DNA of 64,000 nt, from contig CATNEN010000039.1 in assembly GCA_950097015.1 (NCBI GenBank), positions 19,964,001-20,028,000 of the forward strand, read 5' to 3'. A program made the translations under genes and the position numbers. This document shows positions 1 through 64,000 of this stretch, piece after piece (position 1 is the stretch's first letter; every line of letters starts with the position of its first letter). This DNA is from Macrostomum hystrix (taxonomy: Eukaryota > Animalia > Platyhelminthes). Under the pieces are notes generated by a model. The model had not been told where the DNA came from. It did not search any database and was given only the letters and a program-made list of their open reading frames with translations.

Positions 1-587
1 TGTGTGTGTGTAAGTCCCGAGCTATCACATGCTCGTATATTCTAATAGATTGAGCATTATTATCTAGCTATCTAGCCACTATCAATCTCCATCGGACACT
101 CAAACATTTTTGTTTGAATTTTCTTTAATCCATTTTGATCGGGGATTTACCCGACGTCAATCGTTCAGATCGGCACGAAATCTCGTATTTAATATCGAGA
201 TTCTGCAATATGTCCTATTCAAATCAGAGAGTATAATGATTAACCAACTCAAAATTAACTTGACAGTGGCTCCGAGGCACTGGCAAAAACATCAATGTAC
301 TTTTGCAATCTGCTTTGCGACCTATCCGAGAAGCTTTTCAACGTTTCTTGGAATATACAGTCGAGAGAAGATTTAGCAGTTATTAAGACTGTTATCGAAT
401 GAAGAGTCAACAAAAACATCATTTAATCCATCTAAATCCTTCAGATCCTTCGCGGACACTGATTGATTGACAGTGTTGTCGATTTTTTATGATTCCAATG
501 CAGTGTTTTTCAGTGGGATTTGAGTCTGACTTGAGCTGTGAGAATACAAATAAGGACAAGCTCTGTGGATAAGATGGTTTTTTCCAT

Positions 588-889
588 CAGTGGCGCAGCC
601 AGGATTTTTTCTAGGGCGGGGGGCCGCCACTTTATGCAGGGGGCGCCAATTTATGCAGGGGGCGCCACTACATTCAGGGGGCGCCACTTTATGCAGGGGG
701 CGCCACTACATGCAGGGGGGCGCCACTTTATGCAGGGGGCGCCACTACATGCAGGGGGGCGCCACTTCATACAGGGGGCGCGCCACTACAAGTAGGGGGG
801 GCGCCAATACGTGCAGGGGTGCCACATAGTTCGTCAGTCGATTGGCGGGACCGCGGCACCCCTTGCCCTCTCCCCTAGCTACGCCCCAG
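588..889. mobile_element. Non-autonomous hAT-like MITE with internal ~21-bp GC-rich tandem repeats, in an ACSL intron
   Basis: Imperfect TIRs CAGTGGCGCAGCCAGG (588-) / CCTAGCTACGCCCCAG (-889). 8-bp flanking direct repeat TTTTCCAT (580-587) / GTTTCCAT (890-897). Internal GGGGGCGCCAC repeats at ~618-830. Confidence 0.7.
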
Positions 890-907
890 GTTTCCATCCC
901 CATTTAC

Positions 908-2173
908 CAGTAGTGCCGCTAGTGTAGCAGAGGAGAGCCAAGCTGTCCCTACCAGGCGCTTGACTTGGCTCAGCGGGATTTTCCCGACCTGCCTTGAGCA
1001 ACTCCTGCCAGCTCCAGATCTGCTGCTCGGTCTCGCCAATTTTCGGCAGCCGGCCAGTCAGCTGAATAATGTAGCGCAGCTGGTTGGCACATTTCAGGCG
1101 TTGTAAATTGGCCACATGCTGCGGAGTTTCGCACAAAATGGTGGTGATGTTTGTCTGCTGCAAAATGAAGTCAATGGACTCGGAATTCAGAGTGTCGTAC
1201 AGCGGAACGGGCACGAAGCCGAATAGGAAGCAGCCAAGCTCCAGGATGATCCATTCGGCTCGATTCTTTGAGTAGATGCCGACAAATGTGTTTGGCTTTA
1301 GCTTCAGTACAATAGACAGGTAAGAGCCAGCGTTGATGGCCTGCGTATATACCTGCGGGAGAATTTTTCCGCGTTGAAATTCTCTTCAAATTTCGTCAAT
1401 TTAGACTGATCTTATGAAAAAAAAATTATGTGGTGTGGTTGTACAAGGGTTTGTAGCCTAGTGTTTGGTTCACTCAACTGTTAAATGGGTATCAGCATCA
1501 GCAGCAGAGCGGTTAACGCGTTTGCCTCTCGCACCAAGGTCCCTGAGCTCTATTCCGCGGCGAGGCCGCATTCATTTGGGGCGCAGCCGCGGAGAGAAGG
1601 CTTGGGGTCTTGTGTATACTGTCTGACGATGAGAAAGCCAGGGCAGATGTACACGCCTGTGTGAGCGTATGCCTGCGCACGGTATCTGTATACGCAGCCT
1701 TCCGATGCGCCGCGTATAAATAGCTGCGGCTGTGCTGTCGGCTGCACGTCTGCCCATTTAGGCAAAATAAACCAAAAGTTATTTTCAAAATGAAAGATTA
1801 CTTTGTCGAGAAATGTTTAGTAAAAAATCTGGCATCTTGAAGAAATATAATTAGCAGTCTCGCAAATGCTAATAGTACAAGTCGGATGAAGATTTTTACG
1901 AAATGATATTGCTGCGTGCCGTGTCACTGGGTGCTTTTTATAGTTAATAGGCTGTACTAAAAAGATTCAGATATTTCAATACAATTTCTTTGCAATTGAT
2001 AAAAATGACATATCGCCTACCTCCTGATAGGAGAGCCAGGTATACGGTGAATTTATATCGGTCCTGGTGCCCAAACACGGTCTAGAAGCTGAGATTTTCA
2101 AACCAGCCTTGAAGACGTCGATCAAGTTGACAATGGAATGCGCTTCGAACTTCTTTCTGAACACTTCCAGCCT
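908..2173 (-). CDS. ACSL: Long-chain fatty acyl-CoA synthetase (ACSL1/5/6-like), partial; continues off the left edge
   Basis: Exons 2173-2021 (RPCLGTR...PYTWLSYQE) and 1352-908 (VGIYSKNRAEW, VPLYDTL, LCYTSGTTG AMP-binding motif), with GT-AG ends and consistent phases. A possible upstream exon near 3572-3491 is uncertain. Confidence 0.9.
1444..1765 (+). mobile_element. Chimeric/nested SINE: family A head remnant + family B 5' part + family A 3' tail
   Basis: 1444-1500 matches the SINE-A head and central domain (36712 copy). 1503-1690 matches SINE-B (60635-60988 copy). 1691-1755 matches the SINE-A tail (TACGCAGCCT...GCTGTGCTGTCGGCTGCAC). Confidence 0.75.
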
Positions 2174-2334
2174 CTGTACAGTAGTCAGTAGGTTGGCGAT
2201 TAATGTTGACAACGATGCGCAAATATTACTTTTGTGTTAGTCAATCTAAAGGCACAGTTGTGTATACACTGCCTACAACAACCCCAAACCCTACCCCCCG
2301 CTGGTGTGACTGGCGCGTTCTGACAGGGACAGAA

Positions 2335-2515
2335 TGACAGAATGACATAGAGCAAGCAGTCTATGGCCAACTTTCTTCACGCGCTGACAAACTCCACAGA
2401 GTGTCTAGGAAGCCTTCTGTCGATCGATCGCTCTGTGTGTGGGGTTTGCTTTAAACCCCACACACTTTTTGCTTTAAAGTTGGCCATAGACTGCTTGCTC
2501 TATGTCATTCTGTCA
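2335..2515. mobile_element. Short MITE-like inverted repeat
   Basis: Perfect 40-bp inverted repeat at 2335-2374 / 2476-2515 (TGACAGAATGACATAGAGCAAGCAGTCTATGGCCAACTTT). Confidence 0.65.
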
Positions 2516-3249
2516 CTTTTTTATTCGACCTGTCTGTGCTAAACGGCAAGCTGTTCCGAGCCACTCCAGAATAAAAAAATACGGTGAAACAGAAAGTGTT
2601 GCAGAGATTCCCAGCTTTCATTTGCACTAATTTTCATTTGAAACGGATGGAAATTATGGATACTAGAGGCAACAGAAGCAACCGTACAAGAACTTTTGTT
2701 AGACAGTATATCTCCTGCTGCTTCAGTTGTGTATCAGACGGACGATAGTCTTTTTGTGCAGTCTTTTTGTTACATCGCTTTTCATTTAAAGACTACTTTG
2801 ATAACTGCGCCCCGAAAATGTTGCGTTGCTAGTTCTATTATTTGACCGAAAAAACCTGCGTATTTGCTTTGTTCAATCGAAATGTGGGTTGGGATTTAAC
2901 GGAGCTCAATATCATATCGATAGATCGAAACGACAGGCCAGAAGAATTGGAGCAGTTTAAGAGGCTAGATTAGCTTGCCATGCTGGAACGACCTTATTGC
3001 GAGTCTGAAAGTAGATCCTATCGTTGCACAGCACTTATGTCAATTTGCAATGAAGACGTATATTTGTTTGATCTGGACACACGTGGAGAGATCAAAATCA
3101 AGATATTCATTTCGCAGAAGTTTGTTGTTCGTGGGTCAATGTGATTAAACCGATATGAATTCGCCAAATTATGTTTATACAGAACCGTGTCATTTGTCAT
3201 TGTCACCAGAGACTTCGACAAGAATCGCAGAATATCTGTCTCGACGATA

Positions 3250-3335
3250 CTGGCTCGTACGGCTTGGAAAATTAGTTCATCATCGAAAACTTTGCTTTAG
3301 ATGGTGGACTTTCACGAAAATCGGTCATTCGGTTT
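3250..3335 (+). repeat. Dispersed repeat fragment, second copy at ~59840-59930
   Basis: Both copies share GAAAATT(A/G)GTTC and AGATGGTGGACTTTCA(C/A)GAAAATCGGT(C/T)ATTCGG. Confidence 0.55.
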
Positions 3336-4452
3336 GAGAGCGATTGTGAAATTGGCAGTGGGTATTTGAAATTCGCGGTCTTTCTTTCTACTGTTAACGC
3401 TTTCGCCAAACTAACACTTCGCAACTTCGCCCCGTAAAAAGCTGAACTTTTTACCTTTTTTTGCTGGTCAATTGACGAGCAGCTCAGTACTTCATCGCCC
3501 TCGGAGTTCTGCGGATCGACTTGATTTTGTGGCATCTTGAGCCAAGTCTTATTGGCAAACTTCTATACGTATAGTTCCGAACACTCAGGCGGCTTAATTT
3601 GTGTTGTCTTCTGTCTGCTCTTTTTCCTAACGATCTTTACAATATTTTTGTATTCTTATCTAAATTGAGAAGTACACTCTATGGCTGAAGCAAGCGCCCG
3701 AAGTAAAAAATAGTTGTCCTATGAAAAGAGGCTTCCATTATCAATCTAGGCCACGCCCATATTTTTCTTACGCGGATTTTTTCAGCTCTCACCCATCATT
3801 CGAATTGGCTAGGAGCAGATAAAAAGCCTTGCCCGTGTAGTCTTAGGCCGATTGGACAAGACAAAAATCTCCTTTTCAAATTCTGTAGATCATTTCCTAT
3901 AGCTCCTAATTGAAAAAGGATAGCTGCGAATCTAAGAATTTTCGCAGACATCCGGAATCAAATAATTTCGCACCGATTCTTCTGTCGAGATTAAATTCGC
4001 TGATTACGTCACGCCAAGTGGCAGATAAAAGTACATTTCAGCGCTAAATTGCACTCTTATAAGTTCCCTTTCGCTATTTTTGCTATGTTTTGTTTATCAC
4101 AAGTAACTGCTTTATTTTACCATAGACTATTCGGTTTGTTTTGTCGAGATAAATCAAGTTAGCACGATTTAAATTTTCCAAATCTTGAAAATTCACACTA
4201 TTTTGATCTTATTTAAAACTGCACATTTTTGTTATACTAAAATATCAGTTATTTTGGATGACGATTTTTATTAACATAATATAGTTGACACATAATACAG
4301 CTTACAAATTCCTTTGTACAAAAGCGATCTATGATGAAGCACCAAATAAGGTTCTTTAAAAAACGGAACTATCTTCAAAGAAAGCATAGGAAGTTTAACG
4401 ATGAAACTGAAGTAAATTTACTAATCAGAAGAATTGAAAGTATTAGCTCAGA

Positions 4453-7400
4453 TCAAAAGTAGAGTATCTCAGGCTGTTGTCTATCATCTCTTGTGCTGTC
4501 CATCACTACCACCGGCTGTGAGCATGTGTCGCTCATGGATTCCATTCTCAGATAGCAGTTTGGATAAACTGAAGTTCTTCTCTGCCGATAATTTTCAAGT
4601 TCTGACGGTATCGCAATAATTGAAGCTTGCCTGGAGGCGGCAACCCGACTGCTCATACTTTTCACCATAGAACGACACCGCCGACGACCGAAAGCAAGTT
4701 GAGCATAGTTGAATAATAGCTGAAGCACCTCGAGCACTGTTAGCACACTGACGCCAATCCAAAGGCCGAGATTTCCGCCAAGGTCTGACAGCAGCTTTTC
4801 AATGGTGTAGGACAGCTCTTCGACTTCCAGATCGGCCAGGTAGCTCTCGGCTAGGACGTCAATTTTGGTAACTCTCTGCTTCAGCTCGCTCATTAGTAGG
4901 CTTTGATTTCTGGCGAATGCGCCCAGTATTGTGAATCTGCGATGTAAATTGTGTGGTGTTTATTAACTAAAAAGCTGGTCGCTTTGCTTTCTTATTGGTT
5001 GATGACTGGGGATGAGATAGAAAACTTTTAACACCCACCCCACTCCATTTTGGTCACGTGGTTTCAGCCAACCCCACTCCAAGCTTTATTTTTTAACCTT
5101 GCTGTATTGTCTTTGCTTTGAGCTTGGAAATTTATGGACCTACCTAATTCACATCGTCCCAAGGAGGTGACAACTTAATCCTCAAGATCGCACTCAGCCA
5201 TGAAAAATTGAATTCACCTGGCACTGCGGTTGGCAGCGTCGAACATGCTGTTTAGCCGGGACACCAGCACTGGGTAGGCAGCCTCCGATGGCCACTTGGC
5301 CATAGAAACAATGCTAGAATAGGACTGACTAACGCAAGGATGCGCGCAGCTAATTAAATCCGAGGTTGTCGCGGTCGCCTCCGGACTATTGAAGTAGCGA
5401 TCGTGGCACAGGCTGCGATCAGTCAGACGGTCGACCACCTAGGGTGATAAAAGGTTTTTATGCTAATTGTTGTGTCGTGCTATTGGTTGTTAACGGTTGT
5501 TTTTTTTTTCTATGCTACTTGAAGTAGACTGAAACGTTCGCGCTATTCTTGCGTCTGATTGGCTGGGCTGCTCGTCGCTTGTAATATCGATCGTTGGGTT
5601 TTTCTAGGTTTTACTAAACATGAAAAATACAAATGTACGCCATTGCTTTAAGCGCCTTTCTGATGTGACTATTAGCAAATTGAATTCTCACCTCGCGAGC
5701 TGTCCTATTCCAATTAATATAGAGCGTCTGTGACAGGTACACTAGCCAGTTCAGGTCCACATAGTGACACTGGTCCCTGAGCTGGTACTGCTCAAACACC
5801 GGATAAGCGTAGGAAATGCAGCCGCACTGAGAATATATAAAGGCCTGGTAGGAACGCATCAGGCAGACCTCTTGGTCGTAGGCGAACTCCGTCAGCTCAT
5901 TGTTGACTCGATCGCGTACTCGAACTAAGCCAGCTGATTGGTCAGCCTGGCAGGGCTTTGCGGGTGTTGGCAGACTGCGCGTCTCCAGCATCCTCACGCT
6001 GAACTGGTAGGCCTTGGCCGAAGCCATCGTGACGCCGCGAAACTCCGGCACGGGAAATGTAGTGTGCGGATGAATCACCGTCTTGATGCCTTCGACTAAA
6101 TCGAGCAGATCACCTTCGGACCGGCCGCTGGCTGCCAAAGGCGGACCGCTTGAACTGATTGCGATGTCGCTTTGACTCTCGTTGTGTGTGTACAGCACCA
6201 GCCTCATACCGTAGGAGAGCAGGTCCACCTTGATCCATAGACGAATTATAAAATGGGCGTTATAATTGACCCCTGTTAAGCCAGATGTACAGTGGCATAG
6301 AAGCAATAGATAATTTATAATAATCACTTGCAGGAGGGCTGCGGGCAATGGCAACTAATTAGGTGACAATAGACCTGCAGCTAGCGAAGAGGCAATTTTG
6401 TCTAATTCGCTGACTCCTGAGCACACAGGAGAAATAGCGTAGTCTTTCTCCAGGGGGGGGGAGAAATAGCGTGGTCTTTTTCCAGGGGGAGAAATAGCGT
6501 GGTCTTTCTCCAGGGGGGGGGAGAAATAGCGTGGTCTTTCTCCAGGGGGGGAGAAATAGCGTGGTCTTTCTCCAGGGGGTGAGAAATAGCGTGGTCTTTC
6601 TCCAGGGAGTGAAATAGCGTGGTGCTGATTAATTCAAGAAATAATTTGAGACTTAATTAAATTTAACTTTTGTTTAACTTTCCGTCGCCATAGCAACGGC
6701 GACCTTGCGACTCACCCTGTGATCAACCGTCTCGCCCATTCGGTCGTTGTGAAAAGTGTAGCAGCCACGGTACTGACTGCTGCTGTGCTGACTAAACATG
6801 CTGGCATTGCAGGGCAGGCCGTGAACTACACAATCTACAAGAATGTCCTCCAGTGGCAGATAGTAGACGCTCTCGTTGAGACTGCAGTAGCTGGAACGAT
6901 TCGGCGAATTCGCTATCAATAAATGCCAGAGTGAAAGAAGCTAATAACGCGTTCACTCAATCTTTCACTCAATAAATGCCAGAGTGAAAGAAGCTATTAA
7001 CGCGTTTGCATCTCACGCCTAGTTGCCCGAACTCAATCTCAGATAATCCAGTTCTCCAAATCTCAGATAATCCAATTCTCCAAATCTCAGATAATCCAAT
7101 TCTCCAATATCAATCCACGCAAGAAATTTTCCTACAGTTCAATGCAAACATTTTCATGTGAAACATGTGAAAAATTTTCACACCACGCAGCGCGAAGAGA
7201 CAAGGCTGGGCAGTACGCGGGCGCCGGCTGAAATACAACCTAGCCCAAAGCGGAGGGGTGGGTGTCTGGGGTGGGTGTTTACACCCAATCAGCGAGTGCC
7301 GATTGGACACAAAAACAGATTGCAGAGAATTTAGCTTGTAGATCCGCCCCTTTAGATTGTAGATCCGCCCCTTTAGATTGTAGATCCGCCCCTTTTGATT

Positions 7401-8309
7401 GTAGATCCGCACCTTTAGATTGTAGATCCGCCCCATTAGATTGCAGATCCGCCCCTTTTGATTGTAGATCCGCCCCTTTAGATTGTAGATCCGCCCCTTT
7501 AGATTGTAGATCCGCCCCTTTAGATTGTAGATCCGCCCCTTTAGATTGCAGATCCGCCCCTTTTGATTGTAGATCCGCCCCTTTAGATTGTAGATCCGCC
7601 CCTTTAGATTGTAGATCCGCCCCTTTAGATTGTAGATCCGCCCCTTTAGATTGTAGATCCGCCCCTTTAGATTGTAGATCCGCCCCTTTTGATTGTAGAT
7701 CCGCCCCTTTAGATTGTAGATCCGCCCCTTTAGATTGTAGATCCGCCCCTTTAGATTGTAGATCCGCCCCTTTAGATTGTAGATCCGCCCCTTTAGATTG
7801 TAGATCCGCCCCTTTAGATTGTAGATCCGCCCCTTTAGATTGTAGATCCGCCCCTTTAGATTGTAGATCCGCCCCTTTAGAACTCACCGTATCTTGGAGA
7901 CCAGTTTAAACAGATCCGGAAGTCGAGTAAAGTTCTCCAACCTGTACTCATCCAGGCCAGTCTCAAGCCCTTGCAACAGTCGCGACTCGAATAGTTCTGG
8001 CCTGTCAAGAAAATTTCCAGCAATACAGAAGGTCAAGTCGGGGAAATGGAAAGCAACAGACTGCGATAGCCGCTTCACAGATACCGGATACTGCTTGTAC
8101 TGGCCGAGAAGGATACTGAACTGAACTAGGAAGCCAAGAATACTAGCCACTGTTAGCAATGACCAACAGATTCTGGCGTTCAGAGTTCGCGCATTCACCG
8201 CTCTCCGAACGCCGTGCATGGAAGTCATGTCGGAGAATTCGGCTAGCAGTCGACATGACGAAGAATGACATGTTGACTGCGGCGGCGGCTGCGGCTGCTG
8301 CTGCTGCAT
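4453..8309 (-). CDS. DEG/ENaC (amiloride-sensitive sodium channel family) subunit
   Basis: Exons ~8309-7888, 7227-7184 (tentative), 6912-6716, ~6228-5692 (acceptor uncertain), 5438-5218, 4936-4453. Motifs: N-terminal TSMHG, TM1, FPDLTFC, YRGCYTF, Cys-rich CGC region, and TM2 SDLGGNLGLWIGVSVLTVLE with the GxS filter. Confidence 0.92.
6312..6427 (-). mobile_element. 5'-truncated SINE family B (structured 3' tail only)
   Basis: Aligns to 60635-60742 (TGCAGGAGGGCTGC...GCTGACTCCTGAGCACAC) and has an AT-rich tail. Confidence 0.7.
6428..6625. repeat. Minisatellite, ~29-33 bp unit GAGAAATAGCGTGGTCTTTCTCCAG(G)n
   Basis: 6-7 tandem copies with a variable G-run, in an ENaC intron. Confidence 0.9.
6684..6697. 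promoter_or_regulatory. RFX X-box-like motif GTCGCCATAGCAAC in an ENaC intron
   Basis: Matches GTNRCC-N(0-3)-RGYAAC and lies ~20 bp from a donor site. Confidence 0.4.
7336..7880. repeat. 21-bp minisatellite TTGTAGATCCGCCCCTTTAGA, ~26 copies
   Basis: Near-perfect tandem copies abutting the ENaC donor site at 7887. Confidence 0.97.
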
Positions 8310-8614
8310 GGCACTGCGCTGTCTTTAGTCTGTAAAGCAACTCTGAATTGACAGTAGAAATTATAAGCTTTTTATAATAAAGTGCCAATATTTTTAGTCT
8401 AGTAAAGTTTAACAAAACCAGATGTTCTCTTTCTATATTAATGATTGACGACCTGGGTGTAGCTTTTCTTGTCAACTCGCTCCGGCTTGTCACCAGGCGA
8501 TTGAGGAATTCGCACAAAAAAGACGGCACTCAACACCGACTCAATACTGTGTGCGAACTGAACCAGTTTAGTGCCTTGAACTGCTCTTAGGCTCTTCTCA
8601 TATATACTGAAATC

Positions 8615-9578
8615 ACAGCTCGGATCCAGTTGCAATGACAGCTCTGATCCGGTTGCAATGACAGCTCGGATCTGGTTGCAATGACAGCTCTGATCCGGTT
8701 GCAATGACAGCTCGGATCCGGTTGCAATGACAGCTCGGATCTGGTTGCAATGACAGCTCGGATCTGGTTGCAATGACAGCTCGGATCCGGTTGCAATGAC
8801 AGCTCGGATCTGGTTGCAATGACAGCTCGGATCTGGTTGCAATGGCAGCTCTGATCCGGTTGCAATGACAGCTCGGATCTGGTTGCAATGACAGCTCGGA
8901 TCTGGTTGCAATGACAGCTCGGATCTGGTTGCAATGACAGCTCGGATCCGGTTGCAATGACAGCTCGGATCCGGTTGCAATGACAGCTCGGATCTGGTTG
9001 CAATGACAGCTCGGATCCGGTTGCAATGGCAGCTTGGATCCGGTTGCAATGGCAGCTCGGATCTGGTTGCAATGACAGCTCGGATCTGGTTGCAATGACA
9101 GCTCGGATCCGGTTGCAATGGCAGCTCGGATCCGGATGCAATGACAACTCAGATGTGGTTGCAATGACAGCTCGGATCTGGTTGCAATGACAGCTCGGAT
9201 CCGGTTGCAATGACAGCTCGGATCTGGTTGCAATGACAGCTCGGATCTGGTTGCAATGGCAGCTCTGATCCGGTTGCAATGACAGCTCGGATCTGGTTGC
9301 AATGACAGCTCGGATCTGGTTGCAATGGCAGCTCGGATCCGGTTGCAATGACAGCTCGGATCTGGTTGCAATGACAGCTCGGATCCGGTTGCAATGACAG
9401 CTCGGATCTGGTTGCAATGACAGCTCGGATCTGGTTGCAATGACAGCTCGGATCTGGTTGTAATGGCAGCTCGGATCTGGTTGCAATGACAGCTCGGATC
9501 TGGTTGCAATGACAGCTCGGATCTGGTTGTAATGGTAGCTCGGATCCGGTTGCAATTGCAGCTCGGATCTGGTTGCAA
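8615..9578. repeat. 23-bp minisatellite GACAGCTCGGATCTGGTTGCAAT, ~42 copies
   Basis: Tandem array; source of several spurious ORFs. Confidence 0.97.
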
Positions 9579-10175
9579 TCGTAATAATAATAATAATATA
9601 CTAAAAGCTGCATGGTTGCTATATTGAAGCCTGTATCTGTCTGATCTTGATTCTTCAACAAAAAGTTTTCAAAAACACATTGTTTATTACATTCGGTTAA
9701 TCTGTCAAGATTTCGCTCTAATGCTGAGTCTAGAATGGGTCCATCCTACTGAATAGTAGGCTGTCTCACCATCGACAGTATTTTTCAACAAGATAGTTAG
9801 GCAATGTTCACATATCGCTTGTTTAGTTGTACTTTTAAATTGCCTATCTCATTTGACTGACGCGCGTTTCCCATCAATAAAGTGACTCAATTTTCAAAGC
9901 CCTGTTTATCGCATTCTGTTCTGAATGTTTGAAGCATGTTATGAAAATTTATTAACAAAAGGTTGTTTTCTCAGTTTTTAACAAATCAAATTAGTTTAGT
10001 ATAGCGATTTTAAGACAGTATTTTTTGCCTTTAAATTGAAAACAAACAGCTGCTTCGAAGGCTAAGATCGAAAGAAAACACAACTAGAAAACAGAAAACA
10101 TTATAAAATATACACTTGAGGAAAATTAGAACATTATTTTTCGTTGTCAGACAATTAGTCGGATCCTGTTCTTCA

Positions 10176-10344
10176 TCACTTGTCGTGACCGTGACCGTGA
10201 CCTTGGCCGTGACCGTGACCGTGACCTGTCAAGGATGAAGACGCATCAGTTTTAGGGACAATCTGTTGACACACAGGGAGTAGTTAGATTAAACTTACCG
10301 TGACCACCGCCACCGCAGACTAGTTTGCCGTTTGCTCCGCCCAT
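10176..10344 (-). CDS. 31-aa Gly/His-rich microprotein MGGANGKLVCGGGGHGHGHGHGQGHGHGHDK
   Basis: Coding exons 10344-10299 and 10225-10176 joined in frame by a 73-nt GTAAGT...TTGACAG intron. Tandem TGA TGA stop. Acceptor TCTCAG 2 nt before the ATG. AATAAA on the minus strand at 9953-9948. Confidence 0.7.
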
Positions 10345-10638
10345 AGCTGAGATTTAAAATTGCAATCTGTCCTTTACACTAGGTCCAAGTTGTGTTCAAT
10401 TCTGTTTTTGATTTTTAGGGACTATACTTAGTAGCTAACCTGGGTCTGTATTTATAGACGCATCTTATATGGGGTGGCTACTCTGGGCATGTGAGTCTGG
10501 TGTACGCCTTGTTGCCAACACAATGGAGGGTGTATAGAGAGTCAAGTATTTATTTTCTACGCCTAGACTGCACATGGCTTTATAATATAAATTATAAATT
10601 CCCAACGTAGTATATCGTGAATTTTTATTGGTTTCAAA

Positions 10639-11238
10639 TGCGAAACTTTCCACTGAGTTTATCAAGAACTGCGAAACTTTCCACTGAGTTTATCAAGAAC
10701 TGCGAAACTTTCCACTGAGTTTATCAAGAACTGCGAAACTTTCCACTGAGTTTATCAAGAACTGCGAAACTTTCTACTGAGTTTATCAAGAAATGCGAAA
10801 CTTTCCACTGAGTTTATCAAGAAATGCGAAACTTTCTACTGAGTTTATCAAGAAATGCGAAACTTTCTACTGAGTTTCTCAAGAAATGCGAAACTTTCCA
10901 CTGAGTTTATCAAGAAATGCAAAACTTTCTACTGAGTTTATCAAGAACTGCGAAACTTTCCACTGAGTTTATCAAGAAATGCGAAACTTTCCACTGAGTT
11001 TATCAAGAAATGCGAAACTTTCCACTGAGTTTATCAAGAAATGCGAAACTTTCCACTGAGTTTATCAAGAACTGCAAAACTTTCCACTGAGTTTATCAAG
11101 AAATGCGAAACTTTCTACTGAGTTTATCAAGAACTGCGAAACTTTCTACTGAGTTTATCAAATACTGCGAAACTTTCCACTGAGTTTATCAAGAACTGCG
11201 AAACTTTCCACTGAGTTTATCAAGAACTGCGAAACTTT
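10639..11238. repeat. 31-bp minisatellite TGCGAAACTTTCCACTGAGTTTATCAAGAA(C/A), ~19 copies
   Basis: Head-to-tail copies with no spacers; probably in the 5'-UTR intron of the His-peptide gene. Confidence 0.97.
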
Positions 11239-11442
11239 TATTTTAAAAGTAAAACTACATATTTTATATAGCCTTGCGTGACGGTGCATTTAAGGATAAA
11301 TACGAGCTAAAACACGTTTTAATATCTTTATGTTAGTGTTTGGAATGAGTGTACATTAATTAACCTGTCATTCAATTATGCTCAATCCACCCACACCCCA
11401 GAAATGTGCTCTCTTCTCTGAGCCCAAGAGCGAGACAGCGCT

Positions 11443-11466
11443 TGTTTATTTGGTTACCATGGCGAC
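11443..11466. promoter_or_regulatory. Forkhead-like TGTTTAT + RFX X-box GTTACCATGGCGAC, candidate promoter of the His-rich microprotein gene
   Basis: Motif matches; a minus-strand donor CAG|GTTAAT at ~11365 would define a non-coding first exon. Confidence 0.55.
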
Positions 11467-11944
11467 CACAGTTAAGGTCAACGAATAGGAGCGATGGGCT
11501 AGAAGGGTTAGGCTACCCTCTGTCTGTACTTCTTTCTAACCCAAGGTGAAATAATGTTTTTCTCTCTCTCGACAAAGCGCGGAATGATGGATACAATAGC
11601 ATAGATGAAGCATTTTATAAAGGCGAATATTTACTTTGACAGCCTGCTATATACTGAATGCTTATAGAATAGCTGAAAACACTGTGACATTTAATTGGTA
11701 CCTGCGTGATAGTAAATTATGAGCTTGATAAAACAACATATTTTCCACATGGAAACCAGGGCTTTAGTCGTCACTTGTCAGACAGAGTGGCTGAGCATGG
11801 GTGGGGCTGGGTGTGTCACAGACGTTTCAATAAAGCTAAACAATGAACCTATTGAATGCAACTTATGTGTATTCGACGAGGTACTGCAGCTTTTCAGATG
11901 GATTTGCGAGACAGAAGATAGGATTTAAAACAGCTAGCAGTTCG

Positions 11945-12720
11945 ATTTGGAAAAAATGAGAGATTTGAAAGGCCTTAGTGATGGAATTTGAAACAATGAG
12001 AGATGGGATTTGAAACAATGAGAGATGGGATTTGAAACAATGACATATGGAATTCGAAACAATCAGAGATGGGATTTGAAACAATGAGAGATGGGATTTG
12101 AAACAATGAGAGATGGGAACAGGAAGATCTGAGTAATGGGATCAGTGAGACCTGAGAGATTGGATCAGGGAGACCTGATTGATGGGATCAGGGAGACCTG
12201 AGTGATGGGATCAGGGAGACCTGAGTGATGGGATCAGTGAGACCTGAGAGATGCGATCAGGGAGACCTGAGTGATGGGATCAGTGAGACCTGAGTGATGG
12301 GATCAGTGAGACCTGAGTAATGGGATCAGGGAGACCTGAGAGATTGGATCAGGGAGACCTGATTGATGGGATCAGGGAGACCTGAGTGATGGGATCAGGG
12401 AGACCTGAGAGATGCGATCAGGGAGACCTGAGTGATGGGATCAGTGAGACCTGAGTGATGGGATCAGTGAGACCTGAGTAATGGGATCAGGGAGACCTGA
12501 GTAATGGGATCAGGGAGACCTGATTGATGGGATCAGGGAGACCTGATTGATGGGATCAGGGAGACCTGAGAGATGGGATCAGGGAGACCTGAGAGATGGG
12601 ATCAGGGAGACCTGAGAGATGGGATCAGGGAGACCTGAGTGATGGGATAAGGGAGACCTGATTGATGGGATCAGGGAGACCTGGGAGATAGGAACAGGAA
12701 GACCTGAGTGATGAGACTAG
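11945..12720. repeat. Adjacent 22-bp (GAGAGATGGGATTTGAAACAAT) and 23-bp (GATGGGATCAGGGAGACCTGAGT) minisatellites
   Basis: Two tandem arrays sharing a GATGGGAT core. Confidence 0.93.
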
Positions 12721-13289
12721 AGAGTTCAAGGGATGGGATAAATGAGACATGGGAGACGGGATTCTATAGATGGGGTTGGAAATTGATGAAATGACTTAGT
12801 AAAACTTAAAAAGCAGTTTTTGAGTGATAGGAAAAATGGATGACCATTCCTGAGTTTTCCTGTAATGATTTAGCAAAACAATGCATACTACTATTTTTGA
12901 ATGAGTTTTACTATTGGCAAGTAGTATTGATCAGCATTTTAATGTTAATAAAAAATATAAGCAAACAAGAAAAATTTTACGTCGTTTTTATTTAAGAAAG
13001 TCGTGCGATTGCATTTTATCGAAGGCAAAGACGCAACAAGTAATTGTCAAGTAGTTTATTAAAATCACATTAACTTTTTTATAACTATTGAAAAATCACA
13101 AATCATAAATAACTTAATTAATAATTGGCAATTTAACTTGGGTCGAGTGAAAAAAATAACTTTGCTCAAAAAATCCATCGGTTGGCTCTGAAATTCAGAA
13201 TTTAAAGAAAAGAAATGTACGATAAGAGGGCCTGGTGATAGTCCCAATTCAATACTACGGGAATAATATAACTATAATTTATAAATATT

Positions 13290-14921
13290 TCACCTAGCTA
13301 AGTTGGGCCAGAGAGAAGCGAGGAGAGGTAGGAGGAGACGATACGAGACGAGAGGAGAGGAGAGGAAAGGAGAGGAGAGGAGAGGAGAGGAGAGGAGAGG
13401 AGAGGAGAGGAGAGGAGAGGAAAGGAGAGGAGAGGAAAGGAGAGGAGAGGAGAGGAGAGGAGAGGAGAGGAGATGAAAGGCGTGGAGAGGAGAGGAGAGG
13501 AGAGGAGAGGAGAGGAGAGGAGAGGAGAGGAGAGGAGAGGAGAGGAGAGGAGAGGAGAGGAGAGGAGAGGAGAGGAGAGGAGAGGAGAGGAGAGGAGAGG
13601 AGAGGAGAGGAGAGGAGAGGAGAGGAGAGGAGAGGAGAGGAGAGGAGAGGAGAGGAGAGGAGAGGAGAGGAGAGGAGAGGAGAGGAGAGGAGAGGAGAGG
13701 AGAGAGGAGTGGAGAGGAGATGAGAGGAGTGGAGAGGAGAGGAGAGGAGATGAGAGGAGTGGAGAGGAGAGGAGAGGGGATGAGAGGAGTGGAGAGGAGA
13801 GGAGAGGAGAGGGGATGAGAGGAGTGGAGAGGAGAGGAGAGGAGAGAGGAGTGGAGAGGAGAGGAGAGGAGAGGAGAGGAGAGAGGAGTGGAGAGGAGAT
13901 GAGAGGAGTGGAGAGGAGAGGAGAGGAGAGGAGAGTAGAGGAGAGGATAAGAGAGGAGAGGAGTGCAATCAGGGAACTCACATAGCTGGGTATCGTCATT
14001 TCTCGCAGCATCATCAGTTGCACCGGTGTCGGCTGCAGTTTCCATCGCTGGAGTAGGTTCTTCTAGCAGAAATTAGTAAGGGGCAGCTTGTTTCGTTGGA
14101 AAACTGTTTTGTTTCTGTGGTAATTTCTACTGATGGATTGATGTACTTACCAGGACCTTCTTGACTGCCAGTCTGTGGCGGATCGTCTTCTTGTTTCACT
14201 GTTGAAGCTGCCGAAGCTGCCGCCGCCTCGACCGGTTGTTCTGGTTCGGCGGCCTTGGCGCCGACTTGGCGCTGCTGGCCTGCTGCAAGCGAAATCGAAC
14301 TTTGCTATTTCAGGAAACTGTTTTTATAGATACAATTGATGAAAGAATGGAAATTGAAAACACTCTAGTTGATTGAGATTAGTCAGGAACTGGAGAGGAG
14401 AGGAGAGGAGAGGAGAGGAGAGGAGAGGAGAGGAGAGGAGAGGAGAGGAGAGGAGAGGAGAGGAGAGGAGAGGAGAGGAGAGGAGAGGAGAGGAGAGGAG
14501 AGGAGAGGAGAGGAGAGGAGAGGAGAGGAGAGGAGAGGAGAGGAGAGGAGAGGAGAGGAGAGGAGAGGAGAGGAGAGGAGAGGAGAGGAGAGGAGAGGAG
14601 AGGAGAGGAGAGGAGAGGAGAGGAGAGGAGAGGAGAGGAGAGGAGAGGAGAGGAGAGGAGAGGAGAGGAGAGGAGAGGAGAGGAGAGGAGAGCAAAGGAG
14701 AGCAAAGGAGAGGAGTGGAGAGGAGAGAAGAGGAGTGGAGAGGAAATGGCAGGAGAGAGAATAGGAGAATTTTAAAGAGCTGATTGACTGTGAGAAGTTA
14801 TAATTGTGCGGGTTTTGACATGGATTTGTCTCTTATAGTCTATGGCAATTAGAAGCGAATTAGAATACTCACAATCCTGACTTCCGACAGCTGCGGCTGA
14901 CTTGCTTCCTTCGCAGCCCAT
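13290..14921 (-). CDS. ~89-aa acidic Ala-rich protein beginning MGCEGSKS (predicted myristoylation + palmitoylation)
   Basis: Exons 14921-14873, 14282-14151, 14062-13982 and 13297-13290 (last exon tentative). All introns are GT-AG and phase 1. Product MGCEGSKSAAAVGSQDSGQQRQVGAKAAEPEQPVEAAAASAASTVKQEDDPPQTGSQEGPEEPTPAMETAADTGATDDAARNDDTQLSR. Minus-strand AATAAA at ~13060-13055. Confidence 0.75.
13320..13963. repeat. (GAGAG)n pentanucleotide microsatellite
   Basis: Long purine tract in intron 3 of the MGC gene. Confidence 0.98.
14392..14760. repeat. (GAGAG)n pentanucleotide microsatellite
   Basis: Near-perfect tract in intron 1 of the MGC gene. Confidence 0.98.
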
Positions 14922-15111
14922 CGTTGAAATAGTCGACTGTTGAGGGTTTGATTTGACTGAATTGGAGGTCTCTCCTTTGTTTAGTCGCTGCCCCGTGGTA
15001 TTATATAGGCTATATTTTACGAGTGACAACTTCTATCGCAGTCGCATTGTGTTCACAATTAATGTCTCTATTTATTCCAGATAACAGGTATGCAGATTTT
15101 TTTTACCTTTT

Positions 15112-15250
15112 GTCATTAGCAACCGCGGTTACCATGGAGGCAAATGAGTCAGTTCAATTATTGCGCACGAATTTTTCAAACTTGTCTTTTTGCTTTCTTT
15201 AGAACTCTTTGCGTATAATTAGCGTTTGCCTTGTTTGTCGTCATAGCAAC
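15112..15250. promoter_or_regulatory. Cluster of X-box-like motifs with an adjacent forkhead-like site upstream of the MGC gene
   Basis: GTCATTAGCAAC (15112-15123), GTTACCATGGAGGC (15128-15141), and TGTTTG overlapping GTCGTCATAGCAAC (15232-15250). TATA-like TATATAA on the minus strand near 15001-15007. Confidence 0.5.
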
Positions 15251-15489
15251 AATTTATGTGTACACATTAAACATTCAAAAAATAATGTTGACTAGACATT
15301 GTCATACCCTCAAAAGCCAAGTTCGTCATACAATGGACATTAACTTTAACTAAAATGACTGTCACGCCTTATCTTCCTATCGGCGAGCATGAGGGGCAGA
15401 ACACGCTGTCACACTTACCCTAATTTGCTGCTTTTGCTGCACTATTACACACTCGATAAAGTCTTGGAAACGCTAAACGTCTAAAAATT

Positions 15490-16200
15490 ACAGATTTTAC
15501 AAATTCATCGAATTCACAGAATTCCCCAATTCACAGAATTCCCCAATTCACAGAATTCACCAATTTACAGAATTCACCAATTCACGGAATTCACCAATTC
15601 ACAGAATTCACCAATTAACAGAATTCCCCAATTCACAGAATTCACCAATTAACAGAATTCACCAATTCACAGAATTCACCTATTTACAGAATTCCCCAAT
15701 TCACAGAATTCCCCAATTCACAGAATTCCCCAATTCACAGAATTCACCAATTCACAGAATTCACCAATTCACAGAATTCCCCAATTCACAGAATTCCCCA
15801 ATTAACAGAATTCCCCAATTCACAGAATTCACCAATTCACAGAATTCCCCAATTAACAGAATTCACCAATTAACAGAATTCACCAATTCACAGAATTCAC
15901 CAATTCACAGAATTCCCCAATTTACAGAATTCACCAATTAACAGAATTCACCAATTCACAGAATTCACCAATTCACAGAATTCACCAATTCACAGAATTC
16001 CCCAATTGACAGAATTCACCAATTGACAGAATTCACCAATTTACAGAATTCACCAATTCACAGAATTCCCCAATTCACAGAATTCACCAATTCACAGAAT
16101 TCCCCAATTCACAGAATTCCCCAATTGACAGAATTCACCAATTTACAGAATTCACCAATTCACAGAATTTCACCAATTCACAGAATTTTCCTAATTCAGA
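15490..16200. repeat. 17-bp minisatellite AATTCACAGAATTC(A/C)CC, ~40 copies
   Basis: Tandem array in the divergent intergenic region. Confidence 0.96.
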
Positions 16201-17576
16201 GCTCACCAATTTGCAATTTCATGACTCCGAAATTTACGGATTTCACAGAATTGATCCCATATCTCTTCTTCGGAAACCGTCCACTGATTAGGAGCTATCT
16301 TAGCAGATCAGATAAACAAAAATGAGGCTTCTGATTGGACTTAAATGGCTGAATGGCTAAAAATAGACAACGAGCCGTATAGCTAAAGTTTCTTGCAATT
16401 CATAGTTAAGGCTTAGAAAAATATTGATTCTGACGAGCTATAAACCAGTTGAGTTTGTATTTACGTCAATTTTGTGTGAGAGAATGCGTAATTCATTTCT
16501 GTTATTTCACTATCGTGAGAGAGCTGTGTTCAACACACATGTTTACAGTTCATATTAAATAGACTTCGTATTGGGCAGATAAAAAAACAATGGTCACTAG
16601 CTGCTAAATATAGGAAATTTATGCTGAGTGAGGATTAATGCTCGGAGCGCGGAGTGCAGTAAACAGTGGCGTCAGCTGCTTAATGGTGGAGAAACAGGTT
16701 CTCATGAGCCACCAACTCTCATGTCTGGGTTATTATTGATCTCAGAGTCACTACTCAAAGATGTGAAATGTCTGATCTGAAAATCGCGTCTTGGGATCCG
16801 AAAACTCTACTGTGGGATATGATGAATCATTATTTGGATCTAAAAATCTCATTCTTCATCATACTTTCCCGCTTCTTAAAATCCCTTTTCGCTATTTGAA
16901 AAATCCTGTTTTTAGATAGGAAAATCATATTTAATTTGGACTTAAAAAACTTCAATTATTTAACCTAAAATACAATTTTAGAATCCGAATAAAATCGATT
17001 TCGGAGGAAATGAGACATTTTTACGCTTAGAACTGAGACTTAAAAGTTTCTATCTGACTTCTAAATATCCCAAAATGTTCCAACGGAGTTCTCATGGGTC
17101 AATTAAGGTCATTTGATTGTATTCAGTAGTAATTGTTTTGAATACAGGCGACAATCGACTAGCTCATTGTGGGTGTGTGGCAGAAATTTCATACTTAAAT
17201 GATCGACAGCCAGCCTTCAAATTGCCTCCCAGTCGACTGAACTCGCTTCCCATTGGCTCCTAGCTGCAGCCCTACAATCTGCACAACCGGCTGGGCTTTT
17301 GTGAGGAAAGGAAAATAAGGGAAGAAATGAGGCTAAAGTCCGGGGGGTTTGGAGGAGCTGGAAAATATCCCCTTACTACGCTGGAACCCCGCCTAACAAC
17401 CGCCCCCCCCCCAGTAGTCAAGTAGATCCTACGCAGAGGTGTCGCCCACCCCAAAAGCCCGGTTGTACGGATCGCTCAGTCCTTGCCACTGGCTTACAAA
17501 TACAACTAGGGCTCGATCAGGCCAAACCCAGCTGAACCGAGCCAAAGCAGATTCTGCACTAACTATTTCAACAACG

Positions 17577-20500
17577 ATGGAATCACCAAAGGTTGACATC
17601 GGCCTGATCGACAGCGGCATTCAGAGGCGACAGAGCCGGAGGAAGATCTCGTTCCAGGAGCTGGAGGCCGACTGCCTTGCTGCCGATGACGACGGCGACT
17701 CGGGCTGCGGCGATTTCGACAAAAATCTGGCGCACAATTGTAGGGCCTCGTTCGCCGAGTCAGTGTTCAGCAGCAACTCGGCTAATGAGTCCAATTTTGG
17801 GGCGGCACTGTGCAGGTGAGTGAGTAGGGCAATGTGGAGTTCGAGTTTTTTTGGATCAAGAGGGATCCCAAGGGGATTTGGGAGAGAGTGAGAGAGGGAG
17901 AAAGATAGGTGGAGAGGGGGAGAGTGAGAGAGGGAGAGAAGAAGAGAGGGAGAAACATAGGTAGACGAGAGAGGGAGAGAGAGAGTGGGGATAAAGATAG
18001 AGTGAAGTGAAAAAATTCCTTTCTAATCTTTCTCATGTAGAAAGAAGGATTCAATTTGTTAAGGTACATTTCTAAAGCGAAAGTTGTAAGTATGACGTTA
18101 TAAAAATCTTAACAGCAACTTTTACTGTTTAATGACAGAGAAAATCTTCAAAACAGTGTGTTACGAGTTATGGTCGGGGAAGGGGCATTGTGGCAAGGTC
18201 GGGTGTTAACTGGAATTAACTCGTTTCCTCGCCTTGCTAGTGCAGCCACGCATAGTTAGGGAGTGCATTTCCTAATTTCCTCACGAAAACTCCCATTGCA
18301 CTTCTGCCCACATCTACAACACTGTGAGAAGGGAAATAATGAGCTATAGGCTAAGGCTATAAGAGTGAGCTACTGAATAGTATATGAGCATGCACTTAAA
18401 GGCACTTGCAACACACATGCGCCCCACCCTCCCTGAGGCCTTCAGAGCCAATTTCCGCCATTCGTCACCCTGCAACTGAGACCCCTGAAGGACTGGGGGG
18501 TGCGCCTTTTGCGGGAGTTGCTTTGACAACCGCCAGCCGCGGAACAGCTGCGGGCACTGCTGAATTCTTTCACTTTTCTTTCATACCTTCAAACAATGCT
18601 GTTCTCCTGGCTAAATTGCTTGTGTTAAGGATCCGACAAGATTTCTCATTCACTTGTGCCACAATGCCCATTCCCCGACCATAACACACTGTTTTGAAGC
18701 TGTTCTCTGTCATTAAACAGTAAAAGTTGCTGTTAAGATTTTTATAACGTCTTACTTACAACTTTCGCTTTAGAAATGTACCTTAACAAATTGAATCCTT
18801 CCGCCCTATTAGAGAAAGATTAGAAAGGAATTTGTTCACTTCACGATATTGGCTGTAAAGACAACTACTATTCCCATATGGTTAGATAATTCCCAACCCT
18901 TACAGTTATACATATAATGTGTCATAAAACAGTGAGCCATTATCAGTTTAATTATTATTTGTGCATAATTATCTACCTGCTGTAAAATCTGTCAAATTAA
19001 AAAACCCTCCCTTCCACAGCCTCAGCCCCGCCACAGAGGATGACTGCCGGCTGGCCCTGAAAGCCTGGGCCAGGAAGCGGCTTCTACTGTGCGGCGGCAA
19101 GATCAAAGAGATCAAATTCCGCCATATCAGCCAACGGAAGGCCTTCCAGGTAAAATAAAGGGAGATGGTGAAGGCTGGGGGTTGATGGCCATTGCTCGAG
19201 CCGAAAATAGAATTCCAAATTAGAAACTGGATTCGGCGCAGAGCTCACAACGGGTACAAATGTACTTTTATTATCGGCTATCGAGAGATAAGGCCAAGTA
19301 CAACAATGAAATTTTATTTTCATCAAGTTAACAAGCAATGCGCCGTCTGCACGCAATGCAGATTCAGAATGAGAAAGAAGGGAAGGAAATACTAATGTAA
19401 AAAGTTTTTTGCCTTGTAAAGCCTTTCCATTATTTGAATTAAAAACATAAATTAAAGCATTCTTACAACCCAGGCATACATTTGCCCTGGCTAGACGGAC
19501 AGGACGGATCGCCTGAAAATTTTAACGAAAAATAATTCCATAGCGGAACTTAGCAACCGAACTAGTCTCAATATAATTGGTTAATATAACAATTATAGAG
19601 GCCTATTATCCAAATCCTTAACGCCAGATCGATAGCATCAACTACTTTGCCTTAGCAACCAGTTGCCTTAGTAACCAGTTGCCTTAGTAACCAGTTGCCT
19701 TAGTAACCAGTTGCCTAAGCAACCAGTTGCTTTTGTAACCAGTTGCCTTAGTAACCAGTTGCCTTAGCAACCAGTTGCCTTAGCGACCAGTCGCCTTAGC
19801 AACCAGTTATGAAATTTTTGTAGCATAATCAGCTATCATTCTCGCAGTACTCGCTGGACACCTACGTCGAGACGCGCAACGTTCACTCGGCCGTCGAGCC
19901 GTTGGAGAACTTGAAGAACGCCTGCCGCCAGTTTCCGCAGTCGCTGTGGGACATCGAGTGCCGCCCAGGCGGTCGGCCATTCGAAAGCTCCGAGCAGCGC
20001 GTGGCGATTCCCGGCACGGCGCGGGTCATTCTCTGCTCCGCCTGCAACGGGCGCGGCTGGCAGGTGTGCGCCGCCTGTCACGGCCGCGGACGGGCAGACT
20101 GCGACACCTGCTTCGGCGGCAACTTCGTGGGGCCAGCCGGTAGTCGCCGCCTGGAATTCCCGTCGCAGGCTGTCTACGGGCGGCACGCGTGTCACGAGTG
20201 CAATGAGACTGGCGAGTACTGCTGTCCCTACTGCAGCGGGGCGGGCCACCTGCACTGCAAGGCCTGCATTGGCAAGGGCAAGCTGCAGCGCTACATGCAG
20301 CTCACTGTGCGATTGTGAGTCCGACGGATTACGAAAACCCGGAAATTTTGTTTTGCATAATTAATTAGATTGGCAGCCGACAGCCGTAGCCATCAAAATC
20401 CAGAACAAGGCCTAAAATTTTCCGCTCCATTTGACGAGACAGCTTCCTGAATCACAAAACATCAGCATCGTCGAGATTCAACGATTCTGGTCGGGGGTGT

Positions 20501-21113
20501 CCGTTGGCAAAGACCATCAATATGTGCGAAAATTCAGTTTTTTAATTTTCATCATGTAACCATATTGTCACCAGGGCCTTTGACAAGAATCGCTGAATAT
20601 ATCGATGAGGCTGACGTCATATGGCTTTGAAAATTGTAAAGAGCGAATGTTCTAATTTATAAATTAGCAAAGGATTGCTAATTTTATTCTAACGTATATT
20701 GTATATTGCATGTACGCTGAAGTTTCAATTCAAAAAAGCCATCACGCCACCTCATCAGTGACAGCATCTCGTCGAGTCAGCTCATGTGCGAGCGCATGGA
20801 CCTGTTGGAGAGTCGCTTATCCAAGGTCACCGGCGTGCTGCTGCACGAGACGGACTCGGCCGCTGAGGCCCTGCCGCTGAGCCAGTTCTCCAAGGAGGTG
20901 CGCCAGCTGTCGCAGACGATGCTGGATTATCACGCCGAGCAGGCGAAACGAACGGAGGCGAGAATCCTGCGCCAGAGGCAGCTGCTGCACGCGGTACCTG
21001 TGACGCAGGTGGACTACACGTGGCGCGGTCGGAATGGCACCCTGTGGATCTATGGCAATGAGCGCAAGTGCTTCTGCCCGCAGCTGGCGCAGTCAACTTG
21101 CGCTGTGCTTTGA
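17577..21113 (+). CDS. SSUH2: Protein SSUH2 homolog (DnaJ-like CxxCxGxG zinc fingers, C-terminal CaaX)
   Basis: Exons 17577-17815, 19020-19149, 19848-20314 and 20723 (or 20759)-21113. Motifs: YSLDTYVETR, repeated CxxCxGxG, ARILRQRQ...VPVTQVDY.W...WIYGNERK; ends CAVL. Confidence 0.9.
18002..18844. mobile_element. MITE/foldback-type element with ~160-bp terminal inverted repeats in SSUH2 intron 1
   Basis: 18002-18163 is a near-perfect reverse complement of 18682-18844; the ~520-bp interior has no recognisable gene. Confidence 0.8.
19646..19808. repeat. 16-bp minisatellite AGTTGCCTTAG(C/T)AACC, ~10 copies; each unit is an RFX X-box match
   Basis: The unit contains GTTGCC-TT-AGYAAC. The array ends ~40 bp before SSUH2 exon 3. 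Confidence 0.9.
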
Positions 21114-22354
21114 AATTTAGATAACAAAAACGGTAGAACGGTAGATAACAAAGTCGTTATTAACACCGGAGCTTTTGTTTTACTAATGCCAGAAAATTTT
21201 GAGCCGTTCTGTTAGTACCGTAATTAACACCAAAAGTTTGGCTTTTAAAAGTACATTCATCGGTAGTAACACATTCAGATTTCTAGTTCTAATAATTATA
21301 AATCGTGGTCGATGTCGTTATACTGATGTTCGTATTTTCGGATATTTATTTTCGCAACTTTCCTGTGTTTTTTTTTTATTGTACGCGACTATTGTACCGC
21401 AATCTATCATTTAAAGTACTTTATGCGCACCTGAAATGTTAGTGAGTTCATGCAACTTCTTTCTGTGTTTTTTATTTCCAGAAGTCTGTCTATAAATGTT
21501 TATTGTGAAAGAAATTTCGAATTGAGTGATAAGGAAAGTAGTTTTTTCAACAAACACCGATGTACTTCGGAAAAGTGAATGGAGAAAATGTCTATCAGTC
21601 TCATTCTGATTGGCTGCAGGATCGAATGAATTTCATGAAGGGTGATTCCGATTCTATTTATAGCAACAGATCCACGCGCCCATTGTTGTTGTCTCCACGC
21701 ACATAAAGCAAAAAACTAATTATTTTAAATTTAAAGCTGGACTTTCTTGTCACTCTGTCTGCGTTGCATTAATAATTAGCTTTAACTGTCATGTCCACCT
21801 GTTAAAAAAGCCCTTCATTTTATAAGTTTTAAAAAACTAATTTCTTGTTAAGTTTCTGTGGAATTCCAACTTCAATTTTCATCTCGAGCAGATTATATTT
21901 TTGTTTATTTGTTTAGCAGATTGCATAAATATTCTTAAACTATTTTTGTTTCATTTTAGCTAATCTACGTGCGTATTCAGCATTTCCATTTCCATTTTCT
22001 CAGAGCACATTCATTCAGTGTAAGTGCCAGTGCAATTAAAATTTGCCTGATATACTTATTTATCAGAATCATCATAATCTATATAAATACCTACTCATTC
22101 ATGTTTGTTAAAATGACAGGGTTATCTATCGCGCGTTAAACAATTAACTAACTTATACTACTATTCTTTCATCAAACTGTTCAGTAGATCTGATCCGTTT
22201 TTCCTCCGAAAGTGTAAACGATCTCAAATAATTGCAATCGCAATGTTCAGATTAAAATTATACGAGAATAGTTTATGATCATGTCGTTTCATGACATCAA
22301 ATAAGACTAAACTACGAGTATTAAATGCTTGTTTGTATTACTTACAAACAAACA

Positions 22355-22580
22355 AGAGTGAGAGAGTGAAAGAGAGAGTGAAAGAGAGAGTGAAAGAGAG
22401 AGTGAAAGAGAGAGTGAACGAGAGAGTGAAAGAGAGAGTGAAAGAGAGGGTGAAAGAGAGAGTGAACGAGAGAGTGACTTAGAGAGAGTGACTTAGAGAG
22501 AGTGACTTAGAGAGAGTGACTTAGAGAGGGTGAAAGAGAGAGAGAGTGACTTAGAGAGGGTGAAAGAGAGAGAGAGTGAA
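22355..22580. repeat. 12-14 bp purine-rich tandem repeats (GAGAGTGAAAGA / GAGAGTGACTTAGA)
   Basis: Tandem copies. Confidence 0.9.
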
Positions 22581-22920
22581 AGGCACAGTGAAATCTCTAC
22601 ACAGTGAAATCTCTACACAAAAGAAGTGAAGGGGGAAAGTCCATAACTTTGAGCAGTAACTAACAGGCAAATTGTTGCAGCACAACTTTTGAGAGCTAGT
22701 GGAATTGCGAGTAGGAATAAAAATATTTATGACCTTGATTGACCCTAAAGACTCCCACCATTGACCCAATTTATTCTCTGCATCGCCATCAATACGTTTG
22801 GCTGATTGCCGTCAAATTATATAGATGAATTTATGAGTTGCGTGCATACTCGATGCCAAAGCAAATCAGAAAAATACATAATATTTACTGCTGCAGAAAG
22901 AACTTAAAGGAATAGCTGAG

Positions 22921-23866
22921 CAGCTAGAGAGTAGCTAGAGAGTAGCTAGAGAGTAGCTAGAGAGTAGCTAGAGAGTAGCTAGAGAGTAGCTAGAGAGTAG
23001 CTAGAGAGTAGCTAGAGAATAGCTAGAGAATAGCTAGAGAGTCGCTAGAGAATAGCTAGAGAGTAGCTAGACAGCAGCTAGAGAGTAGCAAGAGAATAGC
23101 TAGAGAGTAGCTAGACAGCAGCTAGAGAGTAGCAAGAGAATAGCTAGAGAATAGCTAGAGAATAGCTAGAGAATAGCTAGAGAATAGCTAGAGAGTAGCT
23201 AGAGAATAGCTAGAGAGTCGCTAGAGAATAGCTAGAGAGTAGCAAGAGAATAGCTAGAGAGTCGCTAGAGAATAGCTAGAGAGTAGCAAGAGAATAGCTA
23301 GAGAATAGCTAGAGAATAGCTAGAGAATAGCTAGAGAATAGCTAGAGAGTAGCTAGACAGCAGCTAGAGAGTAGCAAGAGAATAGCTAGAGAATAGCTAG
23401 AGAATAGCTAGAGAATAGCTAGAGAATAGCTAGAGAGTAGCTAGACAGCAGCTAGAGAGTAGCAAGAGAATAGCTAGAGAATAGCTAGAGAATAGCTAGA
23501 GAATAGCTAGAGAATAGCTAGAGAGTCGCTAGAGAATAGCTAGAGAATAGCTAGAGAATAGCTAGAGAATAGCTAGAGAATAGCTAGAGAATAGCTAGAG
23601 AATAGCTAGAGAATAGCTAGAGAATAGCTAGAGAATAGCTAGAGAATAGCTAGAGAATAGCTAGAGAGTCGCTAGAGAATAGCTAGAGAGTAGCTAGAGA
23701 GTAGCTAGAGAGTCGCTAGAGAATAGCTAGAGAGTAGCTAGAGAGTAGCTAGAGAGTAGCTAGAGGATAGCTAGATAGCAGCTAGAGAGTAGCAAAAGAG
23801 TCGCTATAGAGAATAGCTAGACAGCAGCTAGAGAATAGCTAGAGAGTAGCAAGAGAGTCGCTAGAG
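22921..23866. repeat. 11-bp satellite AGCTAGAGA(G/A)T
   Basis: ~85 tandem copies; same unit as 25339-27074. Confidence 0.97.
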
Positions 23867-24270
23867 GATATCCATAATCTTGACGTTGCTGGTGCTGAAG
23901 CTTGCAAAGTCAGGGCAAGCATTGCTAATTCTGCAGCTGAGCTGTCTGATCCCTGCCCAGTAACTAGTAGAGCACATGCGACAGGATTTCAAGATTGGCC
24001 TGTCAATCAGTCCAGCAGAGAAAGTGCTGTCGCGCCAGGTGTTTCACGCACTTTCAGCCCTGCTCTAATATTGCATAGGGCTAGCGAGCTTCGTGCAGTT
24101 CAATATCGGAAACTATAATCCCGATCAAGTGGAAATTGAGAATCATATTGATAAGCTTATTGATCTCTGGCTAGCCCAGTGCTTAGTAAAAGTAGCTGGA
24201 GTCTATTTAAATATTGAGGCTTATAGCTGTGTTAGTAAAAAACTGAAACGTTTAAAATTGTTTATTTAGT
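23865..24270 (+). pseudogene. Possible decayed coding exon of unknown family
   Basis: One frame reads ~130 coding-like codons (...LVEHMRQDFKIGLSISPAEKVLSRQVFHALSALL*YCIGLASFVQFNIGNYNPDQVEIENHIDKLIDLWLAQCL...) broken only by TAA at 23961 and 24066. No homologue recognised. Confidence 0.25.
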
Positions 24271-24394
24271 TACTGGTAGACACAGGGAGTGGGAAGCGGT
24301 TGCTAAAGTGAAGGTCTACGATCTGGGGAATTTTGTGTGGGAAGGGATTAAAATTCAGGGTGTAACAAGGCATTGGGGATTAAGAATGGATTGA

Positions 24395-24850
24395 GGATTT
24401 AGATGGTACTGCGAATTGAGAAGCTAAGAAAAGGGATTGAGGATTTAGAGGTCAAGAAAGGGGATTGAGGATTTAGAGGTCCAGATAAGGGATTAAGGAT
24501 TTAGAGGTCAAGAAAAGGGATTGAGGATTTAGAGGTCCAGATAAGGGATTGAGGATTTAGAGGTCCAGATAAGGATTGAGGATTTAGAGGTCCAGATAAG
24601 GGATTAAGGATTTAGAGGTCAAGAAAAGGGATTGAGGATTTAGAGGTCAAGAAAAGGGATTGAGGATTTAGAGGTCCAGATAAGGGATTTAGGATTTAGA
24701 GGTCAAGAAAAGGGATTGGGGATTTAGAAGAGAGTGAGGATTATGAATGGATTGAGGATTTAGAAGAGAGTGAGTATTGGGAAGGGATTGAGGATTAAAA
24801 AGGGATTTAGGATTGAGAAGCTTTTTGAGTATTGAGAAGTGATTGATGAG
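24395..24850. repeat. ~28-29 bp minisatellite GGGATTGAGGATTTAGAGGTC(CAGATAA/AAGAAAA)
   Basis: Tandem array with degenerate edges. Confidence 0.9.
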
Positions 24851-25338
24851 TGAGGATTACTTTTGACATGAATTAAGTTTTCTACAAAAGTTCTGGATGA
24901 GAGTCACAGCTTAAAAATGTGAAATTTGAAAATAAATCAAACCAAAAAAACTTTTTAAACTCGTTTCTAGCTCGTATTTAAAGATTTCTCCATTTTGCAT
25001 TAAAATCGAAGACATACGACAGTCTGGAAAAGAACTCGGAGCATTATTGAAAAAAAATTGGAGAAATTATTTAGGCACGTCTCTTCTAAAAGGCAGTAAA
25101 TATTTTCGATGTTTTCCACGCAAAAAGCTTTCAACACTCGAACTGTAATTTGAAGTGAAATTCTAGAAACTTTGCAATAGTCACGTTCGCAAAACAAGCC
25201 CCACATGGACATCGAAGATTTCGATCCAATTATTCTGCGAACACTCGGCTTGTGTCAGAATCTCATTAACACAATATAATCAACAGACTCAATAACACAA
25301 TCACACAACGTTATTAAGTTAAACAATAACTCAATAAC

Positions 25339-27074
25339 GAGTAGCTAGAGAGTAGCTAGAGAGTAGCTAGAGAGTAGCTAGAGAGTAGCTAGAGAGTAGC
25401 TAGAGAGTAGCTAGAGAGTAGCTAGAGAGTAGCTAGAGAGTAGCTAGAGAGTAGCTAGAGAGTAGCTAGAGAGTAGCTAGAGAATAGCTAGAGAGTAGCT
25501 AGAGAGTAGCTAGAGAGTAGCAGGAGAGTAGCTAGAGAGTAGCCAGAGAGTAGCTAGAGAGTAGCTAGAGAGTAGCTAGAGAGTAGCTAGAGAGTAGCCA
25601 GAGAGTAGCAAGAGAGTAGCTAGAGAGTAGCCAGAGATTATTTTGAGAGTAGCAAGAGAGTAGCTAGAGAGTAGCCAGAGATTATTTTGAGAGTAGCTAG
25701 AGAGTAGCCAGAGGTTATTTCGAGAGTAGCTAGAGAGTAGCTAGAGAGTAGCTAGAGAGTAGCTAGAGAGAAGCTAGAGAGTAGCTAGAGAGTAGCCAGA
25801 GATTATTTTGAGAGTAGCTAGAGAGTAGCCAGAGGTTATTTCGAGAGTAGCTAGAGAGTAGCTAGAGAGTAGCTAGAGAGTAGCCAGAGAGTAGCAAGAG
25901 AGTAGCTAGAGAGTAGCTAGAGAGTAGCCAGAGATTATTTTGAGAGTAGCTAGAGAGTAGCTAGAGAGTAGCCAGAGATTATTTTGAGAGTAGCAAGAGA
26001 GTAGCTAGAGAGTAGCCAGAGATTATTTTGAGAGTAGCAAGAGAGTAGCTAGAGAGTAGCCAGAGATTATTTTGAGAGTAGCTAGAGAGTAGCTAGAGAG
26101 TAGCTAGAGAGTAGCCAGAGAGTAGTCAGAGATTATTTCGAGAGTAGCTAGAGAGTAGCTAGAGAGTAGCTAGAGAGTAGTCAGAGATTATTTTGAGAGT
26201 AGCTAGAGAGTAGCTAGAGAGTAGCTAGAGAGTAGCTAGAGAGTAGCCAGAGAGTAGCTAGAGAGTAGCCAGAGATTATTTTGAGAGTAGCAAGAGAGTA
26301 GCTAGAGAGTAGCCAGAGATTATTTTGAGAGTAGCTAGAGAGTAGCTAGAGAGTAGCTAGAGAGTAGCCAGAGAGTAGCAAGAGAGTAGCTAGAGAGTAG
26401 CTAGAGAGTAGCCAGAGATTATTTTGAGAGTAGCCAGAGAGTAGCTAGAGAGTAGCTAGAGAGTAGCTAGAGAGTAGCCAGAGAGTAGCAAGAGAGTAGC
26501 TAGAGAGTAGCTAGAGAGTAGCTAGAGAGTAGCCAGAGAGTAGCAAGAGAGTAGCTAGAGAGTAGCTAGAGAGTAGCCAGAGATTATTTTGAGAGTAGCT
26601 AGAGAGTAGCTAGAGAGTAGCCAGAGATTATTTTGAGAGTAGCCAGAGAGTAGCTAGAGAGTAGCTAGAGAGTAGCTAGAGAGTAGCCAGAGAGTAGCAA
26701 GAGAGTAGCTAGAGAGTAGCTAGAGAGTAGCAAGAGAGTAGCTAGAGAGTAGCCAGAGAGTAGCAAGAGAGTAGCTAGAGAGTAGCTAGAGAGTAGCCAG
26801 AGAGTAGCAAGAGAGTAGCTAGAGAGTAGCTAGAGAGTAGCTAGAGAGTAGCTAGAGAGTAGCCAGAGAGTAGCAAGAGAGTAGCTAGAGAGTAGCTAGA
26901 GAGTAGCCAGAGATTATTTTGAGAGTAGCCAGAGAGTAGCTAGAGAGTAGCCAGAGATTATTTTGAGAGTAGCCAGAGAGTAGCCAGAGAGTAGCCAGAG
27001 ATTATTTCGAGAGTAGCTAGAGAGTAGCCAGAGATTATTTTGAGAGTAGCCAGAGAGTAGCTAGAGAGTAGCTA
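25339..27074. repeat. 11-bp satellite AGCTAGAGAGT with interspersed GATTATTTT variant (higher-order pattern)
   Basis: ~1.7-kb tandem array. Confidence 0.97.
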
Positions 27075-27538
27075 AATTTATTTCCTCGGAACGAAACTAC
27101 CGAATGAAGAAAAAAATTTCATTATAGAGGCCTAGTAGCGATCATTTCTTCGTGCTAAACTACAAAGTGGCGGCTTGTCCGTATGGGTATTGAGCAGATG
27201 AAAGCCGTGTTATCGTCCGTTATAGAATGACTGTAATCATCTATTAGAGACTGTAACCTCATGTTAGTTTACTGTCTGCAAAATTAATTGAAACCTCAAA
27301 AGTAAACATTTATTAAATTAACAAATTGTAATAAATTTTTCTCGTATTTTAATGAAACTGTGTTGCTATCTAACCAAGTTAGAAAATTCTCACAAACAGG
27401 AAAGAAACAAATTGAAACGCTTTTAAACATTTGTTTGCTTTCGCTCTAATAATCAAGGTCAAGAAACGGTTCAAAGGTTTGTTAAAAAGTTGGGATCGCA
27501 TTCAAATCGGCTAACCGCCGTCAGCAATTGATGCAGGG

Positions 27539-30500
27539 TCAATCGTACTTCTTTGGCAGTGGATTGACAATGTGGCTCTCGAGGGTTTCAAACACCGTCT
27601 CAACATCCTGGTCGCAGTTGACGTCCAGAGACAAAGACTTGGCGGCGGCACTGCCGCCGCCGTAGAAGTCGCGCAATTCGTCGCGGAATGTCGAATAGCG
27701 AGATAGTCGACGGTTGACTTCAAGCTCGGTGTCTCGCGGATGCTGCACTAGGCGCGCCTTCACGTGGGCCTCAGTTGGAGGATCGTACAGGCTTTGGTAG
27801 CGCCGACCAGTGACCGGGTCCGTCATGCGATTAGTCAGGCGCTCGAGAACCTGCGAGTTGCCGAGCTCCATGAAGAATACGCTGAAGGATGAGGATTAGA
27901 GTGCCGTCAGTTAGGGGTCTGTAAAATACTCGTCTGTAACCTACTGTCTGTAACATACTGTCACCGTCTGTAACCTACTGTCAACGTCTGTAACCTACTG
28001 TCAACGTCTGTAACCTACTGTCAACGTCTGTAACCTACTGTCAACGTCTGTAACCTACTGTCTGTAACATACTGTCACCGTCTGTAACCTACTGTCAACG
28101 TCTGTAACCTACTGTCAACGTCTGTAACCTACTGTCAACGTCTGTAACCTACTGTCAATGTCTGTAACCTACTGTCAACGTCTGTAACCTACTGTCAACG
28201 TCTGTAACCTACTGTCAACGTCTGTAACCTATTGTCACCGTCTGAAACCTACTGTCTGTAATCTACTGTCACCGTCTGTAACCTACTGTCAACGTCTGTA
28301 ACCTACTGTCAACGTCTGTAACCTACTGTCAACGTCTGTAACCTACTGTTAACGTCTGTAACCTAGTGTCAACGTCTGTAACCTAGTGTCAACGTCTGTA
28401 ACCTACTGTCAACGTCTGTAACCGCCTGTCGGAGTCTATAACGTACCTTTAATGTCTGTAACTTCCATGTCAATATCTGTAACCGACTATCAATGTCTGT
28501 AACCTACTGTCAATGTCTGTAATCAACTGTCAATATCTGTAACCTCCGCTCCATAACTGTAACATAATATCAAATGTCTGTTTCCTACTTCATTGTCTCT
28601 AAACTACTGTCATTGTCTGTAACCTTCTGTCGATTGCTATTATTTCTATTAAAATCCTGTAACCTCATATTAGCACTTAATAATTTCTAAGCAGCTAACA
28701 ATGACCATAGTTGGTGTCTTCAATCGGTTCATACAATCAATAATGACTCAAATAAATTTTAGAACAAAATGTAATCTCGCCTTATCTATAAGCTGTGTGA
28801 GTGCAATTAATTAAACGTCAAAATTTCAAAACCTTTAGCTGCCTATTTCGTGTAGGAATAAAATGAGCAGAAACCGGTCCTCCTGACAATTAAACCCTGG
28901 AGGAAGAAATTGCAGCTAAGAGGGTCCCTGTCGGAAGCTGCGAAACTTTGGCAGTTTGCCAGCAATCAATTTTTTGTCCCTGCTTGGAGACTGCAGGGCC
29001 TGGGGCTTGGGAAGGAAATCTATTTTTTTCCACCCTCCGAGTCAAATCCCAGTTCCTGCCTTTCTAATCTCTGATCAGCTGCAGCCCCTTTTCGTTGTGA
29101 TTCTTCTTCATGACTTGTCTGGATGATAGAAACTTGTGTACTTTAGAGTTCCGTGCTCAGCTAGCACTTAATAAAAATATTGCTTTAATTTCTTGTTGGG
29201 GTAGCTACAAAAAGCAGAAATTCACAGCAGTTTACAGACATTGACAGGGAGTTACAGACATTGACTTGAGGTTACAGACATTGACTTGAGGTTACAGACA
29301 TTGACTTGAGGTTACAGACATTGACTTGAGGTTACAGACATTGACTTGAGGTTACAGACATTGACTTGAGGTTACAGACATTGACAGTAGGTTACAGACA
29401 TTGACAGTAGGTTACAGACATTGACAGTAGGTTACAGACATTGACTTGAGGTTACAGACATTGACTTGAGGTTACAGACATTGACTTGAGGTTACAGACA
29501 TTGACAGTAGGTTACAGACATTGACAGTAGGTTACAGACATTGACAGTAGGTTACAGACATTGACAGTAGGTTACAGACATTGACAGTAGGTTACAGACA
29601 TTGACAGTAGGTTACAGACATTGACAGTAGGTTACAGACATTGACAGTAGGTTACAGACATTGACAGTAGGTTACAGACATTGACAGTAGGTTACAGACA
29701 TTGACAGTAGGTTACAGACATTGACAGCAGGTTACAGAAATTGACAGCAGGTTACAGACATTGACAGTTGGTTACAGACATTGACAGCAGGTTACAGAAA
29801 TTGACAGAAGGTTACAGACTTTGACAGAAGGTTACAGACATTGACAGTTGGTTACAGACATTGACAGTTGGTTACAGACATTGACAGTTGGTTACAGACA
29901 TTGACAGTAGGTTACAAACATTGACAGTAGGTTACAGACATTGACAGTTCGTTACAGACATTGACAGTAGGTTACAGACATTGACAGTAGGTTACAGACA
30001 TTGACAGTAGGTTACAGACATTGACTTGAGGTTACAAACATTGACAGTAGGTTACAGACATTGACAGTAGGTTACAGACATTGACAGTTGGTTACAGACA
30101 TTGACAGTAGGTTACAGACATTGACAGTAGGTTATAGACATTGACAGTAGGTTACAGACATTGACAGTAGGTTACAGACATTGACAGTAGGTTACAGACA
30201 TTGACAGTAGGTTACAGACATTGACAGTAGGTTACAGACATTGACAGTAGGTTACAGACATTGACAGTAGGTTACAGACATTGACAGTAGGTTACAGACA
30301 TTGACAGTAGGTTACAGACATTGACAGCAGGTTACAGACATTGACAGTTGGTTACAGACATTGACAGTAGGTTACAAACATTGACAGTAGGTTACAGACA
30401 TTGACAGTAGGTTACAGACATTGACAGTAGGTTACAGACATTGACAGTAGGTTACAGACATTGACAGTAGATTACAGACATTGACAGTAGGTTGCACACT

Positions 30501-33500
30501 TTGGCAGTAGGTTACAGACATTGACAGTAGATTACAGACATTGACAGTAGGTTGCAGACATTGGCAGTAGGTTACAGACATTGACTTGAGGTTACAAACA
30601 TTGACAGTAGGTTACAGACATTGACAGTAGGTTACAGACATTGACAGTAGGTTGCAGACATTGACAGTAGGTTGCAGACATTGGCAGTAGGTTACAGACA
30701 TTGGCAGTAGGTTACAGACATTGACAGTGGGTTGCAGACATTGGCAGTAGGTTACAGACATTGGCAGTAGGTTACAGACATTGACAGTGGGTTGCAGACA
30801 TTGGCAGTAGGTTACAGACATTGACAGTAGGTTACAGAAATTGACAGTAGATTACAGACATTGACAGTGGGTTGCAGACATTGGCAGTAGGTTACAGACA
30901 TTGACAGTAGGTTACAGACATTGACAGTGGGTTGCAGACATTGGCAGTGGGTTGCAGACATTGGCAGTAGGTTACAGAAATTGACAGTAGATTACAGACA
31001 TTGACAGTGGGTTGCAGACATTGGCAGTAGGTTACAGACATTACATAGTGATTAGCAACAAAATGTCTATTCTTGCTCGCATTTAGCATTATCAATGGAT
31101 CAGTGAAATGCAAAGTCAAGTAGCAATCATTCTTGTCCCTAATAATCTAAAAATGTCTCTATATACGAGCTATGGCATTCCTATATAATGTAGGGTAAAT
31201 AATCTTATCATAGACTTGTGTGACTCACGACACTAAATCCTTGAGTTTTCGGATGCAATCAAAGTAACTAACGAACCAGAAAAGTCTTATCTAGATGTGA
31301 GTCATCCCAAATTCGAGAGATATTGTGACTCAGACTGTGAAATGCAAGTGCAATCAATCAGGTAACGGAGCCATCGAAATAATTAGTTCAGTATTAGATA
31401 TGCAAGGCTAACTCTACAATGAGACCCAGAACGATCCCAGAACGAACCCAGAAAAGAACCCAGAATAAACCCCAGAATGATCCTGGACTAAACCCCAGAA
31501 TTAACCCCAGAATGATCCTGGACTAAACCCCAGAATTAACCCCAGAATGATCCTGGACTAAACCCCAGAATAAACCCCAGAATGATCCTGGACTAAACCC
31601 CAGAATAGACCCCAGAATGATCCTGGACTAAACCCCAGAATTAACCCCAGAATGATCCTGGACTAAACCCCAGAATGATCCTGGACTAAACCCCAGAATT
31701 AACCCCAGAATTAACCCCAGAATGATCCTGGACTAAACCCCAGAATTAACCCCAGAATTAACCCCAGAATGATCCTGGACTAAACCCCAGAATAAACCCC
31801 AGAATGATCCATAGTTGATCCCAGAAACGACACAATAACCCAAAATTGATCACAGAATAATACATCTCATTATGACTCAAACATGATACCAGACGCATCA
31901 CTGATTGATATCAGAATAGTATTTGAACTATTATTGAAGCGAATAGAAAAGTCCTCATTTTACTACTATCAGCTGGAATCGACAGTAGTTCAGTTTGGTA
32001 ATGCGCACAGAAAATGTCTCATCAGCGAAGCGAGTTCTGATTCTCTCACCGGTTCGGCTGGAAGCCGGCATCGGCCAGCTGCTCCGCTTGGCCGCGGGTG
32101 CGCGGGTATCCGTGCAGAACCCAGCCGCGGCTGACACAGTCCAGCTGGCTCATTCGCTCCTTCATCAGCTTCAGCAGGATGGCGTCTGGCACTGGCATGC
32201 CTCTGCGAGTGTGTCGGGTGCATAGGTGAATGAGGATTTATGCGTCTTAAAATCTAAGGATAGCGGGGGATAAACTCGATTGTTATAAACACATGAGTGG
32301 GATAAATTTAGTCAAACTCCCTTGGGAAATATAAAATGTAATCGCAATATATGCGGATTGATGGGATGAATCAAACCACACTACCATGGATTTATTGCGA
32401 TAATACATTCACACAACCTGGGGATTAATGGGAAAAATCTACACATACTACTTGGGGATAATTGGGATAATCCCCCAGGCGATTAGGGATAAGGGATAAT
32501 TCTAATCAAACTTACCTGGGGATAATTGGGATAAATCTAATCAAACTACCTAGGGATAAGGGATAAATCTAATCGCACTACCTGGGGTATAATTGGGATA
32601 AATCTAATCGCACTACCTGGGGGATAATTGGGATAAATCTAATCACACTACCTGGGGGATAATTGGGATAAAACTAATCACACTACCTGGGGGATAATTG
32701 GGATAAAACTAATCACACTACCTGGGGTATAATTGGGATAAATCTAATCGCACTACCTGGGGGTTAATTGGGATAAATTTTATCGCACTACCTGGGGATT
32801 AATGGGATAAATACAGCCTCATAAATACAACCCAGGAGTGAGAAAAATAAAATAAATTTAAATCCAATCAAGCCACAATCACCTGTCAACATAGTTCTTC
32901 ATAGCGGCACCGGCCTTAGTCTCGCCCGAGATGGCCTGCTTAATCAGTAGGCCGCAGTTCAGATTCACCAAGCCGTATTTGGCAGCCAGCAGAGCAGCCT
33001 GGGTGTCGCGGCCGCTGCCTGGCGGTCCAATCAGGATAACTCGAGGATTGCGCGGTGCCGAACTGCGCTTCGGCGAGCGGACGAACTCCAAGGAGTGGTA
33101 GAATACGTCCGCTACTGGCTGGTCCGCGTTCACCTACGATTCCAACCATAGACATTAGCTCTGGACTTGAAATATTCCATAACAGCTTTCTCCAGCTGCC
33201 ACTTACTCTTGTCTTCCATCCCTATCTCTCTGGTCTAATCACTCCCTCTCTTACTCTCCCTCTGGACGAATCTCTCCCTCTTCCACTCTCTCTGGTCTAA
33301 TCTCTCCCTCTCCCACTCTGTCTGGTCTAATCTCTCCTTATCCCACTCTCTCTGGTCTAATCTCTCCCTCTCCCACTCTCTGGTCTAATCTCTCTCTCTT
33401 CCACTCTCTCTGGTCTAATCACTCCCTCTCCTACTCTCTCTGATCTAATCTCTCCCTATCCCACTCTCTCTGGTCTTATCTCTCCCTCTCCCACTCTCTC

Positions 33501-35705
33501 TGGTCTAATCTCTCCCTCTCCTACTCTGTCTGGTCTAATCTCTCCCTCTCCTACTCTGTCTGGTCTAATCTCTCCCTCTCCCACTCTCTCTGGTCTAATC
33601 TCTCCGTCTCCCTCTCTCTGGTCTAATCACTCCCTCTCCCACTCTCTCTGGTCTAATCTCTCCCTCTCCCCCTCTCTCTGGTCTAATCTCTCCCTCTCCC
33701 ACTCTCGCTGGTCTAATCTCTCCCTCTCCCACTCTCGCTGGTCTAATCTCTCCCTCTTCCACTCTCTCTGGTCTAATCTCTCCCTCTTCCAATCTCTCTG
33801 GTCTAATCTCTCCCTCTCCCACTCTCTCTGGTCTAATCTCTCCCTCTCCCACTCTCTCTGGTCTAATCTCTCCCTCTCACACTCTCTGTTCTAATCTCTC
33901 CCTCTCCCACTCTCGCTGCTCTAATCTCTCCCTCTCCCACTCTCTCTGGTCTAATCTCTCCCTCTTCCACTCTCTCTGGTCTAATCTCTCCCTCTCCCCC
34001 TCTCTCTGGTCTAATCTCTCCCTCTCCCCCTCTCTCTGGTCTAATCACTCCCTCTCCCACTCTCTCTGGTCTAATCTCTCCCTCTCCCACTCTCTCTGGT
34101 CTAATCTCTCCCTCTCCTACTCTCTCTGGTCTAATCTCTCCCTATCCCACTCTCTCTGGTCTAATCTCTCCCTCTCCCACTCTGTCTGGTCTAATCTCTC
34201 CTTATCCCACTCTCTCTGGTCTAATCTCTCCCTCTCCCACTCTCTCTGGTCTAATCTCTCCCTCTCCCACTCTGTCTGGTCTAATCTCTCCCTCTCCCAC
34301 TCTCTCTGATCTAATCTCTCCCTCTCCTACTCTGTCTGGTCTAATCTCTCCCTCTTCCACTCTCTCTGGTCTAATCGCACCTTAAAACCGACAGTGGAAT
34401 AGCAGGGCGCCAATTCAATAATTCTACTCTCGAATTCTCGAATTCTCTCGCCGATTTCAGCCTCCGAGTTGCCCGGACATTCAACCAGACGCTCCAGCAC
34501 TTCGTCATCGGTCGGTTGGTCGAATACCAGGTGAAAGATGTCCCCGGTCTCCGGATCCCAGCGCTTGCCGATGGCTCGCTCCGCCAGAACTGTCGGCTTG
34601 GCCTCCAAAAAGATCACGTGATCCGGTATGACACCGGCAGTCTGCAGAGCGATAGCCTGATCGCGAGTCTGCGGAAAGCCGGACATCACCCAGCCCTTGC
34701 GGTTGCAGTCCTGAATGCTCAGCCGGTTCTTCACGATGCTCGTCCATAGCTCTGTGGGTATGGGCTGCCAAATAGATAGCAGTTATAAAATTTATTGAGC
34801 AACAGCAGTTTCTACCGATTGTTACTAATTGATAAAATTAACCTCGATAAAATAGTTTTCTTTTTTGTGTAAAAACGAAAAGTTATAATTTTGTAATCAT
34901 AGCAAAAACTAAAAAAAAATCTGAATAGCAGACACATCAGTTATTTTCCTAAGCATTACCTAAAGATAGCTTTCTAATTTTGATATAATTTTTTTGCTTT
35001 AAATTGAAATTTTTAACTTAGATGTAAACAAAAATTTTGCATACTTTACAAAACAAAAAATACAATTACTTTGCAAATATTTTATTTGATTTATTCATCA
35101 ATTTTTTCCTGTTTCGAGAAGTAAATTAGTGAATGATTTATGCGTTTTTTTCTAACAAAAAATTTACTTACTAGCTGTAACAATTTTATTTACACAAGAT
35201 AAGAAGCTGCACCTCACCTGCTTCTCTTGCAGATAAAATTCGGCCTTCTGCCTCAGCTTGCGATCAACCTCGGGAATCATGTTCTGCATGGTCAGGTGCG
35301 GGCAGCGCAGCCGTCCGGCCAACATTTTGCCGATGGTATGCTTTCCAGATGCTGGTGGACCAAGCACAATGACGGTGCTCGGATGGGCATTGTCCTTCTC
35401 CAAGGTTTCAATGAGAAACTGGAGCGGATCCGCCGGCTTGTGAATCAGCAGTTGCGAAATCAAGTCCTGTTGGGTGCAGATACAAAATTGGAAGATTTAA
35501 ACACATTCCAAAACCAGTTTCGACTTAAAAATCGAAGGGTTCTAGGCTTCTAACAAACAAAATGATGTAAAGATATAAGGCGGTACATATTTTAGCTCAA
35601 ATGTAAACTTTAAATAGTTACCTGATATAAGTCAAAAAGGTTGTGCTTTTCTGCATAAAGTGCAAAAGATGGTGGTATTTGAAGTGGCCTTGCCGTCTGG
35701 TCCAT
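27539..35705 (-). CDS. AK8: Adenylate kinase 8 (two AK domains; ciliary/axonemal in other animals)
   Basis: Exons 35705-35622, 35466-35218, 34764-34381, 33133-32883, 32202-32050 and 27881-27539, with consistent phases. N-terminus MDQTARPLQIPP...QLLIHKPADPLQF; P-loops GPPASGK and GPPGSGR; KRWDPETG and RMTDPVTG lid motifs; ends IVNPLPKKYD, like the AK8 C-terminus as I recall it. Confidence 0.95.
27918..28625. repeat. 20-bp minisatellite TCTGTAACCTACTGTCAA(C/T)G
   Basis: Tandem array; reverse complement of the 29230-31045 unit. Confidence 0.95.
29230..31045. repeat. 20-bp minisatellite GTTACAGACATTGACAGTAG, ~90 copies
   Basis: Tandem array in AK8 intron 5. Confidence 0.97.
31425..31830. repeat. 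Composite minisatellite AACCCCAGAAT / GATCCTGGACT
   Basis: Tandem copies. Confidence 0.9.
32420..32812. repeat. ~34-bp minisatellite AATTGGGATAAATCTAATCGCACTACCTGGGGGAT
   Basis: Tandem copies in AK8 intron 4. Confidence 0.88.
33225..34376. repeat. 30-bp minisatellite CTCTCTGGTCTAATCTCTCCCTCTCCCACT, ~38 copies
   Basis: Fills AK8 intron 3, starting ~5 nt from the donor GT. Confidence 0.96.
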
Positions 35706-36364
35706 GTTGCTTTTTCGCTATATACGACGAAAATAAAATAAAAACTCGAACAACTAGCATATGCACTTGTAAATTGAATGTTTGGGGCGTGTAAAGCATT
35801 TAATTGGTTAATAATTGTAAGTTAAACTTTTTGTTGCTAAGGTGCTAGAACCGTTAAGAAATAATTAGCAGAAATGAGCAAAGCAAGCAGCCAAGTTTTC
35901 AGCATGTTAAATTTTTTAGGTTTTGCTTTGTCATAGTGTATATTGACACATTATTTTGTTTTAAATACAATCCCTCGAAACTAACTTTCTATGAAATGAA
36001 GATTTAAACTGGGGCATTGAAAAAATGCGATCGGGTTAGCTGCTCCTAACTGCGCTTTAGGTTTACGTTCATTCTAGCTTCTTTTTTAAATCACAATTTT
36101 AAATAATCAAACATTTGAATGTTCTCATAATTATTTCTAGTCGCCCATATTCATGTTTCAAGCTACAATCTAAATGCTTAGCTTTAGGCTTAAATAAGAC
36201 TAATTATTGTAGGTTTTTTTACTTTAAAGCAAGTTTTCATGAAACAATCTCTGTTAAAAAGATTTGAATTTGAATTAAAAAGATCAGATATCAGAGTTGA
36301 AAAGGATTTAAAATAAGTAACAGGGAAGTCAACAAGCGTTCCCAAGCTCATTTGACTTTCAGTA

Positions 36365-39300
36365 ATGGGCAATGATGTATCAGTCAGTGCATCGGATTTT
36401 GCTTCTAGTGAAGTTCGAACTTCAAAGTTCGGGTTTTATTCAGTAGATTACTCTATATTTCAAGTATCAGAATCTAATCAAAAGTTTGTTAAGTCTTCCC
36501 ATTTGAATTCGTCACTAGTATGTTTTGGTTTAAAAAGTGAAGATGAAGCTGTATCTAGAGAATGTTTCAGAAATGCTCTGGTAAGTCTTTATCTAGGCCT
36601 AGCTGTATTGGCTAGCTATCTGTCAAATGTGTTTAAGCTACTACATGCCTATTTTCTATCTACTTTTCTTAGTGGCTTGTGGAATAGTCAGTAGGTATTA
36701 ATGTATAAGGACCAAGAGGTTGTAGCCTAGTGGTTAGGGCGTCAGACTCATGACTTGAAGGTTGGGGGTTCAATTCCCATCTCCACTTAAACAATTTGTG
36801 TCCTTTAGCAAGACACTTAACTCTGCATTGCTTCAGTTCACCCAGCTGTTAAATGGGTACAAGCATTAGCTGGGATAATTGAAGGTGGGTGTGGCGTCCC
36901 CCTAGTCCATGGACTGAACAGCTGTACGCAGCCTTTAGATGCGCTGCGCAATAGCTGCGGCTGTGCTGTCGGCTGCACATCTGACCCGATTAGCGCAGGT
37001 GTAATCAATTATTATTAATTAATTATTATTATTATAAGGAGTCATATCATTACTTTTATATATAATAACTATGCTATAGCTAATTTAGTTGGGCCCTAGC
37101 CAATAGCTATAGTTGTTTTTGTCTAGGCCTAAATGCTGCTAAATAAGGGGAAAGGTATTAACTATGCTAGTCATATTTCTATTTAGTAGCATACTTTAGT
37201 TAATGCTCCAGGCTATAATCCATAGTCCAGATCATCGATCATGTAGTGCATGCCGGAATTTTTGGGTGTGCATTTGTTTTCAGCTGGCGTGTATGGCATG
37301 CATTGGTATATATTTTAAGGGTTGGCGTACACTTTGGCGTGCATGGCAATCGTCTAGTGTGCAATTGTACATTGCATTTAAAAAGAGATCAAATGTGTTT
37401 CATGTATCTGTATGTACAATGACAAATATCAACCAATTATTTACTGGACTGCATGACTAAAACAAAAGTTTCTGTTATCTGTGAAAATATGTTTAAGCTT
37501 TGTAAATTGGACTATAAATACTATCAATAAATAAATTGTTCTGTTTGATATTGCTTTTGGTTAAATATGAAAATGGAAGCCAGTTTGTCTCTTTAAAGCA
37601 AAAAAATGGTTACTTATTGTTTATACAAATTATATGATGTACCATGTGGCATACACAGGCAGGCAATTTGAAAAAAACTCTGCATCCTTGGCATGTGAAC
37701 AATTTTTTTCACAATTTTTCTTCTGGCGTATAGTCAAAATGATCTGGACTATGGGCTATAATAAATATTACACTTTTTTATGATGTTAATTGAAAGATTA
37801 ATTGAATACTTAAATAACATTTTTTTCTTTTTTCTTGTTAGAACAAAGAGGCAGTACAAACATGAAAATGTAGACTCTGAATTGATTAATTCCAACATTT
37901 TTCAGTTTATTTATTAACAAAGCAATAAAACAGGAAATTAGAAGACAAAAAATGAAAATAATTACAATTGAGCATCAGCAACACCCTCCCAGGCTGAGAG
38001 GAAAGCTATATTAAAACTATGTAGCCAGCAATTCCCAAAAACAGAATCAGAATAGCTAAACACTTCTCTAGTGGACTTGTAACCAAAAGAATAAAAAAAT
38101 TGCTTAGTTCTAAATGGCAGTTATATTCATTATATAATTATACTACTAATTAAACTATAGCAACATAGATACATTTTTATGTTAAACAAAATGTCACTGA
38201 AATGTATCTAATCGGTAACTAGTAAGTATGAGCTAATAATATCTTAGCATGTATTAGCTAGTATAAGTAGGCGTATATGCTATTAAATCATCAAACATTC
38301 TTAAGCATCATGTAATGTAGATGTAGTATCAAGTATATATATATACAAAAGCTCTATATTTTAGATAGGGAATGGCCTGTTTATGAATATATTTAAGGTG
38401 TGAACATGCTTGCTGATAACTAATGTTATTATTGTTTGCCTTATTGTAGAATTATTTATTAATGATGAGTGTGCAATACTCATGTGTGTTTTGGTTTATC
38501 TAATTTTCAACTCTTTGTTGCTTAAAATACATTTAGGTACTGAAATCTGTGCGACATCCTTCAATACTGAAGTTCTTGGATGCCATTCAGCAGCCTTGGC
38601 TAGCCGGTATCATAACCGAATTGGTGTCACCATTAGATGATTGCCTTCCGGAACTATATCCAGACGAGGCTGTACAAGGCTTTCACAGTATCTGCTCAGC
38701 GTTGGCTTTTTTGCATACCAAGGTTTGGGATTAATAGCCTATTGTATATTATATTAAAGACCTATTCAATAACATTTTTATCTAACTTTAAGTGATTTTT
38801 TTTTGTTACTTTAGGCACAATTGTCGCATAATAATGTACAACAAAGCAGCATCTATTGTACCAGTCAGGGCCATTGGAAATTGGCAAATTTCGAGCTTTG
38901 TCGGCCGTTTAGTCAAATGTCGTTGGAAGCTCTGAAGACAGTTCAAAAACTGCTTGGCGATGAACACGCGGTTGAAAATGAAGAGGTCTGTGATTTTTGT
39001 TGAGTAGGTTTAACAATGCCGACTTGGAATGTTGAGTAGGTTTATATACTCATATATACAAGTACTTGAGTAGGTGAGATTCGAAAATACACTCGTACAT
39101 ACTCAGAATTTTTATTAGATTCGTAAACTATTTTAAAATGAGGTTGCCCAGAATATGTTTTGTCGCCAATAAGTGTGGTATTAGTAATTTGGATAATTTA
39201 CTTAATAACAACAAATAATCTCACTACCCTACTTACAGTAGAGCATTTGAAATGAACTCACTATTTCATATCTGAATCGTGTAATCACTGGTGGCTAAAT

Positions 39301-42300
39301 TATTCAGGCGTATCAGTTCAGTGCGGATAGGCGCGATTCTTTCGATCTCTACTGCTTGGGTCGAACCATTCTAAGTGTCTGCGATTTCATCGACTCCTCG
39401 GTTACAATGTCTAAACAATCTAGTTCGGGCACTGTTGACCAACAGAGGCGTCATCTAGATCAGCTGCGCAATCTGGCTAAGAACAGCCTCTGCGCCGCCT
39501 CGCCCGCCGGCCGCAGTCCGGCCAGACGATTGCAACGACACGCTGCCTTTGTTAGCCACGGCTTCACCCAGTTGACCGAGTTTTTGGCCGATTTCTCTTT
39601 GAAAAGCGAAGACGAGCTTAGACAATTCTTTTTTGGATTGAAGACTAGATTGTTTGAACTGCCCGAAGGACTAGTGGCCAGGTAAATTTTGCATCGATTT
39701 CTTAACAGCCTACTTCACGAATCACGATAGCTCCCAAACCGTAAGACTGATTTTTCGTAAAAATCCACAATATGGATCAAAATTTTCGTATCGTCGTATC
39801 GTATTATCGTATCGTCTCAGGCGCCTCAGTCGACTGCTGCTAGGCCGGCTGCCCCTGACGCACCCCATGGCTTCAACCTACCTGCTGCCTTACCTGCTGC
39901 GACCGTATCGAGGTCCGACTAGGCCTCCGGACAGCGACTGCCTACTAAGCGAGGCCGAGTTTCGACGCGAACTAGTGCCCTACCTGGCCATGGTGCTGAG
40001 AATAAGAGATTTGCCGGTGCGCTGCGCACTGTTGGATCATTTCCCAGCTTATTGCCACCTCATGGACTGGAGGCGGGACGGGTGAGGCCGCTTTTGCTGA
40101 TCTAATTATAAGGATATCAGACAGGGTAGAGATGAGACAGGGGTGAGATAAGACGGGGGAGACATGAGACATGGAAGAGATAAGACATGGAATAGATGAG
40201 ACAGGGGTGAGATAAGACAGGGGAGAGATGAGACAGGGCAGAGATGAGACAGGGGTGAGATAAGACAGGGTGGAGATGAGACAGGGGAGACATGAGACAT
40301 GGAATAGATGAGACAGGGGTGAGATAAGACAGGGGAGAGATGAGACAGGGCAGAGATGAGACACAGGAGAGATGAGACAGGGAGAGATGAGACGGGTGAG
40401 ATGACACAGAATATAGATGCAACAGGATAGAAATAGGACAAGGTAAAGAATTCAAATTTTCCTATACATTTGGTATTGATTTTAGAACGGGACAAATATT
40501 ATTTTCGAAGTCTCAAAATTGACCATCTTCGATGTAAATTAGGTGCAAAGGTTGGGAAAATAGTTGTGTAGCCAATTGGCTTGAAATTCATGCTTCTGAT
40601 CTAGAGGTCCGGAGTTCGAATCCACTAGTGGGTGTTTCAATCCTAGTCCCTTGTCCACGGACTATACAGTCGTCAAAGTTTCGGCAATCGCCCTTTTAAT
40701 CCGCAGAGCTCACCGCTCGCTGATACCGGAGCTGCTCATTGGGCTGCGCGACAAGCACGATCAGCTGGTGGCCCGCAGCCACCTGGCCGTGGCAGCGCTC
40801 GTCCCCCTGGCCGGCTATGCCGCGCTATTCGGCGACAAAGCCGACGCTGCTCGTCAGTCGCTGTTCACCGACGCGCAACCGCGTAGGCGACTGCTCGGCG
40901 TGGCGCCGACTATGGAATCCGGCGACAAATCTGCTAATGCCGACGGCGATGGCGGCTACGTCTACGGCGCTGATTCGGCCAGAGCGGCGCCTTTGTTGCT
41001 GCGCGACCTGGCCGTGCTCAGCGATCGCTACAAGGGACCAGAGGAGGCCGCAGCTGCAGAGTTTCAACGACAGGCGGCTATGGTGGAGGCCGAGTCTGCC
41101 AGGATCATTGCTGACAGACGGCGAGGGTGAGCCAGCGGTGTTTCGGGTGTGGTGTTCACGTAATTTGGGTGTGGGGTTTTCGTAATTTCGGTGTGTGATT
41201 TGGTAATTTCGGTGTGGTTTTTGGTGATCTGAGTGTGGTGTTTGGTAATTTGGGTGTGGGGTTTGGTGATTTGGGTGTGGGATTTGGTAATTTCGGTGTT
41301 GGGTTTGGTGATTTGGGTGTGGGATTTGGTAATTTGGGTGTGGTATTTGGTGATCTGAGTGTGGTGTTTGGTAATTTGGGTGTGGGGTTTGGTGATTTGG
41401 GTGTGGGATTTGGTAATTTCGGTGTTGGGTTTGGTGATTTGGGTGTGGGATTTGGTAATTTCGGTGTGGTTTTTGGTGATCTGAGTGTGGTGTTTGGTAA
41501 TTTGGGTGTGGGGTTTGGTGATTTGGGTGTGGGATTTGGTAATTTCGGTGTTGGGTTTGGTGATTTGGGTGTGGGATTTGGTAATTTGGGTGTGGTATTT
41601 GATGATTTGGGTGTGGGGTTTTGGTAATTTGGGTGTGGTATTTTGTAATTTGGGTGTGGTGTTTGATGATTTGGGTGTGGGGTTTGATGATTTGGGTGTG
41701 GGGTTTGGTGATTTGGGTGTGGGATTTGGTAATTTCGGTGTTGGGTTTGGTGATTTGGGTGTGGGATTTGGTAATTTCGGTGTGGTTTTTGGTGATCTGA
41801 GTGTGGTGTTTGGTAATTTGGGTGTGGGGTTTGGTGATTTGGGTGTGGGATTTGGTAATTTCGGTGTTGGGTTTGGTGATTTGGGTGTGGGATTTGGTAA
41901 TTTGGGTGTGGTATTTGATGATTTGGGTGTGGGGTTTTGGTAATTTGGGTGTGGTATTTTGTAATTTGGGTGTGGTGTTTGATGATTTGGGTGTGGGGTT
42001 TGATGATTTGGGTGTGGGGTTTGATGATTTGGGTGTGGGGTTTGATGATTTGGGTGTGGGGTTTGGTGATTTGGGTGTGGGGTTTGGTGATTTGGGTGTG
42101 GGGTTTGGTGATTTGGGTGTGGGGTTTGGTGATTTGGGTGTGGGGTTTGATTTTTCAAGAGCGAGGATTTAATTTTTGTGTACTATGCGTTTGTTTTCCC
42201 ATTTTTATGGGAAAATGCATTTCCCATATGCATTTTTATCCTACCCATTCCAGAAAAGCTAAACCATCAGAGGACGAAAATTCTCGTTGCCTAGCGACCG

Positions 42301-44224
42301 TTGCCGAGGAAGCGTTGGCCTCTGAAGCTTCGGCTTCGGCCTCCCAAATGGATGAAAACGAGGACAGAAACAGTTGGGGCGACGACTGGGAAGATAATGA
42401 TTTAGAATACCACCTTGTGAACAGTGCTGACGCCGGCGCGGCTGTTGACCCAACGGTTGATAGACTGAGTGTAGTATCTGAAGTAGAGGTTCAACAGCAG
42501 CAGCAGCCGCGGGTCATAAAGGTAGATATGGCTAAACACAAATACTAGTTAGCTAGTATGGACTCCAATCCCTTTTTTAAATCACCTTTTAATCCTTATT
42601 AAAATCATTTTCCAATACATATTGAAATCCCTTTATAATCCGTAGAGAAATCCCCATCCAGCCCAACTAAACATGTCCGCCCAATCCCTTTATAAATCCA
42701 CTTCCAATCTATCTAAAAATCCCCTTTTAATCCATCTAAAAATCCCCTTTTAATCCATCTAGAAATCCCCTTTTAATCCATCTAGAAATCCCCATCCAAC
42801 CAATCTAGGAATCCCCTTTCAATACATCTTGAAATCCCCTACTAGCCCATCTAGAAATCCCCTTTCAATCCATCTAGAAATCCCCTACCAGCCCATCTAG
42901 AAATTCCCTTTTAATCCATCTAGAATTCCCCATCCAACCAATCTAGAAATCCCCTTTTAATCCATCTAGAAATCCCCTATCCAGCCCATCTAGGAATCCC
43001 CTTTCAATACATCTAGAAATCCCCTTTTAATCCATCTAGAAATCCCCTATCCAGCCCATCTAGAAATCCCCTTTTAATACATCTAGAAATCCCCTTTTAA
43101 TCCATCTAGAAATCCCCTATCCAGCCCATCTAGGAATCCCCTTTCAATACATCTAGAAATCCCCTTTTAATCCATCTAGAAATCCCCTATCCAGCCCATC
43201 TAGAAATCCCCTTTTAATACATCTAGAAATCCCCTTTTAATCCATCTAGAAATCCCCTATCCAGCCCATCTAGAAATCCCCTTTCAATACATCTAGAAAT
43301 CCCCTTTTAATCCATCTAGAAATCCCCTATCCAGCCCATCTAGAAATCCCCTTTCAATCCATCTAGAAATCCCCATCCAACCAATCTAGGAATCCCCTTT
43401 CAATACATCTAGAAATCCCCTTTTAATCCATCTAGAAATCCCCTATCCAGCCCATCTAGGAATCCCCTTTCAATACATCTAGAAATCCCCTTTTAATCCA
43501 TCTAGAAATCCCCTATCCAGCCCATCTAGAAATCCCCTTTCAATACATCTAGAAATCCCCTTTTAATCCATCTAGAAATCCCCTATCCAGCCCATCTAGA
43601 AATCCCCTTTCAATACATCTAGAAATCCCCTTTTAATCCATCTAGAAATCCCCTATCCAGCCCATCTAGAAATCCCCTTTCAATCCATCTAGAAATCCCC
43701 ATCCAACCAATCTAGGAATCCCCTTTCAATACATCTAGAAATCCCCTTTTAATCCATCTAGAAATCCCCTATCCAGCCCATCTAGGAATCCCCTTTCAAT
43801 ACATCTAGAAATCCCCTTTTAATCCATCTAGAAATCCCCTATCCAGCCCATCTAGAAATCCCCTTTCAATCCATCTAGAAATCCCCATCCAACCAATCTA
43901 GGAATCCCCTTTCAATACATCTAGAAATCCCCCTTTAATCCATCTAGAAATCCCCAATCCAGCCCATCTAGGAATCCCCTTTCAATACATCTAGAAATCC
44001 CCTACCAGCCCATCTAGAAATCCCCTTTCAATCCATCTAGAAATTCCCTTTCAATCTATCTTTAAATCCCTCTTCAATACATAAAAAATCCCCTTCTAAT
44101 ATTTTTGTAACTACCCTTCTAATCCATTTCAAAATCATTTACAATACATCTTGAAATCCTGTCTTATCCATATCTTTAAAAAAGAAATTATCCCTCTAAT
44201 GGCCCATTAAAAAATCCCCCTTTA

Positions 44225-44267
<43 letters not shown>

Positions 44268-44609
44268 TATTCTACAATCGGTGGCTTGACAGTCGAGGCG
44301 CTGACAATCAAACCAGTCCTGACGGCCGCCGGTCGACAAATCGACGAATTTCTGGCCGAATTAGAGCCCTGCATTCCGTCATCTGTGGCGTCTTCGGTTG
44401 CCATGGTAACTAAAACTGCAGCAGTCGCAGTCGCTGCCGCAGCTCCAAGTTCCAGCTCGTTGGCTGTCAGCATAGACGTCGGCGACGATAATAACGACGA
44501 AGGCGAGGACGCCTGGGGACTCGGCGATGTAGACGACGATGCGACTGATGCTGAGGCCGTCGTCGGTACACCAGCTCTCAATGGCGGCGCAACTGACGAC
44601 CAGCGATAA
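36365..44609 (+). CDS. SCYL3: SCY1-like pseudokinase 3 (PACE-1)
   Basis: Exons 36365-36580, 38537-38722, 38815-38985, 39308-39681, 39821-40081, 40707-41126, 42254-42521 and 44229-44609. MG start; LKSVRHPSILKF; LAFLH...HNNV...GHWKL pseudokinase motifs; HEAT region LIPELLIGLRD; acidic tail with WGDDW / AWG motifs. Confidence 0.9.
36712..37032 (+). mobile_element. tRNA-derived SINE family A, full length
   Basis: A box TAGCCTAGTGG, B box GGTTCAATTCC, central GTTCACCCAGCTGTTAAATGGGTAC, (ATT)n tail, TSD TATAAGGA at 36704-36711 / 37033-37040. Second copy at 50561-50865. Confidence 0.9.
40118..40410. repeat. Purine-rich composite minisatellite (GAGATGAGACAGGGG...)
   Basis: Tandem degenerate ~15-17 bp units in SCYL3 intron 5. 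Confidence 0.85.
40565..40632 (+). mobile_element. tRNA-like SINE head fragment
   Basis: A box TAGCCAATTGG and B box GTTCGAATCC at tRNA-like spacing; no intact cloverleaf. Confidence 0.5.
41140..42150. repeat. 21-bp GT-rich minisatellite GATTTGGGTGTGGGGTTTGGT, ~48 copies
   Basis: Fills SCYL3 intron 6, starting just after the donor. Confidence 0.96.
42690..44100. repeat. ~22-bp minisatellite CATCTAGAAATCCCC(N7) arranged as ~67-bp trimeric higher-order repeats
   Basis: Three variants (TTTCAATA, TTTTAATC, TATCCAGCC) alternate in order. Confidence 0.95.
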
Positions 44610-44829
44610 ATATTCCCACGTTTCACTTACTTATGTTATGGTTCTAAATAGTTGTTAGCATTCCATTGCTTTTGTAACAGTTAAAAATTTGCTGATGTAA
44701 CATTAATATTTATCTATTTATTTGCTTTCATTTTGATTCTTTCGATTCCCGCCTCGTTATCTTCCCCTGATTAATAATGATATTCAATTCAAAAGTATTA
44801 AAAAACTCGCTCAATTGCCTTTACCCAAT

Positions 44830-45335
44830 CACTTCGCCCCCTCGCCCTTTTACCTCGCCCTCTGGCCCTCACCCTAAGCCTCAAGCATCGCCCTTTCACC
44901 TCGCCTTTTCACCTCACCCTCTCGCCCTCGCCCTAAGCCTCAAGCCTGGCCCTTTCACCTCGCCTTCGTACCTCATCCTCTCGCCCTCGCCCTAAGACTC
45001 ACGCCTCGCCCTTTCACATCGACCTCTCGCCCTCACCCTAAGCCTCAAGACTGGCCCTTTCACCTCGCCTTCTCACCTCACCCTCTCGCCCTCGCCCTAA
45101 GCCTCACGCCTCGCCCCATCGCTTTTCACCTTGCACTCTCGCCCTCTCGCCATTTCACATCGACCTCTCGCCCTCACCCTAAGCCTCAAGCCTCGCCCTT
45201 TCAACCCGCCTTCTCACCTCACCCTCTCGCCCTCGCCCTAAACCTCACGCCTCGCCCTTTCACCTCGCCCTCTCGCCCATTAATTTCACTCGTCGCCCTC
45301 TCACAACGCCTTTCTGTTTCTCGCCCTCTCCCTCC
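44830..45335. repeat. C-rich degenerate repeat (CCTCGCCC / CCTAAGCCTCA)
   Basis: Tandem degenerate units downstream of SCYL3. Confidence 0.8.
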
Positions 45336-46742
45336 TGTCTCGTCTTTCTTAATTAATTCTTGCATTGTCTGCCTTTAATAGAACAAAAAAATTGCCAAAT
45401 TTTCACTCGCTAACTCAATTTTTCTTTTGATTTAGATTAGTTTGCTCACTGCGCTATTCTGTTTGAGTAATTGTTTCGATGATGCTTCTAGTCAGATTCA
45501 TTAGTGACTTGTTATCTTTTAGTAAATAATACGTGTTTTTTGGTAAAACTGCTTCTACAGATCATTTGACCTTCTTATCGCCAATTTGGGTAAAATATGT
45601 TCCGTTAGTTCCACGTCTACTTAGTACTTCCTTAGTACTACTTAGTACATCTACTTCCATGCTTAAGATTGCTTCGTTCACTTTTGTTTTGTTTTTTAAT
45701 TGCTATATTATTGATTTATTTACTCGGTGGCTGGACCCTTAACAATTATAGCCTACTTCTATCCGGTTGACTTCGATGCAAATGATGTTTCGCCTTACTA
45801 TGATGCCTTACTAAATAATTCCTTTTTTATATTCTTCTGCCATCCTTTTCGACTTTTGATCACTAATTCCACTGATATCATTCTACTCTTTGCTTTAACC
45901 TTCTCATAGTTTTCTGTTACTCTCTACGTTAACCTCGCCGTAACCTCGCCTCGCCTTTTCCTTTCCCTGGCCTCTCCCTCGCCACTCACTCTCGCCTTGC
46001 CCTACCGTCTCCCTCGCCTCTACCTCGCCGCTCACTCTCGCCTCGCCCTACCGTCTTCCTCGCCTCTCGTGATTCCAGTTGGAATCTGCGGTGTTTCCAG
46101 AAAAAGAAACAGCCGAACGCTGGAAACATACCAATCGGATGATTCCATGCTTAGAATCTACCCAACTGGGCGTTTTCTCGGTGCTTCTTGGCGGCGAAAT
46201 GGAATCACCCAAAGAATCCTTCAGTTCGGATGATTCCATGCTCAGAAACCGCAGAGGAATCGCCCGTAAATAATTCTCTGGTTGTCCCATGGGCCACTGG
46301 TTCGGGTGATTCTTCGGCGGTTTCCTCACAATTTACGGTTACATCGGCTGCTTCCTGGGTGTTTCTTTAACTCTTGCGAGATAGGGGGGTTTTGGTAGAT
46401 TCCACTCCTATTTTGCACAAAAAACCCGCTGAAGAAGCAGCCGAATTTTTTACAGGGCACCTGTTCCTCGCCTCTTCCTCGCCTCTTCCTCGCCTCTTCC
46501 TCGCCTGTTCCTCGCCTTCCCTCGTCTCGCCTCTCCCTTGCCTTAGCCGTAACCAAATTTTTTCGTTTTGTCCTTTTTATTTCCTCCAGTCTGCGTTTTC
46601 GCAATCGCCATCTTCGACCCTTCCTTGGCCTTACATCTTATCAAGTCTTGTGATCGAAATGGGCATGATGATCTCTGTTTCAATTTACCTGCGCTATCTT
46701 ACCTATCTCTGTTTTAGTTCACAATGGGAAATCTTTGATCAT

Positions 46743-46925
46743 TGTCGTGCAATTTACGCCCTTGAGGGCCAACCTCCAAGCCACAGTGAGAGTGTACACT
46801 GGCCTGACGATGAGAAATTCAGGACAGATGTACACACCTGTGTGAGTGTGTGCCTGCGTTTAGTATCTGTGTACGTGTGTACACAGAGTTGCCTCCTCGC
46901 TGGCTGCAGGTCCAGTGTCACCATA
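46743..46925 (+). mobile_element. Internal fragment of SINE family B
   Basis: Aligns to the reverse complement of ~60680-60875, with an internal deletion. Confidence 0.75.
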
Positions 46926-47113
46926 TTCTTGGGCTCCTAATGGGATATATTTAATCGAATGTATGTTTATGATCTTTTTACTATTCATGTGTCTTATATT
47001 CTGGGCAATAATTTTCAGCTTTCCCACTGGCAGAGTCTAAAGCACCGCGATTTGAGGTTGGTGTAGCCACTACTTTAAGTAGACTCTAACAGTTTCACAT
47101 TTCTAGCGACAGC

Positions 47114-50100
47114 ATGCTAGACAATCAGGCCAGCTCAACCAGGCTAGCAGCTGAAGTGTTTCTATCCTTTCTGATCTGGTCCGGGATCTACAAAATTCTT
47201 GCACTCTTTGGCGCTACCAACCGGTTGTCAAGCGAATGGCGTTGTCGTCTAGTAACAGTTGGGCACGCCTGTCTTGTCACCTGCCTGTCCTGGTACGATG
47301 TGCTGGCAATGGGACGCAACGCTATTTATTGGGAGCTACAGGGTAAGTTTTTGGATTCGTTTAATGACCCAAAATAAACGTTTAATTTAGTGTTAATGGC
47401 CAATATTTATGACGAACCACCTGATGTTAATGACCTATAATTATGACGAACCACCTGATGTTTAATGACCTATAATTATGACGAACCACCTGATGTTAAT
47501 GACCTATAATTATGACGAACCACCTGATGTTTAATGACCTATAATTATGACGAACCACCTGATGTTAATGACCTATAATTATGACGAAACACCTGATGTT
47601 TAATGACCTATAATTATGACGAACCACCTGATGTTAATGACCTATTATTATGACGAAACACCTGATGTTTAATGACCAATAATTATGACGAAACACCTGA
47701 TGTTAATGACCAATAATTTATGACGAAACACCTGATGCTAATGACCAATCCCTATGACGAACCACCTGATGCTAATGACCAATCCCTATGACGAACCACC
47801 TGAAGTTTATGACTTATCCTTATGACAGACCAACTGAAGTTTATGACCAAACCCTATGACAAACCACCTGATGTTAATGACCAATAATTTATGACGAACC
47901 ACCTAATCTTAATGACCAATCATTATGACGAACCACCTGATGCTAATGACCAATCATTATGACGAACCACCTGATGCTAATGACCAATCCCTATGACGAA
48001 CCACCTGAAGTTTATGACCAAAGCTTATGAAAAACCAGCTGAGGTTAATGTCTAATAATTATGATAAACCAGCTGTGGTTAATGACAAAAAGTTTTACGA
48101 ATATATTTTCTGTTGTTTTTTCTTATAATGTTTTAGCTGACACTTGGTTGTCTAAAGTATCTTCAAGACGGTATTGATTTTTTTAAACTAAAGATAAAAG
48201 TTTAGCAGAAAAATTGTTTTGGTTGTTTTTTATTTTTTTACACTACCGAATTGTAGACGAATGCACCAATACTACACTTGTATATTAATCATATCTTGCA
48301 TTTCTCAAGTCTCTCAAGTTTAAATCTTATTTTGCTTTATTCCTAGCTTAATTAGACGGTCGAAAGCACATGTAATTTTTTACTAGCCTTTTTATTAAAT
48401 TTATCAATATCATTTTTTTCGAGAATGCTGATATATTCTTCAAAGTCTGAAGTCAACATTTCCCGCAATACCCTGTTTTGAGTGCTGCCGTTGCTTATGT
48501 TCTAGATAATATTTAATGAATTAAGGAAAACTAATAATATCTCGTTCTCAAATTTAATTGGTCTAAAATCCCATTCTCAGATCAATTAGGATAATATCCC
48601 ATTCTTATATCAATTAGGATGATATCCCATTCTCAGATCAATTAGGATAATATCCCATTCCCAAAAAATTAGGACAATATCCTATTCTCAGATCAATTAG
48701 GATAATATCCCATTATCAGATAAATTAGGATAATATCCCATTCTCAGATCAATTAGGATAATATCCCATTCTCAGATCAATTTGGATAATGTCCCATTCT
48801 CAGATCAATTAGGATAATATCCCATTCTCAGATCAATTTGGATAATGTCCCATTCTCAGATCAATTAGGATAATATCCCATTCTCAGATCAATTAGGATA
48901 ATATCCCATTCTCAGATCAATTAGGATAATGTCCCATTCTCAGATCAATTAGGATAATATCCCATTCCCAGACAATTAGGACAATATCCTATTCTCAGAT
49001 CAATTAGGATAATATCCCATTCTCAATTAAACCGAAAAAATATGGTCTCCTTATACGCTCGTATGCATCATGTTGGGATTCCGTATTTATAAAATCTGAG
49101 GCCAGTGCATTATTGTACTGTCTGTTGCTCTCTCCCTTCTTCAATTCAATACAGGGCAGCCCTATAATAGTCTCGAACGCTGCTTGTTCACCGTCTGTCT
49201 GGGATATTTTCTATTCGACCTGGCTTGGTGCCTGCTGCACAGAACCGAAGGCCCGCTGATGCTGCTGCACCACTGCGCCAGTGTGTTCGGCATCTCAATG
49301 TCTCTGTTGTGCTGCCGGTGGGCCCCGGAGCTAACTGTCACCATTGGCGGCAGCGAGATCAGTAATCCCCTGCTTCAGCTGCGGTGGTTTCTAAGAAATA
49401 GTAACGGAAGCTACAGTCCTGGCAGGTGAGTGTTGCTGGAGATTGTTGGGATGGAGGATACTACCACAGTTCTTCAATGCAGCTATGAAATTTTGAATCC
49501 ATGGTGTCAAGTTAAAGGGAAATCTGTCACATAGAAGCTGTAGTTGAAATCATGGTGGTATCGTTTTCGTTCATTAGCTGCAACGAAAAGTGTCTGCACA
49601 AGTCAGCACCAGTGCTACACATCCTCAAATGTCTTCAAATCGATATAATCAATAAACATCGAATAGTAAAACTCCAAACAATGCATGAACTGGTTAGTCA
49701 TTTTCGTGGCATTCGTCAGTCACATTTAAAATCTAATCAACGTGCCTCAGAAAACAAAGAATGAGGTATTTCGAGCATTATGACGTGACGAGTCAGTGCT
49801 TCGAGCTCTCTGTAAGGCGGATCAGGCAGCAACTCACAATTCAGCTGGTCAATCTTCTCCATTGTCTTTTCAACTGTGTGCGGCCGAGCGTCGTGTCGCT
49901 GTCGAGTTGTCGTGGCGCAGGAAGCAGGGCTTATCACCAGATTGACGCGCATCGTCCTTTAGTCTGGCCAGGCTAGCGATGTCCGCATTAATCGTTGTCC
50001 CTTCTTCTAGAAAATCGATTGTCAGTGGACCAGAGTGGTCAAAGATGAGCGTCAACATGACCTTCCTCAAATGCTGGCAGTTTGCCCAGACGCAACTTTC

Positions 50101-51628
50101 TTCATTTGTGTCAGGATCAAAGAATAGGACCCATGTCTCATCCCCCGAGATGATCAGCATTCCAAAGTCACATTGCCTCAGTTTTTTGACTTGGCGTCGT
50201 TCATTTGCTGTGCCTTGAGCTCCGGTGTGAGGAGGCGGGGCGCCCAACAAGCTGAGATCTTCAAGAGATTCAAATCAGTGTTGACAACGTGCAGGGTCGG
50301 CCAGATCCTGGCTGGTCATCGACTGTGGACTGTCCGTCCTTAGACCGTTCGATCCATCCGTAAATGACCGTTCTATTGATGCTGATCTCACCATGGATAG
50401 AGAAAAGATGCTTCGCTTTTTTGGCTCCGCTCCATCATGCCAACTCCAACTTTTGGGACACCCCTCGTAATGAAGAGTCGAAAATCAGGGGATAATGGAT
50501 TAGAGGATACTGGATCGCAGATCAGAGGATGGTGGAATATTGGATAAGAGAATTTGTGGATAATTAGTTAATTGATTGATTACACCTGCCCCAATCGGGC
50601 CAGATGTGCAGCCGACAGCACAGCCGCAGCTAATGCGCGGCGCATCTGAAGGCTGCGTACAGCTGTTCAGTCCATGGACTAGGGGGACGCCACACCCACC
50701 TTCAATTATCCCAGCTGATGCTGGTACCCATTTAACAGCTGGGTGAACTGAAGCACTGCAGAGTTAAGTGTCTAGCTAAAGGACAGAAATTGTTCCAGTG
50801 GAGTCGGGAATCGAACCCCCGACCTTTGAGTCCGACGCCCTAACCACTAGGCTACAACCTCTTGGGGATGATGTATTACTGGATAACTGGACTGTAAATT
50901 AGAGGATTTATAGATGATGGGTTTGAATTATTGGATAATGGGATTGTAGATTAGATGATTGTGGGATATGTTATTAGAGAATTGTGGGATAATTGATTAG
51001 AGAATTGTGGGATAATTAATTTGAGGATTTTCGGATAATTTATTAGGGGATTGTGGGACAATTTTTTGACGATAACTGGATTGTAGATAAGAGGATTACG
51101 GGATAATGGATTAGAGGATAATGTGATTTTCGATAATACGATTTGGGGATAATTTATATTTAGATAAGATTATTAGAGATAATGGATTAAAGTATTAATA
51201 TCTGTTTGATTAGACAATTTTGAGTTCATTAATTTGATTTATTGAGTGTCGTTAAATTAGATGAGAAAGGATAATTTAGTTAAAACTTTTATCGTCAAAT
51301 CGAATTCAATTGTCCCAATTGCAGAGCCAAGCTGCTGCTAATAGTTGAGCTGACATTCCTGCTCACATTCTTCCTGATGCGCGCTGTCGTCGGCGGCTGC
51401 CTTATTGTATCCTACCTGGCTAATCCAAACACAGATTATCTGGGCCGTCTTGGAGCCCTGACTATGTTCAGTATTGGCCTTGCATTTCTTGGTCAGATTA
51501 TGGGTCAAGCCTGCAGGCGTATTGGGCGAGCCAATGTGACCAAGAATTTATCAAAATGTCAGCTTGATTTGACGAAATTTCGTGTCGCTAATGGCGACAA
51601 CAATAACGAAGTTAAAAAGGCCGCGTAA
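47114..51628 (+). CDS. TLCD5: TLC domain-containing protein 5 (TMEM136-like)
   Basis: Exons 47114-47342, 49155-49425 and 51325-51628. Motifs EWRCRLVTVGHA, LGYFLFDLAWC...EGPLMLLHH, GSEISNPLLQLRWFL and FFLMR. Confidence 0.9.
47390..48090. repeat. 34-35 bp minisatellite TTAATGACCTATAATTATGACGAACCACCTGATG
   Basis: ~20 tandem copies in TLCD5 intron 1. Confidence 0.93.
48570..49027. repeat. 28-bp minisatellite TCCCATTCTCAGATCAATTAGGATAATA
   Basis: ~16 tandem copies. Confidence 0.94.
49790..50470 (-). mobile_element. Degenerate mariner (Tc1/mariner) DNA transposon remnant
   Basis: Transposase motifs WAP-like, GDETWV, KVMLTLIFD..G, FLEEGTTINA, HDN and PPY, with deletions and frameshifts. Mariner-type end TACGAGGGGTGTCCCAAAAGT at 50470-50450 (-). 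Confidence 0.85.
50561..50865 (-). mobile_element. tRNA-derived SINE family A, full length
   Basis: Reverse-complement match over ~290 bp to the 36712 copy; B box GGTTCGATTCC. Confidence 0.9.
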
Positions 51629-51884
51629 AAAATTTATTATTAACTGTCAGGTTTTTGTCATTCGTACAAAAACAAGTTTTTATACTAGCGTGTTGATCGC
51701 AAATGCACTCTTTGGTTTGGGTTTAACTATTTGTCGTAGATCTGTCAAGTCTGTCATCAAGTATTTTTCTTATAGAATTTGGGCATTTTATTTCGAAGGA
51801 GTCATTCAAGTCTTAGGAGAATCTTCTATGAGGTCATAGAAGAATCACTTCATGTTGGTCAGAAAAAAGTCCCTGAATGATGAT

Positions 51885-52620
51885 CATAAATGATACTTCA
51901 GAATGGTCAGAGATGATACTTCAGAATGGTCATAGATGGTACTTCAGAATGGTCATAGATGGTACTTCAGGAAATGGTCATAGATGGTACTTCAGGAAAT
52001 GGTCATAGATGGTACTTCAGAATGGTCATAGATGGTACTTCAGGAAATGGTCATAGATGGTACTTCAGAATGGTCATAGATGGTATTTCAGAATGGTCAT
52101 AGATGGTACTTCAGGAAATGGTCATAGATGGTACTTCAGAATGGTCATAGATGGTACTTCAGGAAATGGTCATAGATGATACTTCAGAATGGTCATAGAT
52201 GGTACTTCAGAATGGTCATAGATGGTATTTCAGAATGGTCATAGATGGTACTTCAGGAAATGGTCATAGATGGTACTTCAGAATGGTCATAGATGGTACT
52301 TCAGGAAATGGTCATAGATGGTACTTCAGAATGGTCATAGATGGTACTTCAGAATGGTCAGAGATGATACTTCAGAATGGTCATAGATGGTACTTCAGAA
52401 TGGTCATAGATGGTATTTCAGAATGGTCATAGATGGTACTTCAGGAAATGGTCATAGATGGTACTTCAGAATGGTCATAGATGGTACTTCAGGAAATGGT
52501 CATAGATGGTACTTCAGAATGGTCATAGATGGTACTTCAGGAAATGGTCATAGATAGTACTTCAGAATGGTCAGAGATGGTACTTCAGGGTGGTCATAGA
52601 TGGTTCTTCAGGATGGTCAT
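51885..52620. repeat. 23/25-bp minisatellite ATGGTCATAGATGGTACTTCAG(A/GAA)
   Basis: ~30 tandem copies. Confidence 0.95.
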
Positions 52621-53348
52621 TAGTGGTTAATTCCAGGATTTTCTTCAATGGCTTGTTGGTCATAGATTGGTCATAGATTGGTCATAGATGGCTTACTATT
52701 CAGGTTGGTCATAGATTGACCAATCATTTCTTCTTATAAAAATTTCTGTCGCAGTATCTATGGTGCTTAACAAGAAATGTTTATTAAATGCTATTTTGAC
52801 TTAAGATATTGAATGCCGTATTAGAGAAACAATTTTAATGACAAGTAAATGCAATTATATGTATGTCTAATTAATTTATTTTCTGATTTCGTTTAGAAGA
52901 GCAAATATGTTTCTTTGTGATCTGTACCTGACATCAAATATCTAATATTGTGCCTTATCATAAAAGATAATAAAAGTATATTGTTTTCTTTCAGCATGTT
53001 CATTATCGATGCTTTTTTATGATTTGTTATATAAAAGAGACACCTGATTTTTCTCATTATCTGTAAGTGATCTCTGCGTGTGTACTGTTTAATATTTTTA
53101 TTATTTCTAAATAATTTTCCTACTGAGAAAAAATTCCGTTATAATTGCCAACGTTTTGACAATTTATTTCGTTAGGCAATAGAAACTAACAATTAATTTT
53201 CTAAACAAATACATGCATAATTTTACTCACTTTATACAATTGTCAGACTGTAGATGGCAACGAACATGAAGAATTTCTTGTTTAAACCAACAATTTCTTT
53301 CTTTTGACTACCTTAGGTTCATTCCGTTATTTATAAACTGGGTTGTCT

Positions 53349-55305
53349 ATATTGATTCCCTTATCCCACAGTGGGTCGCCGATATTGATTCCCTTATCCC
53401 ACAGTGGGTCGCCGATATTGATTCCCTTATCCCACAGTGGGTCGCCGATATTGATTCCCTTATCCCACAGTGGGTCGCCGATATTGATTCCCTTATCCCA
53501 CAGTGGGTCGCCGATATTGATTCCCTTATCCCACAGTGGGTCGCCGATATTGATTCCCTTATCCCACAGTGGGTCGCCGATATTGATTCCCTTATCCCAC
53601 AGTGGGTCGCCGATATTGATTCCTTTATCCCACAGTGGGTCGCCGATATTGATTCCCTTATCCCACAGTGGGTCGCCGATATTGATTCCTTTATCCCACA
53701 GTGGGTCACCGATATTGATTCCCTTATCCCACAGTGGGTCGCCGATATTGATTCCCTTATCCCACAGTGGGTCGCCGATATTGATTCCCTTATCCCACAG
53801 TGGGTCGCCGATATTGATTCCCTTATCCTACAGTGGGTCGCCGATATTGATTCCTTTATCCCACAGTGGGTCGCCGATATTGATTCCCTTATCCTACAGT
53901 GGGTCGCCGATATTGATTCCCTTATCCCACAGTGGGTCGCCGATATTGATTCTCTTATCCTACAGTGGGTCGCCGATATTGATTCTCTTATCCTACAGTG
54001 GGTCGCCGATATTGATTCCCTTATCCTACAGTGGGTCGCCGATATTGATTCCTTTATCCTACAGTGGGTCGCCGATATTGATTCCCTTATCCTACAGTGC
54101 GTCGCCGATATTGATTCCTTTATCCTACAGTGGGTCGCCGATATTGATTCCTTTATCCTACAGTGGGTCGCCGATATTGATTCCTTTATCCCACAGTGGG
54201 TCGCCGATATTGACTCCCTTATCCTACAGTGGGTCGCCGATATTGAATCCCTTATCCTACAGTGGGTCGCCGATATTGATTCCCTTATCCTACAGTGGGT
54301 CGCCGATATTGACTTCCTTATCCTACAGTGGGTCGCCGATATTGATTCCCTTATCCTACAGTGGGTCGCCGATATTGATTCCCTTATCCTACAGTGGGTC
54401 GCCGATATTGATTCCCTTATCCTACAGTGGGTCGCCGATATTGATTCCTTTATCCCACAGTGGGTCACCGATATTGATTCCCTTATCCCACAGTGGGTCG
54501 CCGATATTGATTCCTTTATCCCACAGTGGGTCACCGATATTGATTCCCTTATCCTACAGTGGGTCGCCGATATTGATTCCCTTATCCTATAGTGGGTCGC
54601 CGATATTGATTCCCTTATCCCACAGTGGGTCGCCGATATTGATTCCCTTATCCTACAGTGGGTCGCCGATATTGATTCCTTTATCCCACAGTGGGTCGCC
54701 GATATTGATTCCCTTATCCTATAGTGGGTCGCCGATATTGATTCCCTTATCCCACAGTGGGTCGCCGATATTGATTCCCTTATCCCACAGTGTGTCACCG
54801 ATATTGATTCCCTTATCCCACAGTGGGTCGCCGATATTGATTCCCTTATCCCACAGTGGGTCGCCGATATTGATTCCCTTATCCTACAGTGGGTCGCCGA
54901 TATTGATTCCCTTATCCCACAGTGGGTCGCCGATATTGATTACCTTATCCCACAGTGGGTCGCCGATATTGACTCCCTTATCCCACAGTGGGTCGCCGAT
55001 ATTGATTCCCTTATCCCACAGTGGGTCGCCGATATTGATTTCCTTATCCCACAGTGGGTCGCCGATATTGATTCCTTTATCCTACAGTGGGTCGCCGCTA
55101 TTGATTCCTTTATCCCACAGTGGGTCGCCGATATTGATTCCCTTATCCTACAGTGTGTCGCCGATATTGATTCTCTTATCTTATAGTGGGTCGCCGATAT
55201 TGATTCCCTTATCCCACAGTGGGTCGCCGATATTGATTCCCTTATCCTACAGTGGGTCGCCGATATTGATTCTCTTATCTTATAGTGGGTCGCCGATATT
55301 GATTC
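53349..55305. repeat. 33-bp minisatellite ATATTGATTCCCTTATCC(C/T)ACAGTGGGTCGCCG, ~59 copies
   Basis: Head-to-tail array; source of the 734-aa and 483-aa pseudo-ORFs. Confidence 0.97.
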
Positions 55306-55776
55306 TGCAAAGCTTGAACATAATTTATCGCTCTTGTATGTTACTTGACATTATAATTTCAATTCGTGTATTAGAAATCTGTTTAATTGAAAATCTACCG
55401 ACTAGAATTTGTAGTTATTCAGCAGAAGCAAGTTGTTTACAAAACAATCTCCTAAAAAAGCGGTTAAAAGGCAATGAAGAAAACATTGCTACCAGTTCAA
55501 TCTATGATAAAATTTGGCGGTGCAAAAAATGTTCCGAATATTATTAGCATAGGCTATTGTTGTGACTTTAGATTAAAAATGCTCACCATTTTACCGCAGA
55601 CCACCTAAAACAAGAGTAAATGAAAACTAGAATTGTTTAGGCACTTGAGTCAGTTCTCATAATAAATAAGTTCGTGTGACACTGAGGGATGAGGAACAAA
55701 TGATCTAGTAAATAAAACAATGAATAGCTAACAATAGGTGCGTGAACTCTGGTTGCACTGACGGTGATCGATGCGC

Positions 55777-56860
55777 TCAAAGCATGAGATTGCAGCGGCA
55801 TGTTGCGGCGTCCTTAGCAACCGTTTGGTCGCCAGGCGATCGCAGTGAAGCCGAGATCTGTCGCAGGCTGGCTACAATGTCGCGCAATGCGGCGAGCTTG
55901 TCTCTTTCCACTCTGAGTCGGCGCTCTTCCACGCGCAACAGCCGACGCTCGAGCGCCTCAGTCTGGTCTGGATGATCGTCTCCGTGCTCGACGTCTGAAC
56001 GTGAGCTGCGGCGCCAGCGGCAACAGCTGCAGCAGCAGCAGCGTCGATGCTGCTGGTGACTCTTGTCGGCGGCTGACAGCGCCGGCTCCGAAATCGTCGG
56101 TGGCGCGGTTGTCTCGGCTAGAAGACGCCTTTGAAGCGTCTCAACCACCGTCAGGATTGACGGCTTTGTTGCTGTTGCGGCAGTCGCAGGAAGTGACGGC
56201 GGCGTTGGCATCAGAGGCAATGACGGTTGAGACGTCAACTGTCGCGTCAGTATGATCTCGGAGCGATCAATAACCAACGGACGCTCGTCCTTTTCCTCAA
56301 CGGACGACGCTTCGTAATCTTCGACGCTAATCTGTCTGTTCTCATGGTTGAGCACACTGAAGTCAGCAGGCTTGTCAGCAGTTGGCGTTGAATGCTCCAT
56401 CAGCTCGACGTCTACTACGGTGACAGCGGCGGCGCCTTCGAGTATCTCGATGACGCGACACTCAGCCGGTGTCAGCTGCTTCAATGCTTCGTTGGGGTCA
56501 GCGCCGTGGCAGACCTGGCCCAGTTCAGTCATCAGAGCCTCCTTCTTGGCTTTGGTGACCATGCGAAGGTTCTTCCATTTTTTGCGCACCTCGCTTACGG
56601 TTCTGTGCAGAGTGCCAGTTGAATTGACGCGGCTGGTTATCAACTGAGGGTGTTAAAGGATGCGTCGGTGTCTTCAGTACCCTGCAAAATACGCTCGTAA
56701 TAATAATAAGAATATAATTATTCTTTACCTGCCATTCGCGCTCCTTGATGGCCTTAGAAATTCTCCCTGGACAGGCGTTGGCAACAATTTCGCGACTGGC
56801 GGCTACACCGTCTATTAAGGTGTCCATCTCGGAGCTGCTGAAATTTGGCCTGCGTTTCAT
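55777..56860 (-). CDS. Myb/SANT-like DNA-binding domain protein (MSANTD/NAIF1-type) with C-terminal coiled coil
   Basis: Exons 56860-56729 (MKRRPNFSSSEMDTLI...KEREWQ) and 56643-55777 (LITSRVNS...RTVSEVRKKWKNLR; LERRLLRVEERRLRVERDKL), joined in phase 0. Confidence 0.85.
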
Positions 56861-57779
56861 TGTTTTGCCTTCTTCTATAGCTAGCCTGCGGACTAGGCTT
56901 TGAACTAGCGGCCTCGCTTCGTCCTGAATTTCTCTTGAACAAATTCTAAGAAAGCTGAGCACACAAGTTAACCATGCGTGAGAAGCCTTTACTAAAATAT
57001 GGAGCGGTATAGGGGAAGTAGCTAATCTACTGGCTAAAGCCCGAGCGAGTGAAGACTCACTATTCTAGGGCTTGCGGGAGAGACGGAGGGGAGAAGAGCA
57101 TTATAGGGTGGTGGTGGTGGGGGGGAATGAACGGAATCTGCTGTTCACCTCGTGAGCAGCAGATCAGACTAGTTGAGCACAACAGTCGAGCCGCACAGAC
57201 AAGTCACGGGTCTCAGAGCATACCTTATGCCATGGCTTATTAGCTACATGGTTACTCATTCGCATTGCGCGCGCATTGGTCGGTACCGAGTTTAGGGTCT
57301 CGTATTTTTATCAGCTTTACTTGTTCTTTATGTACATAGTACAAAGTCATAGCTATAGGCTTAAAATGCTGTAGCGGCTCATTGTTTTGGACCTATAGAA
57401 AAGCTCTTCTGACTTTGACTTAGACTAACTAGACTAGCCAGTCTATAAAGGACTATATTATAGGGACTGTATCTAGGGTTAATCTGAGCTTAAGCTTTTG
57501 TTCCACTTAGCGAGCCCCCCCCGACAGTATGGCCATAGGGCCTTCGTTAAGTTGGGATTGAAAAAGGCTTAATAGTTGAGGACAGAGTTAATAATGCTGC
57601 TTGGCGACTTGGAAAACTATTTTTTAATTATTTTATTTCCTTTCGTCTCAAGCTGAACTCGTGTGCCTCAGGCCAGTAAAGGGAAATAGTTATGTAAATA
57701 TATTTTCTCTTTTATCAAGCATTTGTGGCTTGCCATAGTGTACATCAACTACTGCAGAAGCTCTGCAACTAGGTGGTAG

Positions 57780-58320
57780 TTAGTCTAACAGGTAGGGGGT
57801 CTGTCTGACAGGTGGGGGATCTGTCTGACAGGTGGGGGGATCTGTCTGACAAGTGGGGGATCTGTCTGACAGGTAACGGATCTGTCTGACAGGTAAGGGA
57901 TCTGTCTGACAGGTAAGGGATCTGTCTGACAGGTAAGGGATCTGTCTGACAGGTGGGGGATCTGTCTGACAGGTAGGGGATCAGTCTGACAGGTAAGGGA
58001 TCTGTCTGACAGGTAAGGGATCTGTCTGACAGGTAAGGGATCTGTCTGACAGGTAAGGGATCTGTCTGACAGGTAAGGGATCTGTCTGACAGGTAAGGGA
58101 TCTGTCTGACAGGTAAGGAATCTGTCTGACAGGTAAGGGATCTGTCTGACAGGTAAGGGATCTGTCTGACAGGTAAGGGATCTGTCTGACAGGTAATGGA
58201 TCTGTCTGAAAGTTAGGAGATATGTCTAACAGGCAGTAGATGTGTCTAACAGGCAGTAGATGTGTCTAACAGGCAGTAGATGTGTCTAACAGGCAGTAGA
58301 TGTGTCTAACAGGCAGTAGA
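57780..58320. repeat. 20-bp minisatellite TCTGTCTGACAGGTAAGGGA
   Basis: ~27 tandem copies, drifting to TGTGTCTAACAGGCAGTAGA at the right end. Confidence 0.95.
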
Positions 58321-58614
58321 TTTTAACAAGAAGTCAGAATTTAGTGATTGTTGAGTCTGATTGTTTATTTGTCTTATTGCTAGGGGTCCAGTACAATTCG
58401 GCATGCGATCAAAACAGCTGGGAATATGCTTTCAGAAAAGTACTGAGAGTAAGGCTCTGGCTATTCAGGTGCAGTTGGTAAATTTGGCTAGAATTTTGTA
58501 GATATAAATAGTAATAGGTTAGAAATTTATCTTTAGAAAATTAAATAGTTGTCATGCAGAAGGTTCAGCTGGTTCTGACTGACACCTGTTTGTGGCCGCA
58601 AACAATAACAACGA

Positions 58615-61600
58615 TCACAACGATGGTGGCTTTGTAATGACCGGCCCGAACAGCGCCTTGTACTTGCTGCGCCGATTTTCGCCAAGGAAGTAATCACACC
58701 AGGCCGTCAGGTATTCGTCAGATGAGATCCTATTGTCCTGGCCGGTTGTTGAATGAGAACGAGTCGTATTCGTTCGTATTCCACCCAACCTATACTGGGC
58801 ATTCTCTTGGGATTCTTCCCAACCTATACTGGGCATTCTCTTGGGATTCTTCCCAACCTAAACTGGGCATTCTCTTGGGATTCTTCCCAACCTATACTGA
58901 GCATTCTCTTGGGATTCTTCCCAACCTAAACTGGGCATTCTCTTGGGATTCTTCCCAACCTATACTGGGCATTCTCTTGGGACTCTTCCCAACCTATACT
59001 GGGCATTCTCTTGGGATTCTTCCCAACCTATACTGAGCATTCTCTTGGGATTCTTCCCAACCTAAACTGGGCATTCTCTTGGGATTCTTCCCAACCTATA
59101 CTGGGCATTCTCTTGGGATTCTTCCCAACCTAAACTGGGCATTCTCTTGGGATTCTTCCCAACCTATACTGGGCATTCTCTTGGGATTCTTCCCAACCTA
59201 TACTGAGCATTCTCTTGGGATTCTTCCCAACCTATACTGGGCATTCTCTTGGGATTCTTCCCAACCTTAACTTCCCATTCTCTTATCATTCTTCCCAACC
59301 TTAACTTCCCATTCTCTTGGGATTCTTCCCAACCTAAACTTCGAATTGTTTTGGGATTCGCCCCTCTCTAAAGTTTACATTCTGGTACTTTTGGATTCTT
59401 CCCCTTCTCTTGGGATTTGACTTCCATCCGTTCTTTCTATTCTTAGGAGAAAATTGACCTTCAATTATTCTTCTCTCTTGTTGAGATTTTATCCCATTGT
59501 CACCTTGTCCAAGTCCAGCACGGTGAAGAATCCGTCGGCCTCCTCTCTGGTGACGCCCCAGGCCTCCTGGATGTTGCGATACTCCTGCAGCTGAATGTAG
59601 CCGTCGCCAGAGGTTTCAACGGCTTTGAAGAAGGTCCAGCCGAACTGGTCGATCACGTGACGATATTTGCCATTGATTAGAGCGCGCATGTTCTTGATGA
59701 ATTCCTTCTCGCTGATGGAGGCCATGTGCTTGCCTGATTGAAATATTTAGAAACTGCAGCTCATTGTGTTTCATAACAGATCCTTTGTCCTATAGTAACG
59801 ACTTGGTATGCTGCCTGTGTATGGCTGTTTGAGTTCAGGGGCGTCGGACGGATTTGAAAATTGGTTCGTCGTTAAGGGTGGAAAAATTCTGTTCAGATGG
59901 TGGACTTTCAAGAAAATCGGTTATTCGGAGAAAATAGCTTGGCCTTCTGAATTTAGCAGCAACTTTGATTTCAAGCAATCCAAATTATAGTCGGGCTATA
60001 AGGCTATAGTCGGGAATCGAACCCCTGACCTTCAAGTCCTGAGTCCACTGGGCTACACAGCCGACAGCCACTCATACGTCAATGTAATCGGTCATTAATA
60101 TACAGATGATGTGTAACACCTGTTCAGTAGATAAATCAAGCATGGTGATTCACCTATATACGAGTACATTAAGCTGAAATAATTACCGTCTTTGTCCACC
60201 GCGATGTACTTAATAAAAATGGACAGAATTGCCCGCATCACTGCGCTGCCGCGCTGCCTATTCAGGTGACTGCGCACTGACAGCCTCCTGGCTATCTGGA
60301 TGAAGTCCTGGCAGCTGAGCTTGCCCTCTTTGCTAATGTCCAACCGGCGGAACATGCAGCGCATTTTGCCCTCCCAATAGGGTCCGCAGGCCACCTCGCC
60401 GAAGTCTTCAGGACGTTTGTAGTTGATAAGGGGGCCGAATACTCGCAAGCCTTTGGATTGGGGAAAACTGGTGAGATTATGTTTGAGTTCAAGCAGACAA
60501 GATCATCTGGGGCCAGCTGAGAAGGCTACTCGAGTCTTTTCCCTCTAAACTTGCCATTCTCTTGGGATTTTTTCCCCTCTAAACTTGTCGTTCACCTGGG
60601 ATTTAACTCCCCTAGATTGTTCCCATAGCAATAATTATAATGATGCAGGAGGGCTGCAGGCAATGGCACATTATTTGGTGACACTAGACCCGCAACCAGC
60701 GAGGCGGCAACTCTGCCTATTCCGCTGACTCCTGAGCACACACGCACACAGATACCGTACGCAGGCATACGCTCACACAGGTGTACATCTGCCCTGACTT
60801 TCTCATCGTCAGGCAGTGTACACTCTCACTGTGCCTTGGAGGTTGGCCCCCTTAAGCGCGTAAATTGCACGACAAGCCCTAAGCCTTGTCTCCGCGGCTG
60901 CGCCCCAAATAAATGTGACCTCGCAGCGGAATCGAGCTCAATGACCTTGTTGCTAGAGGCGAACGCGTTCACCGTTCTGCCACTCACACCCGATCGTTCC
61001 CATTCTTTTTTTGGACTTTTCGTAAATCGTTGAGGAGGCTGTAACGCGCAACAAAATCACTTTGGAAGGCCGGTTCAGTAGGTAACAGACTATGTGATGG
61101 TGCGATTCGCTTATTATGCTAGATAAGTAGAAACGGACTTTCCCGTTTTGCTAAATCGGTATATGTCCGGAGTTATGTCCGTGATGTCCGGAGTTTCAAT
61201 CTCAGCCACAGAGATACTATTTGTGTAGTGTGACTAATCTAATTACCTGTTTTCTCGTCGTCGCTATAGAAATAGTTAGCTATCGTGGCCCGAAACATGT
61301 CCAGACTCATCTTGCCCTTGTGCTCAGGATCCTCCTGCAGCTTGAAGATGAGCTCAGAGTCCTGTTTGGGCACTTTAAAAGTGCGCATCAGAGTCTGGTA
61401 CTCGAGCAGGCTGATTAGGCCATCCCTGTCGCAGTCGGCGGCTCGAAAGAGCGGCTTGACAAAGCCCTCGAACAGGAACTCCTTGAAGCTGGTGTTGAAA
61501 CACTTCTTCAGGCTCTCAATGAGGTCATTCTCCAGCAGCTGGTGATGACTACGATACTCTTCGTCAACGGAGGTGCACAGGAAGCCGTACCAGAGATGGA

Positions 61601-61814
61601 TCATGGCTTTGACCAGGGCGTCGCCAGCTTCAGTAGCCATTTTAGGAAATGCGTCCAACAGCAAAGTTGACAGCTCGATGATGTCGTCAAGGCACAGGTA
61701 GCCGTTGCCAACCGCATCCAGCTGCTTGTAGAGTGTGCGCATCTTGCGCAGCCAAAATTCACCGAGTGCACACTCGGGCAACTCCAGCTCAGTCTTTGTT
61801 GAAGTAGCCTGCAT
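58615..61814 (-). CDS. EF-hand protein with two tandem sarcoplasmic Ca-binding (SCP/calexcitin-like) domains; 5' end uncertain
   Basis: Exons 61814 (or acceptor at 61808)-61247, 60450-60187, 59733-59504 and 58737-58615. EF loops DAVGNGYLCLDD, DCDRDGLISLLE, DISKEGKLSCQD, ETSGDGYIQLQE and DLDKDNRISSDE. Each half starts (F/Y)W..KMR and ends (V/L)FGP. Confidence 0.88.
58783..59340. repeat. 34-bp minisatellite CCCAACCTATACTGGGCATTCTCTTGGGATTCTT
   Basis: ~16 tandem copies in the last intron of the EF-hand gene. Confidence 0.94.
60008..60062 (-). mobile_element. SINE family A head fragment
   Basis: Reverse complement TGTAGCCCAGTGG-ACTCAGGACTTGAAGGTCAGGGGTTCGATTCCCGAC resembles the 36712 head. Confidence 0.6.
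60635..60988 (-). mobile_element. tRNA-derived SINE family B, near full length
   Basis: A box TGGCAGAACGG, B-box-like GCTCGATTCC, internal hairpin, structured 3' end and AT-rich tail. Partial copies at 1503, 6312 and 46743. Confidence 0.85.
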
Positions 61815-61939
61815 ATTGGCGCGGCTTTGTTGACGTGTATTGATAGAACAAAACTAAACAAAAGAAGACACCAAGGCTAATGAAGGACAAGCTTTGTCCA
61901 GAGATCGCACTTATAGAAAAATTGTGCGACAAACTTGCT

Positions 61940-62420
61940 AGCAGAAAGTTGCCATATTTGTACTGCCGTGTGTTTTATGACAGAGATATTTTGCTGCAAA
62001 GCGGATCGACAACACAATCAACATAGATTATCTAAAACCTGAAAACATTGCTACAGCCAGAATATGCATTGCTACAGCCAGAATATGCGCATCCGCCTCT
62101 ATAGGTTGACATTTTTCTTGAAATTAAAGTTTTTTGGAAGCATCAGACGAAAATTTTTAATGGGAAACGTGGCGAAACGACCTCATTGGGCAGGTTCTTT
62201 AATCGCGCCGCACACAAGCAATCTTTATTGATTTTCGGCGCAGAAAGTGTCCATATTTGAACTGCCGAGGCCGAGGGTTTTATGACAGAGAGATATATAC
62301 CTACAGAATGGATTCGGCAGCCCAATCAACATTAGATTATCTAAAATCTGAAAACACTGCGCATCCACTTCTATAGGTTGGCATTTTTCTTAAAATTCAA
62401 GTTTTTTGCACGCATCAGAT
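61940..62420. repeat. Diverged direct duplication (~61940-62147 and ~62245-62420)
   Basis: Shared TTTTATGACAGAGA...AGATTATCTAAAA..TGAAAACA...CTATAGGTTG.CATTTTTCTT...GCATCAGA. Confidence 0.75.
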
Positions 62421-63158
62421 GGGCTACTCTTACACTGCTATATCCCGCACACCATATGCGATAATCTGTTTTTGCGCAGCCATGATGAAAGCATTGTGCT
62501 ACGAGCGAATATGAATCAGAGGCCTGGGGAGCCTTTATGTCTAGGAACTAAGGACCATGGGACAGAAGTCTATAATTAAAAGAATAAATTTTAGAAATTG
62601 TAAAGCCGTTATCCAGGGTAACCAAAACAACCAGTGTTGGGCATCGTTAACTTTTTTTAACGGATTAAACATCGATCCGTTAAAGTTAAAATTACAAAAA
62701 AGTTAACGTTTTACAACATAAGCCGTTAATTTCAGAAAAAGTTAACGTTTCAGCGTTAAAAAAGCGTTAATTTGAAAGCGTTAAAAAATAAAATTAATAA
62801 AGGGCACGAGAAACCAACACGGCAACACATGATTTCCAAAGTAATTTTCATGAGACACCATTTTCAAGTGGTGTTTCCAGAGTCAGCTGATGTATTAACA
62901 GTGTGACCACTGACCCCCGGGTAAAATATCAAAAGTAGCGCAGCAGTGAATAAAAGCCAAACCACACTACCAGGCAGTGCAGGCACTAGTCACAATCACA
63001 ACCGCACTACCAGTCTACCACTATACTAAAGTATACACTGATAGAACGACTCTAATATTGTAGAGACTTTTAACCAGTATATTGCACACCTCATCTATCT
63101 CAACTTCTGTAACTTTATTCTTTCCGTAAGAGAAACCAACATCATGCGTAGAAGCGGT

Positions 63159-63356
63159 TTGTGTGTGTGTTGGTTCAGATCCCTCGCTAGGCATACGGGG
63201 GGCGCGCCAGCGCGCCCGACGCCTCGACGAAGGCCCGCACCCCTTCTGGGTCGTTCTGCAGTGGGGACATAGAGCCTTTGATAGCCTCTGGGATGTGAAG
63301 CCGGCGCTCCTCCGCCCACCTGGGGCAGTCTAACAGGAAATGCCGGGTGTCTTCTT
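63159..63356 (-). mobile_element. 3' end of a non-LTR retrotransposon (C-terminal zinc-knuckle half, short UTR, (AC)n tail)
   Basis: 63354-63187 reads EDTRHFLLDCPRWAEERR...PPYA*, the ExxxHxxxxCP motif of LINE ORF2 C-termini, followed by ACACACACAC. Confidence 0.7.
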
Positions 63357-63360
63357 AGCG

Positions 63361-64000
63361 GCTAGGTCGGCCTGGTTGTTAACACCGACAAGACGGAGGT
63401 CCTGACGGTGCCAGCTGAGCTGCCTGCCAATATCACCTGCCGCGGCGCAAACGGTCACGCGGCCCCTCTACCCCGCTGCACGCGTTTCACATACCTCGGC
63501 GGGCTGGTACCCAGCGTTCAGGAGGACCTGGCGCGACGCAGAGGCCTGGCTTGGGCGGCCTTCCGCTCAGTCCGGGTTGTTCTGCAGAGCGCCGCGCTGC
63601 CAGATTGCCTGAGGTCTCGGCTGTTTCAGGCGGTGGTCGAGACCGTCCTGACCTACAACGCCGAGACGTGGACGCTGACCGAGACGCTGGAGAAGCGGCT
63701 GGACGCGGCCCACTCCAGCCTGTTGCGCGCGGCCTTCGGCATCTCTTACTCCGAGGTTGTCTCGAACGCGGCCCTCTACCGATGAGCCGGCCTGCGACCA
63801 CCCAGCGAGACCATCCGGCGGCGGCGGCGGCTGCAGCTGGCGGGCCACGTGATCCGCGCGGAAGCCTACTGCCCTGAAGCGGTGCAGGACGTCCTGCTGC
63901 TCACGCTGCGGGGCCCCTGGCGCCGGGGGCAGGTCAGGACGCGCCGTTACGTGGACTGCCTGCTTGCTGATGCCGGTGTCATCGACCGGACCAACGCTGC
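63361..64000 (+). mobile_element. 5'-truncated RTE-like non-LTR retrotransposon (RT C-terminal region) with premature stop
   Basis: GLVVNTDKTEV, FTYLGG, GLAWAAF, VVETVLTYNAETWTL and RRRRLQLAGHVIR. In-frame TGA at 63783-63785; runs off the window edge. Confidence 0.88.

Follow-up and report, generated by a model that had tools for sequence, protein, structure and literature searches.

The window analysed here, i.e. the whole 64,000-nt stretch of Macrostomum hystrix DNA, carries on its minus strand, between 10400 and 9907, a very small two-exon gene (hereafter the mini-gene), the 31-codon open reading frame of which is assembled by removal of a 73-nt intron. A preliminary description of this DNA had proposed such a hidden, spliced ORF from the letters alone, and its ATG, its frame and its codon count all agree with our translations, as do the double TGA stop and the downstream AATAAA, beyond which RNA-derived contigs come to an end. 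The features are listed below in window coordinates, all of them on the minus strand.

10449 to 10456, minus strand: TATAAATA box, read from the sequence and located 49-56 nt before the 5' end at 10400
10299 to 10400, minus strand: exon 1, 102 nt, from the translation and from contigs of X3 and X1 over 10297-10400
10400 to 10345, minus strand: 5' UTR, 56 nt, with no upstream ATG and with an in-frame TAA 12 nt 5' of the ATG
10344 to 10342, minus strand: start codon ATG, with G at -3 and G at +4
10344 to 10299, minus strand: coding part of exon 1, 15 codons (MGGANGKLVCGGGGH) plus the first base (G) of a Gly codon
10298 to 10226, minus strand: intron, 73 nt, GTAAGT...GACAG, GT..AG, phase 1
10179 to 10225, minus strand: exon 2, coding portion, in which two bases complete the Gly codon before HGHGHGQGHGHGHDK (15 codons)
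10173 to 10178, minus strand: tandem stops TGA TGA, from the translation
9907 to 10172, minus strand: 3' UTR, with contig ends at 9933 (X2) and 9907 (X3) and ORFs of 2-10 codons only
9948 to 9953, minus strand: AATAAA polyadenylation signal, 15-41 nt 5' of the observed 3' ends

The mature RNA measures ~421 nt (~0.42 kb) and divides into a leader of 56 nt, an ORF of 96 nt and a trailer of ~270 nt, the AATAAA at 9953-9948 being the only nearby one on the minus strand, ~220 nt past the stop. An exon-by-exon check identified the 31-codon ORF as the first and only sizeable one in the transcript, with 2-10 codons in each of the other AUG-initiated frames; left unspliced, the ORF from the ATG at 10344 would end within the intron after 30 codons. 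The intron is set inside a hexamer repeat, the (GGTCAC) period of which carries on over the exon junction, and TRF reports a 6-nt repeat of 7.2 copies at 10184-10226, which is the coding part of exon 2. The intron is unstructured (fold z-score -0.01), and a search of Rfam for known RNA families gave one match only, at 17 bits and far under its gathering score; on these two grounds a mirtron or snoRNA within the intron was ruled out. The mini-gene is a single-locus gene, in that the other genome matches to the query were hexamer arrays on contig C5 only, and the genome search found neither a paralogue nor an intronless copy.

The evidence for a gene at this locus is the RNA and not the ORF, since the ORF is no better than chance (see below). 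Contigs of three public runs (X1, X2, X3) from two studies were aligned to 7800-11700. In X3 (organism B), a 448-nt contig of depth 276 lies with 0 mismatches on 9907-10223 and 10297-10400, and in X1 (organism A, the other study), a 164-nt contig of depth 5.4 carries the same joint, with one mismatch somewhere in 10297-10400. The joint, described for both as 10223/10297 ('skips 73, CT..AC (cut +2)'), is exactly that of a GT..AG intron at 10298-10226, so that the junction predicted at 10299/10225 is carried by contigs from two studies. X2 adds a 286-nt contig on 9933-10218. Across X1-X3, contig depth is zero on the intron, on 7800-9895 and on 11206-11700, which indicates that the contigs derive from RNA and not from DNA. 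The depth of 276 leads to the same conclusion, as it would be impossible for single-copy DNA in a run of 47 million letters, given a 220-Mb genome with one intron-bearing copy. Depth over the mini-gene is ~5 in X1 and X2 versus 276 in X3, where length-times-depth arithmetic gives the transcript a share of roughly 0.2-0.3% of all letters, with contig depth a poor measure of expression. Both spliced contigs terminate at 10400, where the X3 contig passes directly into Illumina adapter; many cDNA molecules therefore end there, and 10400 is the 5' end of the transcript or very near it. The product of the mini-gene is an independent two-exon polyadenylated mRNA, spliced at precisely the predicted positions and, in one data set, abundant.

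Judging by its position relative to this 5' end, we infer that the TATAAATA box is a promoter element and the mini-gene TATA-associated; closer in, at 10427-10422 (about -27 to -22 relative to 10400), there is a weaker GTATAG. Reading of the 240 bp upstream of the mini-gene start revealed no MRE (TGCRCNC). The preliminary description had instead put the start much farther upstream, with a candidate non-coding first exon, spliced from ~11365 to an acceptor at 10346 and lying next to a forkhead and X-box motif. The RNA contradicts this exon: in X1-X3 no contig lies on it (11365-11466), nor on any part of 11337-11467, and the X3 and X1 contigs are colinear through 10346 to 10400, one of them ending there at adapter, which disposes of an 11365/10346 splice. 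The AG said to stand 2 nt 5' of the ATG does exist (10348-10347) but is unused, the contigs reading through it to 10400. A trans-spliced leader attached at that AG was likewise rejected, as none was seen in the contigs and a leader whose last letters were AUG would not be in frame at this position.

The motifs themselves are present, with GTCGCCATGGTAAC at 11466-11453 followed by AAATAAACAAG, but they do not hold up as the promoter of the mini-gene. The X-box sits 1,053 bp upstream of 10400, beyond a 600-bp minisatellite and in a region without RNA support, and for these reasons the X-box/forkhead element is not assignable to the mini-gene. In genes of the RFX/FoxJ1 (ciliary) regulon the X-box typically lies within a few hundred bp of the transcription start; the mini-gene has no such X-box near its start. 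Over the whole window the RFX X-box consensus has 11 matches versus 0.05 expected, and seven of these are the units of one minisatellite at 19662-19803. The other matches include one at 6684-6697, inside the DEG/ENaC gene described below, and a perfect palindrome, GTTGCCATGGTAAC, at 44397-44410.

These elements formed part of a wider proposal, in which the mini-gene would encode a myristoylated and palmitoylated membrane sensor of metal or pH, expressed from a forkhead and RFX promoter through the non-coding first exon and partnered by a DEG/ENaC channel. The proposal gains from the agreement of 11453-11466 with the X-box consensus and from the excess of such matches in the window, and it loses on the upstream part of the transcript: two data sets place the 5' end at 10400, the proposed acceptor is read through, the proposed exon is without a contig, and the X-box stands behind the minisatellite. 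Its remaining elements, the channel and the lipid anchors, are taken up in turn below.

As had been claimed, the next same-strand gene downstream is a DEG/ENaC gene. Four exon ORFs between 8309 and 4456 on the minus strand match Pfam ASC (PF00858), three of them above the curated cut-off and the fourth (6677-6919) just under it, at 21.3 versus 23.6 bits. This order of genes counts for a channel partner, but a functional tie finds nothing beyond adjacency in its favour, and adjacency says little. The mini-gene has its own 3' end, with a poly(A) site that precedes the first coding exon of the channel by ~1.6 kb, and among the contigs of X1-X3 none shows a joint from the mini-gene towards 8309. 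Nor does any contig of these runs lie on the channel's first coding exon, as against a depth of 276 on the mini-gene, although such a hole by itself proves nothing. That the RNA might be a leader or uORF of the DEG/ENaC mRNA is ruled out, for the dominant form, by its own AATAAA and by the 3' ends at 9933-9907.

Tandem repeats surround the mini-gene on both sides. The minisatellite mentioned above (10639-11238) consists of 19.4 copies of a 31-bp unit with 95% matches, 240-840 bp upstream of the mini-gene start. On the minus strand its unit contains TGATAA, a GATA-type core, and X3 contigs of depth 4-8 lie on it in both strands. An enhancer role is conceivable, and such arrays are abundant in the genome. 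Further minisatellites occupy 9000-9579 (23-nt units), 11980-12713 (22-/23-nt units) and 13290-14700 (10-/15-nt units), both strands of the last being open over long stretches, as (SPLLS)n / (GEERR)n. A second ORF with an MG start, MGCEGSKSAAAVGSQD, lies at 14870-14921 on the minus strand and runs up to a GTGAGT donor; its N-terminus is of the myristoyl plus palmitoyl type, TATATAAT stands ~80 nt upstream of it, and X-box-like sequences occur at ~15130-15250. In addition, some contigs of organism A have only the hexamer run at 10183-10227 in common with the window and then continue into Gly/His/Leu-rich or unrelated sequence, which indicates that other transcripts with similar repeats are expressed.

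Repeats of this kind also bear on whether the mRNA encodes anything. Taken alone, the ORF does not stand out statistically: on this strand (GGTCAC)n can be read through in each of the three frames and only ~14 unique codons precede the repeat, from which we estimate that an ORF across the repeat is to be expected about half the time. On C5, a non-coding hexamer array of ~2 kb (within C5:954521-957561) can be read in one frame as (VT)n over 700 codons, so that long open frames over hexamer repeats evidently arise without coding in this genome, which is filled with mini- and microsatellites (five arrays in 9000-13000). Comparison of organism A with the window is without power, the 3' UTR differing at four of 246 nt (~1.6%); over the 40 coding nt under the X2 contig 0 differences are listed, again with too little divergence for power.

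Sequence searches yielded no relatives that could speak for coding. A query consisting of exon 1 read on into the intron was run against 1.84 billion representative proteins and returned two long repeat proteins and no short relatives. The first of the two, P0001, is a protein of 745 residues, and the unspliced 30-codon ORF (10255-10344, minus strand) aligned with one of its repeat units, reading ADGKLVAAG...FNLARYTPDGSLD. Identity was 64% across 28 residues and E, on the scale of the whole library, 9e-6, with a score that sums several repeat units. Half of this match is coded by the intron, i.e. by residues that are removed in the RNA, and P0001 was accordingly set aside as a homologue and its match taken as chance. 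Our literature search for a histidine-rich peptide of Macrostomum found nothing relevant.

One reading of these observations is that the locus produces an abundant spliced and polyadenylated non-coding RNA, or a young transcript, in which the (GGTCAC)n ORF is incidental and any peptide unstable and functionless. The chance expectation for the ORF, the wealth of satellite arrays and the lack of any homologue to the read-through query or paralogue in the genome all suit it, and we hold it possible, if somewhat unlikely. It sits less well with the form of the RNA, which is short, very abundant and TATA-associated; its first AUG is clean and preceded in frame by a stop, and its ORF closes with a double stop. 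Long non-coding RNAs are usually rare transcripts, abundant ones of such shape are unusual, and a capped cytoplasmic RNA of this sort is scanned and translated by default. Translation is favoured here because the RNA is short, polyadenylated and very abundant with a clean leader, because its first AUG stands in good context and a double stop follows directly past the repeat, and because neither an RNA family nor a structure was found. Gly-His runs elsewhere in the genome, at the loci examined (see below), also argue against an incidental frame in that all lie within real proteins. On this evidence we regard translation into a functional peptide as slightly more likely than not.

The predicted peptide of 31 residues comprises 14 Gly, seven His and two Lys, with one each of Cys, Asp, Gln, Asn, Ala, Leu, Val and Met, such that Gly (45%) and His (23%) together make up 68% of it. 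It begins with MGGANGK, followed by Cys10, a Gly4 spacer and a tail of the form (HG)4-Q-(GH)3-DK, in which seven alternating histidines form five H-G-H motifs. It would lack a fold, and its net charge at neutral pH would be approximately zero. The in-frame stop upstream of the ATG excludes a longer precursor.

A small Gly/His-rich product of high and variable abundance brings to mind host-defence peptides, and the mini-gene could on that account encode a secreted antimicrobial or structural peptide like shepherin, histatin or holotricin. A text search for GHGHGH also turned up a paper that reportedly concerns cationic disordered antimicrobial peptides. Secreted Gly/His peptides are marked by a signal peptide or precursor, and the mini-peptide has neither: its N-terminus, MGGANGKLVCGGGG, lacks a hydrophobic core and hence a signal peptide, and it has no propeptide or dibasic site. 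Together with a net charge close to zero, this makes a secreted peptide most unlikely.

The N-terminus had been interpreted instead as the acylation site of a membrane anchor. Its residues G2 G3 A4 N5 G6 K7 conform to the PROSITE-type N-myristoylation rule, G-{EDRKHPFYW}-x(2)-[STAGCN]-{P}, Lys7 and Cys10 are in place, and the genome encodes an N-myristoyltransferase, NMT (PF01233 at C1:17879023-17880575, 181.6 bits). The rule is a weak guide here, as a Gly-rich N-terminus satisfies it almost automatically. Moreover, myristate is usually added co-translationally, to a nascent chain that has emerged from the ribosome, and a chain of 31 residues does not span the exit tunnel of the ribosome; the usual route, during translation, would therefore be inapplicable, leaving only post-translational modification. 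Lipidation of the peptide is thus doubtful, though conceivable from its sequence.

Two known proteins show what such a peptide would resemble if it were lipidated. Calcimembrin (C16orf74), which carries an N-terminal myristoyl group and S-acyl groups on Cys7 and Cys14, is likewise small and disordered, with Gly2 and a nearby Cys. Calcimembrin has 76 residues and a calcineurin-docking motif, whereas the mini-peptide is limited to 31 residues with a His run and lacks any known docking motif. Hisactophilin of Dictyostelium combines N-myristoylation with many histidines to bind membranes in a pH-dependent manner (PMC9245636), and this myristoyl switch in a His-rich protein is the precedent for the wider sensor proposal introduced above. 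The mini-peptide likewise combines a consensus N-myristoylation signal with many histidines; hisactophilin is a folded beta-trefoil of ~118 residues that sequesters the myristoyl group, which a 31-residue Gly/His chain cannot do, and we claim no homology. With a chain that is not modifiable co-translationally in the usual way, a 5' end at 10400 and a polyadenylation site of its own, the sensor in its full form, with its distal promoter, first exon and channel partner, strikes us as very improbable.

The histidine tail can be set against other Gly-His runs of the same genome. Runs of four or more Gly-His codons are rare, with 16 hits to a pattern of four in a row across the genome and 23 in a reversed control. 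Six loci with such runs were examined (C7:8935401, C1:4146603, C24:2891783, C38:3343872, C38:4544665 and C25:7634148), and they comprise two ZIP genes, one ZnT/CDF gene, the complex I subunit NDUFB3, a TRPM-like channel and one ORF of G/H/Y repeats. In the ZnT/cation-efflux transporter the run is located in the His loop. The ZIP and ZnT genes of this genome have (GH)4-6 runs in codons of GGTCAC type, as in the mini-gene. The G/H/Y-repeat ORF, which is without a Pfam match, repeats GHGHGQSFGRGHG.

The flatworm NDUFB3 gene (L019:954-1277, plus strand) is apparently intronless and starts with MGGDGHGHGHGH, i.e. with MGG and then a (GH)4 run, like the mini-peptide. Its ORF and that of the mini-gene are identical over the first 10 nt (ATGGGCGGAG). 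An origin of the mini-gene from NDUFB3 is nonetheless unsupported, as these 10 nt at the ATG and the repeat are all that the two have in common, and the unique part gives a blastn E of 0.23. NDUFB3 also belongs, with S100A9 and SLC39A7, to the substrates of the histidine methyltransferase METTL9, in which HxH tracts occur in tandem. The METTL9 motif is HxH with a small x (A, N, G, S or T), and methylation reduces the zinc binding of alternating-His tracts (PMC13027442). The mini-peptide tail, with five H-G-H in a disordered stretch and with G/Q flanks, is of this form, and a METTL9/DREV gene is present in the genome (PF05219 at C39:18356717-18358269).

In the loops of ZIP (SLC39) and ZnT (SLC30) transporters and of plant IRT1, histidines likewise alternate with small residues in disordered stretches that bind or sense metals, as in IRT1, where metals are sensed by an HGHGHGH loop (10.1101/2024.09.03.611018). 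In these proteins the His run is a loop of a multi-pass transporter, whereas here it is nearly the whole product of a 31-codon gene, and a sequence relation can be demonstrated for the repeat only. By analogy with this literature and with the location of the other runs in the genome, it is plausible that (GH)n is a metal-binding or metal-sensing motif here also. As the runs sit in classes of protein that bind zinc or are substrates of METTL9, a free-standing His loop appears the most economical reading of the mini-peptide.

Metallothioneins offer a parallel in gene architecture: they, too, are very small, abundant and TATA-driven, with short introns and a product that is mostly metal ligand. 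Their ligand is Cys, at about 20-30% of residues and clustered in CxC/CxxC motifs, whereas that of the mini-peptide would be His; it has one Cys in 31 residues and no CxC, and no MRE was seen. The mini-peptide thus falls outside every family tested and, by analogy, would in function come closest to the His loop of a transporter or to an HxH tract of METTL9 type.

We suggest, with a probability of roughly 0.55, that the mini-gene encodes a translated His-cluster peptide that binds metal or protons and is possibly lipidated. The abundant ~0.42 kb mRNA (10400 to 9907, minus strand) would be translated from its first AUG into the 31-residue peptide, in effect a free-standing copy of a zinc-transporter histidine loop, the imidazoles of which would reversibly bind Zn2+, Cu2+ or Ni2+ as well as protons. 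The peptide may then serve as an abundant small buffer, chaperone or sensor; N-terminal lipidation may hold it at membranes, and histidine methylation of the METTL9 type may tune it. In its most elaborate version it would be a lipidated histidine-switch peptide, the smallest known myristoyl- or palmitoyl-anchored element responsive to metal or protons and one made in bulk; protonation, metal loading or METTL9 methylation would determine how it binds membranes or buffers zinc. We consider this version improbable; were it true, the histidine loop of a transporter would here have been set free as a stand-alone gene.

Genes of this size escape annotation based on ORFs, and yet in a public RNA data set the contig of the mini-gene is among the deeper ones. 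Should its RNA prove non-coding, the locus would be an instance of a transcribed microsatellite imitating a microprotein that looks designed. Were the peptide produced, it would amount to a minimal, His-based counterpart of metallothionein or of the sensing loop of a zinc transporter, of some relevance in flatworms, where metal handling is poorly known. It would also be a natural and simple setting in which to test how HxH tracts act together with lipid anchors and with histidine methylation.
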